NCBI GenBank assembly: GCA_022865305.1
Contig: JALHSP010000016.1
Coordinates: 2,812-66,811 of the forward strand
Reading direction: 5' to 3'
DNA: 64,000 nucleotides
DNA from: Bacteroidales bacterium
GTDB taxonomy: Bacteria; Bacteroidota; Bacteroidia; Bacteroidales; VadinHA17
The notes beneath the pieces are model-generated. The model did no database searches. It was not told the DNA's origin and saw only the letters and a program-made list of their open reading frames with translations. This document shows positions 1 through 64,000 of this stretch, piece after piece; positions within the stretch are counted from its first letter, which is position 1; every line of letters begins with the position of its first letter. Made by a program: the position numbers and the translations under genes.

Positions 1-153
1 AAGCTTCAGCGAAGGTGAACCTCCTCCTTCATTTTTAACCGGCAATAGCCTGTATTACTTCCGTGAAATGAAAATATATTTCATGATTATTTAACCAGGT
101 TCCAGATACAACCTTTTTTCAGGTAGTATGAGTGTTTTGCCTCTTATTTGTAA

Positions 154-849
154 TTAATGTCTGTGAATCAACACATTGATTGAGAAGAAATTTGCTTTAA
201 TGTCAAGTCCATCAGAAGCCTCATCAGTTAATATAGGTTGTAATCCTTTCTGATATCTCAATTCAATACTTCCCTCTTTGAACTTTATGCCTACTCCTAT
301 ATTTAAGTTAAAATCCAGTTCGCGATTTCCTTCATATTCTTCAGTTTCTTCAGCAGAATCACCATCTGCTGTTGCTTTCGCTTTGATATTGGATATAATC
401 AGATATCCAACACCAGGACCACCTATAAGATATGGTTGCAGCAAATTTTCATTATTAGTCAGTGACAATTTGAGGAGAAATGGTGATTCTATATAATCAT
501 TTTGCATTATAAGATTCATGTCAATTTCGACTCCTGATGACAGTCCGGTACTTTGGAACCTGGTACCTTTCTGAACATAATTTATTTCCGGCCGTATTGA
601 TAATTGTTTCATTATTCTGTACTCCAGAAATCCTCCAAAAATAAATCCAATACGCTCCTTGTTTTTAAAGTCAAATCCTGACAATCCGGAAGCAAGATTC
701 ATTCCTTCGCCAATTTGTTGAGCAAGTATACTTGCATCACCGCTCCACCTGGAAATAGTGGTACCAAAATATAATCCATAATTTAATTGTTGGGATACTG
801 ATATCAGAGATGTCAAGCATAATCCCAATATAATCAGAAGCTTTTTCAT
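154..849 (-). CDS. Outer-membrane beta-barrel protein (porin family, OMP_b-brl_2-like)
   Basis: Signal peptide; Bacteroidota motifs RPEINYVQKG, YIESPFLLK, PYLIGGPGVGY, ELRYQKGL; alternating hydrophobic strands. Confidence 0.75.
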   Translation of the reverse strand: MKKLLIILGLCLTSLISVSQQLNYGLYFGTTISRWSGDASILAQQIGEGMNLASGLSGFDFKNKERIGFIFGGFLEYRIMKQLSIRPEINYVQKGTRFQSTGLSSGVEIDMNLIMQNDYIESPFLLKLSLTNNENLLQPYLIGGPGVGYLIISNIKAKATADGDSAEETEEYEGNRELDFNLNIGVGIKFKEGSIELRYQKGLQPILTDEASDGLDIKANFFSINVLIHRH

Positions 850-903
850 CTGTACAGAATCAAGAATTCAAGGTAAATGGAGTAATTCTTCTATTAGTGA
901 TAA

Positions 904-1479
904 TCACTGATTTTGCAAAATACAATTTGCCAAATCCATTACATTATCTTTATATTTATCTGATTTTATTTCAAATTCAAAGTATTTCCCCAATTCGTCT
1001 TCAAAAGTATTTTCAATTTCTTTTTCAGAGATGACATATAACCGAAGGTATAGTATGTTAGTAGAAGATAATTTATCAATTTGTTCCCTGGTTATCTTAT
1101 AATAAAGGAATATATTAAAAGTTGTCAGATTTAACATTCTCCCTTCAATATTCTCCGGAGGATTTAATTTAAGCTCATTCCCATCTTCCAGATAAAAAAT
1201 TATTGGAGTATCTTCATAAACTTCAAATTTAGGACTGTATGTTCGAGAGAAAGGGATAACGAAAAAATATTGTCCATCTGTAGTCTCTATGAAAGTATTT
1301 GAAGCAGCAACAAAGTACTTATTAAAAAGAACTTTTGGTTTAACGAGAATTTCAATGTCTACAGGCACTCTTTTTTCATACATCCTGATCAGAGATCCTT
1401 TCGAGACGAATTTACACTGACTATTAACGACAGCTGATGAAAAAAGACAGATTGCAACAAGGAGTATTTTTTTAATCAT
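904..1479 (-). CDS. Hypothetical secreted protein
   Basis: 191-aa ORF with signal peptide ending in ...VNSQC; co-oriented with neighbours. Confidence 0.6.
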   Translation of the reverse strand: MIKKILLVAICLFSSAVVNSQCKFVSKGSLIRMYEKRVPVDIEILVKPKVLFNKYFVAASNTFIETTDGQYFFVIPFSRTYSPKFEVYEDTPIIFYLEDGNELKLNPPENIEGRMLNLTTFNIFLYYKITREQIDKLSSTNILYLRLYVISEKEIENTFEDELGKYFEFEIKSDKYKDNVMDLANCILQNQ

Positions 1480-1490
1480 AGTAAATTAAT

Positions 1491-2039
1491 TTATAGTTTA
1501 ATTTTAAAGCTTAGAGCAAAATAACTTCTATTTATATCTATAACTGGATTTAAATAGAATGATGCATTTCCTTGCGTTTTGCGAGGTATTGAAATACTTT
1601 TCCATTTAGGAGTAGCTAATCCAACCAGGCCTCCTATGATCGCACCTCCTCCAATAAAACCTGCAATTATAGCGCCGGCATTGGGTTTCAATTCTGTATA
1701 AGGGTCACTTTCTATATCTGCAACGGCTAATAAACTAGACAAAGCCATAAGGCCAGCGCCATACAATGCAAATCCTGCCACCCTTGTGCCAGATTTTACT
1801 TTTATACTGTTCAAATTATTCAAACTCACAGTTTCTACTTTAAGGGTTGTATTGTTTTTAAAGCTAATAGTAGAGTCATTTATTAATGTTAAATTTCTAC
1901 CTCTGGTAATCTGATGGTTTTTCAAATAAATTTTAGCCAGTTCGTAGCTCTTATTAACTTCAAGTGTTTCCCTGGTTTGCGAAAAACTTAAAGTATAAAA
2001 TAAAAAAAACACAAGTGTTGTTATCAACGGTTTTTTCAT
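1491..2039 (-). CDS. Hypothetical secreted/membrane protein with glycine-zipper hairpin
   Basis: Signal peptide; hydrophobic GAIIAGFIGGGAIIGGLVG segment; C-terminal beta strand. Confidence 0.6.
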   Translation of the reverse strand: MKKPLITTLVFFLFYTLSFSQTRETLEVNKSYELAKIYLKNHQITRGRNLTLINDSTISFKNNTTLKVETVSLNNLNSIKVKSGTRVAGFALYGAGLMALSSLLAVADIESDPYTELKPNAGAIIAGFIGGGAIIGGLVGLATPKWKSISIPRKTQGNASFYLNPVIDINRSYFALSFKIKL

Positions 2040-2395
2040 AATACAATGATTAAGTGGTTAATAAAAAATTTTGTCAATAAGATATCTGATAGTATGATTT
2101 AAATTCTTACTTTGAGGTACCAGGTTTTCAAAATACAGCCTCGCCGGTGAGACTTAATCATTTGAATGCAAGCAAGTATCACTTTGGGTTTATCTGATAA
2201 GAGTTAAATATTTTTGTCTAAAGTAGGAAATTTATTTAAAATCTGCAAAATATTTTGTATAATTTAGGTTTTACAATACATATTTTGACATTAATTCGTT
2301 ATGTAGTTCATACGCCAATGCATATTTTAATTGAATCGTCTCTATGAAGAGGCAAGAGGAATGCAGCTTGGTTTATTTTTTTGTTTTTGAAACAA

Positions 2396-2426
2396 AACCG
2401 CCTGAAATCCTTGATTTTAAGCGGTT
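2396..2426 (-). terminator. Intrinsic terminator downstream of tRNA-Thr
   Basis: Minus strand AACCGCTTAAAATC-AAG-GATTTCAGGCGGTT followed by TTGTTT. Confidence 0.6.
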
Positions 2427-2451
2427 GTGGAAAAAATGAGATTGAATGTAG

Positions 2452-2524
2452 AGCCTCCAATGGGACTCGAACCCACGACCTGCTCATTACGAATGAGCTG
2501 CTCTACCGGCTGAGCTAAGGAGGC
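2452..2524 (-). tRNA. tRNA-Thr (anticodon CGT), CCA not encoded
   Basis: Cloverleaf GCCTCCT/TGGAGGC acceptor, GCTC/GAGC D-stem, GCTCA-TTCGTAA-TGAGC anticodon arm, GTGGG-TTCGAGT-CCCAT T-arm; 73 nt. Confidence 0.97.
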
Positions 2525-2535
2525 AAGAACTGGTG

Positions 2536-2543
2536 CAAATATA
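2536..2543 (-). promoter_or_regulatory. Bacteroidota -7 promoter box for the tRNA
   Basis: TATATTTG (TAnnTTTG consensus) 11 nt upstream of the tRNA 5' end. Confidence 0.7.
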
Positions 2544-2551
2544 AATAAAAA

Positions 2552-3778
2552 TTACTCCAGTTTTTCTAACCTCTGAAGCAAGGGAGGATGTGAATAATGA
2601 AAAAACACATATGCCGGATGGGGCATCATATTGGAAAGGTTTTTTACAGAGAGTTTCTTTAAAGCATCTGCAAGAATTTCAGGTTTAAAATTTTGTCTTA
2701 CAAATTTGTCAGCTGCAAATTCATTCTTTCTGGAAATATAATTGAAACCTAAACCTATCAATAAAGATAATGGGCTGTACAGAATTCCGAATACAATCAG
2801 ACCAAGATGGAAACTCGGACCCTCCGCTCCCATTGCCTTCGACAGTCCCGGACTATCAACAACAAGAGAAAAAAGAAAAAGCATCAGTCCTGTGAGTAAA
2901 AAAGAGAACAGGAGTGTAAAGAGTACATGCTTTTTCCTGTAATGTCCAATTTCGTGCGCAAGGACAGCCACTATTTCCTCTTCTGTAAGTTCTTTGGGTA
3001 ATGTATCATAAAGAACAATTCTCTTTTTGGGACCAAATCCAGAGAAATAAGCATTGGCTTTAGTACTTCTTTTAGAGCCATCAATTACATATATGTTTTT
3101 AAGCTTAAATACGGATTTAGCTGCAAAATCTTTGATCTTATCCCGCAATGAACCTTCTTCCAGTGGTTTTTGCTTATTAAACAGCGGCACTATTAATTCA
3201 GAATAGAACAGATTAATAAAAATTGAAAAGAGGGTAATTAATGCCCATGCATAGAGCCAGAAACCGGGTCCTGTTTTATAATAAAACCAGGTTATAAGTC
3301 CAAGTACAGGTATTCCGACTATAATTGCAATAAACCATGATTTAATATGATCAGTAATAAACGTCCTGATAGTCATGGTATTAAATCCGTATTTCTTCTC
3401 TATAACGAATGTGTCGTACCAGCTGAAGGGAATGTTGATTACATCGGAAGCAAAGCCAATTATCCCAAAGAATATTAATGAGATAGCTACTAAATTCATG
3501 CTTAAGGACCTGGCCAGATTATCCACAAGTGAAAAACCTCCGGCAATTATCATTATCAGAATTACCGCCAGATTAAATGATGAAGACCAGAATGATAATC
3601 TTTTGTTATCTCTCTCGTATAACTGAGTTTTCCTGTATTCCTCTTCATCACATATCCCTTTTAATTTTGCCGGAAGAGTATCAGACCACATTCTATTATT
3701 AAGATGCTCGAGATAGCGTTCAAGAAGGAATCCAGTAACCGGAATTATAAGGATCAGGAAAAAGATGGAGTTATACAT
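2552..3778 (-). CDS. M48 family zinc metallopeptidase (Ste24/CAAX prenyl protease type I-like)
   Basis: Multiple TM helices, NAYFSG, HEIGH (HExxH), NEFAAD, HPPLLQRL. Confidence 0.92.
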   Translation of the reverse strand: MYNSIFFLILIIPVTGFLLERYLEHLNNRMWSDTLPAKLKGICDEEEYRKTQLYERDNKRLSFWSSSFNLAVILIMIIAGGFSLVDNLARSLSMNLVAISLIFFGIIGFASDVINIPFSWYDTFVIEKKYGFNTMTIRTFITDHIKSWFIAIIVGIPVLGLITWFYYKTGPGFWLYAWALITLFSIFINLFYSELIVPLFNKQKPLEEGSLRDKIKDFAAKSVFKLKNIYVIDGSKRSTKANAYFSGFGPKKRIVLYDTLPKELTEEEIVAVLAHEIGHYRKKHVLFTLLFSFLLTGLMLFLFSLVVDSPGLSKAMGAEGPSFHLGLIVFGILYSPLSLLIGLGFNYISRKNEFAADKFVRQNFKPEILADALKKLSVKNLSNMMPHPAYVFFHYSHPPLLQRLEKLE

Positions 3779-3798
3779 TGGGAGGATATTAAAAAAAA

Positions 3799-3877
3799 GC
3801 AGGGCGCCTGTTTAAAATAAGTGTGGAATAAATATGTCTCGCTGCATTTCCTCGTGCTAAAAGGATAGGCACCCTGC
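3799..3877 (-). terminator. Terminator-like stem with a 57-nt loop between fabG and the M48 gene
   Basis: Minus strand GCAGGGTGCCT...AGGCGCCCTGC followed by a run of T. Confidence 0.45.
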
Positions 3878-3902
3878 GAAGTTGTAAATATAATAAAAAA
3901 AT

Positions 3903-4649
3903 TTAAGTTAACATACCTCCGCAAACATGAATTGTTTGTCCGCTTATATAAGACGAAAGTTCTGATGCGAGAAATAAAGCTGTGTTTGCCACATCTACAG
4001 GGGTTCCACCACGTCTGAGCGGGATTTTATCAATCCATGATTTTTTTACATCCTCATGTAATTTTTCAGTCATTTCTGTCATGATAAAGCCGGGAGCAAT
4101 AGCATTGCATCTTATATTTCTTGATCCTACTTCCTTTGCCACACTTTTTGTAAATCCAATAATTCCTGCTTTTGACGCCGAATAATTACTTTGTCCTGCA
4201 TTACCTGATACACCAACAACAGAACTCATATTGATTATTGAACCGCTTTTTTGCTTCAGCATAACCGGAATAGCGGCTTTTGTCAGGTTAAAGACCGATT
4301 TCAGGTTAGTTGCAATTACCGCATCCCATTGCTCCTCGGTCATTCGCATCAGTAATGTATCTCTGGTGATTCCCGCATTGTTTACAAGTACATCAATCTT
4401 TGAAAAATCTTTCACAGTTTCATTTATCAATCTTTGAGAATCTTCAAAGCTGGCAGCATTCGAGACATATCCTTTTACTTTAACACCTGAAGATTCTATT
4501 TCTTTTATAGTACTTTTAAATTCGTCATCATCTGCGATATTCGTTATTGCAATATCTGCACCTTCACGGGCATAAAGCAGAGCTATTGCTTTGCCTATAC
4601 CTCTTGACGCACCAGTAATCAGGGCAGTTTTGCCATTCAATAGTCCCAT
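3903..4649 (-). CDS. fabG: 3-oxoacyl-[acyl-carrier-protein] reductase
   Basis: ITGASRGIG Rossmann motif, NNAGITRD, YSASK catalytic motif, IAPGFI. Confidence 0.93.
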   Translation of the reverse strand: MGLLNGKTALITGASRGIGKAIALLYAREGADIAITNIADDDEFKSTIKEIESSGVKVKGYVSNAASFEDSQRLINETVKDFSKIDVLVNNAGITRDTLLMRMTEEQWDAVIATNLKSVFNLTKAAIPVMLKQKSGSIINMSSVVGVSGNAGQSNYSASKAGIIGFTKSVAKEVGSRNIRCNAIAPGFIMTEMTEKLHEDVKKSWIDKIPLRRGGTPVDVANTALFLASELSSYISGQTIHVCGGMLT

Positions 4650-4672
4650 ATCAATAAGGTTTTAAGTTGGTG

Positions 4673-4680
4673 CAAAGATA
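4673..4680 (-). promoter_or_regulatory. -7 promoter box for fabG
   Basis: TATCTTTG 23 nt upstream of the start codon. Confidence 0.6.
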
Positions 4681-4684
4681 GAAG

Positions 4685-4743
4685 AAAGTCTAAAAGTTTA
4701 TAAAGTCTGAAAGTTTATAAAGTCTATAAAGTCGTAAAGTTTT
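4685..4743. repeat. Imperfect 8-9-nt tandem repeat (AAAGT-N3-4) x7
   Basis: aaagtcta aaagtttat aaagtctg aaagtttat aaagtctat aaagtcgt aaagtttt. Confidence 0.85.
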
Positions 4744-5614
4744 AAGGTTTTAAGATCTTTGCAACTGTAATTCCAATATCTGCTGGTGATTCAACAACAT
4801 GGATGCCACACTCCTTCATTATCGCCATCTTGGCTGCTGCTGTATCGTTCTTCCCTCCGATTATTGCGCCGGCGTGCCCCATCCTTCGTCCTTTTGGAGC
4901 TGTTTGTCCCGCTACAAAGCCTATTACGGGTTTCGTACTGTTCTTTCTGATCCATTCAGCTGCCTCATTTTCCATATTACCGCCTATTTCACCGATAATT
5001 ACAATTGCTTCAGTCTCATTATCTTTCATCATAAGCTTAACTGCATCAAGGGTCGTGGTGCCGACAACAGGATCCCCTCCTATCCCAATGCATGTTGACT
5101 GTCCCAGTCCGAGTTTTGTCACCTGATCCACAGCTTCATAAGTCAGAGTACCGGACCGTGAAATAATTCCTACAGTACCCTTCTTATGAATAAAACCCGG
5201 CATAATGCCGACTTTGGATTCTCCCGGAGTAATAATACCCGGACAGTTTGGCCCTATCATCCTGCAATCGAATTGTTTAAGAAATTCCTTTACCATTACC
5301 ATATCTGAGACAGGAATACCCTCTGTTATTGTCACAATAAGCTTGATACCTCCGCTTGCTGCCTCAAGGATAGCATCAGCGCCAAATGACGGAGGGACGA
5401 AAATCACTGAAACATCAGCTGAAGTTTTATTTACTGCATCCCTGACTGTGTTAAACACAGGTAAGCCAAGGTGTACCTGTCCGCCTTTTCCCGGAGTTAC
5501 TCCACCAACCACTTTAGTCCCGTATTCAATCATCTGTGTGGAATGAAAAGTGCCTTCACTTCCCGTAAATCCCTGGACTAATACTTTTGAGTTTTTATTT
5601 AACAGGATGCTCAT
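4742..5614 (-). CDS. sucD: Succinyl-CoA ligase alpha subunit
   Basis: [33 protein letters not shown], phospho-His motif GHAGA. Confidence 0.97.
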
Positions 5615-5750
5615 AAAAGCCAGAATATTAATATGATAGTTATATTGATTCTCAGGTTAAACTCTCAGTTTGAAAAAGATCACACCTTCAAAAATACCAT
5701 ATTATTGTCTCCTTTTTGTTATATTTGAGTGACAATTTTGAGATTTTTTT

Positions 5751-6872
5751 ATGGTAAATATAGATCCCATATTATATATAGGTATTTCACAGGCATTTTT
5801 TGCAGGATTACTTATTTCTACAAAAAAACCATTTACCATTGCCAACAGGATAATGGCTACATGGTTGTTTCTGATCTGTATTGAACTTATTTTTGCGCTC
5901 ATAAATTCGAAGGTCATTGAAATGTATGCTTTTCCGTTCGTTGCCTTTACATATGGGCCACTGCTCTTTCTGTATGTACAATTCATGACAAATCCCGATA
6001 AAAGATTTAACTGGCTTGCCCTGATTCATTTTATTCCCTTTTTAACATTTTTCACTGTGTCGGTTATTTTCAGATCTGTACCGTTGCTCAGAGATATGAG
6101 GAGCTTCTTTGCACCAGACAGATTCATTTCATTAAGAATTGTCTACAGCACCTGTTTTTTCCTTTCAGTTACTGTTTACAGTATTCTGTCATTTATTCAG
6201 ATTAAGAGACACCAGGATAACCTGAAGAACCTGGTCTCATATATTTCCAATGTCATTACACTTAACTGGTTAAAAATCCTATCTATAAGTTTTTATGTTG
6301 CATTCCTGATACTTTTTATTCTGGGCGGACTGAACATGATAGGTGATTTTATCCCGTTCGATCCATATTTTGTGGTGTTTGGTTTTATCGCTATGTTCTC
6401 TTTTGTTTATAGTTTTTACGGGATAAAACAGCCTGTGATATTTGGTCAGGAAATAAAGATCAATGGTGACGACAAGAAGGATGCTGAAAAATACACGAAA
6501 AGCGGGTTAAAAGAAAAACAAGCCAAAATTTATCTTGAAAAACTTATTTCATTTGCGGAAACTCAAAAACCTTATCTGGACAGGGATCTGAGTATCCTTG
6601 ATCTTTCAAATTTAACAGGTATTCCCCGTCACCATATCACACAGGTGCTAAATGAAAAGCATAAAAAGAATTTTTTCACATTTATTAATGAATACAGGGT
6701 AAAGGAGGTTATTAACAGATTCTCTGATCCGAAAAACAATAACTTTACAATACTTGCAATCGCCTATGATTCAGGATTTAATTCCAAAACAACCTTCAAT
6801 TCTATATTCAAGTCCAAGACTGGGTTGACCCCAAGTGAATACAGAGAAAAATCGACCGGCATTAAGGAATAG
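5751..6872 (+). CDS. AraC-family regulator with N-terminal multi-TM sensor
   Basis: About 7 TM helices, then C-terminal double HTH (RHHITQVLN...GFNSKTTFNSIFKSKTGLTPSEYR). Confidence 0.9.
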   Translation: MVNIDPILYIGISQAFFAGLLISTKKPFTIANRIMATWLFLICIELIFALINSKVIEMYAFPFVAFTYGPLLFLYVQFMTNPDKRFNWLALIHFIPFLTFFTVSVIFRSVPLLRDMRSFFAPDRFISLRIVYSTCFFLSVTVYSILSFIQIKRHQDNLKNLVSYISNVITLNWLKILSISFYVAFLILFILGGLNMIGDFIPFDPYFVVFGFIAMFSFVYSFYGIKQPVIFGQEIKINGDDKKDAEKYTKSGLKEKQAKIYLEKLISFAETQKPYLDRDLSILDLSNLTGIPRHHITQVLNEKHKKNFFTFINEYRVKEVINRFSDPKNNNFTILAIAYDSGFNSKTTFNSIFKSKTGLTPSEYREKSTGIKE

Positions 6873-6983
6873 ATAGTTCATTCCAAGCGGGACGCACAAC
6901 TATACTCTTTTATATAAGTTCGGGAAAGACGGATAAGACGATTCGTCTTTCTTTATTTTATTCATTTGTGTCAAATACCGGGT

Positions 6984-8381
6984 ATGATTAAGAGTTTTAA
7001 AATATTTACAGGTCTGCTTTTTTTCATTCCGATTTTAGCTTTAGGCCAGGATACTACCCAGGTACTTACATTACCTGAGAATGAAAATAAGAAAATAATA
7101 TACGGTTTTATAAGAGGTGGAATTTATGGAAACATAGACAAATCAGATGATAAACCTTACATCTCAACTGCATTTTCGGATATGGGTCTGAAAATCGAAT
7201 GTAAGGACGGATTGTTATTTAAAGCATATGCAGATCTGAGGTTCCGGTACGGTGCTGAATTTCTTGAACCTGTCAGCAAATTTGATATCAGGGAAGCTTA
7301 TGTCAGGATAAATGGCAAGCATTGGGATCTTACAACAGGACAAAAGATCATTAAATGGGGCCGGGCTGATTTCACAAATCCAACCTCTAAATTAAGTCCT
7401 CAGAACATGGTATCGCGTTCCCCTGACCGGGAAGATATGGATATGGGCAACCTGCTAACGACCATTAAATGGTATCCTTCCCCCTCCATTACGATGGAAG
7501 CAGTTGCCCTTCCATATTTCCGGTCATCAAAACTAATTATCAGTCCTGTTCCATTGCCGGAAAATGTCACTATAAATGAAATAAACTCTCTGATCACCGA
7601 TAAAAAGATGTTCAGCTATGGTTTAAAATCCGACATTCATCTGAAAGGGATAGACTGGAGCCTCTCATGGTTTGATGGTTATGATCCGATGCCGGGTACA
7701 GCTTTAACTGGTTTTAACCTTGATCTTTCGGTACCTATTCCTGTCCCTGAAACTGAGCTCACTTTAAAACCATATAAATTAAGGATCATGGGACTTGATT
7801 TTGAGTCTTCAGCAGGGAAATTTGGAATCAGGGGTGAGGCTGCATGGTCAGATCCTTATCTCTTTAATGATACAATTGAATATGTGCCATTTCCAGAGAT
7901 AGAATGGGTTGCTGGAATTGACTGGGCGTCAGGAGTATGGCGTATAACAGGGGAATATTCAGGGAAATCAGTGCTTGATTTCAAATCTGCAGACGCAGAT
8001 CCTGTCATTGGTACTGAGCCTGATTATGCAAGACTGGCAGAACTGCTTTTAATTCCCGGATTCGATATTACGGAATACGTCCGTAAGCAGGTTGGTGCCT
8101 TTAACCGGCTTTATAATTACCAGTTGGAAAAGCAATATCATTCTGCAGGACTCAGAATCGAAGCCGACCTGGTTTATGGCAAGCTTGCTCCTTCAGTTTT
8201 TACTCAGTATAACTTCACATCACACGATCTGCTTATTATTCCTGAGCTAAAGTACAAGCCAGCTGATGGAGTGACTATTACTGCCGGTGCTGAGTTTTAC
8301 TCCGGTCGAAAAGGATCATTATTCGATATAGTTGATGATTTTATGAATTGCGTATATGTCGGATTTAAGGTTGATTTTTAA
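6984..8381 (+). CDS. Outer-membrane beta-barrel protein (DUF1302-like); start probably ATG 6984 rather than TTG 6966
   Basis: Signal peptide, IREAYVRI...GQKIIKWGRAD motif, C-terminal aromatic strand VGFKVDF. Confidence 0.75.
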   Translation: MIKSFKIFTGLLFFIPILALGQDTTQVLTLPENENKKIIYGFIRGGIYGNIDKSDDKPYISTAFSDMGLKIECKDGLLFKAYADLRFRYGAEFLEPVSKFDIREAYVRINGKHWDLTTGQKIIKWGRADFTNPTSKLSPQNMVSRSPDREDMDMGNLLTTIKWYPSPSITMEAVALPYFRSSKLIISPVPLPENVTINEINSLITDKKMFSYGLKSDIHLKGIDWSLSWFDGYDPMPGTALTGFNLDLSVPIPVPETELTLKPYKLRIMGLDFESSAGKFGIRGEAAWSDPYLFNDTIEYVPFPEIEWVAGIDWASGVWRITGEYSGKSVLDFKSADADPVIGTEPDYARLAELLLIPGFDITEYVRKQVGAFNRLYNYQLEKQYHSAGLRIEADLVYGKLAPSVFTQYNFTSHDLLIIPELKYKPADGVTITAGAEFYSGRKGSLFDIVDDFMNCVYVGFKVDF

Positions 8382-8383
8382 AC

Positions 8384-10726
8384 ATGACTGCTCGTATAAT
8401 TAAATATCGCTGGGTAATTATCGGAATTTGTTTACTGACAGGCATCTCATTTGGTTTACTGATACCATTTTCAAAGACCGATCCTGAGATAAGGAATTAT
8501 GTCCCTGCTTCAATGAAATCAAGAATAGAAACGGATAAAATCGAAAATGAGTTCGGGGTACAGGACATGATTGTGATCCTTTTCTGTGACAGTTCTATCC
8601 TTACTTCCGGCAATTTAAAACAAATAAAGGCTATTGACCGCGATTTCTCAAGACTACCAGGTGTCTCCAGCCGGATTTCGCCTTTTACAGTCAAAACAAT
8701 AAAAAACTCTGAAGGTATGATGGTTGCCGATCCGTTGATCAGAAAGATCCCATCAGATTCATCAGAGGTTACTGAACTCACAAAAGAAATACTGAGTAAC
8801 AGGTTTGCACGCGATATTGTCTTTTCATCTGACATGACATCAGCCTCAATTACAGCAACCATAAATAGGTCTGAAACCGAAGATATTACATTGCAGAAGG
8901 TCGATTCCATCATTGGTGCACATCCCGGAGATGCCCGGATCCTTTCAGGGGGGCTTCCCTATATCAGGAATCACATAATGAAAGATGTAAACAGAGATGC
9001 AATGATCATTGTTCCGATTGCACTTATTATAATGCTTCTGGTTCTGAAGTTTACCCTTGGTGACTGGAGAAGCGTCCTGAAGCCTTTTACTGTCGTATTA
9101 TTGTCCACAGCCCTGAGTATGGGATTGATTCCCCTTCTTGGCTGGAAATTGTCCATAATAAGTCTGCTCGTTCCCATAATACTTGTTGCAGTAGCCAATA
9201 ATTATGGAATTTACCTTGTTGCCAGGCACCAGGAGATAAGCCTGAAGAATGGAAATGAACCTGAAGGATCTATCCTTAAGGAACTTACCAGCTCTTTAAA
9301 TATGCCTATCCTTTTCAGCGGGCTGACCACAATAGCCGGAATTTTAGGACTCCTGACACATTCCATAATACCTGCCCGGCAGGTGGGTATTCTTGCAGCT
9401 ACCGGAGTAACGGCGGCACTGGTAATGAGTCTCTTTTTTATTCCAGCACTGATATCTCTAACCGGAAAGAAAACCAGGAATGCGAATCTTAAAAAAGTAA
9501 AAAATAGTTGGTTCGACGGATTCCTCAACCGACTTGCTGAGATGATAGTTAAACATCCCGGAAGGATTATTTTGTCTTCTTTAATACTGACAATAATACT
9601 CTCATCAGGTATTCTCCTTGTGAAAATTGAAACCAACCAGGAAAAGTATTTTCCTAAAAATAATCCATTGAGACAGGCTTCCGATGTGATAAATAAGAAA
9701 TTCGGAGGCTCTCAGACTATATCTGTAATGGTAACGGGTGATATTAAAAGTCCGGAAATAATGAAGGGTATCGATGATCTGACTATGCAGCTTGAGGATA
9801 TGAATGGTGTAGGAGGTGTATTCTCTATTTCACAGGCTGTCAGGGAGATGAGTAAAGGAATCTATAATGAAGGAGAAAGAGGGTATAATCAGATTCCTCC
9901 TTCAACAGAGGGAATCGCACAGATGTTTGAGCTCTATAATATGAGCGGCGACCAAGACGATTTTAAGCAGTTAATGAATCTCGACAACTCAAAAGCTCAC
10001 ATACTGATACGTCTTTCCAATCCCGAAAACAAGGTAATAAATGAAGTTAAAGAAAAAATAACCGCGTTGACTAACGATTTTCCTGCTGAAGTGACAGTCG
10101 GAGGCTATGCACTTATAATGGCTGATTTTGCAGGCTCTATAATCAGAGGGCAGGTTAGTTCACTGATCTTTGCGTTGGTAACAGTGCTTATTCTCCTGGC
10201 AATTATATTCAGATCACTTAAAGGGGGTATTATCGGTTCGATACCCCTGGCAGCTTCAATATTGGTAGTGTTTGGATTTATGGGATTCTCAGGAATTGCA
10301 CTGGATGGAGCTACAGCCCTGCTTTCATCAATAATGATCGGGGTTGGCGTTGATTTTACCATACAGTACATGTGGTGCTTTAACACTCAGATCAGGAAGG
10401 GTTTATCGTATGCTGATGCAACCAAAGCTTCAATAGGTACAATCGGTCGCAGTATCATTATTAATGCTATAAGTGTCATGGCAGGATTTTCGGCATTGAT
10501 GTTTTCGGGATTCACTTCGATAAGGTTTTTTGGTTACCTGGTGATAATCTCAATAGGTTCCTGCCTTATCGGTGCAATAGTATTAATACCGGCCATCCTT
10601 ATGAAATTCAGGCCCGGGTTTATTGAAAAAAAATTAAGCAATTCAAAAACAAAGAAACATGAAAAAGAGAATGATCTTATCAATATTACTAGTGCCGCTT
10701 TTACACGTGTCGGCGCAACAGCCTGA
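8384..10726 (+). CDS. MMPL/RND-family transporter
   Basis: Two repeats of TM, periplasmic domain, 5 TM; VANNYGIY and GVGVDFTIQ motifs. Confidence 0.9.
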   Translation: MTARIIKYRWVIIGICLLTGISFGLLIPFSKTDPEIRNYVPASMKSRIETDKIENEFGVQDMIVILFCDSSILTSGNLKQIKAIDRDFSRLPGVSSRISPFTVKTIKNSEGMMVADPLIRKIPSDSSEVTELTKEILSNRFARDIVFSSDMTSASITATINRSETEDITLQKVDSIIGAHPGDARILSGGLPYIRNHIMKDVNRDAMIIVPIALIIMLLVLKFTLGDWRSVLKPFTVVLLSTALSMGLIPLLGWKLSIISLLVPIILVAVANNYGIYLVARHQEISLKNGNEPEGSILKELTSSLNMPILFSGLTTIAGILGLLTHSIIPARQVGILAATGVTAALVMSLFFIPALISLTGKKTRNANLKKVKNSWFDGFLNRLAEMIVKHPGRIILSSLILTIILSSGILLVKIETNQEKYFPKNNPLRQASDVINKKFGGSQTISVMVTGDIKSPEIMKGIDDLTMQLEDMNGVGGVFSISQAVREMSKGIYNEGERGYNQIPPSTEGIAQMFELYNMSGDQDDFKQLMNLDNSKAHILIRLSNPENKVINEVKEKITALTNDFPAEVTVGGYALIMADFAGSIIRGQVSSLIFALVTVLILLAIIFRSLKGGIIGSIPLAASILVVFGFMGFSGIALDGATALLSSIMIGVGVDFTIQYMWCFNTQIRKGLSYADATKASIGTIGRSIIINAISVMAGFSALMFSGFTSIRFFGYLVIISIGSCLIGAIVLIPAILMKFRPGFIEKKLSNSKTKKHEKENDLINITSAAFTRVGATA

Positions 10727-11429
10727 TGCAGGGCAGATTATGAGTAAAAGCCGCGATCTGAGCCTGATCGGATCAATGAGCGCAACAATCAATTTATCTA
10801 TCCTGGAGAAATCAGGTGCTACCAGGAACAGAACGATCGCGATGACAACAAAAAGTTATCCCGACGGTCTTGAGAAAAGATTTATAAAGTTCATTGAACC
10901 TGCCGACGTAAGAGGTACTGCAATGCTGGTTGTGGATAATAAGAATGTGATGGATGAGATGTGGATCTATCTTCCCGCATTAAAGAAAACACGTCGTATA
11001 GTTTCTTCAGAGAAAGGAAAAAGCTTCATGAGTTCTGAGTTTTCAAACGCTGATATGAGCTCACCTGCCCTTTCCGATTTTGTCAACAAACACACAGCTA
11101 CTTCCGGTTCAAATAACCAGTGGATAATTGAAAGCATTCCGGTAAATGAAGATAAAGCGGACGAATATGGTTATTCCAGAAAGGTCACCTATATCAGCAA
11201 GGATAAATACCAGATATTGAAAATGGAATTCTATAATATTGATAATGAGCTTTTTAAGACAATAGAGATTAAGAGTATTTTTCCCTTGCAGGATGGAAAA
11301 TACATGATCAAGAATATGATTGCCAGTAACCTGATTACAAACAGAAAATCAGAAATACTTTTCAGCAATATTAACGAACAGGTTAAGGTTGATGATTCAT
11401 TTTTCAGCCTTCAGAACCTTGAAAGATAA
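10659..11429 (+). CDS. Outer-membrane lipoprotein-sorting (LolA-like) protein
   Basis: FIEPADVRGTAML...WIYLPALKKTRRI...FMSSEFSNADM; C-terminal FSLQNLER. Confidence 0.88.
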   Translation: MKKRMILSILLVPLLHVSAQQPDAGQIMSKSRDLSLIGSMSATINLSILEKSGATRNRTIAMTTKSYPDGLEKRFIKFIEPADVRGTAMLVVDNKNVMDEMWIYLPALKKTRRIVSSEKGKSFMSSEFSNADMSSPALSDFVNKHTATSGSNNQWIIESIPVNEDKADEYGYSRKVTYISKDKYQILKMEFYNIDNELFKTIEIKSIFPLQDGKYMIKNMIASNLITNRKSEILFSNINEQVKVDDSFFSLQNLER

Positions 11430-11457
11430 CATAGCATCATAAACTTACTGCCAGTCA

Positions 11458-12819
11458 CTAAGGTTTTATGATGGTACCATCGCTTTTTCTGACAGTCCAT
11501 CTCGATCTGGTGCCTATCGGGTATTTAGCAGCTGCTTTTTCATTAATATCCACGCCAAGACCAGGCGCTTCATTAATATACATATATCCGTTTTTATACG
11601 TCTGACAACCTTTAAAAACTTCCTGTGCTTTTTCACTCCAGAAGTGTGACTCCTGTATACCGAAGTTCCAGACTGCAAGATCAATATGAGCGTTAGCTGC
11701 ATGGCCGACAGGAGAAGTATCGCCTGGCCCATGCCAGGCTGTTCTGACATTAAACCACTCCCCTAACCGTGCAATTTTCATTGCCGGAGTTATGCCACCA
11801 ATCTGAGAAATATGAACCCGTATATAGTCAAATAGCTGGTCGACCATATAATCCCTGAACTCATTAATATTATTAAACAACTCGCCCATGGCAATCGGAA
11901 CCATAGTAGCAGCCCTGAGATGCTTAAACCACTTCATATTTTCCGGAGAAAAAGGGTCCTCGATAAAGAAAGGGTGATATTGTTCCAGTTCTTTAATCAT
12001 ATTGATAGCGTCGACTGGTTCCACCCGCTCGTGAATATCATGTAACAGTTCAACATCCTCTCCACACCTTTTCCGGACAACGTTAAACATTTCAGGCACT
12101 CTTTTCAGATATGTATGCTGATCCATGTACTGATCCTGTTCTGTTCCAAAACCAGCTTCAACAAAGTCAGGTTTTTTCTCCATCGTTCCAACACCTCCAT
12201 AACCACCCTGCTGAATTCGCACATGCCGGAATCCCTGGTCTATAAACTGCTGGACACGATCTGCAACTGCTTCGGGTGTTGGACCGCTGGCATGAGCATA
12301 ACAATCAACCGCAATCCTGGATTTACCACCAAGAAGCTGATATACAGGCATATTGGCTCGTTTGCCCTTAATATCCCATAAAGCTTCGTCAATTCCGCTC
12401 AGGGCATTATTCAGGACCGGTCCGTTTCGCCAGTAGGAACTTACATACGCAGACTGCCACATATCTTCAATGTTATCAACATCTTTGCCGACACAAAAAT
12501 CGTTGAGATAACTGTCTATTGCAGTTATGACTGCCATTGCCCGCTGGGTAAAGGTTGCACAACCTAATCCATACAAGCCGGGTTCTGTCGTTTCGACTTT
12601 TACAATAACAAGATTTGATCCTTCAGGAGCGGTGGCAATTGCCTTGACACTTTTTATTTTAACCGGAGGCATACCTGTTGTATAGGGAGGCGTTATGCGG
12701 GTTTCCGCCCTGGCTTGTGGGCTGCTAAACAATCCAAGTATACCGGCTGCCGAACCGGCTGTTATTAATTTCATAGCGTCCCGGCGACTGATCTCTGATG
12801 AATTTGATGGTTTTTTCAT
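11458..12819 (-). CDS. Enolase-superfamily sugar-acid dehydratase (mannonate dehydratase/RspA-like) with Tat signal
   Basis: SRRDAMK Tat motif; SSYWRNGP, LLHDIHE, FIEDP, AMGELF, TAWHGP. Confidence 0.85.
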   Translation of the reverse strand: MKKPSNSSEISRRDAMKLITAGSAAGILGLFSSPQARAETRITPPYTTGMPPVKIKSVKAIATAPEGSNLVIVKVETTEPGLYGLGCATFTQRAMAVITAIDSYLNDFCVGKDVDNIEDMWQSAYVSSYWRNGPVLNNALSGIDEALWDIKGKRANMPVYQLLGGKSRIAVDCYAHASGPTPEAVADRVQQFIDQGFRHVRIQQGGYGGVGTMEKKPDFVEAGFGTEQDQYMDQHTYLKRVPEMFNVVRKRCGEDVELLHDIHERVEPVDAINMIKELEQYHPFFIEDPFSPENMKWFKHLRAATMVPIAMGELFNNINEFRDYMVDQLFDYIRVHISQIGGITPAMKIARLGEWFNVRTAWHGPGDTSPVGHAANAHIDLAVWNFGIQESHFWSEKAQEVFKGCQTYKNGYMYINEAPGLGVDINEKAAAKYPIGTRSRWTVRKSDGTIIKP

Positions 12820-12864
12820 GATTAAGATATTTTTTCAGTTGTTAATACTTTATTGGTTAATCTA

Positions 12865-12906
12865 AGTTACAGGTTGCAGGTTACATGTTGCAGGTTACTG
12901 GTTGTT
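12865..12906. repeat. Imperfect heptamer tandem repeat (GGTTRCA) x6
   Basis: agttaca ggttgca ggttaca tgttgca ggttact ggttgtt. Confidence 0.85.
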
Positions 12907-12923
12907 TGTTGCAACCGGTAAGG

Positions 12924-14006
12924 TTATGATTTCGGATTCATCCACACCCCCTGTTTTTCAAAATTATCAGGAAGTTTATACGTTTTTATATGATCTTTCA
13001 GGTTTTCCCCTGTAATTTCAATCTTACTTAAATCGGTAATACCCAAACCCATCTGAGAGCAAAAATTGAGATAACCGATCCTGGAAAAATCAATCCCCAT
13101 TAGTTCAACTCCTACACGGTCAGCGGCCAGCCAATCCTGACTTGCAACGCATACCCTGTGGTCAATTGGCGTTCCCAATGTGGGTCCGTTTCCTTCCATC
13201 CCTTCAAAGCCATCGATAACTGCAAGATCCGGATGTAACTTTTGTGCCAGAGATGCCAAATTGAAATTTATTGCATGAAATCCACTCCCGTGAAGCAACC
13301 TTTTGTAGCTTATTGCCCCTTGCCTGGATTCTCTGGCCCGAGGGGAAAATCTCTTATCCTCGTTAAAGAGGGTAAATCCTTTATCCTTTATCGGTGCACC
13401 AAGTACAATATTCTTAAGAGACAGGGTAGCTCCTACTGTATTATGCGTCTTCATTCTGGCGACGGAGATTACATAAGAATCCTGATCAAGTATTACCCCT
13501 GATACTCTTACCGGATGCGGTCTGAAATCTTTCTCGTCAATAACATATAATGTTTCAAATTTCTCATTATCGAGATCGACAAGTTTTACAGGATATTTTG
13601 ATAACAGACTGTAATACCCGTAGTTATGAAATCCTTCTAATGTTGAACCGCTTGCTGAAGATTCAGCAATTATGACATTGTTTATCTTGTTTATTGATTT
13701 TAGAAATTCCAGCACACCTTCTAATGTCTCTGCATGGGTACATGCTAACGGGACATAAATAAGCACATTATTTGGCTTAAGAACAACACGACGATTTCCG
13801 ATTGAACGCTTAATCTGTTTTGCAAACGGCTGAAGAGCCCGGAACGCCATATCTGCCCTGTCATTTCCTGAAATGACCGAAACGCTTGTACCCTGGTTTT
13901 CCTGAGACACTATTGAAGATATAACTTTAACAGGATTTGACCACGTGATTGCAGCTCCACCGATAAGTGAAGTTCTGAGAAAATCCCTGCGATTGTAACT
14001 GCTCAT
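12924..14006 (-). CDS. DUF362 domain protein with Tat signal
   Basis: NRRDFLR; VVLKPN, KTH, TLSLKN, VIDGFEGMEGNGP, DWLAADRVG. Confidence 0.85.
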   Translation of the reverse strand: MSSYNRRDFLRTSLIGGAAITWSNPVKVISSIVSQENQGTSVSVISGNDRADMAFRALQPFAKQIKRSIGNRRVVLKPNNVLIYVPLACTHAETLEGVLEFLKSINKINNVIIAESSASGSTLEGFHNYGYYSLLSKYPVKLVDLDNEKFETLYVIDEKDFRPHPVRVSGVILDQDSYVISVARMKTHNTVGATLSLKNIVLGAPIKDKGFTLFNEDKRFSPRARESRQGAISYKRLLHGSGFHAINFNLASLAQKLHPDLAVIDGFEGMEGNGPTLGTPIDHRVCVASQDWLAADRVGVELMGIDFSRIGYLNFCSQMGLGITDLSKIEITGENLKDHIKTYKLPDNFEKQGVWMNPKS

Positions 14007-14079
14007 ATAAGATTGCTTTCTTTTGAAAACTGTATTAAAGTTAGTACATAATTTATAATTTAAAGGCGATAATGTTTCC

Positions 14080-14087
14080 TACATTTG
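14080..14087 (+). promoter_or_regulatory. -7 promoter box for mnmE
   Basis: TACATTTG 21 nt upstream of the ATG. Confidence 0.6.
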
Positions 14088-14108
14088 CTGCTGACAGCGT
14101 GACAGAAC

Positions 14109-15512
14109 ATGATCAGAACTGAAGAAACAATTTGTGCACCTGCTACGTCAGGAGGCGGGGCTATTGCTGTAATCAGAATCAGCGGCTCTCAAAGCATACA
14201 TATCTGTGACAAAATATTTTTCCCGTCTGATAAAAGAATAAAGTTCACAGAACAGAAAGGTTATACAATTGTCCTTGGTGAAATACGCTCCGGTGAGGAA
14301 ATTATTGATGATGTTCTTGTGAGTGTTTTCAGAGCTCCTCACTCCTATACAGGTGAGAATGCGATTGAGATATCCTGCCATGCTTCGCCGTATATTCAGC
14401 AAAAGATACTTGAGCTGTTAATTAAGAATGGTGCGGTGCCGGCACAGCCCGGAGAATTTACCCAGAGAGCCTTTTTAAACGGGAAGATGGATTTATCTCA
14501 GGCTGAGGCTGTGGCCGATCTTATTGCATCGGAATCCTTTGCTGCACATAAGATTGCTGTTAACCAGATGCGAGGAACATTTTCTGATGAAATCAGGATA
14601 CTGAGGGCTGATCTGCTTCATTTCGCATCATTGATAGAACTTGAACTTGATTTCGGCGAGGAGGATGTTGAATTTGCTGACAGACAGAAGTTGCGGGAGA
14701 TAGTAACTAAGGTACTCTCCATAGCAAAAAAACTCACATCATCATTCAGTTTAGGTAACGCCATTAAAAATGGTGTTCCTGTGGCAATTACAGGTAAATC
14801 GAACACAGGGAAATCAACACTTTTAAATTACTTGTTAAAAGAAGAAAAGGCCATAGTTTCAGAGATACCCGGAACAACAAGGGATGTTATAGAAGATACA
14901 CTCGTTTTAGAGGGAATTAAATACCGGTTTTTCGATACGGCAGGACTGCGCGAGACCGGTGATATCATTGAAAACCTTGGCATAAAGAAAACGCTTGAAA
15001 AGATCAGCCTTGCTTCGGTAATTTTACTCGTGGCTGATGTAAATGAAGGAATCCAGGTATTAAATGAAGTTTTAAATAATCTTCGCCAGCAGATTGCAGG
15101 CAAAGGGAAAAAACTGATCATTCTTATAAATAAAATCGATACTAATATTTATGGTAATCACGCTTTAATTCTTAACAGAATAATATTGCAGGATAATGAA
15201 TCACTCTTATTCATTTCAGCAAAAACGGGAGAAGGAATTGATGAATTAAAATCGAAGTTAGGCCGGGCAATTGGCAGGGATCAGCTTCTAACAGAGAGTG
15301 TGATCTTAACAAATATTAGACACTACAACTCACTTCTGCAAGTATCGGAAAGCCTTGAAAGAGTCAGAGAGGGACTCGACAATCAATTGCCAGAAGATCT
15401 TATTGCCATAGATATCCGCCAGGCAATTCATTATCTCGGAGAGATCACCGGTGAGATTACCACAGATGAGATACTTGATAATATCTTTAAGAACTTTTGT
15501 ATCGGAAAGTAA
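14109..15512 (+). CDS. mnmE: tRNA modification GTPase MnmE
   Basis: FRAPHSYTGE, GEFTQRAFLNGKMDL, GKSNTGKS, GTTRD, DTAG, NKID, C-terminal FCIGK. Confidence 0.98.
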   Translation: MIRTEETICAPATSGGGAIAVIRISGSQSIHICDKIFFPSDKRIKFTEQKGYTIVLGEIRSGEEIIDDVLVSVFRAPHSYTGENAIEISCHASPYIQQKILELLIKNGAVPAQPGEFTQRAFLNGKMDLSQAEAVADLIASESFAAHKIAVNQMRGTFSDEIRILRADLLHFASLIELELDFGEEDVEFADRQKLREIVTKVLSIAKKLTSSFSLGNAIKNGVPVAITGKSNTGKSTLLNYLLKEEKAIVSEIPGTTRDVIEDTLVLEGIKYRFFDTAGLRETGDIIENLGIKKTLEKISLASVILLVADVNEGIQVLNEVLNNLRQQIAGKGKKLIILINKIDTNIYGNHALILNRIILQDNESLLFISAKTGEGIDELKSKLGRAIGRDQLLTESVILTNIRHYNSLLQVSESLERVREGLDNQLPEDLIAIDIRQAIHYLGEITGEITTDEILDNIFKNFCIGK

Positions 15513-15530
15513 AACAGGAAGGCACAAAAA

Positions 15531-15551
15531 AGCCGTTCTGCAAGAACGGCT
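15531..15551. terminator. Hairpin after mnmE, A-tract on the left
   Basis: AGCCGTTCT-GCA-AGAACGGCT preceded by AAAAA. Confidence 0.6.
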
Positions 15552-15699
15552 CAAAATCTTAGAGGTATTCCCTTCCAGAAAGATTCTATGAAATAAATAT
15601 TTCGGATTCTCCTCATTAACCGGAATTAAAGGTTATATTTGACAATCTTACGGTAGCAGCATTTCTTGCATTAATTCACATCTCTTTATTTTCCTGCTA

Positions 15700-15921
15700 T
15701 TGGTTAAACAGAAAGGTGTCTTTATGAAAAATACGACGAATGAAAGGAATAATTATATGTCTGATAAAAAGCATAAAAATTTTGAATCCCCAGACCTGTC
15801 CAAGATGCAGGAGGTGGTTATTAATTTCAGAACAAAAATATACATAGCAATTGGTGCTGACCCGGAGGAAGCCAAAAGCCGTTATATTTCAAGGCTGGGG
15901 AATAGAAACTTCCGGCAGTAA
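15700..15921 (+). CDS. Small hypothetical protein (start may be ATG 15757)
   Basis: Protein-like PDLSKMQEVVINFRTKIYIAIGADPEEAKSRY; convergent with the next gene. Confidence 0.5.
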   Translation: MVKQKGVFMKNTTNERNNYMSDKKHKNFESPDLSKMQEVVINFRTKIYIAIGADPEEAKSRYISRLGNRNFRQ

Positions 15922-15930
15922 ATTCCCTGA

Positions 15931-16847
15931 TTACGGATGCTTATATTTTCCGCGATATTCCCTCTTTAGCAATAAAGATGCCTGCTGGTTGCCAATAATC
16001 TCTTTTTTCTGCTGATCCCATTTTACTACTGATCCTGTATAATAAGAAATCATCGCCAGTTGAACGGTGGCAGTAGACTGGAATCCATCTTCCGGTGTAC
16101 AGCTGATCAGATTCTTATTTTTGCTTCTTACTGCATCAAGAAAGTTTTTCACATGGTTATCCTGCATCACTGGAGTGGGAATGGATAATTCCTCTTTCTG
16201 AGTGTCTCTTCCTGTCGGGAATATCACTACCTTGTTATCCTCAGCGAAAAGTGTACCTTTTTCGCCATAAAAGAAAATTCCGTTGTTATATTCCCTTGTA
16301 ACGTCGCCATTGCCCCACAACCTGTGCTGCCAGAGAACAGGAGCCTTCTTAAATGCCATTTTGGCCGTCAGGGTATCAGGTGTGGTTATCTGGCCTTTCA
16401 GAACATATATTCCTCCTGAAGTGTGGAATTCCTCCGGCATTCCTTCCCCCATGATCCTCCGTATAATGTCAATATGATGGATTCCCCAGTCAACAAGGTG
16501 ACCATTTCCATACTCCTTTTCCAGTCTCCATGATTTATGTCCGATACTGGGTCTGTAGTCCAGTTTAGGAGCCGGTCCGCACCATTCTTCCCAGTCGAGT
16601 GAAGCGGGAGGCGGCTGGATGGTAGTATCCTGGGGCCCGGGATTATAGTGTATCTGGGCAACTATCTGGTGAACATTTCCAATCGTGCCGTTTTCAGGGC
16701 AGCGGTTGTATCAACCATACCATACCATCCGGCACCGATAAGGCCGATTTTTAGCTTGCGTTCATCCTGTTTACCTGGAATATAGAAAGATGTGGCCAGG
16801 GCTGCAGTTCCCAATGTGGTTACTTCAAGAAACTTTCTTCTTTTCAT
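15931..16847 (-). pseudogene. Tat-signal Gfo/Idh/MocA oxidoreductase with internal deletion and frameshift
   Basis: MKRRKFLE...KIGLIGAGWYG in one frame; ENGTIGNVHQI...DWEEWCGPAP...WRLEKEYGNGHLVDWGIHHID... in another; junction GAAAACGG at 16688-16695. Confidence 0.85.
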
Positions 16848-17098
16848 TTTTTAAATAATTAATGAATATTAAAATTAAGAAATTTAACTTTAAAGGACTA
16901 AGGCAACAAAACCAAAAAATCTCTGTGTAAGTTCTTTATTTGTTTCACAGAGAGACACAGAGAACCGGAGAACCAAAGAGAAAACAAATAAATCCTTAAG
17001 TTGTCTTTTCCTTAAGTGAAGAATTACCCTGTCACGTAACTTTAATTGGATTTTCCCGTTATAGATAGTGTTAGCAATATCTTCAGGGTAGTTCATTT

Positions 17099-19186
17099 AT
17101 GAGAATTCTGATTTTCTTTTTATGCTTATTCCTTATCTCAATATATTCTATTGGTCAGGATTGCAGTATAACTGCCAAAGCCAACAGAATCACACCGGAT
17201 AAATTGTGCTCCCCTGTGGCAGTGAACTGGCTTGTCAGTTACACCGGAGTTACCAATGCCGGTTCCAGTGTTGGCATACAGTTCGACTGGGATGACGGCA
17301 GAGTTGAAACACTTCCGGCAACAGCTGTCTCGGCGGGTTCTTTTCAGGTTACAGCAACTCATTCATATACATCAACAGGAGATAAATGCAATTACCGGCC
17401 AAAATCAACCCTGGTAGTCAACGGGGTATTGTGTACTTCTTCAACACAGGAACAGATAGTAACAGTCTGGGATGACGACGATCATAATGGCGGGCATATG
17501 CATATTCATCCGGAAGTATATCCCATTTGTTTTGGGAACAGTGCAAATGTAAGGTTCCAGGATTTAACCCAGTTCAATTGTGTACCTCCCCAGGAGGAGG
17601 ATGTCCCTAATCTATATACGCGATGGATTCAATGGATTTATGGTACAGAAATAACTATGACAGGCACTCCTGTCACAATAAACGGGACAAGCGTATCTTT
17701 TCCCCTTACTACACCCATAATTACTCTTCAGGGACCTGTAACAGGTTCAGGTGTTTACTCAGATGTAATTAATGTTGCCAGTGATAAACTTATTGGCGAG
17801 TTTTTTCAGGTGACACTGCGCAACTGGAACTATTGTAATCCATATGATGATCCGGATATTCCAGGTCCCCCTGCCAATCCGGCAAACGGTGATCACCCGC
17901 CCGTTGTGACAACGGCGATAATCCTTATTGTCCCATACCCTGATGCTACAATCACTCCGGTCGATACATTATGTGTAAAAAATGCCCCGGTTATTTTAAG
18001 AGCTCATGATCAGGGAGGAACCTGGTCAGGCACCGGGGTAACCGGTAACAGTTTTGATCCTTCTCTCGCGGGACCCGGTGATCACGTTATAAAATATGAG
18101 ATTACCAGCAGGTACGGATGCACTGAGTCTGACCAGATTACAATTACCGTTATGCCTTCCCCCACGGCAAATATAAATCCTGTCGGAAATCTCTATGTTA
18201 CTGATCCAAAGGTAGTGCTGACAGCTTCTCCGCCAGGAGGTACCTGGTCAGGGAACGGAGTAGTCAACAATACTTTTGATCCTCTTGAGGCAGGAACCGG
18301 GAAACATGTCATTACGTATCAGACTCTGCCGGACAGATTCGGATGCTCCGGAATTGATACAATTAACATTAATGTTTTACAGCCCCCTTTGCCTGGAGCT
18401 TATTTTAAGCCTGATACAGTAGGATGCACCCCACTTTCTGTTCAGTTCAGGAATATGAGCACTCACGGAGAATCATACTTATGGGATTTCGGGGACAAAA
18501 CATATTCCACCGAAAAGAATCCGGTTCACATTTATTATGTGCCAGGAAATTATATTGTAACTCTTACAGTTACCAATTATTCGGGAGAATCAACATTCAA
18601 AGGACTAATCAAGGTTTATCAGAATCCAACAGCAAGTTTTAACGTATATCCCAGCGAGGTCATTTATAACTCTCAGGTTGTAGTATTTCAAAATTATTCA
18701 ATGTACGGTGTTTCCTGGTTCTGGAATTTCGGGGATGGCGGCACCTCTGTTGAAGAAAATCCCTGGCATAAATATGAAGCAAACGGAAGATATGATGTTT
18801 CATTGATAGTGACTTCAAAAGAAGGATGTACAGACTCTGCCAAATATATATCTCCAATTATTGTGGAATATAAGACAGGGGAGATTGTATTTCCAAATGC
18901 CTTCAGGTGGAACAAGACGGGAACTACCGGAGGTTACTGGAAAGAATATGAGCTGAACGACTACACATTCCACCCGTTTTTCACCAATGTGATTGAGTAT
19001 CATTTAATGATATTTAACAGATGGGGAGTACTGATCTATGAAAGCAACGACCTTTATAAGGGATGGGATGGATATTTTGGCAGCGGGAATCTCGCAGTTC
19101 AGGGAGTTTATGTCTGGAATGCAACCGGCCGGTATGCTGATGGAGTTTACTTTACGAAAGTGGGTGATGTTACATTTCTGCATTAA
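17099..19186 (+). CDS. PKD-domain surface protein with T9SS type B (gliding-motility) C-terminal domain
   Basis: Signal peptide; WDFGD and WNFGDG PKD repeats; two GGTWSGxGV repeats; PNAF...IFNRWG...GWDG...QGVYVW...GDVTFLH. Confidence 0.88.
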   Translation: MRILIFFLCLFLISIYSIGQDCSITAKANRITPDKLCSPVAVNWLVSYTGVTNAGSSVGIQFDWDDGRVETLPATAVSAGSFQVTATHSYTSTGDKCNYRPKSTLVVNGVLCTSSTQEQIVTVWDDDDHNGGHMHIHPEVYPICFGNSANVRFQDLTQFNCVPPQEEDVPNLYTRWIQWIYGTEITMTGTPVTINGTSVSFPLTTPIITLQGPVTGSGVYSDVINVASDKLIGEFFQVTLRNWNYCNPYDDPDIPGPPANPANGDHPPVVTTAIILIVPYPDATITPVDTLCVKNAPVILRAHDQGGTWSGTGVTGNSFDPSLAGPGDHVIKYEITSRYGCTESDQITITVMPSPTANINPVGNLYVTDPKVVLTASPPGGTWSGNGVVNNTFDPLEAGTGKHVITYQTLPDRFGCSGIDTININVLQPPLPGAYFKPDTVGCTPLSVQFRNMSTHGESYLWDFGDKTYSTEKNPVHIYYVPGNYIVTLTVTNYSGESTFKGLIKVYQNPTASFNVYPSEVIYNSQVVVFQNYSMYGVSWFWNFGDGGTSVEENPWHKYEANGRYDVSLIVTSKEGCTDSAKYISPIIVEYKTGEIVFPNAFRWNKTGTTGGYWKEYELNDYTFHPFFTNVIEYHLMIFNRWGVLIYESNDLYKGWDGYFGSGNLAVQGVYVWNATGRYADGVYFTKVGDVTFLH

Positions 19187-19215
19187 CCCTCTTTTCCCCT
19201 TCTGCCCCTCTAACA

Positions 19216-19247
19216 TTCAACCTTTCAACCCTTCAACCCTTCAACTA
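19216..19247. repeat. Octamer tandem repeat (TTCAACCC) x4
   Basis: ttcaacct ttcaaccc ttcaaccc ttcaacta. Confidence 0.85.
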
Positions 19248-19264
19248 AATAATCTTAACTATAA

Positions 19265-20650
19265 TTGTATTTTTGTATAACGTTCCGCAAAATGAAACCC
19301 GATCTCCTCTTTTCAGATGCCCTGAAGCTTGAAAGGCCCAATGCATTTCACGTGATGCTAAAGCCGGCAGGGCCATCCTGTAACCTGAATTGCACCTATT
19401 GCTATTACCTGGAAAAAAGGAAATTATATCCACAGGTGAAGGATTTCAGGATGTCGGAGGAACTTCTTGAAAACTTCATCAGACAATTTATTGAAGCTCA
19501 CCAGATTCCTGTTGTGACTTTTACCTGGCAGGGAGGAGAGCCTACTCTTATGGGACTCGATTTCTTCAGAAATGTAGTTAAACTGCAGAAAAAATATTCC
19601 GGTGGAAAGAATATTGAAAATGCCTTTCAGACTAATGGAACAAGATTGAATGATGACTGGTGTAAGTATTTTACTGACAATAATATACTCGTAGGTATCT
19701 CAATTGATGGTGCAGAACATAATCATGATCGTTACAGGAAGACTTTTTCCGGAGGATCGACATTTGAAAGGGTGATGAAGGGCATCGAAATGCTCCACAA
19801 AAACAAAGTTGAATTCAATACTCTCAGCGCAGTAAATAATTACAATGTTCATTATGCAACCGAGACATACAGGTTCCTTAAAAAAATCGGAAGCGGCTTT
19901 TTGCAGTTTCTGCCTGTTGTTGAGCGTATTACAATAAATCCGGAAGATGAAAAACTGAAGCTGATCGCACCGGTTCATGGAAATGCGGCAAAGGTCACAG
20001 AATGGTCGGTAGGATCTAAAGATTTCGGACAATTTCTGATTACAATTTTCGATGAGTGGGTCAGAAATGATGTTGCAAGATATTATGTTCAGATTTTTGA
20101 CGTCACTTTAGCCAATTATGTCGGTGAGAATCCCGGGATATGTGTCTTTAATGAGACCTGTGGTGATGCCCTGGTTATGGAACACAATGGGGATCTTTAT
20201 TCCTGTGACCATTTCGTCTATCCTGAATATTTCCTTGGTAACATATTGGAAATGCCGTTGATTGACTTGGTGAAATTGCAGAGGCAGTTTGATTTTGGTA
20301 TAGATAAGAGGAATAAATTGCCCCGGTATTGCCTGCAGTGCGATGTCCGCTATGCCTGCCACGGGGAATGCCCGAAACACAGGTTTATCCTTACTCCTGA
20401 TGGCAAACCCGGTCTCAACTATCTCTGCGAAGGTTATAAGATGTTTTTTAAGCATGTTGAGCCATACATGGATTATATGGCAAAAGAGCTGAAGAACAAG
20501 CGTCCGCCGGCAAATGTGATGAGCTGGATCAGGAATAAGGAAAACCAGGTAATCAAACCTGTCATGCCTGAGAGGAATGATCCCTGTCCATGCGGCAGCG
20601 TGAAGAAGTTTAAAAATTGCTGCATGGGGAAACCGATGTATAATATTTAG
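19265..20650 (+). CDS. Anaerobic sulfatase-maturating radical SAM/SPASM enzyme with C-terminal SEC-C motif (start probably ATG 19292)
   Basis: CNLNCTYC, WQGGEPTL, QTNG, YSCDHF, CLQC...CHGECPKHR...NYLC, RNDPCPCGS..KFKNCC. Confidence 0.93.
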   Translation: MYFCITFRKMKPDLLFSDALKLERPNAFHVMLKPAGPSCNLNCTYCYYLEKRKLYPQVKDFRMSEELLENFIRQFIEAHQIPVVTFTWQGGEPTLMGLDFFRNVVKLQKKYSGGKNIENAFQTNGTRLNDDWCKYFTDNNILVGISIDGAEHNHDRYRKTFSGGSTFERVMKGIEMLHKNKVEFNTLSAVNNYNVHYATETYRFLKKIGSGFLQFLPVVERITINPEDEKLKLIAPVHGNAAKVTEWSVGSKDFGQFLITIFDEWVRNDVARYYVQIFDVTLANYVGENPGICVFNETCGDALVMEHNGDLYSCDHFVYPEYFLGNILEMPLIDLVKLQRQFDFGIDKRNKLPRYCLQCDVRYACHGECPKHRFILTPDGKPGLNYLCEGYKMFFKHVEPYMDYMAKELKNKRPPANVMSWIRNKENQVIKPVMPERNDPCPCGSVKKFKNCCMGKPMYNI

Positions 20651-20654
20651 CAGA

Positions 20655-22046
20655 TCAGATCTTTTCCAGGATCAATACCCAGTCATTGCCTGTTTCTTTT
20701 TCTCCCGGCGGATCAAAAATCAGGACTCCTTTGTTCTTATATGTACCAAAAAGGGTATATGATCCGGTACGAGGATCAAACCAGGAAGTTTTATATTCTG
20801 AGCCTGGCATCTTTTGAAGGTCAAGCGAGATGTTACTACCGTTCCATGTATATACGAAAACATAATCCACACCTCTTGTAACGGCAAGATAATCATATTT
20901 TTCCCCCTGCTTTTCAGCAAGAAGATCATTTGCAGGAACTCTCTCAAAGTAGGGTTTTGACAACATTAGCTGTTTAAGATATCTCATTTGTGAGGCTCCC
21001 GGTGCATTTATAGCGACATCCCAATACTCTTTTGCCCCGTAGGCAGGTCTGGAATCATCTGGTTTGTAAAATTGCATTACAGCGTTGTCACCATAAGTAA
21101 AACCACAACATCCGGCAAATACCGACCAGTAAGCATATCGTCTTACTTCCATATCAGTCCAGTACGGCTGTGTCGTATCGTGAAGACCCTGAGGGATACC
21201 TTCATATGAGGGTTCTCCATCGAGTGTGGGTTTTACCGGTATTTTAAAATAATCATCAGCTGCATATCTCCAGTTATCTTCACCATAGGCAAGACCGGAT
21301 GTATCCTGGTCATATCTGCGATGACCCGACTGGAACATATTAAAGTCGAGCCATGATTCATTGTGAAACCATTTCGAAGATTGTGTTCTTCCAAACGGGT
21401 GATAGGTAATAAGCTGATCCGGGCTTACCCGGCGTACTGCGGTACCTAAAGCATTCCATACAGATGTAGAGTCATCACCCCGGACATCTCCCCCATTAAT
21501 CCAGATTACATTTGTCCTGTTTTTGTACCTGGAGGCGATCCACTCTCCGTATTTTTTTGCCTGGTCAGCGGTTACCAGGCCAGACCGTACACCTGAACCC
21601 CATAACATAACAATGCCTATGTAGATGCCTTTACTTCCCGCTATATCTACGATGTAATCGAGATGATCCCAGTAGTCATATTGCTCCGGATCTTTGTATG
21701 AATTTCCGGGTGTTGTTCGAGGCTTGTCAATCTGATGACCGATGAGGGCAGTATCACCGTAGAAGTTCACTGCAGATCTGATATTGTGCAACACTGATAC
21801 CTGTATCACATTAAATCCTTTTTGCCGCCGGTCTTCGAGGTATACCTCTGCCTCCTCACGGTTAAGCTTTGAAGGAAGCAGCCATCCTGTATCACCCAGC
21901 CAGAAAAAAGGATCTCCGGTCTCCGTAGCCAGAAATCTCCTGTTTTCAGACACTATCAGCCTGGGTGTTATTTCACCGTGAGTGCCTGTGTTACATGACA
22001 GCGAGAAAAACAAGATTGAAAATATAATTGTCAATTTAGCGTGCAT
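20655..22046 (-). CDS. DUF4038 / GH140-like glycoside hydrolase lipoprotein with C-terminal collagen-binding-like domain
   Basis: Lipobox SLSC; PFFWLGDTGW, WINGGD, FNMFQSGH, DGEPSYE, WFDPRTG, DWVLIL. Confidence 0.85.
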   Translation of the reverse strand: MHAKLTIIFSILFFSLSCNTGTHGEITPRLIVSENRRFLATETGDPFFWLGDTGWLLPSKLNREEAEVYLEDRRQKGFNVIQVSVLHNIRSAVNFYGDTALIGHQIDKPRTTPGNSYKDPEQYDYWDHLDYIVDIAGSKGIYIGIVMLWGSGVRSGLVTADQAKKYGEWIASRYKNRTNVIWINGGDVRGDDSTSVWNALGTAVRRVSPDQLITYHPFGRTQSSKWFHNESWLDFNMFQSGHRRYDQDTSGLAYGEDNWRYAADDYFKIPVKPTLDGEPSYEGIPQGLHDTTQPYWTDMEVRRYAYWSVFAGCCGFTYGDNAVMQFYKPDDSRPAYGAKEYWDVAINAPGASQMRYLKQLMLSKPYFERVPANDLLAEKQGEKYDYLAVTRGVDYVFVYTWNGSNISLDLQKMPGSEYKTSWFDPRTGSYTLFGTYKNKGVLIFDPPGEKETGNDWVLILEKI

Positions 22047-22077
22047 GAGGCATGAAACATGTTTTTTTAGAACGATA

Positions 22078-24138
22078 CTACTCCTCTACGATCGTAACAT
22101 CCCAGGGTTTCAGGGTGATCGTATCCCCTTTCTTCAGAGCTTTATTTGAAAAGAGATCACTTCCTTTGATGCTGTTGTATACAACTGACACATCTTTATC
22201 CGAATAGTTCAGGTAATACCTGATGGTTTTTCCCTGGTCGTTAATTCCCTGCCTTACGACTACCGGATAAACTATGTGATTATCTTTATTAATTAAACCT
22301 ATTTCCCGGGCTTTCCTTGTGACTATTTCCGACTGGATTTCGTCTGATACCAGACAGCCTTCATAAACCAGGCTTCCTTTGCCGAACCTGTTTTCAGTAA
22401 CGGCCGGAAATCTGCTGAAGAAGGGATCATCGTACACTGCCAGAGGTTTAGCTGTTTCCGGTATAATAAATTCTATCCAGCTTCTGGCTGAATTTTTATC
22501 CTGACCCACTTTAAAAGGATCATCTTTAAGCGATAATGATGACGCGCTTGAAAATTCCTGGTAATAAAAGCCGCATGCTTCACGTAAAGGACCGGGAGCC
22601 TTTATATGCCGTACAACCGAATTCTCATCGCAGAAACCACTCTTAACTGACATAATTACATGCCCTCCCCCATTTACAAAATCTGAAATTTTCTTTAGCA
22701 GCGCATCACTGGCCACATAGAGAGGCGGAACCATCAAAAGATCATACCCGGTAAAATCAGCATTTTCAGCCAGAACAAAATCAATGCTGATATTTTGCCG
22801 GTATGCTGCCCGATGCATCTGCCTCAAAACCTCCATATAAGCATTCCTCTCGGTGAAAGGCATATAGCTCAGGCCAAAATCAGATGCCCGGCTATAAAGA
22901 ATAGCTGCTCTGCTCTTTATCTTCAGGTTTACAAGCTTTGGTCCTAATTTCTGTAATTCATGAGCAACCTGGCTTACCTCATTATAGAATCTGTTCGGTT
23001 CAAGATCATGTCCCAGAACACCTTTCCAGAAAGTCTCCTGGCCGTAATGAATTGAATGCCAGTGCCAGTATTCAACCATGTTTGCACCACCAGCTATATG
23101 AGAATAGACGAATAATCGTCCCTGACCGTCGAACGGAGGATATTGTCCTTTAGAATCCCATCCTGTTGTCTGTGCATTAGTTTCTGTAATAAGATGGTTA
23201 TTCCTTTTTACACTCCTGTAAAAATCATCAGCCCACATCACATCTTCTCCCCGGACATTATTCTGACTTCCATGGTAAACATTTAACGAGGGCATATCGA
23301 GCTTTCTGGAAGCAGCCAGTTGATCGAGAGTGGTAAGAGATGGCATGAAACAATGAGTTATAAACTGTTCAGGCCTTTTGTATTCAGTTACAATTTCAGC
23401 CTGCCAGGTAAGATAGTCGGCAACAACCTTCTGGCCATACATGTCCCATTCGAGCTTATATGATGGATTTGTTGCATTTTGCCCTGAGGGAAATTCATCC
23501 CAGTCATTCAGTGTCATGCCCCAGTAATTTAATCCCCAGAGCTTGTTGAGCGTGTCCGTCGTTTTATATTTCTTTTTCAGGTAGTCAATGAATCCCCTGA
23601 AGAAATCGTAATTTGCGGCACCGTAGGTGCCTGTTTCGTTATCGACCTGGTAGCCGATGATAGCAGGATGTTTTGCATAATGTTCCATCATTTTCCTGAT
23701 GATCCGTTCAGCATAGAACAGGTAGGTTGGATTTGTAATATCAAAATTCTGCCGTATGCCATAACTGCTTTTAGTACCATTAAGTCTCTCTACAAACATC
23801 TCCGGATGTTTAAGGGCCAGCCATGCAGGGATTGAGTATGTTGGTGTACCCAGGATGACTTTTATGCCAGCTTTATGCATCCGGTCTATGATACGATCCA
23901 TCCATGCAAATTCAAAGCGTCCCTCTTCAGGTTCGAAGAGGCTCCACGTAGATTCCCCGAGACGAACGACGCTTAATCCGGCTTCCTGCATCATCTGAAC
24001 ATCTTTATCAAGTCTCTCATATGGCATGTACTCGTGATAATATGCCACACCATATAAAATAGTACTGAATTTAGATGGCTGGGCATTAATAAGATGCATA
24101 CCAGCCATCAGGAGAATTACCATTAAAATTCTTTTCAT
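22078..24138 (-). CDS. GH42 beta-galactosidase
   Basis: YGVAYYHEY, WSLFEPEEG, YQVDNE, LITETNA, WHWHSIHYGQETFWKG. Confidence 0.9.
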   Translation of the reverse strand: MKRILMVILLMAGMHLINAQPSKFSTILYGVAYYHEYMPYERLDKDVQMMQEAGLSVVRLGESTWSLFEPEEGRFEFAWMDRIIDRMHKAGIKVILGTPTYSIPAWLALKHPEMFVERLNGTKSSYGIRQNFDITNPTYLFYAERIIRKMMEHYAKHPAIIGYQVDNETGTYGAANYDFFRGFIDYLKKKYKTTDTLNKLWGLNYWGMTLNDWDEFPSGQNATNPSYKLEWDMYGQKVVADYLTWQAEIVTEYKRPEQFITHCFMPSLTTLDQLAASRKLDMPSLNVYHGSQNNVRGEDVMWADDFYRSVKRNNHLITETNAQTTGWDSKGQYPPFDGQGRLFVYSHIAGGANMVEYWHWHSIHYGQETFWKGVLGHDLEPNRFYNEVSQVAHELQKLGPKLVNLKIKSRAAILYSRASDFGLSYMPFTERNAYMEVLRQMHRAAYRQNISIDFVLAENADFTGYDLLMVPPLYVASDALLKKISDFVNGGGHVIMSVKSGFCDENSVVRHIKAPGPLREACGFYYQEFSSASSLSLKDDPFKVGQDKNSARSWIEFIIPETAKPLAVYDDPFFSRFPAVTENRFGKGSLVYEGCLVSDEIQSEIVTRKAREIGLINKDNHIVYPVVVRQGINDQGKTIRYYLNYSDKDVSVVYNSIKGSDLFSNKALKKGDTITLKPWDVTIVEE

Positions 24139-24171
24139 GGTTCAGGAATTAAAATTACTTTATATACCAAT

Positions 24172-24594
24172 TTAGAACGTGATGTACTCTTTAGACTTAA
24201 GGTTTGTCTCCATAGTCCAGAAGTGGGCTTGCCCATGTGGAATTCTGAAAATTACCAGCTGATCGCTATCGATTGTCAGTCCGAAACTTTTCAGGAAAGG
24301 CCTGTCTTTCAGAACTTTTTCGCTGAGCTTTCTGTCGTGAAGAAATTCAACTTCACCTGCTATCCTCAGCATTGTGCCGATCATGCCTTCATGTTTGTAA
24401 AAGCAGACTTCAGTTTTTGGATTTTTTGCAAGCTGAAGAGGGAACTCTTTAAAGGAGCTTGTCTGAAAATAGAAACCTGTTTCATCTGCAAACCAGAATC
24501 CAAGGGCACGTACCCGTGGCTGGTCGCCTTCTGCAGTTGCCAGGTAACACACCGGGTTTTCATTCGTGAACTTAATGCAATAGTTAATATTCAT
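24172..24594 (-). CDS. Pyridoxamine 5'-phosphate oxidase family protein
   Basis: YLATAEGDQPRVR...FYFQT...NPKTEVCF. Confidence 0.85.
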   Translation of the reverse strand: MNINYCIKFTNENPVCYLATAEGDQPRVRALGFWFADETGFYFQTSSFKEFPLQLAKNPKTEVCFYKHEGMIGTMLRIAGEVEFLHDRKLSEKVLKDRPFLKSFGLTIDSDQLVIFRIPHGQAHFWTMETNLKSKEYITF

Positions 24595-24774
24595 TTGTCA
24601 TTATTTTGGAATTATGTCAGTTTTCAGACAAAGTTATACGATTAAACCAAAGAAAAAACGGAGTAACAGTGTCATAGGGAAAAAAGTTATAAGGTGCGGT
24701 AATGTTCGCTTCGGTGGTCATTGATCAAGGTGATCAAATATTTGTTAATTTTAACTTATAAAAATCACTGTAAA

Positions 24775-26757
24775 ATGAAACAAGTACATTTTAAACTGGT
24801 ATGTGTTTTCTTACTGAGCTCTTCGTTGCTTGCTGCGCAGAAAATCCGGAGTTTTGAAGTTAAATCTCCTGACGGGAATATTATCCTGAAGGTGGAAGCG
24901 GGAGCTAAATTGTTGTGGTCTGTTCACCATAAAGGAGAGCAGATAATATTACCATCACCAATATCTTTACAGTCAGAAGGTGGAGAGATATTAGGTGACA
25001 ATGCTGTAATCCGTTCCGCAAAACAGGAAAGTTTTAATGATAAAATTATGGCCATAAACTACAAGAAAGCTATTATTCCGGATCATTATAATCAGCTTAG
25101 AATAAATTTCAGGAATGATTTCGGAGTGATATTCAGAGTTTATGATGATGCTGTTGCATACAGGTTCTTTACGAATAGAAAAGGCGAGCTGACCATTAGA
25201 AATGAAGAAGCAAATTTTAATTTTACCAATGACCACAAAGGATTTATACCTTACATGTGGGATTACCGTGATGGAAAAATTTTCAATTGCTCCTTTGAGT
25301 CTTTATATACTGAACACAATATATCTCAATTCAGGAAGGATTCGCTGGCATTCCTGCCATTACTTGTTGATATCGGCAACGGGAAGAAAGTGGTCATTCT
25401 TGAGGCAGACCTCGAGGATTACCCGGGGATGTTCCTGAATATCAATCAGACAGGGAAAGGATTTATGGGTGTTTATGCACCATATCCGCTTGAAGAAAAG
25501 GTGACCGGGATAAACTATATTCCAGTAAAGAGAGCAGAATATATTGCCAGGACCACCGGAACCCGAAATTTCCCATGGAGGGTAATAGTTATCAGTGAAC
25601 ATGATAAAGACTTGCTGAACCAGGATATAGTCCAGAAGTTAGCATCACCGTCAAGACTGGATGATATTTCATGGATTGAACCCGGCCAGGTTTCATGGGA
25701 CTGGTGGAATGCCATGAATATATCCCATGTTGACTTCAGGGCTGGTATGAACACTGCCACATATAAATATTTCATCGATTTCGCTTCATCAAACAGGATA
25801 AGGTATATCATTATCGATGGCGGATGGTCACAACGGAATGACCTGTCAAAAGCCATCCCTGCGATCAACCTCAGTGAAATCATTGAATATGGAAAGCAAA
25901 GAAGTGTCGGTGTGATTCTCTGGGCCTCATGGTACAACATTCTCCAGCAGATGGATACAGTTTTTCCGTTGTATGAAAAAATGGGAGTCAAAGGGCTGAA
26001 GATCGATTTCGTCGACAGGGATGATCAGAAAGCCGTTGCTTCCACGTATGAAATAGCCAGAAATGCCGCAGATCATCATCTTCTGGTTGATTATCATGGA
26101 GTGTTCAAACCAACCGGCTTACAGCGTACCTATCCGAATGTTGTGGGTTATGAAGGTGTAAAAGGAATGGAAAATGTAAAATGGGCAAATGAGGATGTAC
26201 CGCGTTATGATGTCAGCCTCCCGTTTATAAGGATGATGGCAGGTCCAATGGATTATACTCCGGGAGCGATGAGAAATTCAAACAGGGCAAACTTCAGGCC
26301 GATAAATTCAAATCCCATGAGTCAGGGTACCCGCTGCCATCAGCTTGCCATGTACGTTATTTTTGAGGTGTCATTCCAGATGCTGTCGGACAATCCTACA
26401 ATCTATATGCGGGAACAGGAAAGCACTGACTTTATTACCAAAGTACCTGTCACCTTTGACGAAACAGTGGCCCTTGACGGGAAAGTGGGAGAATATGCGG
26501 CGCTGGCCCGGAGAAAAGGAAATACATGGTATGCAGGAGCTATGACCAGCTGGACCCCGCGGGAGCTTGAGATAGATTTTTCATTCCTGGGGGAAGGGAA
26601 CTATGAAGCGGTTATTTTCAGAGATGGAATAAATGCTGACCGTGATGCTACAGACTACGTGAGAGAGGTGATTAAAATTTCTGCAAATGATAAGCTGAAA
26701 ATAAGATTATCACCCGGTGGAGGCTGGGCTGCAAGACTTTTTAATCCTGAAAAGTAA
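24775..26757 (+). CDS. GH97 alpha-glucosidase/galactosidase (start probably ATG 24775)
   Basis: VKSPDG, PGQVSWDWW, KGLKIDF, VDYHG, EGVKGME, RMMAGPMDYTPG, GGGWA. Confidence 0.93.
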   Translation: MKQVHFKLVCVFLLSSSLLAAQKIRSFEVKSPDGNIILKVEAGAKLLWSVHHKGEQIILPSPISLQSEGGEILGDNAVIRSAKQESFNDKIMAINYKKAIIPDHYNQLRINFRNDFGVIFRVYDDAVAYRFFTNRKGELTIRNEEANFNFTNDHKGFIPYMWDYRDGKIFNCSFESLYTEHNISQFRKDSLAFLPLLVDIGNGKKVVILEADLEDYPGMFLNINQTGKGFMGVYAPYPLEEKVTGINYIPVKRAEYIARTTGTRNFPWRVIVISEHDKDLLNQDIVQKLASPSRLDDISWIEPGQVSWDWWNAMNISHVDFRAGMNTATYKYFIDFASSNRIRYIIIDGGWSQRNDLSKAIPAINLSEIIEYGKQRSVGVILWASWYNILQQMDTVFPLYEKMGVKGLKIDFVDRDDQKAVASTYEIARNAADHHLLVDYHGVFKPTGLQRTYPNVVGYEGVKGMENVKWANEDVPRYDVSLPFIRMMAGPMDYTPGAMRNSNRANFRPINSNPMSQGTRCHQLAMYVIFEVSFQMLSDNPTIYMREQESTDFITKVPVTFDETVALDGKVGEYAALARRKGNTWYAGAMTSWTPRELEIDFSFLGEGNYEAVIFRDGINADRDATDYVREVIKISANDKLKIRLSPGGGWAARLFNPEK

Positions 26758-27418
26758 TTTGCAGGTTTGCAAAATCACCATCTGAATTATTGCCGGCAAA
26801 TAATCCTATTTTACCTGTTTTGCGGTTACTCAGCTTTTCAATGCTCAGGCTGGGTTCTGAGCTGCCATTAACATATACTGTCACCTGAGGATATTTTACG
26901 ATTATTTTTACATGAAACCATTCATTCCCATTCGGAGCAGGATTAACGGCTTTCTCATATTTACTGTTCTGTTTTTCCCTGAGCAGCTGCCAGGTATTAT
27001 CGGGGTGTGAGATATATTGAACGGCGTGGATTTTGCGAACCGGATCAGTTGACTGAAAGTTAAAGGGACGAAAATAAATGGCATCGAATGTTTGATTGTC
27101 TGCTCCATGGAAAGCGATCCCAACAAAGCTTTGCTGAAAAACATCCTTTCCCTTTATATCGAGCTCAATGCTCCCGTCAGAAAATTCAACTCCGGTTAAC
27201 CATGCTATTCCGTCATTAAGGGTTTTCGAAAACCTGATCCCTTTTTTATCACCTTCAGAAAATGGAGTTACTTTCCTGTTGAATGCTTCAAGCTTGTCAT
27301 TTTCCGATAATGTAAACAAATCATATTTAACGGTCTTATCCTGTCCGGATAGAGTCAGAGTAGTGATAAATCCAATAGCAACCATTAAACAGGTTCGGGT
27401 GGTCTTTAATGCATTCAT
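26741..27418 (-). CDS. Secreted concanavalin-fold protein (DUF1080-like)
   Basis: Signal peptide; FSDGSIELDIKG, GIAFHG, IYFRPFN, WFHVKIIV...VYVNG, FANLQI. Confidence 0.6.
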   Translation of the reverse strand: MNALKTTRTCLMVAIGFITTLTLSGQDKTVKYDLFTLSENDKLEAFNRKVTPFSEGDKKGIRFSKTLNDGIAWLTGVEFSDGSIELDIKGKDVFQQSFVGIAFHGADNQTFDAIYFRPFNFQSTDPVRKIHAVQYISHPDNTWQLLREKQNSKYEKAVNPAPNGNEWFHVKIIVKYPQVTVYVNGSSEPSLSIEKLSNRKTGKIGLFAGNNSDGDFANLQITFQD

Positions 27419-27429
27419 TTTTTTATTAT

Positions 27430-27735
27430 TTAAATAATGTTCTTATAGTGTTGAGACCGTTTATCAAAATGAGCAAGCAACTTCCGGGCTTTTTGGGGAA
27501 CAACAGCTCTTTCGTAATCATCACCTGAAAACTCTTTAACCGATTCTATTGAATCAAACCACATTATTGTTATAAACTCGACTTCATTTATCAGGTTTCG
27601 TCTAAGTAGATGGATCTCCGTGAATCCTTTGATTTCACGATTTTTAATCCCGACAAATATTTCCTGCTTAAGGAGGGTCTCATAAGCGTCGGCATTTTCA
27701 AATGTTGTGTAACCATGCCAGATTCTGCTGATCAT
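27430..27735 (-). CDS. Antibiotic biosynthesis monooxygenase (ABM)-fold protein
   Basis: MISRIWHG...EFITIMWFDSIESVKEFSGDDYERAVVP. Confidence 0.8.
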   Translation of the reverse strand: MISRIWHGYTTFENADAYETLLKQEIFVGIKNREIKGFTEIHLLRRNLINEVEFITIMWFDSIESVKEFSGDDYERAVVPQKARKLLAHFDKRSQHYKNII

Positions 27736-27746
27736 ATTTCAGCTAT

Positions 27747-28154
27747 TTAATTTATAGTTATCTGTCGTTCCAGATATTTATTACCTGGTTGTTTAATTTT
27801 CAAGATATATGTACCGGGAGTCTGAATGGTCACAGTTGCTTTGTGTCCATTAAGATAAACCATAACTGTTGGACAAACAAAGGCTTTTGCATCAACCTTT
27901 CCCCAAGCTTCAATCATGATCTCATTGTCAGTCAGGGTCTGGTTGAAATTTGAAAAGCTGTAACAGCCATTCCCTCCGATAGTTCCAAAAAAGGTTATGT
28001 CAAATGGAATGCCAGAGGTAATGGTTTTCGGCACCTGGATACTATCAACTTTAATAAGGAACTGATAATAGTCCCGACCACGGTCACAGGAATTCAAATG
28101 GATACAGAACAGAAAAAGCAGTGTAAAACTTACAAATCCGGCAAAAGCTTTCAT
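27747..28154 (-). CDS. Hypothetical lipoprotein
   Basis: Lipobox LNSC; GNGC and VCPTV Cys pair. Confidence 0.65.
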   Translation of the reverse strand: MKAFAGFVSFTLLFLFCIHLNSCDRGRDYYQFLIKVDSIQVPKTITSGIPFDITFFGTIGGNGCYSFSNFNQTLTDNEIMIEAWGKVDAKAFVCPTVMVYLNGHKATVTIQTPGTYILKIKQPGNKYLERQITIN

Positions 28155-28178
28155 AATGTCTGTATTGTGAATCTGTTA

Positions 28179-28493
28179 TTATTTTAAAGTCAGGGATTTT
28201 ATTTCATAATAATCTGGTTTGCCAGTACATTTAATCAACCTGACGCCAGTCTCGATTATCACAGGTACAGGTGAATTTATTTCATAGCCGATTAATGAAA
28301 CATCTGGTAACGAGTCAGCTTTAATAAACTGATCACCAATTTTTATTTGCCAGCCCCAGCAACAAAAGCATTTTTCAGCAACAAATCCGGTTATTTCAGC
28401 ATTAAATGTTGAATTTTCGAATGAGTCTTTTTTTTCACAACCTGTTACAAGAAAGCTGAATGTAATAATGATTGTCAGGATGTAGATTTTCAT
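28179..28493 (-). CDS. Hypothetical lipoprotein
   Basis: Lipobox VTGC; CFCCWGW motif. Confidence 0.65.
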   Translation of the reverse strand: MKIYILTIIITFSFLVTGCEKKDSFENSTFNAEITGFVAEKCFCCWGWQIKIGDQFIKADSLPDVSLIGYEINSPVPVIIETGVRLIKCTGKPDYYEIKSLTLK

Positions 28494-28526
28494 TTTCAGT
28501 AAGTCAGAGCATCAGGGATAATAAAA

Positions 28527-28567
28527 TGGTCCCAAAATTCATACCAATAGCGAGTGTTGGCGGTAAA
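28527..28567. repeat. Half of an attC-like palindromic site
   Basis: cccaaaattcataccaatagcgagtGTTGGCGGTAA; the complementary arm is absent. Confidence 0.3.
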
Positions 28568-28654
28568 AAGTGCTTCCGTCGTTTGGCGCTCAAACATGTG
28601 CTACTCGATCAATTCATTCATGATCCGCTGGTCCTCAGCGGACTATTAATAATA

Positions 28655-30287
28655 TTATTTAAATCCGATTTGCTGAGTATCGGAATTGACAACAGATTCA
28701 ATGAAACTTCGATAAGCAGAGTAATCCGGGACAGGCACATAATTTAAGTAGTATACCATTTTTCTGATTACATTCAACTGATTTCCCTGAACATTAAAAG
28801 TTAAAGTATAATCAGCCTGATTGCAGGAATAATGTACTGATTTAGGAACTTCTGCCAATGTTTTATTTTCCGGAAAAACAACAACAAGATTCTCTGTAAG
28901 TGTATCACACGTATTATATTTCCAGGCTTCAATGGGGTACTTACGTTCTTCCAGTAAAAAGTCAAGATGCAACATTTGTTCGGTCAGCGGCAGTTTCAAC
29001 AGTGTTAAGTTGTTGATTCTGGTAAACACCCTGGGAGCAACAAATGAATAGCTGTACGAAAGCGTATCGGAGCAATCATTGAGAGTTGAATTGAAATTAA
29101 GAGATAAGAGTTTTAAATTAGAATAGGTCCCGGTTAATGATTGTGTGAACTTTTTTTCCTGCTCTTCTTTACCTAAATCCCGATAATTCGATCGTGTATT
29201 ACCTGCCAAATTACCGGTACGTTTTGTGGTAATTGAGTAGGTCATGTCATCTCCACTGAAGCTTACCTTTGATTCTCTGGAAGTATTATTAGGCTGGCGT
29301 GTGGCGGGATTTAATATTTTCGGAATCACCTTTTCAGAATCATTGTTTATATCCAATACTACGAAGTTTCTTAATCGTTTCATAGTCGTCAGGATGGTAA
29401 GCGATATCTAATTTATATTCCTTTATGGCATTATCTTTGTCTCCCTTTTCTTCAAAGACTCTGGCGTAATTTCCATGATAAGGCCCATAATAGGGAGCAA
29501 TTCTTAAACATTCTTCAAGGTATTGTTTTGCAGCATCATAATTACCAGCTTTTAAATAATACAAGCCTAATTCTTTGTAGTAGTAATCATTGAACGGATG
29601 ATATTCTATTAATTGTTTCAGCAAATCAATACCCTCATTGACCTGTCCGGACTGAATATATTCATCAGATAATGTCTTTAAAGCATCTGTGTTGAAATTC
29701 TTCTTTGAAAAGTTTTTCAATATGTTAAGAGCTGCTTTTTGATTTTGCTTATATTCCTTTTCAAATCCACTTGCTGAAATATTCTCAAAATCACCAACAA
29801 TCTGCCATTCCATGACAGCCCCGATTTTTGACAGAAATTCTTTTGATTTCTTAATATTATAAATTGCTTCATAGTGTTTACCAGTAGCCTCACATACATA
29901 GGCTCTTAAAGTAGGATTGAGATCTGTTCTTTTTTGCAATTCCAGTAACCAGTTTAATTGAGACTCTGTTTTCAAACTTGCATATCCAAGAACACTTTTG
30001 TGGTGAAATAGCGCAATTGTATAAGCATCTTTATCAGGGGAGTTTTTATAAAAATCGAGAAAATAATTGAAAGAGATAGCTTCCTCTTTATCTACAGTTG
30101 ACATCAACGAAAGCATAAGAAAAGCTTCAGCTTTAGTATCCGGAACCTGCGATGCAGCAATAAAATGATTATATGCTTGTTTAATGTCATTATTAATGAA
30201 TGATTTATAACCTTCAGAAAGTTCATCAGCAAAGACTTGTGAAATAAATATAAAGATGAAAGTTGTCAATACGATCAGCTTTTGCAT
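28655..30287 (-). pseudogene. TPR / DUF3857-DUF3858 (transglutaminase-type) large protein with two internal deletions
   Basis: Signal peptide + WQIVGDFENISASGF, abrupt jump to TPRs (~29755), out-of-frame jump (~29360) to a DUF3858-like C-terminus; DUF3857 and TGase core missing. Confidence 0.7.
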
Positions 30288-30440
30288 AGTATAAATTTTA
30301 AAATTGTCATTAAAAATAATAAAATATTTAACCTAAGCTTGAAATTGATGTTGTAAGTATTCAAAATAGATGCAGCCTCCGGCCGACGAAGACAGTGGGA
30401 AGTTTATTTACTTTATAATCCGTATCAGGTGCTATTTTTA

Positions 30441-30685
30441 TTATTTAAACAAATCTCCATTGAGATATTTCAATCCCGAATCACAAATAATTGTAACGAT
30501 TTTCTTGCCTGATCCGATAATTCTTGCTCTTTGAATTGCTGCCCACACATTTGCTCCGGACGTGGTCCCTCCGAATATTCCTTCCAGTCTTGCCAGTTTT
30601 CTTGCAGTTTCACAGGTGTCTTCATCTGATACAGCCATTATTTCGTCTGCCAGATCCAGCCTGTACGCTCCATTCCCCTGTAATA
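30441..30685 (-). pseudogene. cysK: C-terminal remnant of cysteine synthase
   Basis: LQGNGA...DLADEIMAVSDED...ARKLARLEGIFGGTTSGANVWAA...IVTIICDSGLKYL; no N-terminal PLP-lysine region. Confidence 0.8.
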
Positions 30686-30703
30686 TTTATAATCCGGGCG
30701 TTT

Positions 30704-33160
30704 TTATTCTCTCGACAAAGTATTTATCGGATTTACATTCGCTGCTTTTATCGAAAGAGAACTTATTGTAATGAGAGCAATGGTCAGTGTTATCAATAGT
30801 GAAATAACAAACGGTACTACGGTAGACCATACAAATGGTGATAATCCGAAATTCATCCGGTAAGCAAAACTCATAATCCACCGGTCCATCAGGTAATACG
30901 CTACAGGCCATGAGATCAGATTAGAGATCAGGACAAGAATAATGAAATCCTTATTAAGCAACCATACCACCTGGTCAACACGTGCTCCCATTATCTTACG
31001 CAGACCGGTCTCTTTTGAGCGCTGTTCCGTGACATATGATGTAAGTCCCAGCAATCCCAGACATGCGATAAAGATAGTCATAAGAGAAAAGATATTAAAC
31101 AGTGCATTGAGCTTATTTTCAGCAGTGTACATTTCATCCAGCTTATCTGCAAAAAAGAAATAGTTGAATGGCAGTGTATTTCCCAGATCCTGCTGTACTT
31201 TTTTCACATTTTCTATTGTCGCAGGAATGTTGTTACTGCTTATCCTTATATAAAAATATGTATTTGGATTCCTGGTCACGATAAAAATGAAGGGTTCAAT
31301 AGCATTATGTATGGAAGTGAAATGAAAGTCCTTCACCACACCAATAACAGCTCCATCTCTCTGAGCGGTTCCTGTAGCGGGATCAATTCCAAATTTGATC
31401 CTTTTTCCGAGTGCATTATTACCCCATCCGAATGCTTTTACGGCTGCCTCATTGACAATAAAAGCCTGGTTCAGATCAGAGGTCCTCGACCTCTCGAAAT
31501 TTCTGCCTTCAAGGATCTTCATCTGCATAACATCAATGAATTCATGGTCTACAACTGAAAAGCTTATTGCCAGTTCCACCATGCTGCTGTCCTTTTCAAT
31601 CAGAAATACGACTTTGCTGGCCATTAACGGAGGGACAAGAGCTGATGAGGATACGCCCTTAATATCGGGGAGCTTTAACAGCTCTTCTTTAAACGACTGC
31701 AGTTTATTATTGATGAATGCTGTATCCCTGATCGGTATGATCATGACATTTTCCTTATTCAAACCAAGATCCTTATTTCTGATAAACCTTTGCTGACCCG
31801 AAACTATCATAGTACCGATTATTAATATACCTGAGATTGCAAACTGGAAAACCACCAGAATTTTTCTCAGCAGTCCTTTCCCCTGGCGGGGATTCACATT
31901 ACTTTTAAGAACATCAACCGGTGAAAAAGAGGAGAGATAAAAGGCAGGATAGCTACCTGAAATAAGTCCGACAAATAGGGTGATCAGTATTATTAAAATA
32001 AAAGTAACCGGTTCAAACAGGTTCCCTATTTTTAATGCTTTGTCGGTTAAAGCATTAAAAGAAGGCAGGATAAATACGGTAGCGATCAATGCTATTATTA
32101 AAGCTATTATTACCAGTACCATTGATTCGCTGATGAATTGTCTGATCAGAGTTCCTTTTCCTGCGCCTATAACTTTCCTTAATCCGACCTCCTTGGAACG
32201 ATTAGTAGATCGGGCCGTAGCCATATTCATGTAATTAAGACTGGCAATCAGAAGCATAAAAACACCGACCAGCGAGAATATTACAATATAGCTGAAGTTA
32301 CCGACAGGAAGGTCAAATTCCAGCTTTGAACTGAAATGGACCTTATCTATCCTGGTGGCTTTGAGCTGGAAAGTTGCATTTATCTGTTTCCCCAGGGAGC
32401 TCATGTACTTTTCATAAAAACCGGGAAACTTGGCAAGAAGATCTTCAATTTTCGCATTGTCCTCCAGAACAATATAACCGAAAGCAGAAATATTCCAGTA
32501 TGCAGGTGCACTCCTGGAATTGAAGTTGTCGACACCTACAAGCTCAACAATTGTTGCCATCGAAAGCAGACAATCGAAACGAAGGTGTGAATTGGCCGGC
32601 ACATCCTTAATGACTCCTGTGACGCGGCAATTTCCGAAATTACTTGTGATTAAAACTTCACCCAACGGATTTTCCTTTCCAAAATACCTGGAAGCGAAAC
32701 TTTCGGTTATAACAATTGTATTGGGTTCATTCAGAGCGTTATCGTGAGATCCCAAAATAAAGTTATAGTCAAAAACCTTAAATACCGTTGAATCGGCAAA
32801 GTATATTTTGTCTTCAAAGAACTTGAGATCTTTGTACTGGAAGAGTATATCCTGGATCCCAAAACCCGCAAACCTGGTGAATTCCTTAATCTCAGGATAT
32901 TCATCTTTCAGAGTTGGAGCCATCGGCATAGGGACCAGAGCTGCCAGGGTGGCTTTACCGGAAATATTAAAATCACTCTCCAGCCGGTATATGCGATCAT
33001 AATTTTTGTTATGCTTGTCAAATGTGAGTTCTTCCTGTACATATAATAAGATCAGTATTGCGCAGGTTATACCGATTGCAGGTCCGAATATATTCAGGAC
33101 AGAATAGAATTTATTCTTTTTAATACTCCTGTAAGCTGAAATAAAGTAATTCTTAAGCAT
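30704..33160 (-). CDS. MacB/FtsX-type ABC transporter permease (duplicated Bacteroidota type)
   Basis: FYSVLNIFGPAIG, LNYMNMATARSTNRSKEVGLRKVIGA, LVVFQFAIS, EQRSKETGLRKIMGA, NPINTLSRE. Confidence 0.93.
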   Translation of the reverse strand: MLKNYFISAYRSIKKNKFYSVLNIFGPAIGITCAILILLYVQEELTFDKHNKNYDRIYRLESDFNISGKATLAALVPMPMAPTLKDEYPEIKEFTRFAGFGIQDILFQYKDLKFFEDKIYFADSTVFKVFDYNFILGSHDNALNEPNTIVITESFASRYFGKENPLGEVLITSNFGNCRVTGVIKDVPANSHLRFDCLLSMATIVELVGVDNFNSRSAPAYWNISAFGYIVLEDNAKIEDLLAKFPGFYEKYMSSLGKQINATFQLKATRIDKVHFSSKLEFDLPVGNFSYIVIFSLVGVFMLLIASLNYMNMATARSTNRSKEVGLRKVIGAGKGTLIRQFISESMVLVIIALIIALIATVFILPSFNALTDKALKIGNLFEPVTFILIILITLFVGLISGSYPAFYLSSFSPVDVLKSNVNPRQGKGLLRKILVVFQFAISGILIIGTMIVSGQQRFIRNKDLGLNKENVMIIPIRDTAFINNKLQSFKEELLKLPDIKGVSSSALVPPLMASKVVFLIEKDSSMVELAISFSVVDHEFIDVMQMKILEGRNFERSRTSDLNQAFIVNEAAVKAFGWGNNALGKRIKFGIDPATGTAQRDGAVIGVVKDFHFTSIHNAIEPFIFIVTRNPNTYFYIRISSNNIPATIENVKKVQQDLGNTLPFNYFFFADKLDEMYTAENKLNALFNIFSLMTIFIACLGLLGLTSYVTEQRSKETGLRKIMGARVDQVVWLLNKDFIILVLISNLISWPVAYYLMDRWIMSFAYRMNFGLSPFVWSTVVPFVISLLITLTIALITISSLSIKAANVNPINTLSRE

Positions 33161-33236
33161 GGTTTTGTTATTGATGACAATTACACGGTTTTATGAAAAA
33201 CTAATTTACGAAAAAACATTTATATGGAGTATGTTG

Positions 33237-33271
33237 AAAGACAAAAGACAAAAGGAAAAAGGAAAAAGACA
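33237..33271. repeat. Heptamer tandem repeat (AAAGACA/AAAGGAA) x5
   Basis: aaagaca aaagaca aaaggaa aaaggaa aaagaca. Confidence 0.85.
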
Positions 33272-33282
33272 TGCAAGACGTT

Positions 33283-33337
33283 AAGGGCGGGCTATCATGG
33301 AAGTAAGCGTGTTGAGTTACAGGTGCTTCGCCCCTGC
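33283..33337. repeat. Degenerate REP-like GC-rich hairpin
   Basis: AAGGGCGGGC...TGCTTCGCCCCTGC, resembling GTAGGGGCGAAGCA-type REP arms. Confidence 0.3.
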
Positions 33338-33352
33338 CCCGCCGTCCGCGTG

Positions 33353-35507
33353 TCACTGGACGATATCCGGTTCAATGCCCTCATTCTCAACAACCCAGTC
33401 GCCATTTTCGTTATATATTCTATAATCGGGAGAAGTTAATCCGCTACCGTCCAATAGTTCAAGAAACATGGAAACTCCAACAAGTCCTCCCCAGGTACGT
33501 GTTCCGATAACAGGACCCATTTTATTCCATTTAAATTCATAAGGTAATTCATCACCACCGGAACCTGCATAACGGTTAGTCAGGCATGCCATATGAGCCG
33601 TCACTGCTAAAAATGGAATAGCCTGATCTTCGGAATAACGACGTGTCCAATATCCATGGGGCTTTTCAAGCAGGCGCTGGAAAAAAATCTCAGGATCGAG
33701 TCCGCCTCCGTTAAACCTGCCATCTATAATTAAACCTTTCTTCTTGGTCTGAGAATAGAAATATTTAGGAAAGTCTATCGCTGATCCCTCGTATGTATCA
33801 GGCAGATATATGTACCCAATCTGCCCGTTTGAGGCTTTATTATTCACCAGCAGTTTTACCTGTTTCCCGGCCAGATCAATAAAATAGCTGTATATGTTTT
33901 TGTCAGCTGTTACTTTTTTACCATCAATCGCTAAAAGGTAATCACCATTGTTAATATTCAAACCTGGTTTTGCCAAAGGCGGATAAGTCTCACGTGACCA
34001 GTCAGGAACCCGATAGATCTTTTTAAATCACCGTTTTTTCTTCGCGACTTTCAAACGAATAACTATAGAGTGTTCTTGGGCCCAGCTCCCTGTAATCCAT
34101 TCTGTTATAATCGCCATCCTCACTGTTCAGATAAAATATATTGGATTCATTCACGGCTAAATCCCTGTAATTTCCGGCGGGAAGAGGCAATGCCTCAATA
34201 CGTCGTTCAAGTCCTTCAAAATCAATTCGAAAAGCGGATGCCTGTTTAGCGGATTTGTTTTGTCCCTTTTCAATATCATTTTTGAAAGGAAGTATTGATT
34301 CACCATCTTTTTTAAGAGTTAAAGCATAAATTCCGGCTACATCTTTATAAACCATTTCCCATTCTATATCGCAAAAAGTCGGATTAAACCTTCTGTCAGA
34401 AACAAAAAGCAAATGCTCCCCGTCTTTAGTGAAAACAGGATTGAAGTCATAAAATAAACCATCGCTTACCGGATAAACTTTTTTATTCTCTAATGAATAA
34501 ATATAAATCTGGTAAACATTATCCTTATTCATTTTGGAGTATGCCAGGTATTTACTGTCGGGCGACCAGCTGTAGTCATAAATAGCTTTATGATAAAGCG
34601 ATTCGTCCACATTTTCATATTTTGCCTGATCTACTTCGGTAACTTGTTTGCTGTTTACATCCAGGATATAACAGCGTAAAGTCTGATCGGCAAAAACAAT
34701 TTTTTGCCCGTTGTTCGACCATACAGCATCTTTATCCCGTGCACCGCAATTATCGCTTAAATTTTGTGTAATCCCGCTGCTTTTCGGAACAGAAAATACT
34801 TCGCCTCTTGCAACAACAAGTGCCCGTATGCCCGAAGGTGAAATATCAAAACCCTGTATATTATCAACAAGATTCTTAATGTAAGGACGGGTTTCAGGGG
34901 CATCGGTATTTATCTTTATATTTATTTCGCTGCTTTTTTTAGTATTGATGTCAAGCAGCCAAATTTTTCCACCCTTTTCATATACTATTTTATCTTTGCG
35001 TGCCGATGATCTGAGAACATCATAGTCATTATGACTGGTTACCTGAGTGATTTCTTTGCTATCGGTATTGTATGCATAAATATTAAGATACCTGTCACGA
35101 TCGGAAACGAAATAAACAGTATTACCAATCCACATGGGCATCCTGTCGGTTCCCTTGAAATCCGAGATGTTTTCTTCGACGTTGTTCTCAAAATTATAGA
35201 TATAGATTTCCTGGGCGAGTCCACCTGTATATCTTTTCCACGTACGATTTTCGGTCCCAACTTTATTATAAGCAATCATTTTACCATCAGGTGAAAACTT
35301 TGGATAACGTTCCTGCCCATCATGAATAGTAAGACGCCTCGCATCACCACCTTCGAGGGGTGCAGTCCAGATATCTTCTCCGGAAGTAAACACAACGGAA
35401 TTTTCAGAGATATCCGGAAAACGCATGAATTGCTGTGCATTAAGTTTGAGGTTTCCTGTCAATAATAAAGCCAGGATAACAACGCTGATTTTATGGAAAG
35501 TTCTCAT
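33353..35507 (-). pseudogene. Tricorn-like S41 protease with four internal deletions and C-terminal truncation
   Basis: RFPDIS...FSPDGK, RTWKRYTGG, WSPDSKYLAY, PDZ GDYLLAIDG, IIDGRFNGGG, AGSGGD, GTRTWGG, EGIEPDI; expected intervening segments missing; stop at 34023-34025. Confidence 0.85.
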
Positions 35508-35610
35508 TTTGAATAGATATTAAGAATTGGTTATACTGAAACGAAGTTATGGTATTAGAATACGCTGCTAAAATCAACAATTTAAACAGAATAAGAATGC
35601 TGCAAAAGAC

Positions 35611-36111
35611 TTAAAAACAAATCCCAAGGCTTAAATACATAAATTCAGGCCATCCGATACCTGTCCGAAAAACTAATAGCCCTCCAGGTTTTTGAAAACG
35701 AAAACCCAGATTTCCGGCAAGATGGCTGTCATTTACCAGGGGATGAAACCTCTTCTCATCTGAATCGTAAGTAAATAATACGCCAGAGCCAATTTCCAGG
35801 TGAGCACTTCTTCTGCCCATAAGCACCGATAAAGTGGAAACATAGTTCATCCCGTCAGCTGTCCACCATGCCCATGGTCCTGCTCCAATCCTTAACCAGA
35901 AGGACTGTACAAATGAGTTGGGAAGTTGAAAAACCATACGTTCATAATTTCCCAATAGGGTACCATAGGATTCTTCGATATAAACTCCGAGAGTACCGTA
36001 AATTACATTTTTCTTAATTCCGATGGGATTTATTTCTGATTTTTTTTCCTGGCTAAAACCTATGTTCATAAAAAAAATAAAGCATAAGATGAACAGCATT
36101 TTAAGTTTCAT
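35611..36111 (-). CDS. Hypothetical secreted/outer-membrane protein
   Basis: Signal peptide; NYERM, HLEIGSG, GFRFQKPGG.LVFRTGIG, C-terminal LGICF; TAACTTTG promoter box upstream. Confidence 0.7.
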   Translation of the reverse strand: MKLKMLFILCFIFFMNIGFSQEKKSEINPIGIKKNVIYGTLGVYIEESYGTLLGNYERMVFQLPNSFVQSFWLRIGAGPWAWWTADGMNYVSTLSVLMGRRSAHLEIGSGVLFTYDSDEKRFHPLVNDSHLAGNLGFRFQKPGGLLVFRTGIGWPEFMYLSLGICF

Positions 36112-36372
36112 AAAATCAGGAAATGGTTTCTACTTATATCAAAGTTAAGAAAGATAATTAAGGATGTAATTTATTGTATCAAAACTTTTTCAATTTAAAC
36201 AATTATTTCGTGCTGCACCACTGCTTGTGCCTGACGGGTTGAACTTCGCGCCATTTCCAGATTGCCCCCGCGCTGTTGTTTATTAAATTCATTTTACCAT
36301 TTTATCATTAAAAATTTAGAAGGATTCTTTATTTTTAAATTATACTTTATAAACTGGTTGAAACAATACAAA

Positions 36373-36590
36373 TCGCCGTAAGGCGAGCCATGCCACCAAA
36401 TCTTTTTTGGAAAAAGAGTAACATTTTGGAGGCTGCGAAGGGTATGGCCTCAGTAAGCAATACTGTTTGAGGAGGACGAAGGACGACGAGTTGTATTGTG
36501 TGGGCAGCCGACAAAATGGCACTCCCAAAAAAGATTTGAGGCTGCCTTTTTCTTTGGTTCATTTCTTTTGGGCAAGCAAAAGAAATGAAC
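36373..36590 (+). ncRNA. Highly structured non-coding element of unknown class
   Basis: TCGCC-GTAA-GGCGA hairpin; 14-bp long-range stem 36397-36410/36525-36538 with nested helices; terminal 14-bp hairpin 36557-36590. Confidence 0.45.
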
Positions 36591-36769
36591 AATATTCTTC
36601 AGGCAAACAAATTTCCGACATTGAAGGTGTCATGGTACGTTGGTAATTAATTAGCAGGTAGAATTTTTTTTTTCAGAAGTCAATGTTTTAAAAACTGTAA
36701 CACTAATTGATCAAGATTTTGACTTTCTTTTGAAGTAAACACAGCAGGAGTTAGAGAAGTGGATGAAGG

Positions 36770-36872
36770 AACAATTACCTGATGTATTGCCAAATAAGCG
36801 TTTTTCAGAGGTTTTTCGAATTAAACGTGTCTTAGAGAGCTTATTGCATGTACCAGTGAGTTAGCTGTTGGG
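36770..36872 (+). repeat. Degenerate attC-like imperfect palindrome
   Basis: tgtattgccaaataagc...gcttattgcatgtac, then GTTAGCTG. Confidence 0.3.
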
Positions 36873-36951
36873 CAAATTTTATTTTTGTATTGGTATAACA
36901 ACATTTTTTACTTTAGCCGCCTGTCTCGTCGAGTGGCAGGGACGGGCTGGA

Positions 36952-37009
36952 AACCACTTTTGCTACCATAGGAATGAGCAAGGGTTTTGTGTGGGTAGCA
37001 AAAGTGGTT
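36952..37009. repeat. Perfect 16-bp inverted repeat with 26-nt spacer
   Basis: aaccacttttgctacc / ggtagcaaaagtggtt. Confidence 0.85.
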
Positions 37010-37041
37010 GACAGCAAAGGAGAAGTCTGTTTTTAATTTCT

Positions 37042-37761
37042 TTACACTTTATTTTTTTTAGACCTAAGAAATCTAATTTTTCGATTTAAAAATTTAATTG
37101 TTTGCTTGTTTCTAGTTTCTTTGGCAATGGCTAGGGATTTATTATACATCTCTTCGCTAGCATCCAGATCTCCTTTGGTCTTAAAAACATTTCCTAGGTT
37201 CTCGTATTGAATTGCCATTCCATCAAGATTGCCAATTTTTTCTTCTGTCGATAGGGACTTATAATACATTTCTTGAGCACCTTCCAAATCACCTTTTTTT
37301 AGTAAAACGTCTCCAACATTTCTATATTGAGTCGCCATTCCCTCAAGACGTCCGATCTTTTCTTCTATCTCCAATGCTATTCTGAACATTTTTTCAGCGG
37401 CCTCAATATCCCCTCTTGAGTTTATAACTATTCCGAGATTTCCATATTGACTGGCAATTCCATAAAGACGACCAAGTTTTTCCTCAAGCTCTAAGGACTT
37501 TTTATACATCTCTTCTGCATTCTCCAAATCTCCATTTAAACTTGAAACATTTCCAAGATTCGCATAATCAGAAGCCATTCCTTCAAGATGCCCTAAGTTC
37601 TCTTCTATAACAAGTGACTTATTAAACATTTCTTCCGCATCATTCCACTTTCCTCTAGCCTCAAAAATGTTTCCAAGATTTCCATAATTTGCTGCCATTC
37701 CTTCAAGATTTCCCAGCTTTTTATCTATCTCTAAGGACTTTCTTACCATATCTTCGACCAC
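37042..37761 (-). pseudogene. 5'-truncated TPR protein made of ~40-aa repeats
   Basis: About six copies of KSLxIEEKLGxLEGMAxxYxNLGxV...GDLxxAEEM; 120-bp DNA periodicity; starts mid-repeat. Confidence 0.7.
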
Positions 37762-38226
37762 GTTCTCTTTCTCCTTCTTAAGGAATAAAAATATGTGATT
37801 CCGAATAGGATTACGAAAATAGCACCAATCCTAAAACCCCAATCTATTAATGAAATACAAACACCGGGGAATCTCCTTTAATATTATTATAGGAAGTCGG
37901 ACGATGAGAACAAAATATAGATCCTTGGTTACATCTTTTCAGAAAAACTCATTCTAGAGAAATGTTCAGAGCAAGTGGATCAGAGCCCAGTGTGCTTGAG
38001 TTTAAGAGCGGGAGTGAGGAAAACAGAACTAGAGTCAAATGTAATTTTGTCTGTCCGAAAATAGAGAGAATTTCAGAATACTTGATTTTCCTCTTTGTTT
38101 CATTCCAAATCACAATAATCAATCCACCTGGATCTTTAACAGCTTTTGTTTTTCTATACCATTTTGCAGTTATATTTGTTGCTATTCCTGAAGGAAAATT
38201 CAATTATAAATTAAACGTTTCACAAG

Positions 38227-39648
38227 ATGAGCAGATTAGCAAGGGTAATAAAGAAATTTCCGCATATATTCTGGATCTCCAATTTTATTGAGCTTTTCGA
38301 AAGATGGGCCTGGTATGGCTTTTATAATGCTTTTGCCCTTTATCTTACTTTATCAAAAGATACCGGGGCGCTTGGTTTTACCCAGGTTCAAAAAGGAGCT
38401 ATTATAGGTACAGGCTCAATGCTTTTGTATTTCCTTCCGATTTTAACCGGTGCTATAGCCGACCGGATAGGGTTCAAGAAACAGCTTATACTTTCCTTTA
38501 CAGCTTATATTGCAGGTTATTTTATGGTAGGAACTTTCGAGTCGTATGGATTGATATTTGCCTCATATCTTTTCCTTGCAACCGCAGGTGCACTGTTTAA
38601 GCCAATTATCTTGGGGATGATTGCAAAAACAACAGATGAAGAAACGTCATCTGTAGGATTCGGGATCTTTTATTTGATGATAAATATCGGAGGATTTATT
38701 GGACCTTTTATTGCAGGCTTTCTCTATAAGATCAGTTGGAACTATGTCTTTCTGATGTCAGGAGCTACAATTGCAATAAATTATATTTTCGTTTTTTTCT
38801 TCTTCAAAGAACCTGGCAGAGAGCCATCGGGGAAAACGTTTCTGCAAAATTGCAGCATTGCTGTTAAAAATATTTTAACAGCACTATACGACTGGAGATA
38901 TCTTGTCTTTCTGCTGATAATGTCAGTTTTCTGGACAGCGTTCAACCAGCTTTACTATTCTTTGCCTGTTTTTATAGATCATTGGGTTGATATAGAAAGG
39001 TTGTCAGTTGCTTTTGGACTGAAACCCGGAACAATCACTGCGGTAACTGTGATCAGTATGGATGCATTCTTTATCATTGTTCTCCAAATGTATATTTCCT
39101 CTGTAAGTATGAAGTTCACGCCACTTAATTCTATAATGACAGGAACGTTGATTCTGGCTGGTGGCCTCATGCTTATGTTTATAACCCGCAATCCATGGAT
39201 AGTTCTTATAGGAGTGATGATATTCGCTGTTGGGGAGATGGCTTCTTTACCTAAATATACCGAATATGTAGGGCGGCTTGCTCCGCTTGATAAAAAAGCC
39301 CTCTATATGGGTACATCTTTTCTCCCTGTCGCACTTAGTCATTTTGCTGCCGGATGGATTTCAGGAAAACCTTATGAGATTCTTGCCGATAAAGTCACTC
39401 TGTTACAGAAAGAGGTTGCAGAAAAAGGATTTGATATTCCTCAGATATCAGATTCATTCACTCAAAATCAATACTTTGAAAAGGCACAGCAACTGTTTAA
39501 TATGAATAGCTCTCAGCTTACTCAATATCTCTGGAATACATATCATCCTGAAAAAGTATGGATTATGTTCGCAAGCATAGGCGTAATGACAAGCATTATG
39601 CTTTATTTATACGATAAATTTATACTTGTTAAAAATGTTGAAAAGTAG
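38227..39648 (+). CDS. MFS transporter, POT/PTR peptide-transporter-like
   Basis: ELFERWAWYG (ExxERxxxY-like), GAIADRIG, LFKP, GFGIFYLMINIGG; multiple TM helices. Confidence 0.88.
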   Translation: MSRLARVIKKFPHIFWISNFIELFERWAWYGFYNAFALYLTLSKDTGALGFTQVQKGAIIGTGSMLLYFLPILTGAIADRIGFKKQLILSFTAYIAGYFMVGTFESYGLIFASYLFLATAGALFKPIILGMIAKTTDEETSSVGFGIFYLMINIGGFIGPFIAGFLYKISWNYVFLMSGATIAINYIFVFFFFKEPGREPSGKTFLQNCSIAVKNILTALYDWRYLVFLLIMSVFWTAFNQLYYSLPVFIDHWVDIERLSVAFGLKPGTITAVTVISMDAFFIIVLQMYISSVSMKFTPLNSIMTGTLILAGGLMLMFITRNPWIVLIGVMIFAVGEMASLPKYTEYVGRLAPLDKKALYMGTSFLPVALSHFAAGWISGKPYEILADKVTLLQKEVAEKGFDIPQISDSFTQNQYFEKAQQLFNMNSSQLTQYLWNTYHPEKVWIMFASIGVMTSIMLYLYDKFILVKNVEK

Positions 39649-39985
39649 AAGGTTTAGGTAAATTTATATTCCCTGAACAGCCCCTTCAACCTGCTAATAA
39701 GAAATATCTTCTCTCTCTTACACTTGCTCTTTTTTAGTACTCCGAACGGATAAAAGTTGTAACCAGTCAAATGAGTTTTTAAGCTTAATGAATACCTTAA
39801 GAAAACTCTAATTTTAATTGGACCGAATTACAGTGAAGCCGACCGACCCGCTTCATTTTTTTCAGTCTACCCAATCAGAAATTTAGCCGGAAATCGCCTG
39901 TTTTTTCTTTTGTAAACCATTAGTATTCTAAAGTAGGGCAAAATATGTACTGACATTTTTTGCGAAAAATATCTTATATTGCTTA

Positions 39986-42673
39986 ATGCTTTTAACCAAA
40001 CTACATATTCCTCCTGCCGGAAATAATATTGTTCACCGGCCGGAACTATTTGATAATTTGAACACCGGACTTAGTCGAAAGCTGATTCTTGTTTCTGCTC
40101 CTGCCGGATTTGGCAAAACAACAGTTGTGAGTGACTGGATTGATCAAAATAAGATCCCTGCAACATGGTATTCTCTTGACAACGGGGATAATGACCCGGC
40201 AATTTTTTTAAGCTATATAATTTCAGGAATTCAAAGTCTTCATTCAGCATTTGGGCTAAGCGCTCTCAAACTGTTAAATTCGGCCAATAAACCATCTGTC
40301 GAATCAATTGCCAGCCTGTTAATCAACGAAATACTCAATATCAATCAAAACTTTTTATTGGTACTCGACGATTTTCATCTGATCAAGAGTAACGAGGTAT
40401 TGAAATTGGTAACCTATTTATTAGAGCATATTCCCGGTAATTTCCACATTGTGATCCTGACCCGTTCCGACCCTGCACTATCTGTTTCAAGGTTAAGAAG
40501 TCAACACCAATTAGTTGAGTTACGTTCATCAGACCTTAGTTTTTCGGCAAATGATATTTCCGTATTGTTCAATAAAAAGCTGAAATTAGGCTTATCTATT
40601 GACGATGTTTATTCTCTTGAAACAAAAACCGAAGGCTGGATTGCAGGCTTGCAACTAACAGCCTTATCAATGCAGGGCCGTAAGAATATTTCTGAATTTA
40701 TACAGGATTTAAAAGGAGATAATCGCTACATAATGGATTATCTGATGGAGGAGGTGCTAAAGATCCAAACCGATGACATCAAAGAATTTTTACTGCAAAC
40801 ATCAATATTAGAGCAAATGTCTGCTCCTTTATGCAACGCTGTTTTGAACAGAAATGACAGCCAGCTGATTCTTGAGACTCTGGAAAAAAATAACATGTTT
40901 GTTATACCTCTGGATACTGAGAGGAATTGGTACAGATATCACCACCTCTTTGCGGAGTTATTAAAACAGAGACTTAATTTAAGAGAAAAAGCAACCATTA
41001 TTGAACTTCATAATAAAGCAAGTGAGTGGTTTTATAATAATTCGATGCCTTTATTTGCAATTGAACATGCAATTGTGACAGAGAATTTCGAAAAAAGCAT
41101 GCTATTTCTTGGGGAAATAGTAGAGACTATGTGGAAAAACGGTCAGCATGCTGCTATTATGAAATATGGTGATTTACTGCCTGATGAAATCATTAAAAAG
41201 AATGCGGATTTTTGTTTATACTATGCATGGATATTGATCATAGCCGGTCAGATTCAGAAAGCTGAACCTTTTTTGGTGAGTGCCGAAATATTTACAAATA
41301 ATATAATTAATGATAAGAATTCATCAAAAGAAGATGTTCAGTATAATAAAAAACTGTCAGGAAAAATATCCGTTGCCTTTGCTTACCTCTACTCAATAAC
41401 AGCAGACTCGGAAAGAACTTTTAGCTATGGTAAAGCAGCTATGGAAAACCTTTCGGAAGATGACCCTTTGTGGTTTAGCTGGGGTTGGTACTCAATTGGT
41501 ATGGCAGAGATGTATCGTGAAAACTTTAAGGAATGTATTATAGCTTTTGAAAAAGCGCTGGAGTATGGTAAAAAATCAGGAAACATATATCTTATTACTA
41601 CCATTGCAAACAGGTTATCTACCCTTGAGGCAAGGATGGGGCTTTATACATCATCTTATAAGAAGTGCTCCGACCTTATAACCTTTATGAAAGAAAGTGG
41701 TTATTCCCAAATTACAAAATCGGAATGTACCTATGCCGGGGTGTATTCATCTATGGCAGGTATAGAATCTATGCGGACAGACTTCGATGATGCTCTCGAA
41801 AACATTAAAACTGCCTATAACTTATGTAAAAACGAATCAAATATTACTATTAAGGTCCATGTATTAATGGTTTACTCACTTGCTTTATTGGGACGTGGAG
41901 ATCTAGCCGGGGTTAAAAAGATGATAAATGAGGCGGATAATATTCTAAAACAAAATATTGTATTACCAACCACTATGTCGATATATATTTCCATGAAGGG
42001 ATTTATGCTAATTGAACAGAATGAACTTGAAAAGGCCAACCATTTTTTTAAAGAAAATGAATTAGAATATGATAAAAAAATACCTTATTCACATGAACAT
42101 GCATATATTGATTATGCTCGTTTGTTAATACTCGAAATGAAATTCAGTGAGGCGGAGATTATTCTTTCAAAATTATTGAAAATGGCACAAGCCGCAAATA
42201 GAATTGAGAGAATAATTGAAACTAAAATCATATATGCCATTTTGAATAAGGCCACAGGAAACAAAGAAAAAGCCATAAAATACCTGATTGAAGCATTAGA
42301 GGATGCTGCCTGTGAAAACATATTGATGTCTTTTGTTCTTTTTCATTCTAATATAAGCGATTTACTAAAAGAAGTTTACAAAATACAGGCAACTACAACA
42401 ACTAAAATCCCTAAGAAGTTAATCGACAAACTTAAACTCGCTTTGGAGAAGAGAGAAAAATTCATGAAAAATAATTTAGGATCCGTGTTAAGCGACCGCG
42501 AACTCGATACGCTAAAACTAATTGCCGAAGATTTATCGAACCAGGAAATAGCTGATAAATTATTCGTTTCCATAAATACTGTTAAAACGCACGTTAAAAA
42601 TATTCTTTTGAAATTGGATGTTGAAAAACGGACACAAGCAATAAGCAAAGCCAAAGAGATGGGAATAATATAA
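39986..42673 (+). CDS. MalT-like STAND ATPase / TPR / LuxR-HTH transcriptional regulator
   Basis: TKLHIPP, Walker A APAGFGKTT, Walker B LVLDDFH, TEGWIAGLQL, WYRYHHLFAE, C-terminal LSDRE...SNQEIADKLFVSINTVKTHVKNILLKL. Confidence 0.93.
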   Translation: MLLTKLHIPPAGNNIVHRPELFDNLNTGLSRKLILVSAPAGFGKTTVVSDWIDQNKIPATWYSLDNGDNDPAIFLSYIISGIQSLHSAFGLSALKLLNSANKPSVESIASLLINEILNINQNFLLVLDDFHLIKSNEVLKLVTYLLEHIPGNFHIVILTRSDPALSVSRLRSQHQLVELRSSDLSFSANDISVLFNKKLKLGLSIDDVYSLETKTEGWIAGLQLTALSMQGRKNISEFIQDLKGDNRYIMDYLMEEVLKIQTDDIKEFLLQTSILEQMSAPLCNAVLNRNDSQLILETLEKNNMFVIPLDTERNWYRYHHLFAELLKQRLNLREKATIIELHNKASEWFYNNSMPLFAIEHAIVTENFEKSMLFLGEIVETMWKNGQHAAIMKYGDLLPDEIIKKNADFCLYYAWILIIAGQIQKAEPFLVSAEIFTNNIINDKNSSKEDVQYNKKLSGKISVAFAYLYSITADSERTFSYGKAAMENLSEDDPLWFSWGWYSIGMAEMYRENFKECIIAFEKALEYGKKSGNIYLITTIANRLSTLEARMGLYTSSYKKCSDLITFMKESGYSQITKSECTYAGVYSSMAGIESMRTDFDDALENIKTAYNLCKNESNITIKVHVLMVYSLALLGRGDLAGVKKMINEADNILKQNIVLPTTMSIYISMKGFMLIEQNELEKANHFFKENELEYDKKIPYSHEHAYIDYARLLILEMKFSEAEIILSKLLKMAQAANRIERIIETKIIYAILNKATGNKEKAIKYLIEALEDAACENILMSFVLFHSNISDLLKEVYKIQATTTTKIPKKLIDKLKLALEKREKFMKNNLGSVLSDRELDTLKLIAEDLSNQEIADKLFVSINTVKTHVKNILLKLDVEKRTQAISKAKEMGII

Positions 42674-42755
42674 TACAAATTCCTATATATCGTTCTTAAT
42701 CTCACTTTAACTTCCTCTGGTTTTTCTTTTCATACAAATTCTTCTTTTATACCAA

Positions 42756-42789
42756 AATCATCCTTACAAATCATCCTTGAGGGTGATTT
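42756..42789. promoter_or_regulatory. Putative operator: two direct AATCATCCTT half-sites plus an inverted AGGGTGATT
   Basis: AATCATCCTT-aca-AATCATCCTT-g-AGGGTGATT, about 20 nt upstream of a cACCTTTG -7-like box. Confidence 0.6.
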
Positions 42790-42838
42790 TTCTTTTCCGG
42801 GGGAGCCGCACCTTTGTCATATAAATTCAAACACAAAT

Positions 42839-43039
42839 ATGAAAGGCAAAACCAAAATAAAAATTCAGGAACATCTTGATAAGAAATGGGAAGATTGGTT
42901 TGATGGCATGGAAATCAGTTACGAGGGAGACAATACAATTCTTTCCGGCATTATGAAAGATGAAGCACATCTGCGTGGAATTTTAAATCGAATAATGGAT
43001 TTAAACCTGAAACTCATTTCAGTTAATCCTGGTGAATAA
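42839..43039 (+). CDS. 66-aa ACT-like small protein typically found next to MalT-like regulators
   Basis: IKIQEHLDKKWEDWFDGMEI...TILSG..KDEAHLRGILNRIMDLNLKLISV. Confidence 0.8.
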   Translation: MKGKTKIKIQEHLDKKWEDWFDGMEISYEGDNTILSGIMKDEAHLRGILNRIMDLNLKLISVNPGE

Positions 43040-43074
43040 GATCAAAATAGGAAAATAATAAATATTTAATAATC

Positions 43075-45513
43075 ATGAAAAAACTAAGTTTAGCAACATT
43101 TGTGGTAGCCATGTTCTCAACTATGGCTTTTGGTCAAAATCTAACACAAACAGTCATAGGTACTATTATTGATACCGATGATAAAACACCCCTGATTGGT
43201 GTAACAGTGGTTATGCCCGGTACTGATCCCCTAACCGGTACAATAACAGATGCTGAAGGAAATTTCAGGTTTGATAATGTACCTGTTGGTCGTTTAACAT
43301 TACAACTATCGTACATTGGTTACGAAAGCAAAACCATCCCCGACATTGTAGTAAATTCAGGGAAAGAGGTTATCCTGAATTTAAGTATGCAGGAATCGGT
43401 CATTAAACTCGCTGAAATTGTAATTAAGCCAAAACGTAACAATGGCGAAGCTTTAAACCAAATGGCCCTGTTAAGCAGCCGGAGTGTTACACTGGAACAA
43501 ACAGAACGATATGCTGGTTCTTTTAACGACCCTTCACGCATTGTATCAAATTTTGCAGGAGTAACCAATACACAGGATGGTGGCAATGATATTATTGTTC
43601 GGGGAAACTCTCCCAAATATGTTCAATGGCGATTGGAAGGAGTCGAAATTACCAATCCAAATCACTTTGAAGACCAGAATTCATCAAGTGGTGGAATAAG
43701 CGCCCTTAATAATAATCTGCTTGCCACATCCGATTTCTGTACCGGGGCATTTGCCCCTGAATATGGCGATGTATTATCGGGTGTTTACGATGTTAAACTC
43801 AGGGCTGGTAATAATGAGAAATTCGAGTCAACTTTTGGTTTCGGCATAATGGGCACTGATCTGACACTGGAAGGTCCGTTTAAAAAAGGCTATGCAGGCT
43901 CATATGTTGTAAACTATCGGTATTCTACAATCTCACTTCTCAGCGACCTGGGTTTGATAGACAAAGCAGACCTGAATGGTCAGCTCAATTATCAGGATGC
44001 TGCCTTTAAAATTAATCTTCCAACCAAAAAAGCCGGGACATTTTCCATTTTCGCTCTTGGTGGTTTAGATGGTTGTGAGATTGATGATATACCTTTATTA
44101 CAAACACCCGGAGATAACAATTTCAGGCCCGATATAATTCAGGATTACAGCAAAAGCAACTACTTGATAAATACAGGTATTAACCATGTATACAGGTTTA
44201 ATGAAAAAAGCCTTATTAAAACCACCCTGTCTTTTTCTGGAACCGGAATGGATGATGGTGTGTATGAATCGCAAGTAATTGAAACTATCGACGGCCAGGG
44301 TGGCGCTCTGAGAGATACCCTTGGCCGAAAGCTGAATTTTAAAAACGATTTAAATAATACTGTTTATCGGGGGGCAATAACATACACCAATAAAATCAAT
44401 GCGAAAAACACAATCCAGACAGGGACAAAATATTCCGTTCTGAACTACGATAACAATCAGAGTGTATTACATGGTGAAATAAATCCTGTCAGGATTACTT
44501 TAACCGATTTCAATGATAAAATAAGTACCCTGAAAAATTTCATCAGCTGGAAATTAAGATTGACACAAAATGTTACAATAGTTTCGGGAATTCATAATAT
44601 GAACGTGCTATCCAACAAAAAAAGCACAATTGAACCCAGAATCGCGGTTGACTGGAAGATGAACAACACTAATTCTTTCCAAATCGGGTATGGAAGCCAT
44701 AGCCAAATGGAACGGGTTCATAATTATTTTACTAAAATTCAACTTACAGATGGAAGCATCATTGAACCAAATAAAGACCTTGGCCTGCTTAAAGCACATC
44801 ATTTTGTAATAGGATATAACAAACGTATTGGTGAGAATCTGATGGCAAAGGTTGAAGGATATTATCAGTATTTATACAATTTACCTGTTGAAAATAATGA
44901 TACGAGTTATTATGCTACCATCAACGAAGGTCTGGATTATCGCTATGTTGATCTGGTAAATAAAGGAATCGGAAAAAACTACGGGATTGAAATTACGCTG
45001 GAGCGGTTTTTACACAATAATTTCTATTATTTAATCAATGCTTCACTATACGATTCGAAATATAAATCGCTGGAAGGTGTATGGCGAAATACTCAGTACA
45101 ATGGTAATTACCTGATAAATGCGTTGTTTGGAAAAGAATTTGTGAAGCTTGGCAAAAAGCATAATCAAACTTTTGCTGTTAATGGGAAAATATTTTATGG
45201 CGGAGGGAAAAAAATCATCCCCCTGTTAAAAGATTCACAAGGAAATATAGCAGTTGACCAGGTAAATAACTTGTATTGGGATTATGAAAAAGCCTATGAA
45301 AATAAGATAGAAGACACGTACAAGGTTATTCTGACTATGAGTTATAAGTTTAACAAACCAAAGTCAACGCACGAAATCTTTGTTGATTTGCAGAACCTTA
45401 CCAATAACAAAGGGCGAATATTTGAATATTACGATGCTTCAAAACCTAAATCTACTGGCTATTATACCTGTCCGGGCTTCTCTCCTAATATAATGTATCG
45501 TATATATTTTTAA
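43075..45513 (+). CDS. TonB-dependent receptor with carboxypeptidase-regulatory-like N-terminal domain
   Basis: PLIGVTV...GTITDAEGNF...SYIGY, plug NDPSRIVSNFAGV...IIVRGNSP, barrel, C-terminal YRIYF. Confidence 0.9.
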   Translation: MKKLSLATFVVAMFSTMAFGQNLTQTVIGTIIDTDDKTPLIGVTVVMPGTDPLTGTITDAEGNFRFDNVPVGRLTLQLSYIGYESKTIPDIVVNSGKEVILNLSMQESVIKLAEIVIKPKRNNGEALNQMALLSSRSVTLEQTERYAGSFNDPSRIVSNFAGVTNTQDGGNDIIVRGNSPKYVQWRLEGVEITNPNHFEDQNSSSGGISALNNNLLATSDFCTGAFAPEYGDVLSGVYDVKLRAGNNEKFESTFGFGIMGTDLTLEGPFKKGYAGSYVVNYRYSTISLLSDLGLIDKADLNGQLNYQDAAFKINLPTKKAGTFSIFALGGLDGCEIDDIPLLQTPGDNNFRPDIIQDYSKSNYLINTGINHVYRFNEKSLIKTTLSFSGTGMDDGVYESQVIETIDGQGGALRDTLGRKLNFKNDLNNTVYRGAITYTNKINAKNTIQTGTKYSVLNYDNNQSVLHGEINPVRITLTDFNDKISTLKNFISWKLRLTQNVTIVSGIHNMNVLSNKKSTIEPRIAVDWKMNNTNSFQIGYGSHSQMERVHNYFTKIQLTDGSIIEPNKDLGLLKAHHFVIGYNKRIGENLMAKVEGYYQYLYNLPVENNDTSYYATINEGLDYRYVDLVNKGIGKNYGIEITLERFLHNNFYYLINASLYDSKYKSLEGVWRNTQYNGNYLINALFGKEFVKLGKKHNQTFAVNGKIFYGGGKKIIPLLKDSQGNIAVDQVNNLYWDYEKAYENKIEDTYKVILTMSYKFNKPKSTHEIFVDLQNLTNNKGRIFEYYDASKPKSTGYYTCPGFSPNIMYRIYF

Positions 45514-45702
45514 TAATCACTACTCAAATTGAAAAATTAAAACTAAATAATTATAACGATTAATAACCATTCCATCGCAAAAAGGCACATTTTATAAGGC
45601 ATTTAAATTCTTGCCCATAAAATTAGTAACAATAAAATTGTATCAGCATCTTAATCAAATCACAGAAAACACTAAAATCAAAATAATTTAAACTTAATCA
45701 TT

Positions 45703-46332
45703 ATGAAAAAATCATTAATTTTATTAATCGTCGCTGCATTTTTATTCCAAAGTTGTGCAAAAATATTTTATACTCCCGACGCCCGAACTCTGGCAAGTAC
45801 TCAAAAAATTATAGCCATAATACCTCCAAAAGTATCTATAGCTGCAAGAAAAAAAGTCGATGGTAACGCTTTGATTGAACAACAAAAAACTGAATCAATT
45901 AATTTCCAGAGAGAAATGTATGGCTGGATGCTTAAAAGAAAAATGCAGGGAATTATAATCGTTGATATCCAGGATGTTGAGACTACAAATGCGAAGCTCT
46001 CGAATGCTGGTTTTTATAATGGGAAACCACTGACACCAATTGATATGTGCAATATTCTTGATGTTGATGGTATTCTGACCTCAAATTATTCTCTCTCAAA
46101 ACCAGTGTCTGAAGGTGCTGCAATTGCAATGGCAGTTCTTACAGGTTTTTGGGGTCCGACAAATGAAGCTGTTGCTTCTTTGTCAATTCACGATAGAGGA
46201 TCAGATAAACTGATTTGGAATTTTGATCATAAACTATCATCTTCTTTAGGAAGTCCGGCCAAATTGGTTGATGATCTCATGAGGGAAGCGAGCAGGGAAA
46301 TGCCATATGTTACAAGAGTGCGTACTTATTAA
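45703..46332 (+). CDS. Hypothetical lipoprotein
   Basis: Lipobox FQSC; IAIIPP, LDVDGIL, LSIHD...LIWNFDH. Confidence 0.7.
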   Translation: MKKSLILLIVAAFLFQSCAKIFYTPDARTLASTQKIIAIIPPKVSIAARKKVDGNALIEQQKTESINFQREMYGWMLKRKMQGIIIVDIQDVETTNAKLSNAGFYNGKPLTPIDMCNILDVDGILTSNYSLSKPVSEGAAIAMAVLTGFWGPTNEAVASLSIHDRGSDKLIWNFDHKLSSSLGSPAKLVDDLMREASREMPYVTRVRTY

Positions 46333-46492
46333 ACATAAAGACATTTTTAAAACCACAAACCGGAAATATCCAAAAACGGAATCAACTTTATTGGCTCACC
46401 TAGGTAATTGTCTAACACTTGTCATTTTTTCCTTTGATTGAGCTTGTTGCATTATTTTCTTTGCGGCTAATATTCATTAATAGAAAAGTTTT

Positions 46493-46922
46493 ATGAAAAG
46501 TGTTACAAGTATTCTAATCCTGTTATTATTGCTTATTACGGATACTGTTTTTTCGCAAACAGTTACACAAACAGTAAAAGGAAAGGTTTTTGATAACGAA
46601 ACCCAGACCCCTTTAATAGGAGCAACTGTAGTAGTTCTGGGAACATCAACATCGGCATTAATACTAATTATTTTGCACTGAATAATGATTTTTCAATTGA
46701 TCCGCGATTTAGTATAAAATGGCAATCTCTGTCAAAACATTCTTTAAGCTTTGGCTTTGGAAAGCATAGCCAGTTAGAAGAATTAAAAATATACCTCGTT
46801 AACAAAAATATTAATGGTAATACAGTATATCCAAATAAAGAGTTGAGTTTATCACAAGCATTACATTACGTTTTCGGATACGATTGGCAAATTACAAATA
46901 ACCTGCGCGAAGGGACGGTTTA
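46493..46922 (+). pseudogene. Collapsed remnant of a second TonB-dependent receptor
   Basis: N-terminus ...QTVKGKVFDNETQTPLIGATVVVLGT joined out of frame (~46640) to an internal barrel piece NIGINTNYF...IDPRFSIKW...GFGKHSQLE...NKELSLSQALHYVFGYD, homologous to 43075-45513. Confidence 0.8.
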
Positions 46923-47023
46923 GTGATCCAAGTTATTATATCACTCTGGGGACTCAAAAGAGCATTTTTATAAGGATCTTCAAAATCGTCATTCTTGTGG
47001 AAGACGGAGACTTAGGGCATACG

Positions 47024-49381
47024 TTACTCATACCTCAATGCTTCCACCGGATTCCTGGTTGCTATCCTCCAGCTCTGCAAGCCCACTGTTGATAAAGCGA
47101 TAATATATGCAATAAGCGGGCCGGCAAAAAATGGCCATATTGGCATTGGAGCGTGAAAATTAAATCTCGATAGAAAGATATTACCCACAAGATATGCAAC
47201 AGGTAATGAGATAATAATCGAAATTATCAACCATTTTGAGTAGTTATTTCCAAGCAGCTGCATAACTTGAATAGTTGTTGCACCGTTGATTTTTCTGATC
47301 CCTATCTCTTTAGTCCGGCTTGCAGCTGTGAAGGAAGCTAAACCGGATAGCCCAAGACATGCCAGCATAAGTGCTACAATAAAGGCTACACCAATAAGTT
47401 TTGATATAGTGGTCAGTTCAGATCTTTTAACAATATCACTGAAAAGACTTGCCTGAAACATATTATCAGGCTCATACTTTTTAAATGCAATGCTGATTCT
47501 TTCCGATATAGAGGAATAGCTGTCCGATGAAAATCTGATCAGAATATTATTTCGGTTTTCAGACCCTACAGAGATGATAGTAGGCGTGAATGGTCCGGAA
47601 AGGTCCACTGCATGAAAGTCTTTAAAAACACCGATAATGGTCCCTTTTCTGCCGTCGAGAGTAAGCGATCTGCCTACTGGATTTTCATACTTCATAACCT
47701 CCGCTGCAATATTATTGATCACGTAGCAGGCTGAATCAGAAGGGAAGGATTTATTAAAGTATCTTCCTTCAATCACCGCTAAATTGACTGTATTATTATA
47801 GTTGAAGTCAGTGTTGATACACCAGAAATGCAATTTCTCAGATACATCTTTGCCTTCCCAGGCTACTTCATTGGTAACCTTGGCTCCTCGCGATGGTATG
47901 CAATTCGAATAGCTTACAGATTCAATGCCCGGGATGGAAAGTAGATCTGTTTTAAAACTTTCTTCATGTGCCTCAAGATTCTTTGAATTATTGAGTATTA
48001 ATAATTTATCCTTGTCGAATCCGAGATCAAAATTCCGTACATATTTATCCTGAACGTTAATGATCATCATGCATATAATGAAAATAACAGGTATTGTAAA
48101 CTGAAATACAATAAGGCTTTGCCTGAAAGAAGAAAAGCTGTGACTGGTAACTATCTTCCCTTTTAGGGTACTGACCGGATTAGAAGAAGACAGGTATATC
48201 GCAGGGAGTAAGCCCGAAAATAAAACAGAAAATACAGTAATAATGGCTAAACCGAGAATAACCCGGAAATCTGAGAAATCAAAATGAAGGTTTCCATTTG
48301 TCATGGAATTGAATCCGCGCAAAAGGATCCTTACCAGTTCTGAAGCAAACATTAGGCTTATAAGTACAAGGATTAAAGTCTCTACCAGGTATTGAAGAAT
48401 TATTGTCGATTTTTTGGCACCCACTACCTTTCTGATCCCTGCTTCGCGATACCTCCTGATATTCATAGCAATAGCCAGGTTGATGAAGTTAAAACAGGCA
48501 ATCAGTAGAATTGAAAATCCTAAGATGCCAGCTATTAGCAAATACTGCATTCCAGCCCCACCCCAGACCCTTCGTCCTCCGATATAATTATATAGGGTCT
48601 TATCTTTAAGAGGAAACAGAAATAATTCCTGATTAAGCGTGCTCTCCTGGGTCTTAATTAAATCCCTGATCTTTCTATTGATGCTGTCTGCGTTTGCCTC
48701 TTTATTCAAAAGTGCCCATATCTGGCAGGCAGATGCTCCAGTTTCATTTGCCCGGCTGTTTTCAGCAACAAACTTTGAGAATGGAATTATAAAATCAAAC
48801 CTGAAGGAAGACTCAGATGGAATGTCCTCCAGAACTCCTGCAATTTTATACCCTACTTCAGTGTTGTTATCCTTTTGTATCAATGTTTTACCAAGACAGT
48901 CCGCTGATCCAAAATGCTTAACTGCCATTCCTTTTGAAATTACTATCGAATTAATCCCCCACAACTCTTCTGAGAAAGATCCTGAAACAAATGGGAAAGA
49001 AAACATGTCAAAAAAAGTCTCATCAGTAAAAAGACCATTCTCTGTGAAAGCTTTTTCCCCATTTATAAAGGTATAACTGCGATTCGCAATCCGTGTCAGT
49101 AATTCAAACTCAGGAATCTTTTCCTCCAGATTATCGACAAGGGATGCAGAAAGAAGCTGTTTTGGAAAGCGGTCTCCATTAAAATATGTCACGTTTGCCT
49201 CGACTGCATATATTTTTTCATACTTATCATGAAACTTGTCAAAACTTAGCATACGATTAATATGCAGCATCGCAATAATTGAAAAGGAGAGCCCAAATGT
49301 AAGGCACAGATAATTCATTATGGTGTATGTTTTGTTACGCCATAAAAAACGAAATGCAATTTTAAGAAAGTTCCAGACCAT
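47024..49381 (-). CDS. MacB/FtsX-type ABC transporter permease
   Basis: FNFINLAIAMNIRRYREAGIRKVVGA, LIVFQFTI, RTKEIGIRKINGA, NPVEALRYE. Confidence 0.93.
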   Translation of the reverse strand: MVWNFLKIAFRFLWRNKTYTIMNYLCLTFGLSFSIIAMLHINRMLSFDKFHDKYEKIYAVEANVTYFNGDRFPKQLLSASLVDNLEEKIPEFELLTRIANRSYTFINGEKAFTENGLFTDETFFDMFSFPFVSGSFSEELWGINSIVISKGMAVKHFGSADCLGKTLIQKDNNTEVGYKIAGVLEDIPSESSFRFDFIIPFSKFVAENSRANETGASACQIWALLNKEANADSINRKIRDLIKTQESTLNQELFLFPLKDKTLYNYIGGRRVWGGAGMQYLLIAGILGFSILLIACFNFINLAIAMNIRRYREAGIRKVVGAKKSTIILQYLVETLILVLISLMFASELVRILLRGFNSMTNGNLHFDFSDFRVILGLAIITVFSVLFSGLLPAIYLSSSNPVSTLKGKIVTSHSFSSFRQSLIVFQFTIPVIFIICMMIINVQDKYVRNFDLGFDKDKLLILNNSKNLEAHEESFKTDLLSIPGIESVSYSNCIPSRGAKVTNEVAWEGKDVSEKLHFWCINTDFNYNNTVNLAVIEGRYFNKSFPSDSACYVINNIAAEVMKYENPVGRSLTLDGRKGTIIGVFKDFHAVDLSGPFTPTIISVGSENRNNILIRFSSDSYSSISERISIAFKKYEPDNMFQASLFSDIVKRSELTTISKLIGVAFIVALMLACLGLSGLASFTAASRTKEIGIRKINGATTIQVMQLLGNNYSKWLIISIIISLPVAYLVGNIFLSRFNFHAPMPIWPFFAGPLIAYIIALSTVGLQSWRIATRNPVEALRYE

Positions 49382-49680
49382 GGCTTATTGCTTTTAGTTT
49401 ATACTTATCTTTATTCGTCCAAAATTCATTGCAATAATTTTCTCACATCAGTGTGTTTCAAACCCGATACGCCGACAGGATCATTTGTATAGTCTATCCA
49501 TACCTCAATGTTGTCACCGTGTTCATCTTCGCAGCCATTAATACTCCTCAAAGCTGTAATGATGGATTTTAAAATATTTTTTAACTGTTTTTCAATATAT
49601 ATACCAAACTCATGCCATAGTTTATATATGTATGATATAGAGCTGTTTAAATATTGTAATATTTTTGGGACGTAAATATA

Positions 49681-49700
49681 TTTTACAATTAATTGTAAAA
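49681..49700. promoter_or_regulatory. Perfect 20-bp AT-rich palindrome
   Basis: TTTTACAATTAATTGTAAAA equals its own reverse complement. Confidence 0.45.
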
Positions 49701-49756
49701 ATATTTTACATATTGAACACAATATCTTCAAAGTTAAGTCTGAAACATGCAGGTAT

Positions 49757-49822
49757 TTAATCTGGCAGACATAAAAGAGCCAGTTTAGGGCCACAACCAA
49801 AAAGTGTCATTGAGGTTTTCAT
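49757..49822 (-). pseudogene. 21-codon N-terminal stub resembling an ICMT/PEMT-family membrane methyltransferase
   Basis: MKTSMTLFGCGPKLALLCLP then stop; family resemblance from recall only. Confidence 0.35.
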
Positions 49823-49851
49823 TGTTGAATTAAAATTAATGTTATAAATGC

Positions 49852-50529
49852 TTAATGAGAATTTTGCCGCTTTTCCAACCGCAAAAGGATAATGGCAAGG
49901 GCCACAACCCATAGCATGTAGCCGTAGATGTTGATGCGCTCCCAAACCCCAATCAAAGGAGTAGGCAGATTTGCCGAAATCCGGGAACCATCAATAAAAG
50001 TCAAAACACCAAACACGATGAAGATCATCATTGTAGCGATCGAATAGAGTCGGAACTGCTTTCCGAATGCCGCAGCCGCGAATCCTATAGCGGGGAACAT
50101 GCAAAGAAGAACACCCACTCCGGTGAGAATTATGTGCATGGTATCGGTAAGTGTTCCCTCGACCCCACGCAGGTGTATCGGGGAAAATATCGTCACTAAT
50201 AAGCCGAGTACCTCCTTTCCAACTATCCCGACCGACGCAAAGCGCAAAGCGCGCTTTTGACCTGATGATTGCCAGACGCCCACTCCGAATGCGTACACAA
50301 GCAGGGAATACGTTATGAAAAGCGGAACGACGAGTGGTCTCGTCGGAGCGTCGATAGCGATTAGCTCGCTGACTGTTTGATCGGTGTAACTATAGTCCTT
50401 CCACTGTAAAGCTGCGAGTATGTCAGTGCCGACATAAAGCAGCGATGAGAGGATACCACAAATGAGCAGGATTCTTTTCAATGAGACTTTTCCTGAAAAT
50501 ACGGTTGAACCTGAAATTGTTGTTATCAT
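49852..50529 (-). CDS. DUF998-like membrane protein
   Basis: YSYTDQTVSEL.AIDAP, TDTMHIILT, GVWERINIY; 5-6 TM. Confidence 0.8.
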   Translation of the reverse strand: MITTISGSTVFSGKVSLKRILLICGILSSLLYVGTDILAALQWKDYSYTDQTVSELIAIDAPTRPLVVPLFITYSLLVYAFGVGVWQSSGQKRALRFASVGIVGKEVLGLLVTIFSPIHLRGVEGTLTDTMHIILTGVGVLLCMFPAIGFAAAAFGKQFRLYSIATMMIFIVFGVLTFIDGSRISANLPTPLIGVWERINIYGYMLWVVALAIILLRLEKRQNSH

Positions 50530-50607
50530 ATTTAAATTTCTTTAAAAATAATTGAGTTGATTTCTATAAATCAGATGTATCCAGCATTTAGAATACCTGC
50601 CCAACTA

Positions 50608-51435
50608 TTAAGCTTTTGAATTTATCCATTTTTTGAATGTTGTTTCGGGTTTACCAAGCAGGTTGTTTGTTTCATCGGGATTACCTATCTCACTTACTTT
50701 TTCAAAATAGGCAAATAACGAAGCAGCATTCATTAACTCTTTGTTACCTGTCATCTTTGCTATTAATTTAATCATCCACAAAGGAACAGATGATACTTTT
50801 TTGATTTCGGGATGACACTGTTTGCAGTACCTTTCCAATAAATCCTTCATAAGATATTGTTCCGGTCCGCAAACGAAAAATATTTTATTTTTTGCTTCGG
50901 GTTTTTTGTAAGCAACTGATACCATTCGGGCATAATCGCCAGCAGCAACCCAGTGAGATGGATTTGGTTGCTTGCCCAACAGCATAGCTTTTCCGTCTCT
51001 TATCATCAAATCAAGTGATTCGAAAAACCAGGTAGGACGAAAAATCATATATGGAATGCCACTGTTGATAAGGGATTGCTCTGCCTGATATTTATTTTCT
51101 ATCATCGAAAACCAACGGTTCTCTTCGGATACTGTGCACCCGGAAACATAGCTCATCAGTTTTATTTCTTTTTGTTCAGCAATTTCTACAATAGATTTAA
51201 CTGCCGATGCTTCATTAACATTTGAAAGCGATATATGAACCGCTTCGCATCCATTCATTGCCCTGGACAAATCGTCCGGATCAAAAACATCGCCCTGAAC
51301 CATCTCGTATTCTTTATCAAACATCGATTTGTGTACGCTCCTTGAAAATAAGCGGAGTTGACAACCTGCGTTATCTAAATGTCTGATTACCGGCTTTGCC
51401 AGCATACCACTTGCACCTATTATTAATACTTTCAT
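50608..51435 (-). CDS. NAD(P)H-binding atypical SDR (NmrA-like)
   Basis: VLIIGASGMLA, VQGDV, KYQAEQSLINSGIPYMIFRPTWF. Confidence 0.88.
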   Translation of the reverse strand: MKVLIIGASGMLAKPVIRHLDNAGCQLRLFSRSVHKSMFDKEYEMVQGDVFDPDDLSRAMNGCEAVHISLSNVNEASAVKSIVEIAEQKEIKLMSYVSGCTVSEENRWFSMIENKYQAEQSLINSGIPYMIFRPTWFFESLDLMIRDGKAMLLGKQPNPSHWVAAGDYARMVSVAYKKPEAKNKIFFVCGPEQYLMKDLLERYCKQCHPEIKKVSSVPLWMIKLIAKMTGNKELMNAASLFAYFEKVSEIGNPDETNNLLGKPETTFKKWINSKA

Positions 51436-51595
51436 CTTAAATTTCCTTTTTTAATTATTATATTTTTAGATGTACCATATATTGAATGTCAAGAGAATCA
51501 GAAATCATGGCTATTTGTTTGTTTTTAAAACTTAACTTAAAGTCTTCGATCATATTAATTCTGATTTTTCAGCTTTTGATGTATAATTCTTATTT

Positions 51596-53836
51596 CTAGA
51601 ATGATTGTCCTGCATGGAAAAATAACATCATTCCTTCTCCGGCGAACCCGAAATCCATACCAAGAATTGAATTTTCATTTGAGCCAAAATTAAATCTTGG
51701 ACCGAAACCAGCACTATAATGAAAATCATTAAGACTGAAGTCTGAAGGTTTATTTTGCACCTGTCCAATATCATAAAATGCAACTCCGCTTATAATTTTC
51801 CAGACAGGGAAACGATATTCTGCCTGACCATAAATGCCGGTTTTATCAATAAATCGTGAGACATAGTAACCACGACCTAAAATAGATCCGCCAAAATCCG
51901 GCAGATAGTTAAAAGGGATATCTCCAAATGTCTGGCGGTATAGAATCCTTCCACATAATATATTACGGGGGAATATCGAAATATAACCCCTGGCATCATA
52001 AGTCATTCTTTGAAATTCGTTTTTACTGCCAAGAAATTTTGGCGAAAATTCGGGTGTAACAGATATCATTGCACCTTTCCAGGGGTTATTTTGATGATCG
52101 CGTGAATCGTAAGTAAAAGAAAGTGACAGGAGTGTCTGATTGCCTCCTTTTGCACCGGGGATTGTTGATGGAATTGCACTTTCATTGGTGTCAGTCTTAA
52201 ATTGATCGAATGATACAGAATATGTCAGTTTCCAATATTTGTTCCAAGTAGAAGTAGCAGAAATATTTTCTTTAATACTAATCGAACCATACTCTATACT
52301 TGTGTCTCTCATGGTATTGTTTCCAATTCCGTAAAATAACCTATTCAGGTTGTCAAAATGAAAGGTTGTTTCTATTGCAGTCTTTTTTATCGGGCTTGGC
52401 ATGAAGAATTGAAGGTTGGCTGACCACATATTTCTTGTACTCCATGCAACATCTCCATATAAACTTATTCCGGAATGCAGAATGTCAAAATTGGTATAAT
52501 TGACTCCCATGTTAAAGAGGGAAATCATATCATAAAAACCATAAGGGAAAATCATAGAAGTTTTTGTTCTGAAATAAGGCAAATATTTATTAACCAGCAT
52601 TCCGTTTTCGACGATAACATCGCCATGCAGCATGGTACGGATTATTCTTGTTGAGGTTAATTTGCCTGTATCAATTTTGCCCTCATAAAAGACAAGGTTG
52701 GCACGATATCCTTTTCCGATGAATCCAATTTCTTTTTCTTTCCCGATTTTTTTTGCTCCATAATTTGTAGCACCACGAAGTACCTCAATCCTTGAAACAC
52801 CAATTTCTTCCAGAAGATTCATTTCTTTGAAAATATCATCACCACAATACTCTCCATAAGAAGCAGGGTAATCAGTTCCCACAACAATTGGTACATTTAG
52901 GTCTGATGCTCTTTTAATGGTTTTCTTCATAGACGGTACTCCTTTGGGAGCATAATGATCATAAGCACTTAAAGTAGGTGTGAAGGAAATATTCCGGTCT
53001 TTAAGCTCCAGAAAGAAACTATCAGAAGTTGTTTCAAATCCATGTTCAATCCCATCAACATTTATTCCGGCCATGACCAGAGCTTCCTCTTCTGAGCCAA
53101 CATGTGCCATTACTTTCAATCCCAGTTTATGTGATTCATCCACGATTCCTCTTGCCACATCAAGATTTAAGCGAGGAGCGCCACCTTCCTGATACCACAT
53201 GCGGTCATACACAATTTTAATAAAGTCAATCTTTTGATTTGCCAGAAAATCAATTTCATTCTTAGCTTTGGTTATATCAGTAACCTGAAAAGTGCCATTT
53301 GAGATCAGGTCATGGTGACCGGTATAATATCCTACCGGATGACCATTCGGCGCAGTAAACAGAGGCCCTGGGAAATATAGTTCCGGACCGATTATCTTAC
53401 CCTTTATCAAAGCAATTCTGACTGGTTTGTAACTTTCCAAAGGAGAACCCATATCGATAATAGATGTGACACCATTCATAAGCAGGTGTAACCGATGCTC
53501 CGGGAAAAGAGAAAAACCTTCGCTTGCCAACTTGCCCCAGCTGTGTTTTTCGATTTCGTTTATATATGGCATTGAAGCTCCCATAAAATGAATATGACTG
53601 TCTATGAACCCCGGTAGTATAGCGCAATTTGAAGCGTCAATTACTTCTGCTCCCTTGGGAATTGAGTAATCCTGAGCGTAAATATCCTGAATCAGTCCTT
53701 TATTGATTTCAATAATCCTGGCACCAAAGAATTGATTTCCATCAAATACCTGACCAGCTTTAATGTAGACTGATTGTGTATGTGATTGGATAAATATGAA
53801 AAGTCCTGTTAATATGAAAGAGATTCTGATCTTCAT
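51596..53836 (-). CDS. Secreted metal-dependent amidohydrolase fused to an Omp85/BamA-TamA-type beta-barrel
   Basis: Signal peptide; PGFIDSHIH, DFIKI, MAHVG, GIEHG, VGTD; then ~330-aa barrel with YDSRDHQNNPWKG, RGY, QAEYRFP, GFGPRF, C-terminal GQSF. Confidence 0.85.
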   Translation of the reverse strand: MKIRISFILTGLFIFIQSHTQSVYIKAGQVFDGNQFFGARIIEINKGLIQDIYAQDYSIPKGAEVIDASNCAILPGFIDSHIHFMGASMPYINEIEKHSWGKLASEGFSLFPEHRLHLLMNGVTSIIDMGSPLESYKPVRIALIKGKIIGPELYFPGPLFTAPNGHPVGYYTGHHDLISNGTFQVTDITKAKNEIDFLANQKIDFIKIVYDRMWYQEGGAPRLNLDVARGIVDESHKLGLKVMAHVGSEEEALVMAGINVDGIEHGFETTSDSFFLELKDRNISFTPTLSAYDHYAPKGVPSMKKTIKRASDLNVPIVVGTDYPASYGEYCGDDIFKEMNLLEEIGVSRIEVLRGATNYGAKKIGKEKEIGFIGKGYRANLVFYEGKIDTGKLTSTRIIRTMLHGDVIVENGMLVNKYLPYFRTKTSMIFPYGFYDMISLFNMGVNYTNFDILHSGISLYGDVAWSTRNMWSANLQFFMPSPIKKTAIETTFHFDNLNRLFYGIGNNTMRDTSIEYGSISIKENISATSTWNKYWKLTYSVSFDQFKTDTNESAIPSTIPGAKGGNQTLLSLSFTYDSRDHQNNPWKGAMISVTPEFSPKFLGSKNEFQRMTYDARGYISIFPRNILCGRILYRQTFGDIPFNYLPDFGGSILGRGYYVSRFIDKTGIYGQAEYRFPVWKIISGVAFYDIGQVQNKPSDFSLNDFHYSAGFGPRFNFGSNENSILGMDFGFAGEGMMLFFHAGQSF

Positions 53837-53846
53837 TATTATTCAA

Positions 53847-54410
53847 CTAACTAAGATACACAATGAAATGACATGTTTTGCCACCCCTTCTCAGGCTTTC
53901 AAGGATTTCAACCCTGAATGGTTTGCCAAGGGCTGTTTCGAATATAGTCTTGTGTGTGTTACGTGTACATTCACAATGAATATCGTTGGGTTTGGGAGCT
54001 CTATAATTAGCAGCGGGACAATAACAGTCTTTTGAAACCTCTCCATATCGGATATGTAAAGTTTCCCCTTCTTTCCATATCTCAAAATTCTTTTTGTAGC
54101 TTTCAATGAGTTTGTCAAGGTCCCCGCTTCCATTGATTGCAATATCTTTCTTGAACTGATATCTATTAAAGCAAGCTACGCCGCAATTTCCGACTATCTT
54201 CTCCTGTGTCTTGCGGTCTAGATTTTTATCTATTGAATCGAGTAAATCTGAAAGCCAGTTCTCAACAAATTGTTTTTGAGATTGAAGCTCCCGTAGTTTA
54301 TCGTCCTGAAAGACATTTGCACCAGAGGCTTCAGATGCTGAAAGTTTCTGTATAACAAACGGGCAAACGCCGAGAAGAGCAAGTTTTTGGGTAAATGATT
54401 TTCTATCCAT
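53847..54410 (-). CDS. Cys-rich DUF6144-like protein with Tat-like N-terminus
   Basis: MDRKSF; CGVAC, CYCP, HCEC, FETALGKPFRVEILESLRRGGKTC. Confidence 0.7.
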   Translation of the reverse strand: MDRKSFTQKLALLGVCPFVIQKLSASEASGANVFQDDKLRELQSQKQFVENWLSDLLDSIDKNLDRKTQEKIVGNCGVACFNRYQFKKDIAINGSGDLDKLIESYKKNFEIWKEGETLHIRYGEVSKDCYCPAANYRAPKPNDIHCECTRNTHKTIFETALGKPFRVEILESLRRGGKTCHFIVYLS

Positions 54411-54575
54411 TGGTAAAATATAATAGAGTAAACAATTATTATTATATACTACTTATGACCGGGAAGAGGTAAATTTCCCCTATAAGGAAAAGGAATAAGA
54501 AGAGCAGAGGAAGAGATTTAATACAGATAGAGTCTCGATGTCATAGGCCTCGGCTTATCTTACACTGCATGATGT

Positions 54576-55400
54576 TTAGGAACCTACACCTAAAATTCCA
54601 AGAAGAATTAATATCCAAATCGGAGAGTTGCCAAGAATATGTACAAATGCAGAGGCCCAGGTGCTTCTGCATTTTTGTGCTACCCAGGGTGTCAGCAGCA
54701 TACTTGGCAACATACCGATAAATTGCCATTTTAAACATGCATGAAAAATGTAGGCCCAAAATAAACCGTTTATCAACCAGGCCCATCTACCATATTTAAC
54801 CTCTTGACGAGGTAAAATATAACCACGCCACATTAACTCTTCTCCTAACATAGCAGTAATATGCAATGGAACAAAAACAAAAAGGATTCCCCAATTTCCT
54901 TTAAGTTGAACCCCTAAAAATTCTTTAAATGGCAATGATACTTCAAGGAAAGGATTAAAAGGGACAGGAAGATAATCTGGTGGTGCAAAAAAATGAATTC
55001 TGCCAAGCCATCTGCCAATTCCATCAAGACTAAGGTCAGAGATAATGCAGACTATTAATACACCAATAACTAAAAACCATAGTTTACCCGCTATTGGATT
55101 TAGTCGAAAACGATTCTTAAAAGCTTGAAGAGACATTTCATTACCTTCATGCTTATAAAGAATAAGTGAAAAAGGAATTAATAAAATTGTTGTGACCCAT
55201 GTAAATGACATTATGCTGATAATCTGGGGTACCCCTTTACTAATAAGAAGCGGCGCTCCATAAAAAGTACCATAATATAATACCAAACCCGGGATACCAA
55301 ATAAAATTAAAGTAAACCAAACAGAAATAGGTTTAATATTATTTCTGCTGTTCATTTCTTTTCCCCTTCTGGTAATAGACTTTTTGCTTATAAAAAACAA
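54576..55400 (-). CDS. CPBP family intramembrane glutamic protease (Rce1/Abi-like)
   Basis: GEELMWRGY, FWAYIFH, FVHILGN; multi-TM. Confidence 0.9.
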   Translation of the reverse strand: MFFISKKSITRRGKEMNSRNNIKPISVWFTLILFGIPGLVLYYGTFYGAPLLISKGVPQIISIMSFTWVTTILLIPFSLILYKHEGNEMSLQAFKNRFRLNPIAGKLWFLVIGVLIVCIISDLSLDGIGRWLGRIHFFAPPDYLPVPFNPFLEVSLPFKEFLGVQLKGNWGILFVFVPLHITAMLGEELMWRGYILPRQEVKYGRWAWLINGLFWAYIFHACLKWQFIGMLPSMLLTPWVAQKCRSTWASAFVHILGNSPIWILILLGILGVGS

Positions 55401-55437
55401 TTATTGCTGTTGTTGGACGTTGGTGCTCAGGTTAAAC

Positions 55438-56148
55438 TTACCATATTCCTGGTATCAGACGGTAAGGGACTTTTTGTGCATATTCTTTATATCCTTCTAA
55501 TTCATTCCTGAGTGTCTTGTCTTCTAAAGCGGTACGAATTAAGAAAAGAATAGTCAGAATTGCCCCGGGAATTAAAGCCCAAAGTGAACCAAGTATCAAG
55601 GGAGTTGCCAGATTTAGAATTATAAATCCGACATATCCCGGGTGCCGGACATACTTATAAGGTCCGCTTGTAGCAACCTGATGACTACGGTCAAACTGGA
55701 GACGTACAGCAGTTGAGAAAAAATGATTCGATATCATTGACCATGAAAAAAATGCATGCCCCAATAACATAAGTATTAATGCACTAACATTAATCCAATC
55801 AGATATTGCAGGTGACCAGCTAAATCTGTAATCTAAACCAGCAACTACCAATATGCCTAAAGCCGGAAAAATATTCAGGGTCATAATTACTTTATCCCAC
55901 TTTTTCACATTTTCTTTTGATTTACCACGCTCCTCAATCAAATCTGCCGGTAAGATAAAAGCGTTTATAATTATAATTAAGACATATGTGCAAAGATATA
56001 TCCATGCCCAGAGCCATGCAATTTGTCCTGAAGAAACAAACAGCAAAATAGCAAACAGAACTACCTGTAATACAACCTGCATAAATCTCTTCAAAACCTT
56101 TTTCATTTTATCTGGTTTATCGTTGTTTTGTTCATTTTGTTCTTTCAT
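55438..56148 (-). CDS. Isoprenylcysteine carboxyl methyltransferase (ICMT/Ste14/PEMT) family protein
   Basis: NHFFS, GPYKYVRHPGY, RTALEDKTL..EL.GY.EY..KVPYRLIPGIW. Confidence 0.92.
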   Translation of the reverse strand: MKEQNEQNNDKPDKMKKVLKRFMQVVLQVVLFAILLFVSSGQIAWLWAWIYLCTYVLIIIINAFILPADLIEERGKSKENVKKWDKVIMTLNIFPALGILVVAGLDYRFSWSPAISDWINVSALILMLLGHAFFSWSMISNHFFSTAVRLQFDRSHQVATSGPYKYVRHPGYVGFIILNLATPLILGSLWALIPGAILTILFLIRTALEDKTLRNELEGYKEYAQKVPYRLIPGIW

Positions 56149-56252
56149 AATTTTATCTCCATATTTTAGTTTTACACCTACTTGTTTTTATATGCAAGGT
56201 AAAGGATAATTTTTTTAATCTCTCTTTTCTCCAAACTTTTCGATTAGGTTTT

Positions 56253-56297
56253 AAGGCACATTTGCAGCTTCCGGATTTCAAGCTGCAAATGTGCCTT
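56253..56297. terminator. Perfect 18-bp hairpin, likely terminator
   Basis: aaggcacatttgcagctt-ccggatttc-aagctgcaaatgtgcctt. Confidence 0.65.
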
Positions 56298-56482
56298 GTA
56301 AGATTTAATTATAGTGCTGAGTTTGATCTTTGCAAGCTCTTTTAAAAGCTTTGGTCTGTTTGAGTTTAAAGAATCCCTGCTTAGCTTTTAAATGTGCTTG
56401 CAAAGGGTTCTTTGAATTAAAAAAGAAAGATGGCATTCTGAGAAGACCAAGAAACTTTCCTTTAGCGTTGAGTGTTGATCGA

Positions 56483-56785
56483 TTACTCTTTGACCATGAC
56501 CTCGTAATGAAATACTGGTTCCATGCTAATCAGATATTTATAATCATCAGGATATAGTCGAGCTTTCGAAAAATCAGGTCCTGTAAACCTACTTACAGAA
56601 CTTTCAGACTCCCAAAAAGACATAATCATAAAGTCGGATGTGGTTTCAAAGTCTTTTATCAAAATCTGCACCCCAAGATTACCTTCGGTATCTTTCAGAC
56701 CAGGTAACCCGGTTTGCTTAATGTACTCAAAGAATTCGTCTCTGTCTTTCTTATGTACTTTCCCATTCCAGATTCTTGCAATCAT
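56483..56785 (-). CDS. ABM-fold protein, paralog of 27430-27735
   Basis: MIARIWNG...GNLGVQIL...FMIMSFWES...FTG.D..KARLYP.D. Confidence 0.8.
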   Translation of the reverse strand: MIARIWNGKVHKKDRDEFFEYIKQTGLPGLKDTEGNLGVQILIKDFETTSDFMIMSFWESESSVSRFTGPDFSKARLYPDDYKYLISMEPVFHYEVMVKE

Positions 56786-56834
56786 AATTTAAGAAATAAG
56801 TGTTAGTAAATAGTAAATAATGTAAAAATAAGTA

Positions 56835-56878
56835 ATTTATTAACACCATCAATATAATATTTGCAAGTGTTAATAAAT
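56835..56878. promoter_or_regulatory. 12-bp inverted repeat in a divergent promoter
   Basis: ATTTATTAACAC-N20-GTGTTAATAAAT; TAATTTTG -7 box just before ATG 56896. Confidence 0.6.
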
Positions 56879-56895
56879 ATTTCTAATTTTGTGCC

Positions 56896-57540
56896 ATGAG
56901 ACCATTTATACGTACCATAGAAACCTTAGAATTAGATGGAGGAACTCTATGTCTGAATTTTGTAAATACTGTGAGAAACCGTTTCGAAAGTCCGTTGTAT
57001 GAATTCATAGTAACTCCTGGTGACTGGCTTTTGTGGAGTCATAGAACGCAAATTTGTGATGCGTCAACTGAACAACAGTTAAGTAAGTACATTTCTGAAA
57101 ATCATGATAAAACAATCAGGGAGCTTAAAAGAATAATCAGAGTAAGAGAATTACTTTATAGAATATTTCGCAACATAGTACAAAAGGAACCGCCTTTAAT
57201 TGAGGACATTCGATTTTTTAATAATGAACTCTCATTCTCATTCAGATTTCTGAACATTGAAATTAATGAAAAACTGGAAACAAGCTCCACCTGGAATTAT
57301 AAAGAAAACGATCTTCTATATACTTTGTTGCCAATAATGAAATCCGCCTATGAATTATTGACTTACGGTTTAAAAGATCACATTAAAGAGTGTTCAAACT
57401 GTGGATGGTTATATCTTGATAAAAGTAAGAGCAACAGCCGGGTTTGGTGCAACATGAAAACCTGCGGTAATACCATGAAGATTAAAAAGTATTATGAAAA
57501 GAACAAGATTCTTGTTAAAAAGGATAAAACATTGCCCTGA
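56896..57540 (+). CDS. ABATE / CGNR zinc-finger regulator
   Basis: LCLNFVNT, ECSNCGWLYLDKSKSNSRVWCNMKTCGN. Confidence 0.92.
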   Translation: MRPFIRTIETLELDGGTLCLNFVNTVRNRFESPLYEFIVTPGDWLLWSHRTQICDASTEQQLSKYISENHDKTIRELKRIIRVRELLYRIFRNIVQKEPPLIEDIRFFNNELSFSFRFLNIEINEKLETSSTWNYKENDLLYTLLPIMKSAYELLTYGLKDHIKECSNCGWLYLDKSKSNSRVWCNMKTCGNTMKIKKYYEKNKILVKKDKTLP

Positions 57541-57605
57541 TTTGATTCAATCAGAACTGTTTTTTCACTGATAGATAGAAATAAAAACATTAAAATATTC
57601 ATGCA

Positions 57606-58127
57606 ATGAAAAACTGGCTATATTTTGTTACTGCGCTTATATTATATATGCTGATACATGAAGGGCTTCATGCATATATTGCACTATTATTTAATGAGTA
57701 CGATGTAATTAAAATACATTGGTACGGACCTGAAGTTTTATTTGTCACCCCTGTAGCAGAAAGGACTTCGGAAAGAAAATGGTTTATTATCTCCGGTTTC
57801 AGCAATTTAGTCACGCTTTTAACCGGTTATCTGTTATTTATAATGAAAAGAAAAATTATCAATCTTAAGCTTCCTACACTTCGAAGCATTCTTTATTATG
57901 TGACAATAGTTTTTCTCTTATTTGACGCTGTGAACCTGTCAATCGGACCTTTCCTTTATGGAGGTGATGTCAACGGGATTTCGGCCGGACTTAAAATAAA
58001 ACCATGGATTATTCAAATACTCTTTGGATCCATTCTGCTGGTTAACCGGGAGTTAATAGTAAAATTTATGAATTGTTTTGGTATACGATCCAGCAATATA
58101 TTGTTTAAATCTTGGTACAGCAAATAG
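57606..58127 (+). CDS. Membrane protein with HExxH motif (possible zinc metalloprotease)
   Basis: LIHEGLH in TM1; GGD in a later loop; 4 TM. Confidence 0.6.
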   Translation: MKNWLYFVTALILYMLIHEGLHAYIALLFNEYDVIKIHWYGPEVLFVTPVAERTSERKWFIISGFSNLVTLLTGYLLFIMKRKIINLKLPTLRSILYYVTIVFLLFDAVNLSIGPFLYGGDVNGISAGLKIKPWIIQILFGSILLVNRELIVKFMNCFGIRSSNILFKSWYSK

Positions 58128-58161
58128 TAGTTTTCTGAAATGAATAAATATTGATATCAGT

Positions 58162-59076
58162 ATGAAAACTGGTGAAATTCTCAAATGCATATCATCAATG
58201 ATGGAAGAGGCCGGGTATGTTTCACGAATTGTTTCAGTCGAACATTTAAATGAGATTAAGGAAGAACTTAAGATGCAGCACAACAGTGGTTCTTTCTCTG
58301 AGGATTTCTATAACGAACGTCTCACTTCATTCAAATTCCGTACCCCGGCTTTTTTTAAAGAAGCAAAATCCATAATCATCATTGGAGTAGCCCAACCGAC
58401 TGTGGTTTTATCTTTCAGATGGAATGGAACTGACCACCAGGTAATTATTCCTCCGACATATGATTTTTCAGCAAATGGGGAAATGAAAAGACGTTTAAAA
58501 GAAATTCTTATCCCGGAAAGCTTCAATATTTTCACAACGACCATCCCTCTTAAACTCCTTGCAGTCAGAAGCGGTCTGGCTGAATATGGAAGGAATAACA
58601 TATGCTATATCCCCGGCAAAGGTAGTTTTTTCCGGCTTATGGCTTTTTTTTCAGATTTACCATGTTCGGGATATATCTGGAGACCTCCTGTTATGATGGA
58701 AAGATGTCTGAATTGCAAAGCATGCCTCGTTTCCTGTCCTTTGGGAGCTATTGATGAACACCGGTTTTTATTACATGCAGAACGTTGTCTTACATTTCAT
58801 AATGAACATGCTATTGATTTTCCCAAAAATATTGATCGTTCGTTTCATCACAGTTTGTTCGGCTGTCTCAGATGTCAGACTGTTTGCCCTGAAAATAAAA
58901 AGACATTTAAATGGTTTGAGGAAAGAGAACAGTTTTCTGAATATGAAACATCTGTTATTCTTAATGGTATATCACTGGAACAAATTCCAAATTCAACCAA
59001 AATGAAGCTGAGCAGACTGGGCCTGATAGATGATTATTCCCTGCTGGCACGGAATCTGAGTGTGTTATTGACTTGA
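58162..59076 (+). CDS. 4Fe-4S double-cluster protein (QueG / reductive-dehalogenase-related fold)
   Basis: KLLAVRSGLAEYGRNN, CLNCKACLVSCP, RCLT, GCLRCQTVCP. Confidence 0.8.
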   Translation: MKTGEILKCISSMMEEAGYVSRIVSVEHLNEIKEELKMQHNSGSFSEDFYNERLTSFKFRTPAFFKEAKSIIIIGVAQPTVVLSFRWNGTDHQVIIPPTYDFSANGEMKRRLKEILIPESFNIFTTTIPLKLLAVRSGLAEYGRNNICYIPGKGSFFRLMAFFSDLPCSGYIWRPPVMMERCLNCKACLVSCPLGAIDEHRFLLHAERCLTFHNEHAIDFPKNIDRSFHHSLFGCLRCQTVCPENKKTFKWFEEREQFSEYETSVILNGISLEQIPNSTKMKLSRLGLIDDYSLLARNLSVLLT

Positions 59077-59305
59077 TCATAATCCTAATCTGCTCAAACT
59101 CGTATAGAATGAAAATCTAATTGCTTGTTTTGTACCAATTGTCCAGGGAAGAAACAATATTCCAAAATTTTTGGAGTAACAAAGAGAGGCTTATGTAAGA
59201 ATTGGAATTATAATCGGGTTGACTTGCCCGAAGACCAGTGATTAAGAAGAAAACAGCTGACCAGATTGTGAGATTTGATTAAAATTATTTGTTGATTATT
59301 AAAAT

Positions 59306-59322
59306 AGTTGTATATTGCAACT
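59306..59322. promoter_or_regulatory. Putative MarR operator overlapping its promoter
   Basis: AGTTG-tatattg-CAACT palindrome containing the TATATTGC -7-like box. Confidence 0.55.
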
Positions 59323-59346
59323 GTTTTAACATACATTTTAAACTAT

Positions 59347-59802
59347 ATGATAAGTGCGGAAAAAGTAAGAGAATTTAGAGGATATCTAAGGCATTTTGAA
59401 AGAGAATTAGATATTCAAAACAGCCCAAATTGTTGTTGTGGGGTTACATTATCGCAATGTCATACACTATTGGAACTGGATAAAGGGGATAATATCACTT
59501 TAAAGGACTTGTCTGAAAAACTGGTTTTGGACAAAAGTACCTTATCGAGAATTATTGAGGGGCTGGTTAACCTTGGATTGGTAGACAGAGAAACACCTAA
59601 GAGTAATCGAAGGACTATAAAAATCAAACTAACCGGACAAGGTGCCTCTGTTTGCAAGAAAATTAACAGTGATAACGATACGTATTTTCGGGAAGTATTG
59701 AATTCATTACCAGAAGAAAATATGCAAATATTTCTTGATTCATTTGAAACAATTATTTCTAAAATGATAGTGAAAAATAATATCAAAAAATTAATAAAAT
59801 AA
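59347..59802 (+). CDS. MarR-family regulator with N-terminal CCC motif (start probably ATG 59347)
   Basis: NCCCGVTLSQCHTL, LDKSTLSRIIEGLV..GLVDR...RRTIKIKLT..G. Confidence 0.9.
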   Translation: MISAEKVREFRGYLRHFERELDIQNSPNCCCGVTLSQCHTLLELDKGDNITLKDLSEKLVLDKSTLSRIIEGLVNLGLVDRETPKSNRRTIKIKLTGQGASVCKKINSDNDTYFREVLNSLPEENMQIFLDSFETIISKMIVKNNIKKLIK

Positions 59803-59808
59803 TAAGAA

Positions 59809-60432
59809 ATGAGCAGTAAACAGTATTTTGAAAATATAGCTGAGGATTGGGATAAAATGCGTGAATCATTTTTCCCGAGAAGCATTAGAAATAAAGCAAT
59901 TTTATTAGCAGGGATTAATAAAGGTTCATTAGTTGCAGATATTGGTGCAGGTAGTGGCTTTATTTCGGAAGGTCTTATCGATAAGCAGGTAAGGATTGTC
60001 GCTGTTGACCAGTCCCAAAAAATGCTTGAAGTGATGAAACAAAAATTCAAAGATTATGCCAATTTTGAATGCAGATTAGGAGAATCCGAGAATCTTCCAT
60101 TTCAGGAGAATGAATTGGATTTTGTATTTGCCAATATGTATTTGCATCATGTGGATAATCCTCAGAAATCGATAAATGAGCTTATTAGGATACTTAAAGC
60201 AGGTGGCAAATTAATTATTACGGATTTGGACAAACATAGTCATGAGTTTTTGGTAAAGGAACAGCATGATAAATGGATGGGATTTGATAGGTCTGATATT
60301 CAAAACTGGTTCAAAGATTCTGGTTTTAAAAATATTCAAATAGATTGTATAGGTGATGATTGTTGTGCTGATTCGGAAACATACAATGAATCAGCACAAA
60401 TTAGTGTTTTTATTGCCATAGGTCAAAAATAA
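59809..60432 (+). CDS. Class I SAM-dependent methyltransferase with C-terminal CC
   Basis: VADIGAGSG motif I, AVDQS, MYLHH, RILKAGGKLIITD, GDDCC. Confidence 0.88.
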   Translation: MSSKQYFENIAEDWDKMRESFFPRSIRNKAILLAGINKGSLVADIGAGSGFISEGLIDKQVRIVAVDQSQKMLEVMKQKFKDYANFECRLGESENLPFQENELDFVFANMYLHHVDNPQKSINELIRILKAGGKLIITDLDKHSHEFLVKEQHDKWMGFDRSDIQNWFKDSGFKNIQIDCIGDDCCADSETYNESAQISVFIAIGQK

Positions 60433-60436
60433 AGAG

Positions 60437-60973
60437 ATGGTCAGAAAAGAAAAATTAAATACAATATTCAAGAATCTTGGTTTAATTGATTACAAGTGGA
60501 TTAATTCAAGCGATATAATCGTATCAACATGGGTTAGGGTAAAATGTACTTTTGGATGTAGTGATTATGGGTTGTCAGTTTGCCCCCCTAATGTTCCAAG
60601 CGTAAAGGAATGTCGAGATTTTTTTGGAGAATATTCAAGTGTTGTATTATTTCGGTTTAATTTCGTTGCTGATAAGGAGAATTATCCCGAGGATTATTCA
60701 AAAGAGATTACAAAGGGGTTACTGGATTTAGAACGAGAGGTATTTTTAGAAGGATTCCCGAAAGTTTTCGTACTTAATCAAACATGTTGCGGACTTTGTT
60801 CTGGATGTGTAAAAAATAGAATCGATTGCAAAAATCTATCAAAAAGCCGACCAAGTCCTGAAGCATTTGCTATTGATGTTTTTAGTACGATTAAAAAAGC
60901 AGGGTTTGAAATAAATGTCATTAAAACCACACATCAGGAAATTAACAGATATGCTGTGTTAATGATTGAATAA
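60437..60973 (+). CDS. DUF2284 predicted metal-binding protein
   Basis: VRVKCTFGC, CPP, CCGLCSGC...C, RPSPEAFAIDV. Confidence 0.85.
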   Translation: MVRKEKLNTIFKNLGLIDYKWINSSDIIVSTWVRVKCTFGCSDYGLSVCPPNVPSVKECRDFFGEYSSVVLFRFNFVADKENYPEDYSKEITKGLLDLEREVFLEGFPKVFVLNQTCCGLCSGCVKNRIDCKNLSKSRPSPEAFAIDVFSTIKKAGFEINVIKTTHQEINRYAVLMIE

Positions 60974-60995
60974 ATGAAATATGAAAAAATAACTG

Positions 60996-61200
60996 GGCAT
61001 ACCAACTCATACGCAATGCGGGTCTAGCTTCGCTGAGTTCCCGGTCGGTTCAGAGGATTTCGGCAGTTCAGTTCCCGCAGGCAAGGTTTGTCACGGGCGA
61101 TATCCCGATAGCTATCAGGACTGTCATGCAACGGTGAAGCCCTCATGGAGCGTAGCCGAGATAATCCCGCAATACACATAGCCGCGACCGTCAGCAGGCA
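60996..61200 (+). repeat. Long degenerate attC-like palindrome with internal CCCGATAGCTATCAGG insert
   Basis: Left ...CCAAC-tcatacgcaatGCGGG; right CCCGC-aatacacatagc...GTCAGCAGGC; nested gcttcgct/agcgtagc; the next ATG is 27 nt later. Confidence 0.45.
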
Positions 61201-61227
61201 TTTGTAAAAAATTATAAGCTATAAATT

Positions 61228-63096
61228 ATGAAATACTTATTCTTGTTTTTCCTTCTTATTAACACCAAAATATTTGCTGTTGTAAAAATCAATGAAGACT
61301 CTCTATATCTTGTTCAACATTATACTAAAGCCGAATATCAGATTCCGATGAGGGATGGCATTAAACTCTTTACCATTGTTTACACTCCTAAGGATGATAC
61401 TAAAAAATACCCGATTCTGTTCAACAGAACGCCCTATAATGTGGCACCCTACGGTACTGAAATGGGCTTTTCTTTTCGAAGAGGTTTGTTTCCTGCTTAT
61501 TTACGGGAGGGATACATTTTTGTTTTCCAGGATGTAAGAGGCAGATTCATGTCCGAGGGTGTCTTCCGGCACATACCTCCTTTTATCGATAATAAAAAGT
61601 CAAAAAAAGACGTGGATGAAGGTTCTGATGCTTATGATACTGTGGACTGGCTGATTAAGAATCTGAACAATCACAACGGGAGAGTGGGCATGTGGGGTAT
61701 TTCCTACTCCGGATATTACGCCACCTGTGCTGCCATAAATGCACACCCCGCATTGAAATGTATATCACCCCAGGCTCCCATAAGCGATTGGTTTTTCGAT
61801 GATATGCATCATCACGGAGCTTTCTTCCTTGCGGCTATGTTTGATTTTCTTTCAATAATGGATCTGCCAAGGCAACGATTAACCAATGATTGGGTTTTTG
61901 CTTATGACTTTAAAACACCAGATGGTTACGGCTTCTATTTACGTCTGGAACCTCTGCCCAATGCAAAAACCTGGTATTTTGGCGATAGCATTGCTTTTTG
62001 GAATGATCTGGTTAATCATCCGGATTATGACGATTTCTGGCAAAAACGAAACATACTACCACACTTGAGAAACATAAAACCCGCAGTGCTGGTTGTAGGT
62101 GGTTGGTATGATGCGGAGGATTTGTATGGCACTTTTAAAACATATCAAAGCACAGAAAATAATAACCCAAGAATTAACAACTCAATAGTCATAGGGCCAT
62201 GGATACATGGCGGGTGGGCTCGCACAGACGGTTCATTTTTGGGAAATGTTTCATTCAATATCAAAACATCGCTTTATTATCGCGATAGCATCGAATTACC
62301 ATTCTTTAATTATTATCTCAAAGATAAGGGGACACTGCGTCTTGCTGAAGCTACTATGTTTATGACCGGGAAAAACGAATGGAAAAAATTTGACCAATGG
62401 CCTCCGAAAAATTTAGAAACAAAAAAATTATATATGCATGCAAATGAAACATTATCTTTTGATCCTCCTCAAGCATCCGAATCTTCTTTTGATGAATTTG
62501 TAAGCGATCCACATAAACCTGTTCCTTACACGGAGGATATTGCCTTTAAAATGACAAAAGAATACATGACCGATGATCAGCGATTTGCTGCAAGACGGCC
62601 AGATGTGCTTGTTTATGAAACAGATATATTAACTGAAGATATAACTTTAGCGGGCCCTTCAGTGGCTCATCTTAAAGTATCAACAACCGGCAGTGATGCC
62701 GACTGGGTTGTAAAGCTTATTGATGTTTATCCCTCCGAAGCACCAAATAATCCCACAACCCGGAGTGGAATGGAAATGGGTGAATACCAGCAGATGGTTC
62801 GAAGCGAAGTGATCAGGGGCAGGTACAGGAATAGCTATGAAAATCCCGCCCCTTTTGAGCCTGGTAAAATCGAAAAAATTGACCTTGAATTATTGGATGT
62901 TCTTCATTGCTTTAAAAAAGGGCACAGAATAATGATCCAAATCCAAAGCACCTGGTTTCCCCTGGTAGACATTAATCCACAGAAATTTGTAAACAATATT
63001 TATGAAGCAAAGATTGTTGATTTTGTCAAGGCAAAGCATCGCGTTTTTCGTCAGAATGGAAACGAGACCTATATTGAAGTGGGTGTTTTAAGGTAA
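61228..63096 (+). CDS. CocE/NonD family serine hydrolase (glutaryl-7-ACA acylase-like)
   Basis: IPMRDGIKL, RTPY, QDVRGRFMSEG, WGISYSG, GGWYDAED, GPWIHG. Confidence 0.93.
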   Translation: MKYLFLFFLLINTKIFAVVKINEDSLYLVQHYTKAEYQIPMRDGIKLFTIVYTPKDDTKKYPILFNRTPYNVAPYGTEMGFSFRRGLFPAYLREGYIFVFQDVRGRFMSEGVFRHIPPFIDNKKSKKDVDEGSDAYDTVDWLIKNLNNHNGRVGMWGISYSGYYATCAAINAHPALKCISPQAPISDWFFDDMHHHGAFFLAAMFDFLSIMDLPRQRLTNDWVFAYDFKTPDGYGFYLRLEPLPNAKTWYFGDSIAFWNDLVNHPDYDDFWQKRNILPHLRNIKPAVLVVGGWYDAEDLYGTFKTYQSTENNNPRINNSIVIGPWIHGGWARTDGSFLGNVSFNIKTSLYYRDSIELPFFNYYLKDKGTLRLAEATMFMTGKNEWKKFDQWPPKNLETKKLYMHANETLSFDPPQASESSFDEFVSDPHKPVPYTEDIAFKMTKEYMTDDQRFAARRPDVLVYETDILTEDITLAGPSVAHLKVSTTGSDADWVVKLIDVYPSEAPNNPTTRSGMEMGEYQQMVRSEVIRGRYRNSYENPAPFEPGKIEKIDLELLDVLHCFKKGHRIMIQIQSTWFPLVDINPQKFVNNIYEAKIVDFVKAKHRVFRQNGNETYIEVGVLR

Positions 63097-63240
63097 AATT
63101 AGTGAACAACTCCCTAAATTTCCCAATACGGAAGCTGTTAAGTTATAATTTAAATTTTTGAAAGGTTCCACAATTTGAACCTAGCAGATACAGTCCGATT
63201 GAGATAATTACTCCACATGAGATTTTAACACCATCAGATT

Positions 63241-63471
63241 ATGAAAACAATGAATAAAAAAATGGAGAATAAAGAAAAGAAATCAGGTATTCAATCAAAT
63301 ATTGAGAAATACTATGTTAACGAAGGAGAGTTTATTATTATCCCTAAAGGAGTAAAACATAGACCAATCGCCGACATTGAAACTCATTTACTTCTTTTTG
63401 AGCCGGAAACTATCTTAAATACCGGAGATGTGAGAAATGAGTTAGCTCTTGAATCACCAAAAAGTATGTAA
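63241..63471 (+). pseudogene. Cupin C-terminal half attached to an unrelated N-terminus
   Basis: VNEGEFIIIPKGVKHRPIA...LLLFEP...NTG is cupin motif 2; motif 1 is absent. Confidence 0.55.
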
Positions 63472-63473
63472 AT

Positions 63474-63926
63474 ATGGATTATGATTTAATAAAAAATAGA
63501 CTTGCGCCATGTGGATTACATTGTGGAAAGTGTTTTGCATATACAGATGGAGCTATTAGAAAAAGTAGTATCCACCTTAAAAAAGCGCTTGGTAATTTTG
63601 ATGTTTATGCGCAAAGATTTGTAGATTTGATTGATGAGCCTGTTTTTAAAAAATATCCTGACTTTAAGGAACTCCTAACATATTTTACAATTGTCGAATG
63701 TAAAGGCTGTAGAAAAGAAAAATGTAAAATATTCAAAGATTGTAAAGTGAGAGATTGTCATGAAATGAGAGAAATCGACTTTTGTTTTCAATGTTCAGAT
63801 TTTCCATGTGATAATACAGGATTTGACCAACATCTTCATAAACGCTCGGTTGATATAAATTTGAGAATGAAGGAAATTGGAGTGGAAAAATATTATGATG
63901 AGATTAAAGATAAACCAAGATACTAA
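63474..63926 (+). CDS. DUF3795 Cys-rich protein
   Basis: APCGLHCGKC, CKGC, C..RDC, FCFQCSDFPC. Confidence 0.88.
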   Translation: MDYDLIKNRLAPCGLHCGKCFAYTDGAIRKSSIHLKKALGNFDVYAQRFVDLIDEPVFKKYPDFKELLTYFTIVECKGCRKEKCKIFKDCKVRDCHEMREIDFCFQCSDFPCDNTGFDQHLHKRSVDINLRMKEIGVEKYYDEIKDKPRY

Positions 63927-63939
63927 TAAAAATAGAGAT

Positions 63940-64000
63940 ATGAAAGAAAAAGTAAATGATGGGTTAACAACCGGATTAATTACTGTGGTTTTAAATGTTA
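63940..64000 (+). CDS. 5' end of a membrane protein running off the window
   Basis: MKEKVNDGLTTGLITVVLNV, open to the edge. Confidence 0.45.
   Translation, partial: MKEKVNDGLTTGLITVVLNV

Follow-up and report, generated by a model that had tools for sequence, protein, structure and literature searches.

Building and crossing outer membranes is universally the work of Omp85 proteins. To what extent their scaffold has been put to other uses is a question sharpened by the 2024 work on PlpD, in which the enzyme (patatin) domain was found experimentally in the periplasm, overturning the type Vd secretion model for this protein, and FplA was not detected at the surface (PMC11116518). Enzyme domains are also carried by the "Metallo" Omp85 subfamily, in which a metallophosphoesterase (PF00149) is joined to an Omp85 barrel (Heinz and Lithgow 2014, PMC4104836); the same authors suggest a relationship between the Metallo barrel type and noNterm barrels, the former having 'gained' its enzyme domain. 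An amidohydrolase–Omp85 architecture is described neither in the main text and supplements of that 2014 Omp85 census (PMC4104836) nor in the literature retrieved by full-text searches on Omp85 with amidohydrolase, patatin or metallophosphoesterase, together with type Vd reviews, and the first-pass annotation, which knew of no amidohydrolase version, was right on this point. Matches in the Riemerella literature were unrelated to the architecture.

We analysed a window of 64,000 nucleotides from a contig of a Bacteroidales bacterium. Judged from its sequence and relatives, one minus-strand gene in it is confirmed as a real, rare and conserved fusion of a metal-dependent, amide-cleaving enzyme-type domain to an Omp85 barrel (Table 1). 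The strand was the one point left unstated in the first-pass annotation. Each motif that it quoted (signal peptide, amidohydrolase motifs, TMLHGDVIV strand, barrel hallmarks) was located in the 746-aa open reading frame, and both domains, there called whole, are so by Pfam matches and by the AlphaFold2 model. The full-chain model (pLDDT 91.3, pTM 0.88) holds, in order, the entire amidohydrolase (residues 23–410), a short helix (416–422) and exactly 16 long strands (427–742). In our reading, a pTM of 0.88 over domains of ~400 and ~320 residues implies that the inter-domain packing of the model is confidently predicted. The signal peptide appears as a low-pLDDT N-terminal helix (3–17), and similar hydrophobic N-termini are present in family members.

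Table 1 Features of the fusion gene and its upstream neighbor; positions are those of the window, residues those of the 746-aa protein.
Feature	Position	Strand	Basis or remark
Whole gene: signal peptide, amidohydrolase and Omp85 barrel, 746 aa	51596..53836	-	stop codon 51596-51598
Sec-type signal peptide, residues 1-22 (MKIRISFILTGLFIFIQSHTQS), without lipobox Cys	53771..53836	-	sequence reading
Amidohydrolase domain, residues 23-410, cog1228 / Xaa-Pro-dipeptidase-like	52607..53770	-	Pfam PF01979, NCBIfam, PDB profile search, Foldseek
HxH metal ligands H81 and H83	53588..53596	-	sequence, family alignment
K207, bridging (carboxylated) Lys position of binuclear amidohydrolases	53216..53218	-	carboxylation expected from family knowledge
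H245, metal ligand	53102..53104	-	sequence, family alignment
H265, metal ligand	53042..53044	-	sequence, family alignment
D322, metal ligand / general base	52871..52873	-	sequence, family alignment
Connector, residues 411-426 (NGMLVNKYLPYFRTKT), one short helix 416-422	52559..52606	-	AlphaFold2 model
16-strand Omp85-type beta-barrel, residues 427-746, terminal F746	51599..52558	-	DSSP on two models, Pfam PF01103
Loop-6 motif GRGY, residues 654-657, Omp85 (V/I)RG(F/Y) hallmark	51866..51877	-	within loop 639-665, which joins strands 11 and 12
Strand-13 motif FYDIG, residues 687-691, Omp85 (F/Y)xDxG hallmark	51764..51778	-	F687 and G691 at least 91% conserved
DUF6144 gene, 187 aa, Cys-rich, RK Tat-like N-terminus	53847..54410	-	upstream, 10 bp from the start codon

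The enzyme domain matches Amidohydro_1 (PF01979) at residues 73–388 (E 1.1e-20, 74.7 bits, cut-off 25). Its motifs are DSHIH (79–83), IKI with K207, AHV with H245, EHG with H265, GTD with D322 and the last strand TMLHGDVIV (400–408); the ligand set of the binuclear subtype (cog1228 group: H81, H83, K207, H245, H265, D322) is complete, and all six ligands are kept throughout the 18-member clade that includes this gene. From the model and family knowledge, the ligands would lie at the strand ends of a (beta/alpha)8 barrel, which is accompanied by a composite N/C-terminal beta-sandwich. Foldseek relates the fold to 3mtw, 2qs8, 9kov and 8ihq (E about 1e-24; TM 0.78–0.86, normalised to these targets; ~400–420 aligned columns), and a PDB profile search gave matches at E 2e-41 to 1e-35, with cog1228 enzymes as the nearest solved relatives; a single-sequence PDB search at E<=1e-20 returned no match, so that the profile was required. 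The nearest unfused amidohydrolase relatives mostly carry export signals. From PDB titles we take Cc2672 (3mtw) to be a Lys/Arg carboxypeptidase, and 2qs8 and 3feq/3n2c to be Xaa-Pro dipeptidases. Characterised cog1228 members (Cc2672, Sgx prolidases, ochratoxin amidohydrolases) are carboxypeptidase or N-acyl-amino-acid hydrolase-like. The description "prolidase/deacylase-like" is thus fair for the enzyme subfamily, by NCBIfam, PDB profile and Foldseek, and goes too far if read as a specific activity: the NCBIfam match to XaaProDiPepCaul (NF051886) is partial (residues 25–266) and, at 85.6 bits versus an equivalog cut-off of 500, too weak for a specific activity to be transferred.

The barrel had been called Omp85-class, and was found to be so: PF01103 matches residues 466–712 (E 1.8e-18, 67.6 bits, cut-off 24), and TamA and BamA account for all of the best 50 Foldseek PDB matches of a barrel-only model (E 1e-13 to 3e-10, TMq 0.54–0.72). 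The 16 strands for which an AlphaFold check had been proposed were counted by DSSP, all of them long, in the full-length and barrel-only AlphaFold2 models alike. Motif residues are YDSRD (576–580), PWKG (585–588), RGY (655–657), AEYRFP (672–677) and the C-terminal F746; R655 and G656 are invariant across fused and unfused relatives. The protein does not qualify as a canonical Omp85 (BamA/TamA/TpsB), scoring 36.6 bits against the BamA equivalog cut-off of 297. Its nearest named barrel family is NF047779 Omp85_fam, of noNterm type (117.8 bits, E 8e-34, under the 200-bit cut-off), and the fused barrels form a clade of their own, apart from the NF047779 noNterm barrels. POTRA domains, which were not evident to the first-pass annotation either, have no Pfam match in the 746-aa protein even at E<=1. 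Between the last strand of the enzyme and strand 1 of the barrel lie just 16 residues with one 7-residue helix, a connector that is, in the model, far too short for a POTRA domain, and the G405–P431 segment is 26 residues long in 57/57 aligned family members.

Full-length homologues with both Pfam domains form ~60 clusters, at identities from 96% to 36%, in Bacteroidota, Spirochaetota and WOR-3 metagenome-assembled genomes; every family member comes from an uncultured organism. The fusion was found in 3/37 genomes of the genus and in 1/401 genomes sampled phylum-wide. It looks like the product of one fusion event between an exported amidohydrolase and a "noNterm"-type barrel, and nested inside the fused clade is a protein that consists of the barrel alone, behind a signal peptide of its own. 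In the metatranscriptome runs listed alongside the DNA runs, none of the sampled sequence words was present.

In this genome the DUF6144 gene and the fusion gene are probably co-transcribed. Among the homologue loci checked, DUF6144 adjoins no homologue of the fusion gene and is not a conserved partner, no conserved operon partner was found for the clade of the window's gene, and gene context gave no consistent clue to substrate. DUF998 and NmrA-like genes recur beside near relatives only, and PmbA/TldD is convergent to the fusion gene in three distant loci. A link of the window's gene to the radical-SAM/CrtI-family cluster described below was considered and rejected: a CrtI-family gene of 48% identity sits apart, on a 3.2-kb contig where it has no barrel gene beside it, and the genome holds no close radical-SAM homologue.

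As to where the enzyme sits, strand 1 of Omp85 barrels begins at the periplasmic rim. Residues conserved in fused barrels only are found in periplasmic turns (G456, P480-S481-P482, W586); such fusion-specific residues make up 5/39 turn versus 2/95 loop residues (Fisher p=0.022), a modest enrichment, with equally many fusion-specific positions toward the extracellular strand ends. The invariant connector segment and the turn-enriched conservation point to docking on the periplasmic rim. By length alone the enzyme could still be exposed at the surface, since 16 fully extended residues (about 50 Å) could just cross the barrel lumen. Because of the invariant connector length, the pTM, the conserved periplasmic turns and the PlpD precedent, a periplasm-facing, rigidly docked enzyme is most likely, and we favor it over type-Vd-like surface display. 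Most solved cog1228 enzymes are octamers, with 8 chains in each entry, which is hard to square with a membrane-anchored monomer. Of the two placements given in the first-pass annotation, "outer-membrane-tethered" agrees with a genuine fusion to an Omp85-class barrel, and "surface-displayed" is not supported by connector length and turn conservation. Its term "type Vd-like" is not supported either, as the patatin passenger and the POTRA of type Vd are both absent here, and the secretion model of PlpD has been overturned experimentally (PMC11116518).

On balance, we consider it somewhat probable that the product is a Sec-exported outer-membrane protein in which the barrel fixes a predicted amidohydrolase at its periplasmic rim for amide hydrolysis at the inner face of the outer membrane; the periplasmic orientation, the catalytic activity and the substrate class are what we infer. 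After export by Sec, the C-terminal 16-strand, POTRA-less "noNterm"-type barrel would insert into the outer membrane and hold the complete binuclear-metal, cog1228-group amidohydrolase against its periplasmic rim. Hydrolysis of an amide bond in a dipeptide or N-acyl-amino-acid-like substrate would then free its C-terminal amino acid, a reaction predicted for the inner face of the membrane, in parallel with what has been shown for the patatin domain of PlpD.

Three other explanations bear on the same evidence. A non-functional chimera, made of unrelated genes merged by mis-assembly or recent deletion, might be suspected in a source assembly fragmented into 176 contigs and in a window where many junctions had been noted; the homologues, however, agree in the junction and in the length of the connector down to 36% identity, independent soil and permafrost metagenome contigs cross the junction without joints, composition takes no step there, and the whole-chain model is confident. 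The idea is already refuted and keeps next to no probability; the first-pass annotation had likewise taken the whole domains as an argument against a deletion chimera. Self-export of the type V kind is the surface-display option of the first-pass annotation: the barrel, during BAM assembly, would deliver the amidohydrolase to the outside of the cell, where it would act, tethered or released, on external amides or peptides. This reading matches the original PlpD/type Vd model in its order of N-terminal enzyme and C-terminal barrel. Among the closest enzyme relatives are amidohydrolases secreted for detoxification or nutrient release (ochratoxinase, ADH3; secreted metallo-BSHs, PMC13081902), close relatives of the gene lie amid detoxification-like genes (AraC, nitroreductase, FMN reductase, methyltransferases), and an extended connector could in principle cross the lumen. 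We nevertheless regard self-export as quite improbable: POTRA is absent, the passenger, a (beta/alpha)8 metalloenzyme of 388 residues, is no vectorially folding beta-helix, the Omp85 lumen is filled by loop 6, the lock motifs of which are invariant here, the connector is partly helical and of invariant length, fusion-specific conservation lies in periplasmic turns, and the PlpD passenger is periplasmic, with FplA undetected at the surface (PMC11116518).

A harder case is made by an 18-member sister clade, which has lost the metal ligands at least 2–3 times independently and has kept the full architecture. Anchoring an active enzyme can therefore not be the whole story of the family, and in the sister clade the amidohydrolase domain must also have a non-catalytic role. 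The barrel might itself be the working part, a translocase, an insertase or a lipid-handling unit of Omp85 type, with the amidohydrolase fold standing in for POTRA as a module for ligand binding or processing in the periplasm. Omp85 motifs are held family-wide (R655 and G656 invariant, F687 and G691 at least 91% conserved), yet the sister clade gave up its ligands; noNterm barrels without an N-terminal domain keep the same motifs, however, so that invariance may reflect barrel stability only. The sister-clade gene stands last in a conserved cluster of LiaF-like membrane proteins, a radical-SAM/SPASM-like enzyme and a CrtI-family flavoprotein, and one contig has a single read-through open reading frame of 1260 aa there; the clade of the window's gene, on the other hand, has every catalytic residue and lacks the radical-SAM/CrtI-family cluster, the CrtI-family homologue of this genome is unlinked, on another contig, and no cargo gene is evident beside the gene. 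The barrel-only protein inside the fused clade again speaks for a barrel with a job of its own. Weighing these points, we hold a working barrel to be unlikely, if clearly less so than self-export. A little more doubtful, and the boldest reading, is that the family makes up a class of Omp85 machine not yet described, with an amidohydrolase fold replacing POTRA. At the barrel seam this periplasmic module would bind, and in catalytic members deacylate or trim, an envelope lipid with an amide link, a lipoamino acid or a modified peptide, coupling this chemistry to outer-membrane insertion or export; the catalytically dead clade, with its radical-SAM/CrtI-family/LiaF-like operon, would be an export-only version.

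For the window's protein the periplasmically docked amidohydrolase is the reading that we favor. The catalytic clade and its ligand-less sister form a natural comparison, which could separate the barrel as anchor from the enzyme fold as accessory, and a rigid, self-inserting barrel–enzyme unit could serve as a scaffold for display in the periplasm or close to the membrane.

Compared with the solved cog1228 enzymes (Cc2672 3mtw; 2qs8, 3feq/3n2c; ochratoxin amidohydrolases ADH3/LlADH 8ihq, 9l6p), the enzyme domain is alike in fold (TM about 0.8), has a composite beta-sandwich and carries its metal ligands as HxH/K/H/H/D, and many cog1228 relatives are likewise exported; the solved enzymes, in contrast, are soluble, mostly octameric and without a membrane barrel, and their identity to this domain is only about 20–30%. 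PlpD/FplA ("type Vd") and the fusion both place an N-terminal hydrolytic domain covalently on a C-terminal 16-strand Omp85 barrel behind a Sec signal, and the likely final topology of PlpD/FplA, with the enzyme periplasmic under the barrel (PMC11116518), is probable for the fusion too. They differ in the enzyme (a Ser-Asp patatin lipase versus a binuclear-metal amidohydrolase without patatin match), in the link (a single POTRA between passenger and barrel versus the 16-residue connector only) and in the barrel, which is closest to noNterm-type barrels and not to PlpD. Metallo Omp85 proteins share with the fusion a POTRA-less barrel with an N-terminal metalloenzyme domain; theirs is a calcineurin-like phosphoesterase, whereas the (beta/alpha)8 amidohydrolase has no PF00149 match in Pfam. 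The nearest barrel relatives, at about 25–34% identity, are the noNterm barrels (NF047779; Leptospira LIC12252/12254/12258, PMC11358297), which have in common with the fused barrels the DxRD...G turn, the loop-6 RG, QxEYRFP and the terminal Phe; they lack an N-terminal domain, whereas the fused barrels have residues of their own (PSP turn, W586). After patatin and metallophosphoesterase, the fusion thus brings a third, unrelated enzyme class onto an Omp85 barrel, here without POTRA.

All motifs quoted in the first-pass annotation were recovered in the fusion protein, and both of its Pfam domains score well over the curated cut-offs: Amidohydro_1 at residues 73-388 (E 1.1e-20) and Omp85 (PF01103) at residues 466-712 (E 1.8e-18). 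No POTRA family matched in Pfam, even at E<=1. The best NCBIfam matches are, for the barrel, the POTRA-less 'Omp85_fam' (NF047779, E 8e-34, under its cut-off) and, for the enzyme, the Caulobacter-type Xaa-Pro dipeptidase model (E 3.5e-24, far under the equivalog cut-off). The whole chain was modelled with AlphaFold2 from a 57-sequence alignment (pLDDT 91.3, pTM 0.88). In this model RGY (655-657) lies in the long loop joining strands 11 and 12, which is loop 6 of Omp85 proteins, and FYDIG (687-691) lies on strand 13, the very place it has in BamA and TamA. Foldseek matched the whole model to amidohydrolases of the cog1228 group at TM ~0.8 normalised to target (Cc2672, 3mtw; Xaa-Pro dipeptidase, 2qs8; prolidase, 3feq and 3n2c; ochratoxin amidohydrolases, 8ihq and 8yak), and a PDB profile search concurred. 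The best 50 matches of a separate barrel-only model (pLDDT 88.7) are TamA and BamA barrels only (E 1e-13 to 3e-10); the barrel is of Omp85 class, as assigned at first pass.

Features of the fusion gene, its predicted protein and associated loci
Feature	Location	Strand	Basis
Fusion ORF, 746 codons	window 51596..53836	-	ORF read from window
Signal-peptide helix	residues 3-17		AlphaFold2 model
Complete amidohydrolase	residues 23-410		AlphaFold2 model
One short helix	residues 416-422		AlphaFold2 model
Sixteen long strands	residues 427-742		AlphaFold2 model
DUF6144 protein, 187 aa, many Cys, N-terminal 'DRKSF...' Tat-like segment	window 53847-54410	-	
Sister-clade gene cluster	L086:1836-8226; L095:530-6939; L096; L094:5584-9783; L012:4849-7695		
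CrtI-family flavoprotein, 498 aa, 48% identical to fusion-adjoining ones	contig C112 (3.2 kb) of the window's genome, L097:343-1839	-	

Full-length homologues, on which the first-pass reading had been made to depend, do exist: a search of 5.8 billion proteins gave ~68 clusters with both Pfam domains, ~60 of them full length (737-782 aa), with identities between 96% and 36%. When 1.84 billion representatives were scanned exhaustively with HMMER, some twelve full-length clusters (at 50% identity) emerged, separated by a clear gap from unfused amidohydrolases (~430 aa) and unfused barrels (~340-400 aa). Species genomes of Bacteroidales and other Bacteroidota, Cyclobacteriaceae, Spirochaetota and WOR-3 MAGs carry the full-length gene, and the junction region is present in many independent metagenomes (sediment, soil, permafrost, groundwater, lake). 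The junction is crossed without a joint by soil-run contigs (52209-53437) and by separate permafrost-run contigs (52287-52941), and no compositional step was seen there; the homologues and the independent contigs exclude a chimera. In two Bacteroidales MAGs tblastn matches the homologue in two neighbouring pieces, each in its own frame (L003:5798-8037; L004:6001-8242), apparently through a single frameshift that may reflect either sequencing error or pseudogene formation.

The DUF6144 gene ends 10 bp ahead of the fusion start codon; its product has no NCBIfam match, and the gene was not found beside fusion homologues. Genes around close relatives encode AraC regulators and NmrA-like, FMN-reductase, nitroreductase and methyltransferase proteins. 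Adjoining genes for an Rce1-like CPBP protease (Pfam E 2.8e-12) and an ICMT/PEMT-family methyltransferase (3.4e-14) lie at window 54576-56148 (-); a PEMT-family gene also occurs ~4 kb upstream of the fusion in the relative at L101. A PmbA/TldD-family metallopeptidase gene is convergent to or near the fusion in three distant lineages (L007:6374-7663, L009:4095-5381, L012:10421-11782).

Strand 1 of an Omp85 barrel begins at the periplasmic rim. The last enzyme strand ends at residue 410 and barrel strand 1 starts at 427, and the G405-P431 segment is exactly 26 residues long in 57/57 aligned members, down to 36% identity. Such invariance in the alignment favours a rigid joint over a flexible tether or threaded spacer, and the high whole-chain pTM would do likewise. 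Positions counted as fusion-specific (conserved >=90% in fused barrels, <=30% in 37 unfused relatives) are over-represented in periplasmic turns (G456, P480-S481-P482, W586), with 5/39 turn residues against 2/95 extracellular-loop residues (Fisher p=0.022). In PlpD, long called 'type Vd' and the sole enzyme-Omp85 fusion studied experimentally, the patatin domain stays periplasmic, and FplA was not detected at the surface (PMC11116518). From the joint, the pTM, the turn conservation and this topology we infer, as the favoured orientation, an enzyme docked on the barrel and facing the periplasm. Surface display, an option of the first-pass annotation, is improbable: the 16 connector residues, fully extended, could just cross a lumen, but the constant length of G405-P431 speaks against a threaded spacer.

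H81, H83, K207, H245, H265 and D322 are conserved without exception through the 18-member clade, the window's protein included, so that an active binuclear amidohydrolase would be the default expectation. In a sister clade (n=18), 14 members have K207, H245 and often H83, H265 or D322 replaced, with at least 2-3 independent losses in the tree; all retain the two-domain architecture, the connector length and the full set of Omp85 motifs. This combination indicates a non-catalytic role of the amidohydrolase fold in at least some members, and supports the less favoured, rival reading of the barrel as a working Omp85 unit with the enzyme fold as its periplasmic accessory. In part of this clade the fusion is the final gene of a conserved cluster (LiaF-TM-like; 190-aa and 175-aa (LiaF_C-like) proteins; radical-SAM/SPASM-like enzyme; CrtI-family flavoprotein; fusion), which may serve to modify and export a lipid or peptide. 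Against the working-barrel reading, the window's gene lacks this cluster; its genome has an unlinked CrtI-family homologue and a second, internally deleted copy on contig C42 (L098, about 3830-4580). In P0023 (L094:6001-9783) CrtI-family flavoprotein, signal peptide, amidohydrolase and Omp85 form one 1260-aa ORF with an internal signal-peptide-like segment still visible; either the stop codon has been lost or the triple fusion is genuine.

The nearest characterised enzymes, by their PDB titles, act on dipeptides or N-acyl amino acids, from which they release the C-terminal amino acid; their substrates are reportedly detailed by Xiang et al. in 2009/2010. With PlpD as the model, an attractive candidate substrate would be an envelope lipid or lipoamino acid that is amide-linked and lies in the inner leaflet; peptides of the periplasm, or xenobiotic amides coming in from outside, are no less possible. 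Related metallohydrolases also act on lipid-like N-acyl conjugates (PMC13081902).

A fully supported branch of the amidohydrolase-domain tree splits fused proteins from the nearest unfused enzymes, most of which have N-terminal export segments. In the barrel tree the fused barrels fall into a single group with strong support (99), away from the main cluster of barrels without N-terminal domain (noNterm type). P0146, a 353-aa barrel-only protein from the HMMER scan with its own signal peptide, nests in the fused clade beside Spirochaetota-type members, apparently by secondary loss of the enzyme domain. Both trees and this nesting fit one fusion event between an exported amidohydrolase and a noNterm barrel, after which the gene spread patchily. 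It occurs in 3/37 species genomes of the window's genus (100, 73 and 46% identity), in 0/24 genomes of other families of the order and in 1/401 of an even phylum-wide sample, that one being the window's own; the family is rare and from uncultured organisms only. Since five further Omp85-family ORFs lie in the window's genome, among them an 861-aa presumptive BamA, the fusion protein is accessory and not an essential insertase.

The enzyme-Omp85 fusion is real, conserved and structurally clean, and the literature searched does not describe it. In source databases the family goes under no other names than 'amidohydrolase family protein' and 'imidazolonepropionase-like amidohydrolase'. The first-pass annotation knew of no amidohydrolase version, and none is on record in the 2014 architecture census (PMC4104836), either among its ten subfamilies or, as PF01979, in its supplementary tables, and full-text searches for Omp85 with amidohydrolase gave nothing relevant. 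The family informs how the Omp85 scaffold is re-used, and the sister clade, keeping the architecture where metal ligands have been lost, adds interest. The protein lacks the POTRA that marks canonical Omp85 proteins and scores under the cut-offs of both NF047779 and the Xaa-Pro dipeptidase equivalog. In working it is most alike to the patatin-Omp85 proteins PlpD and FplA, but has neither patatin nor POTRA, and likewise to the 'Metallo' subfamily, but without PF00149; it is a member of neither group.
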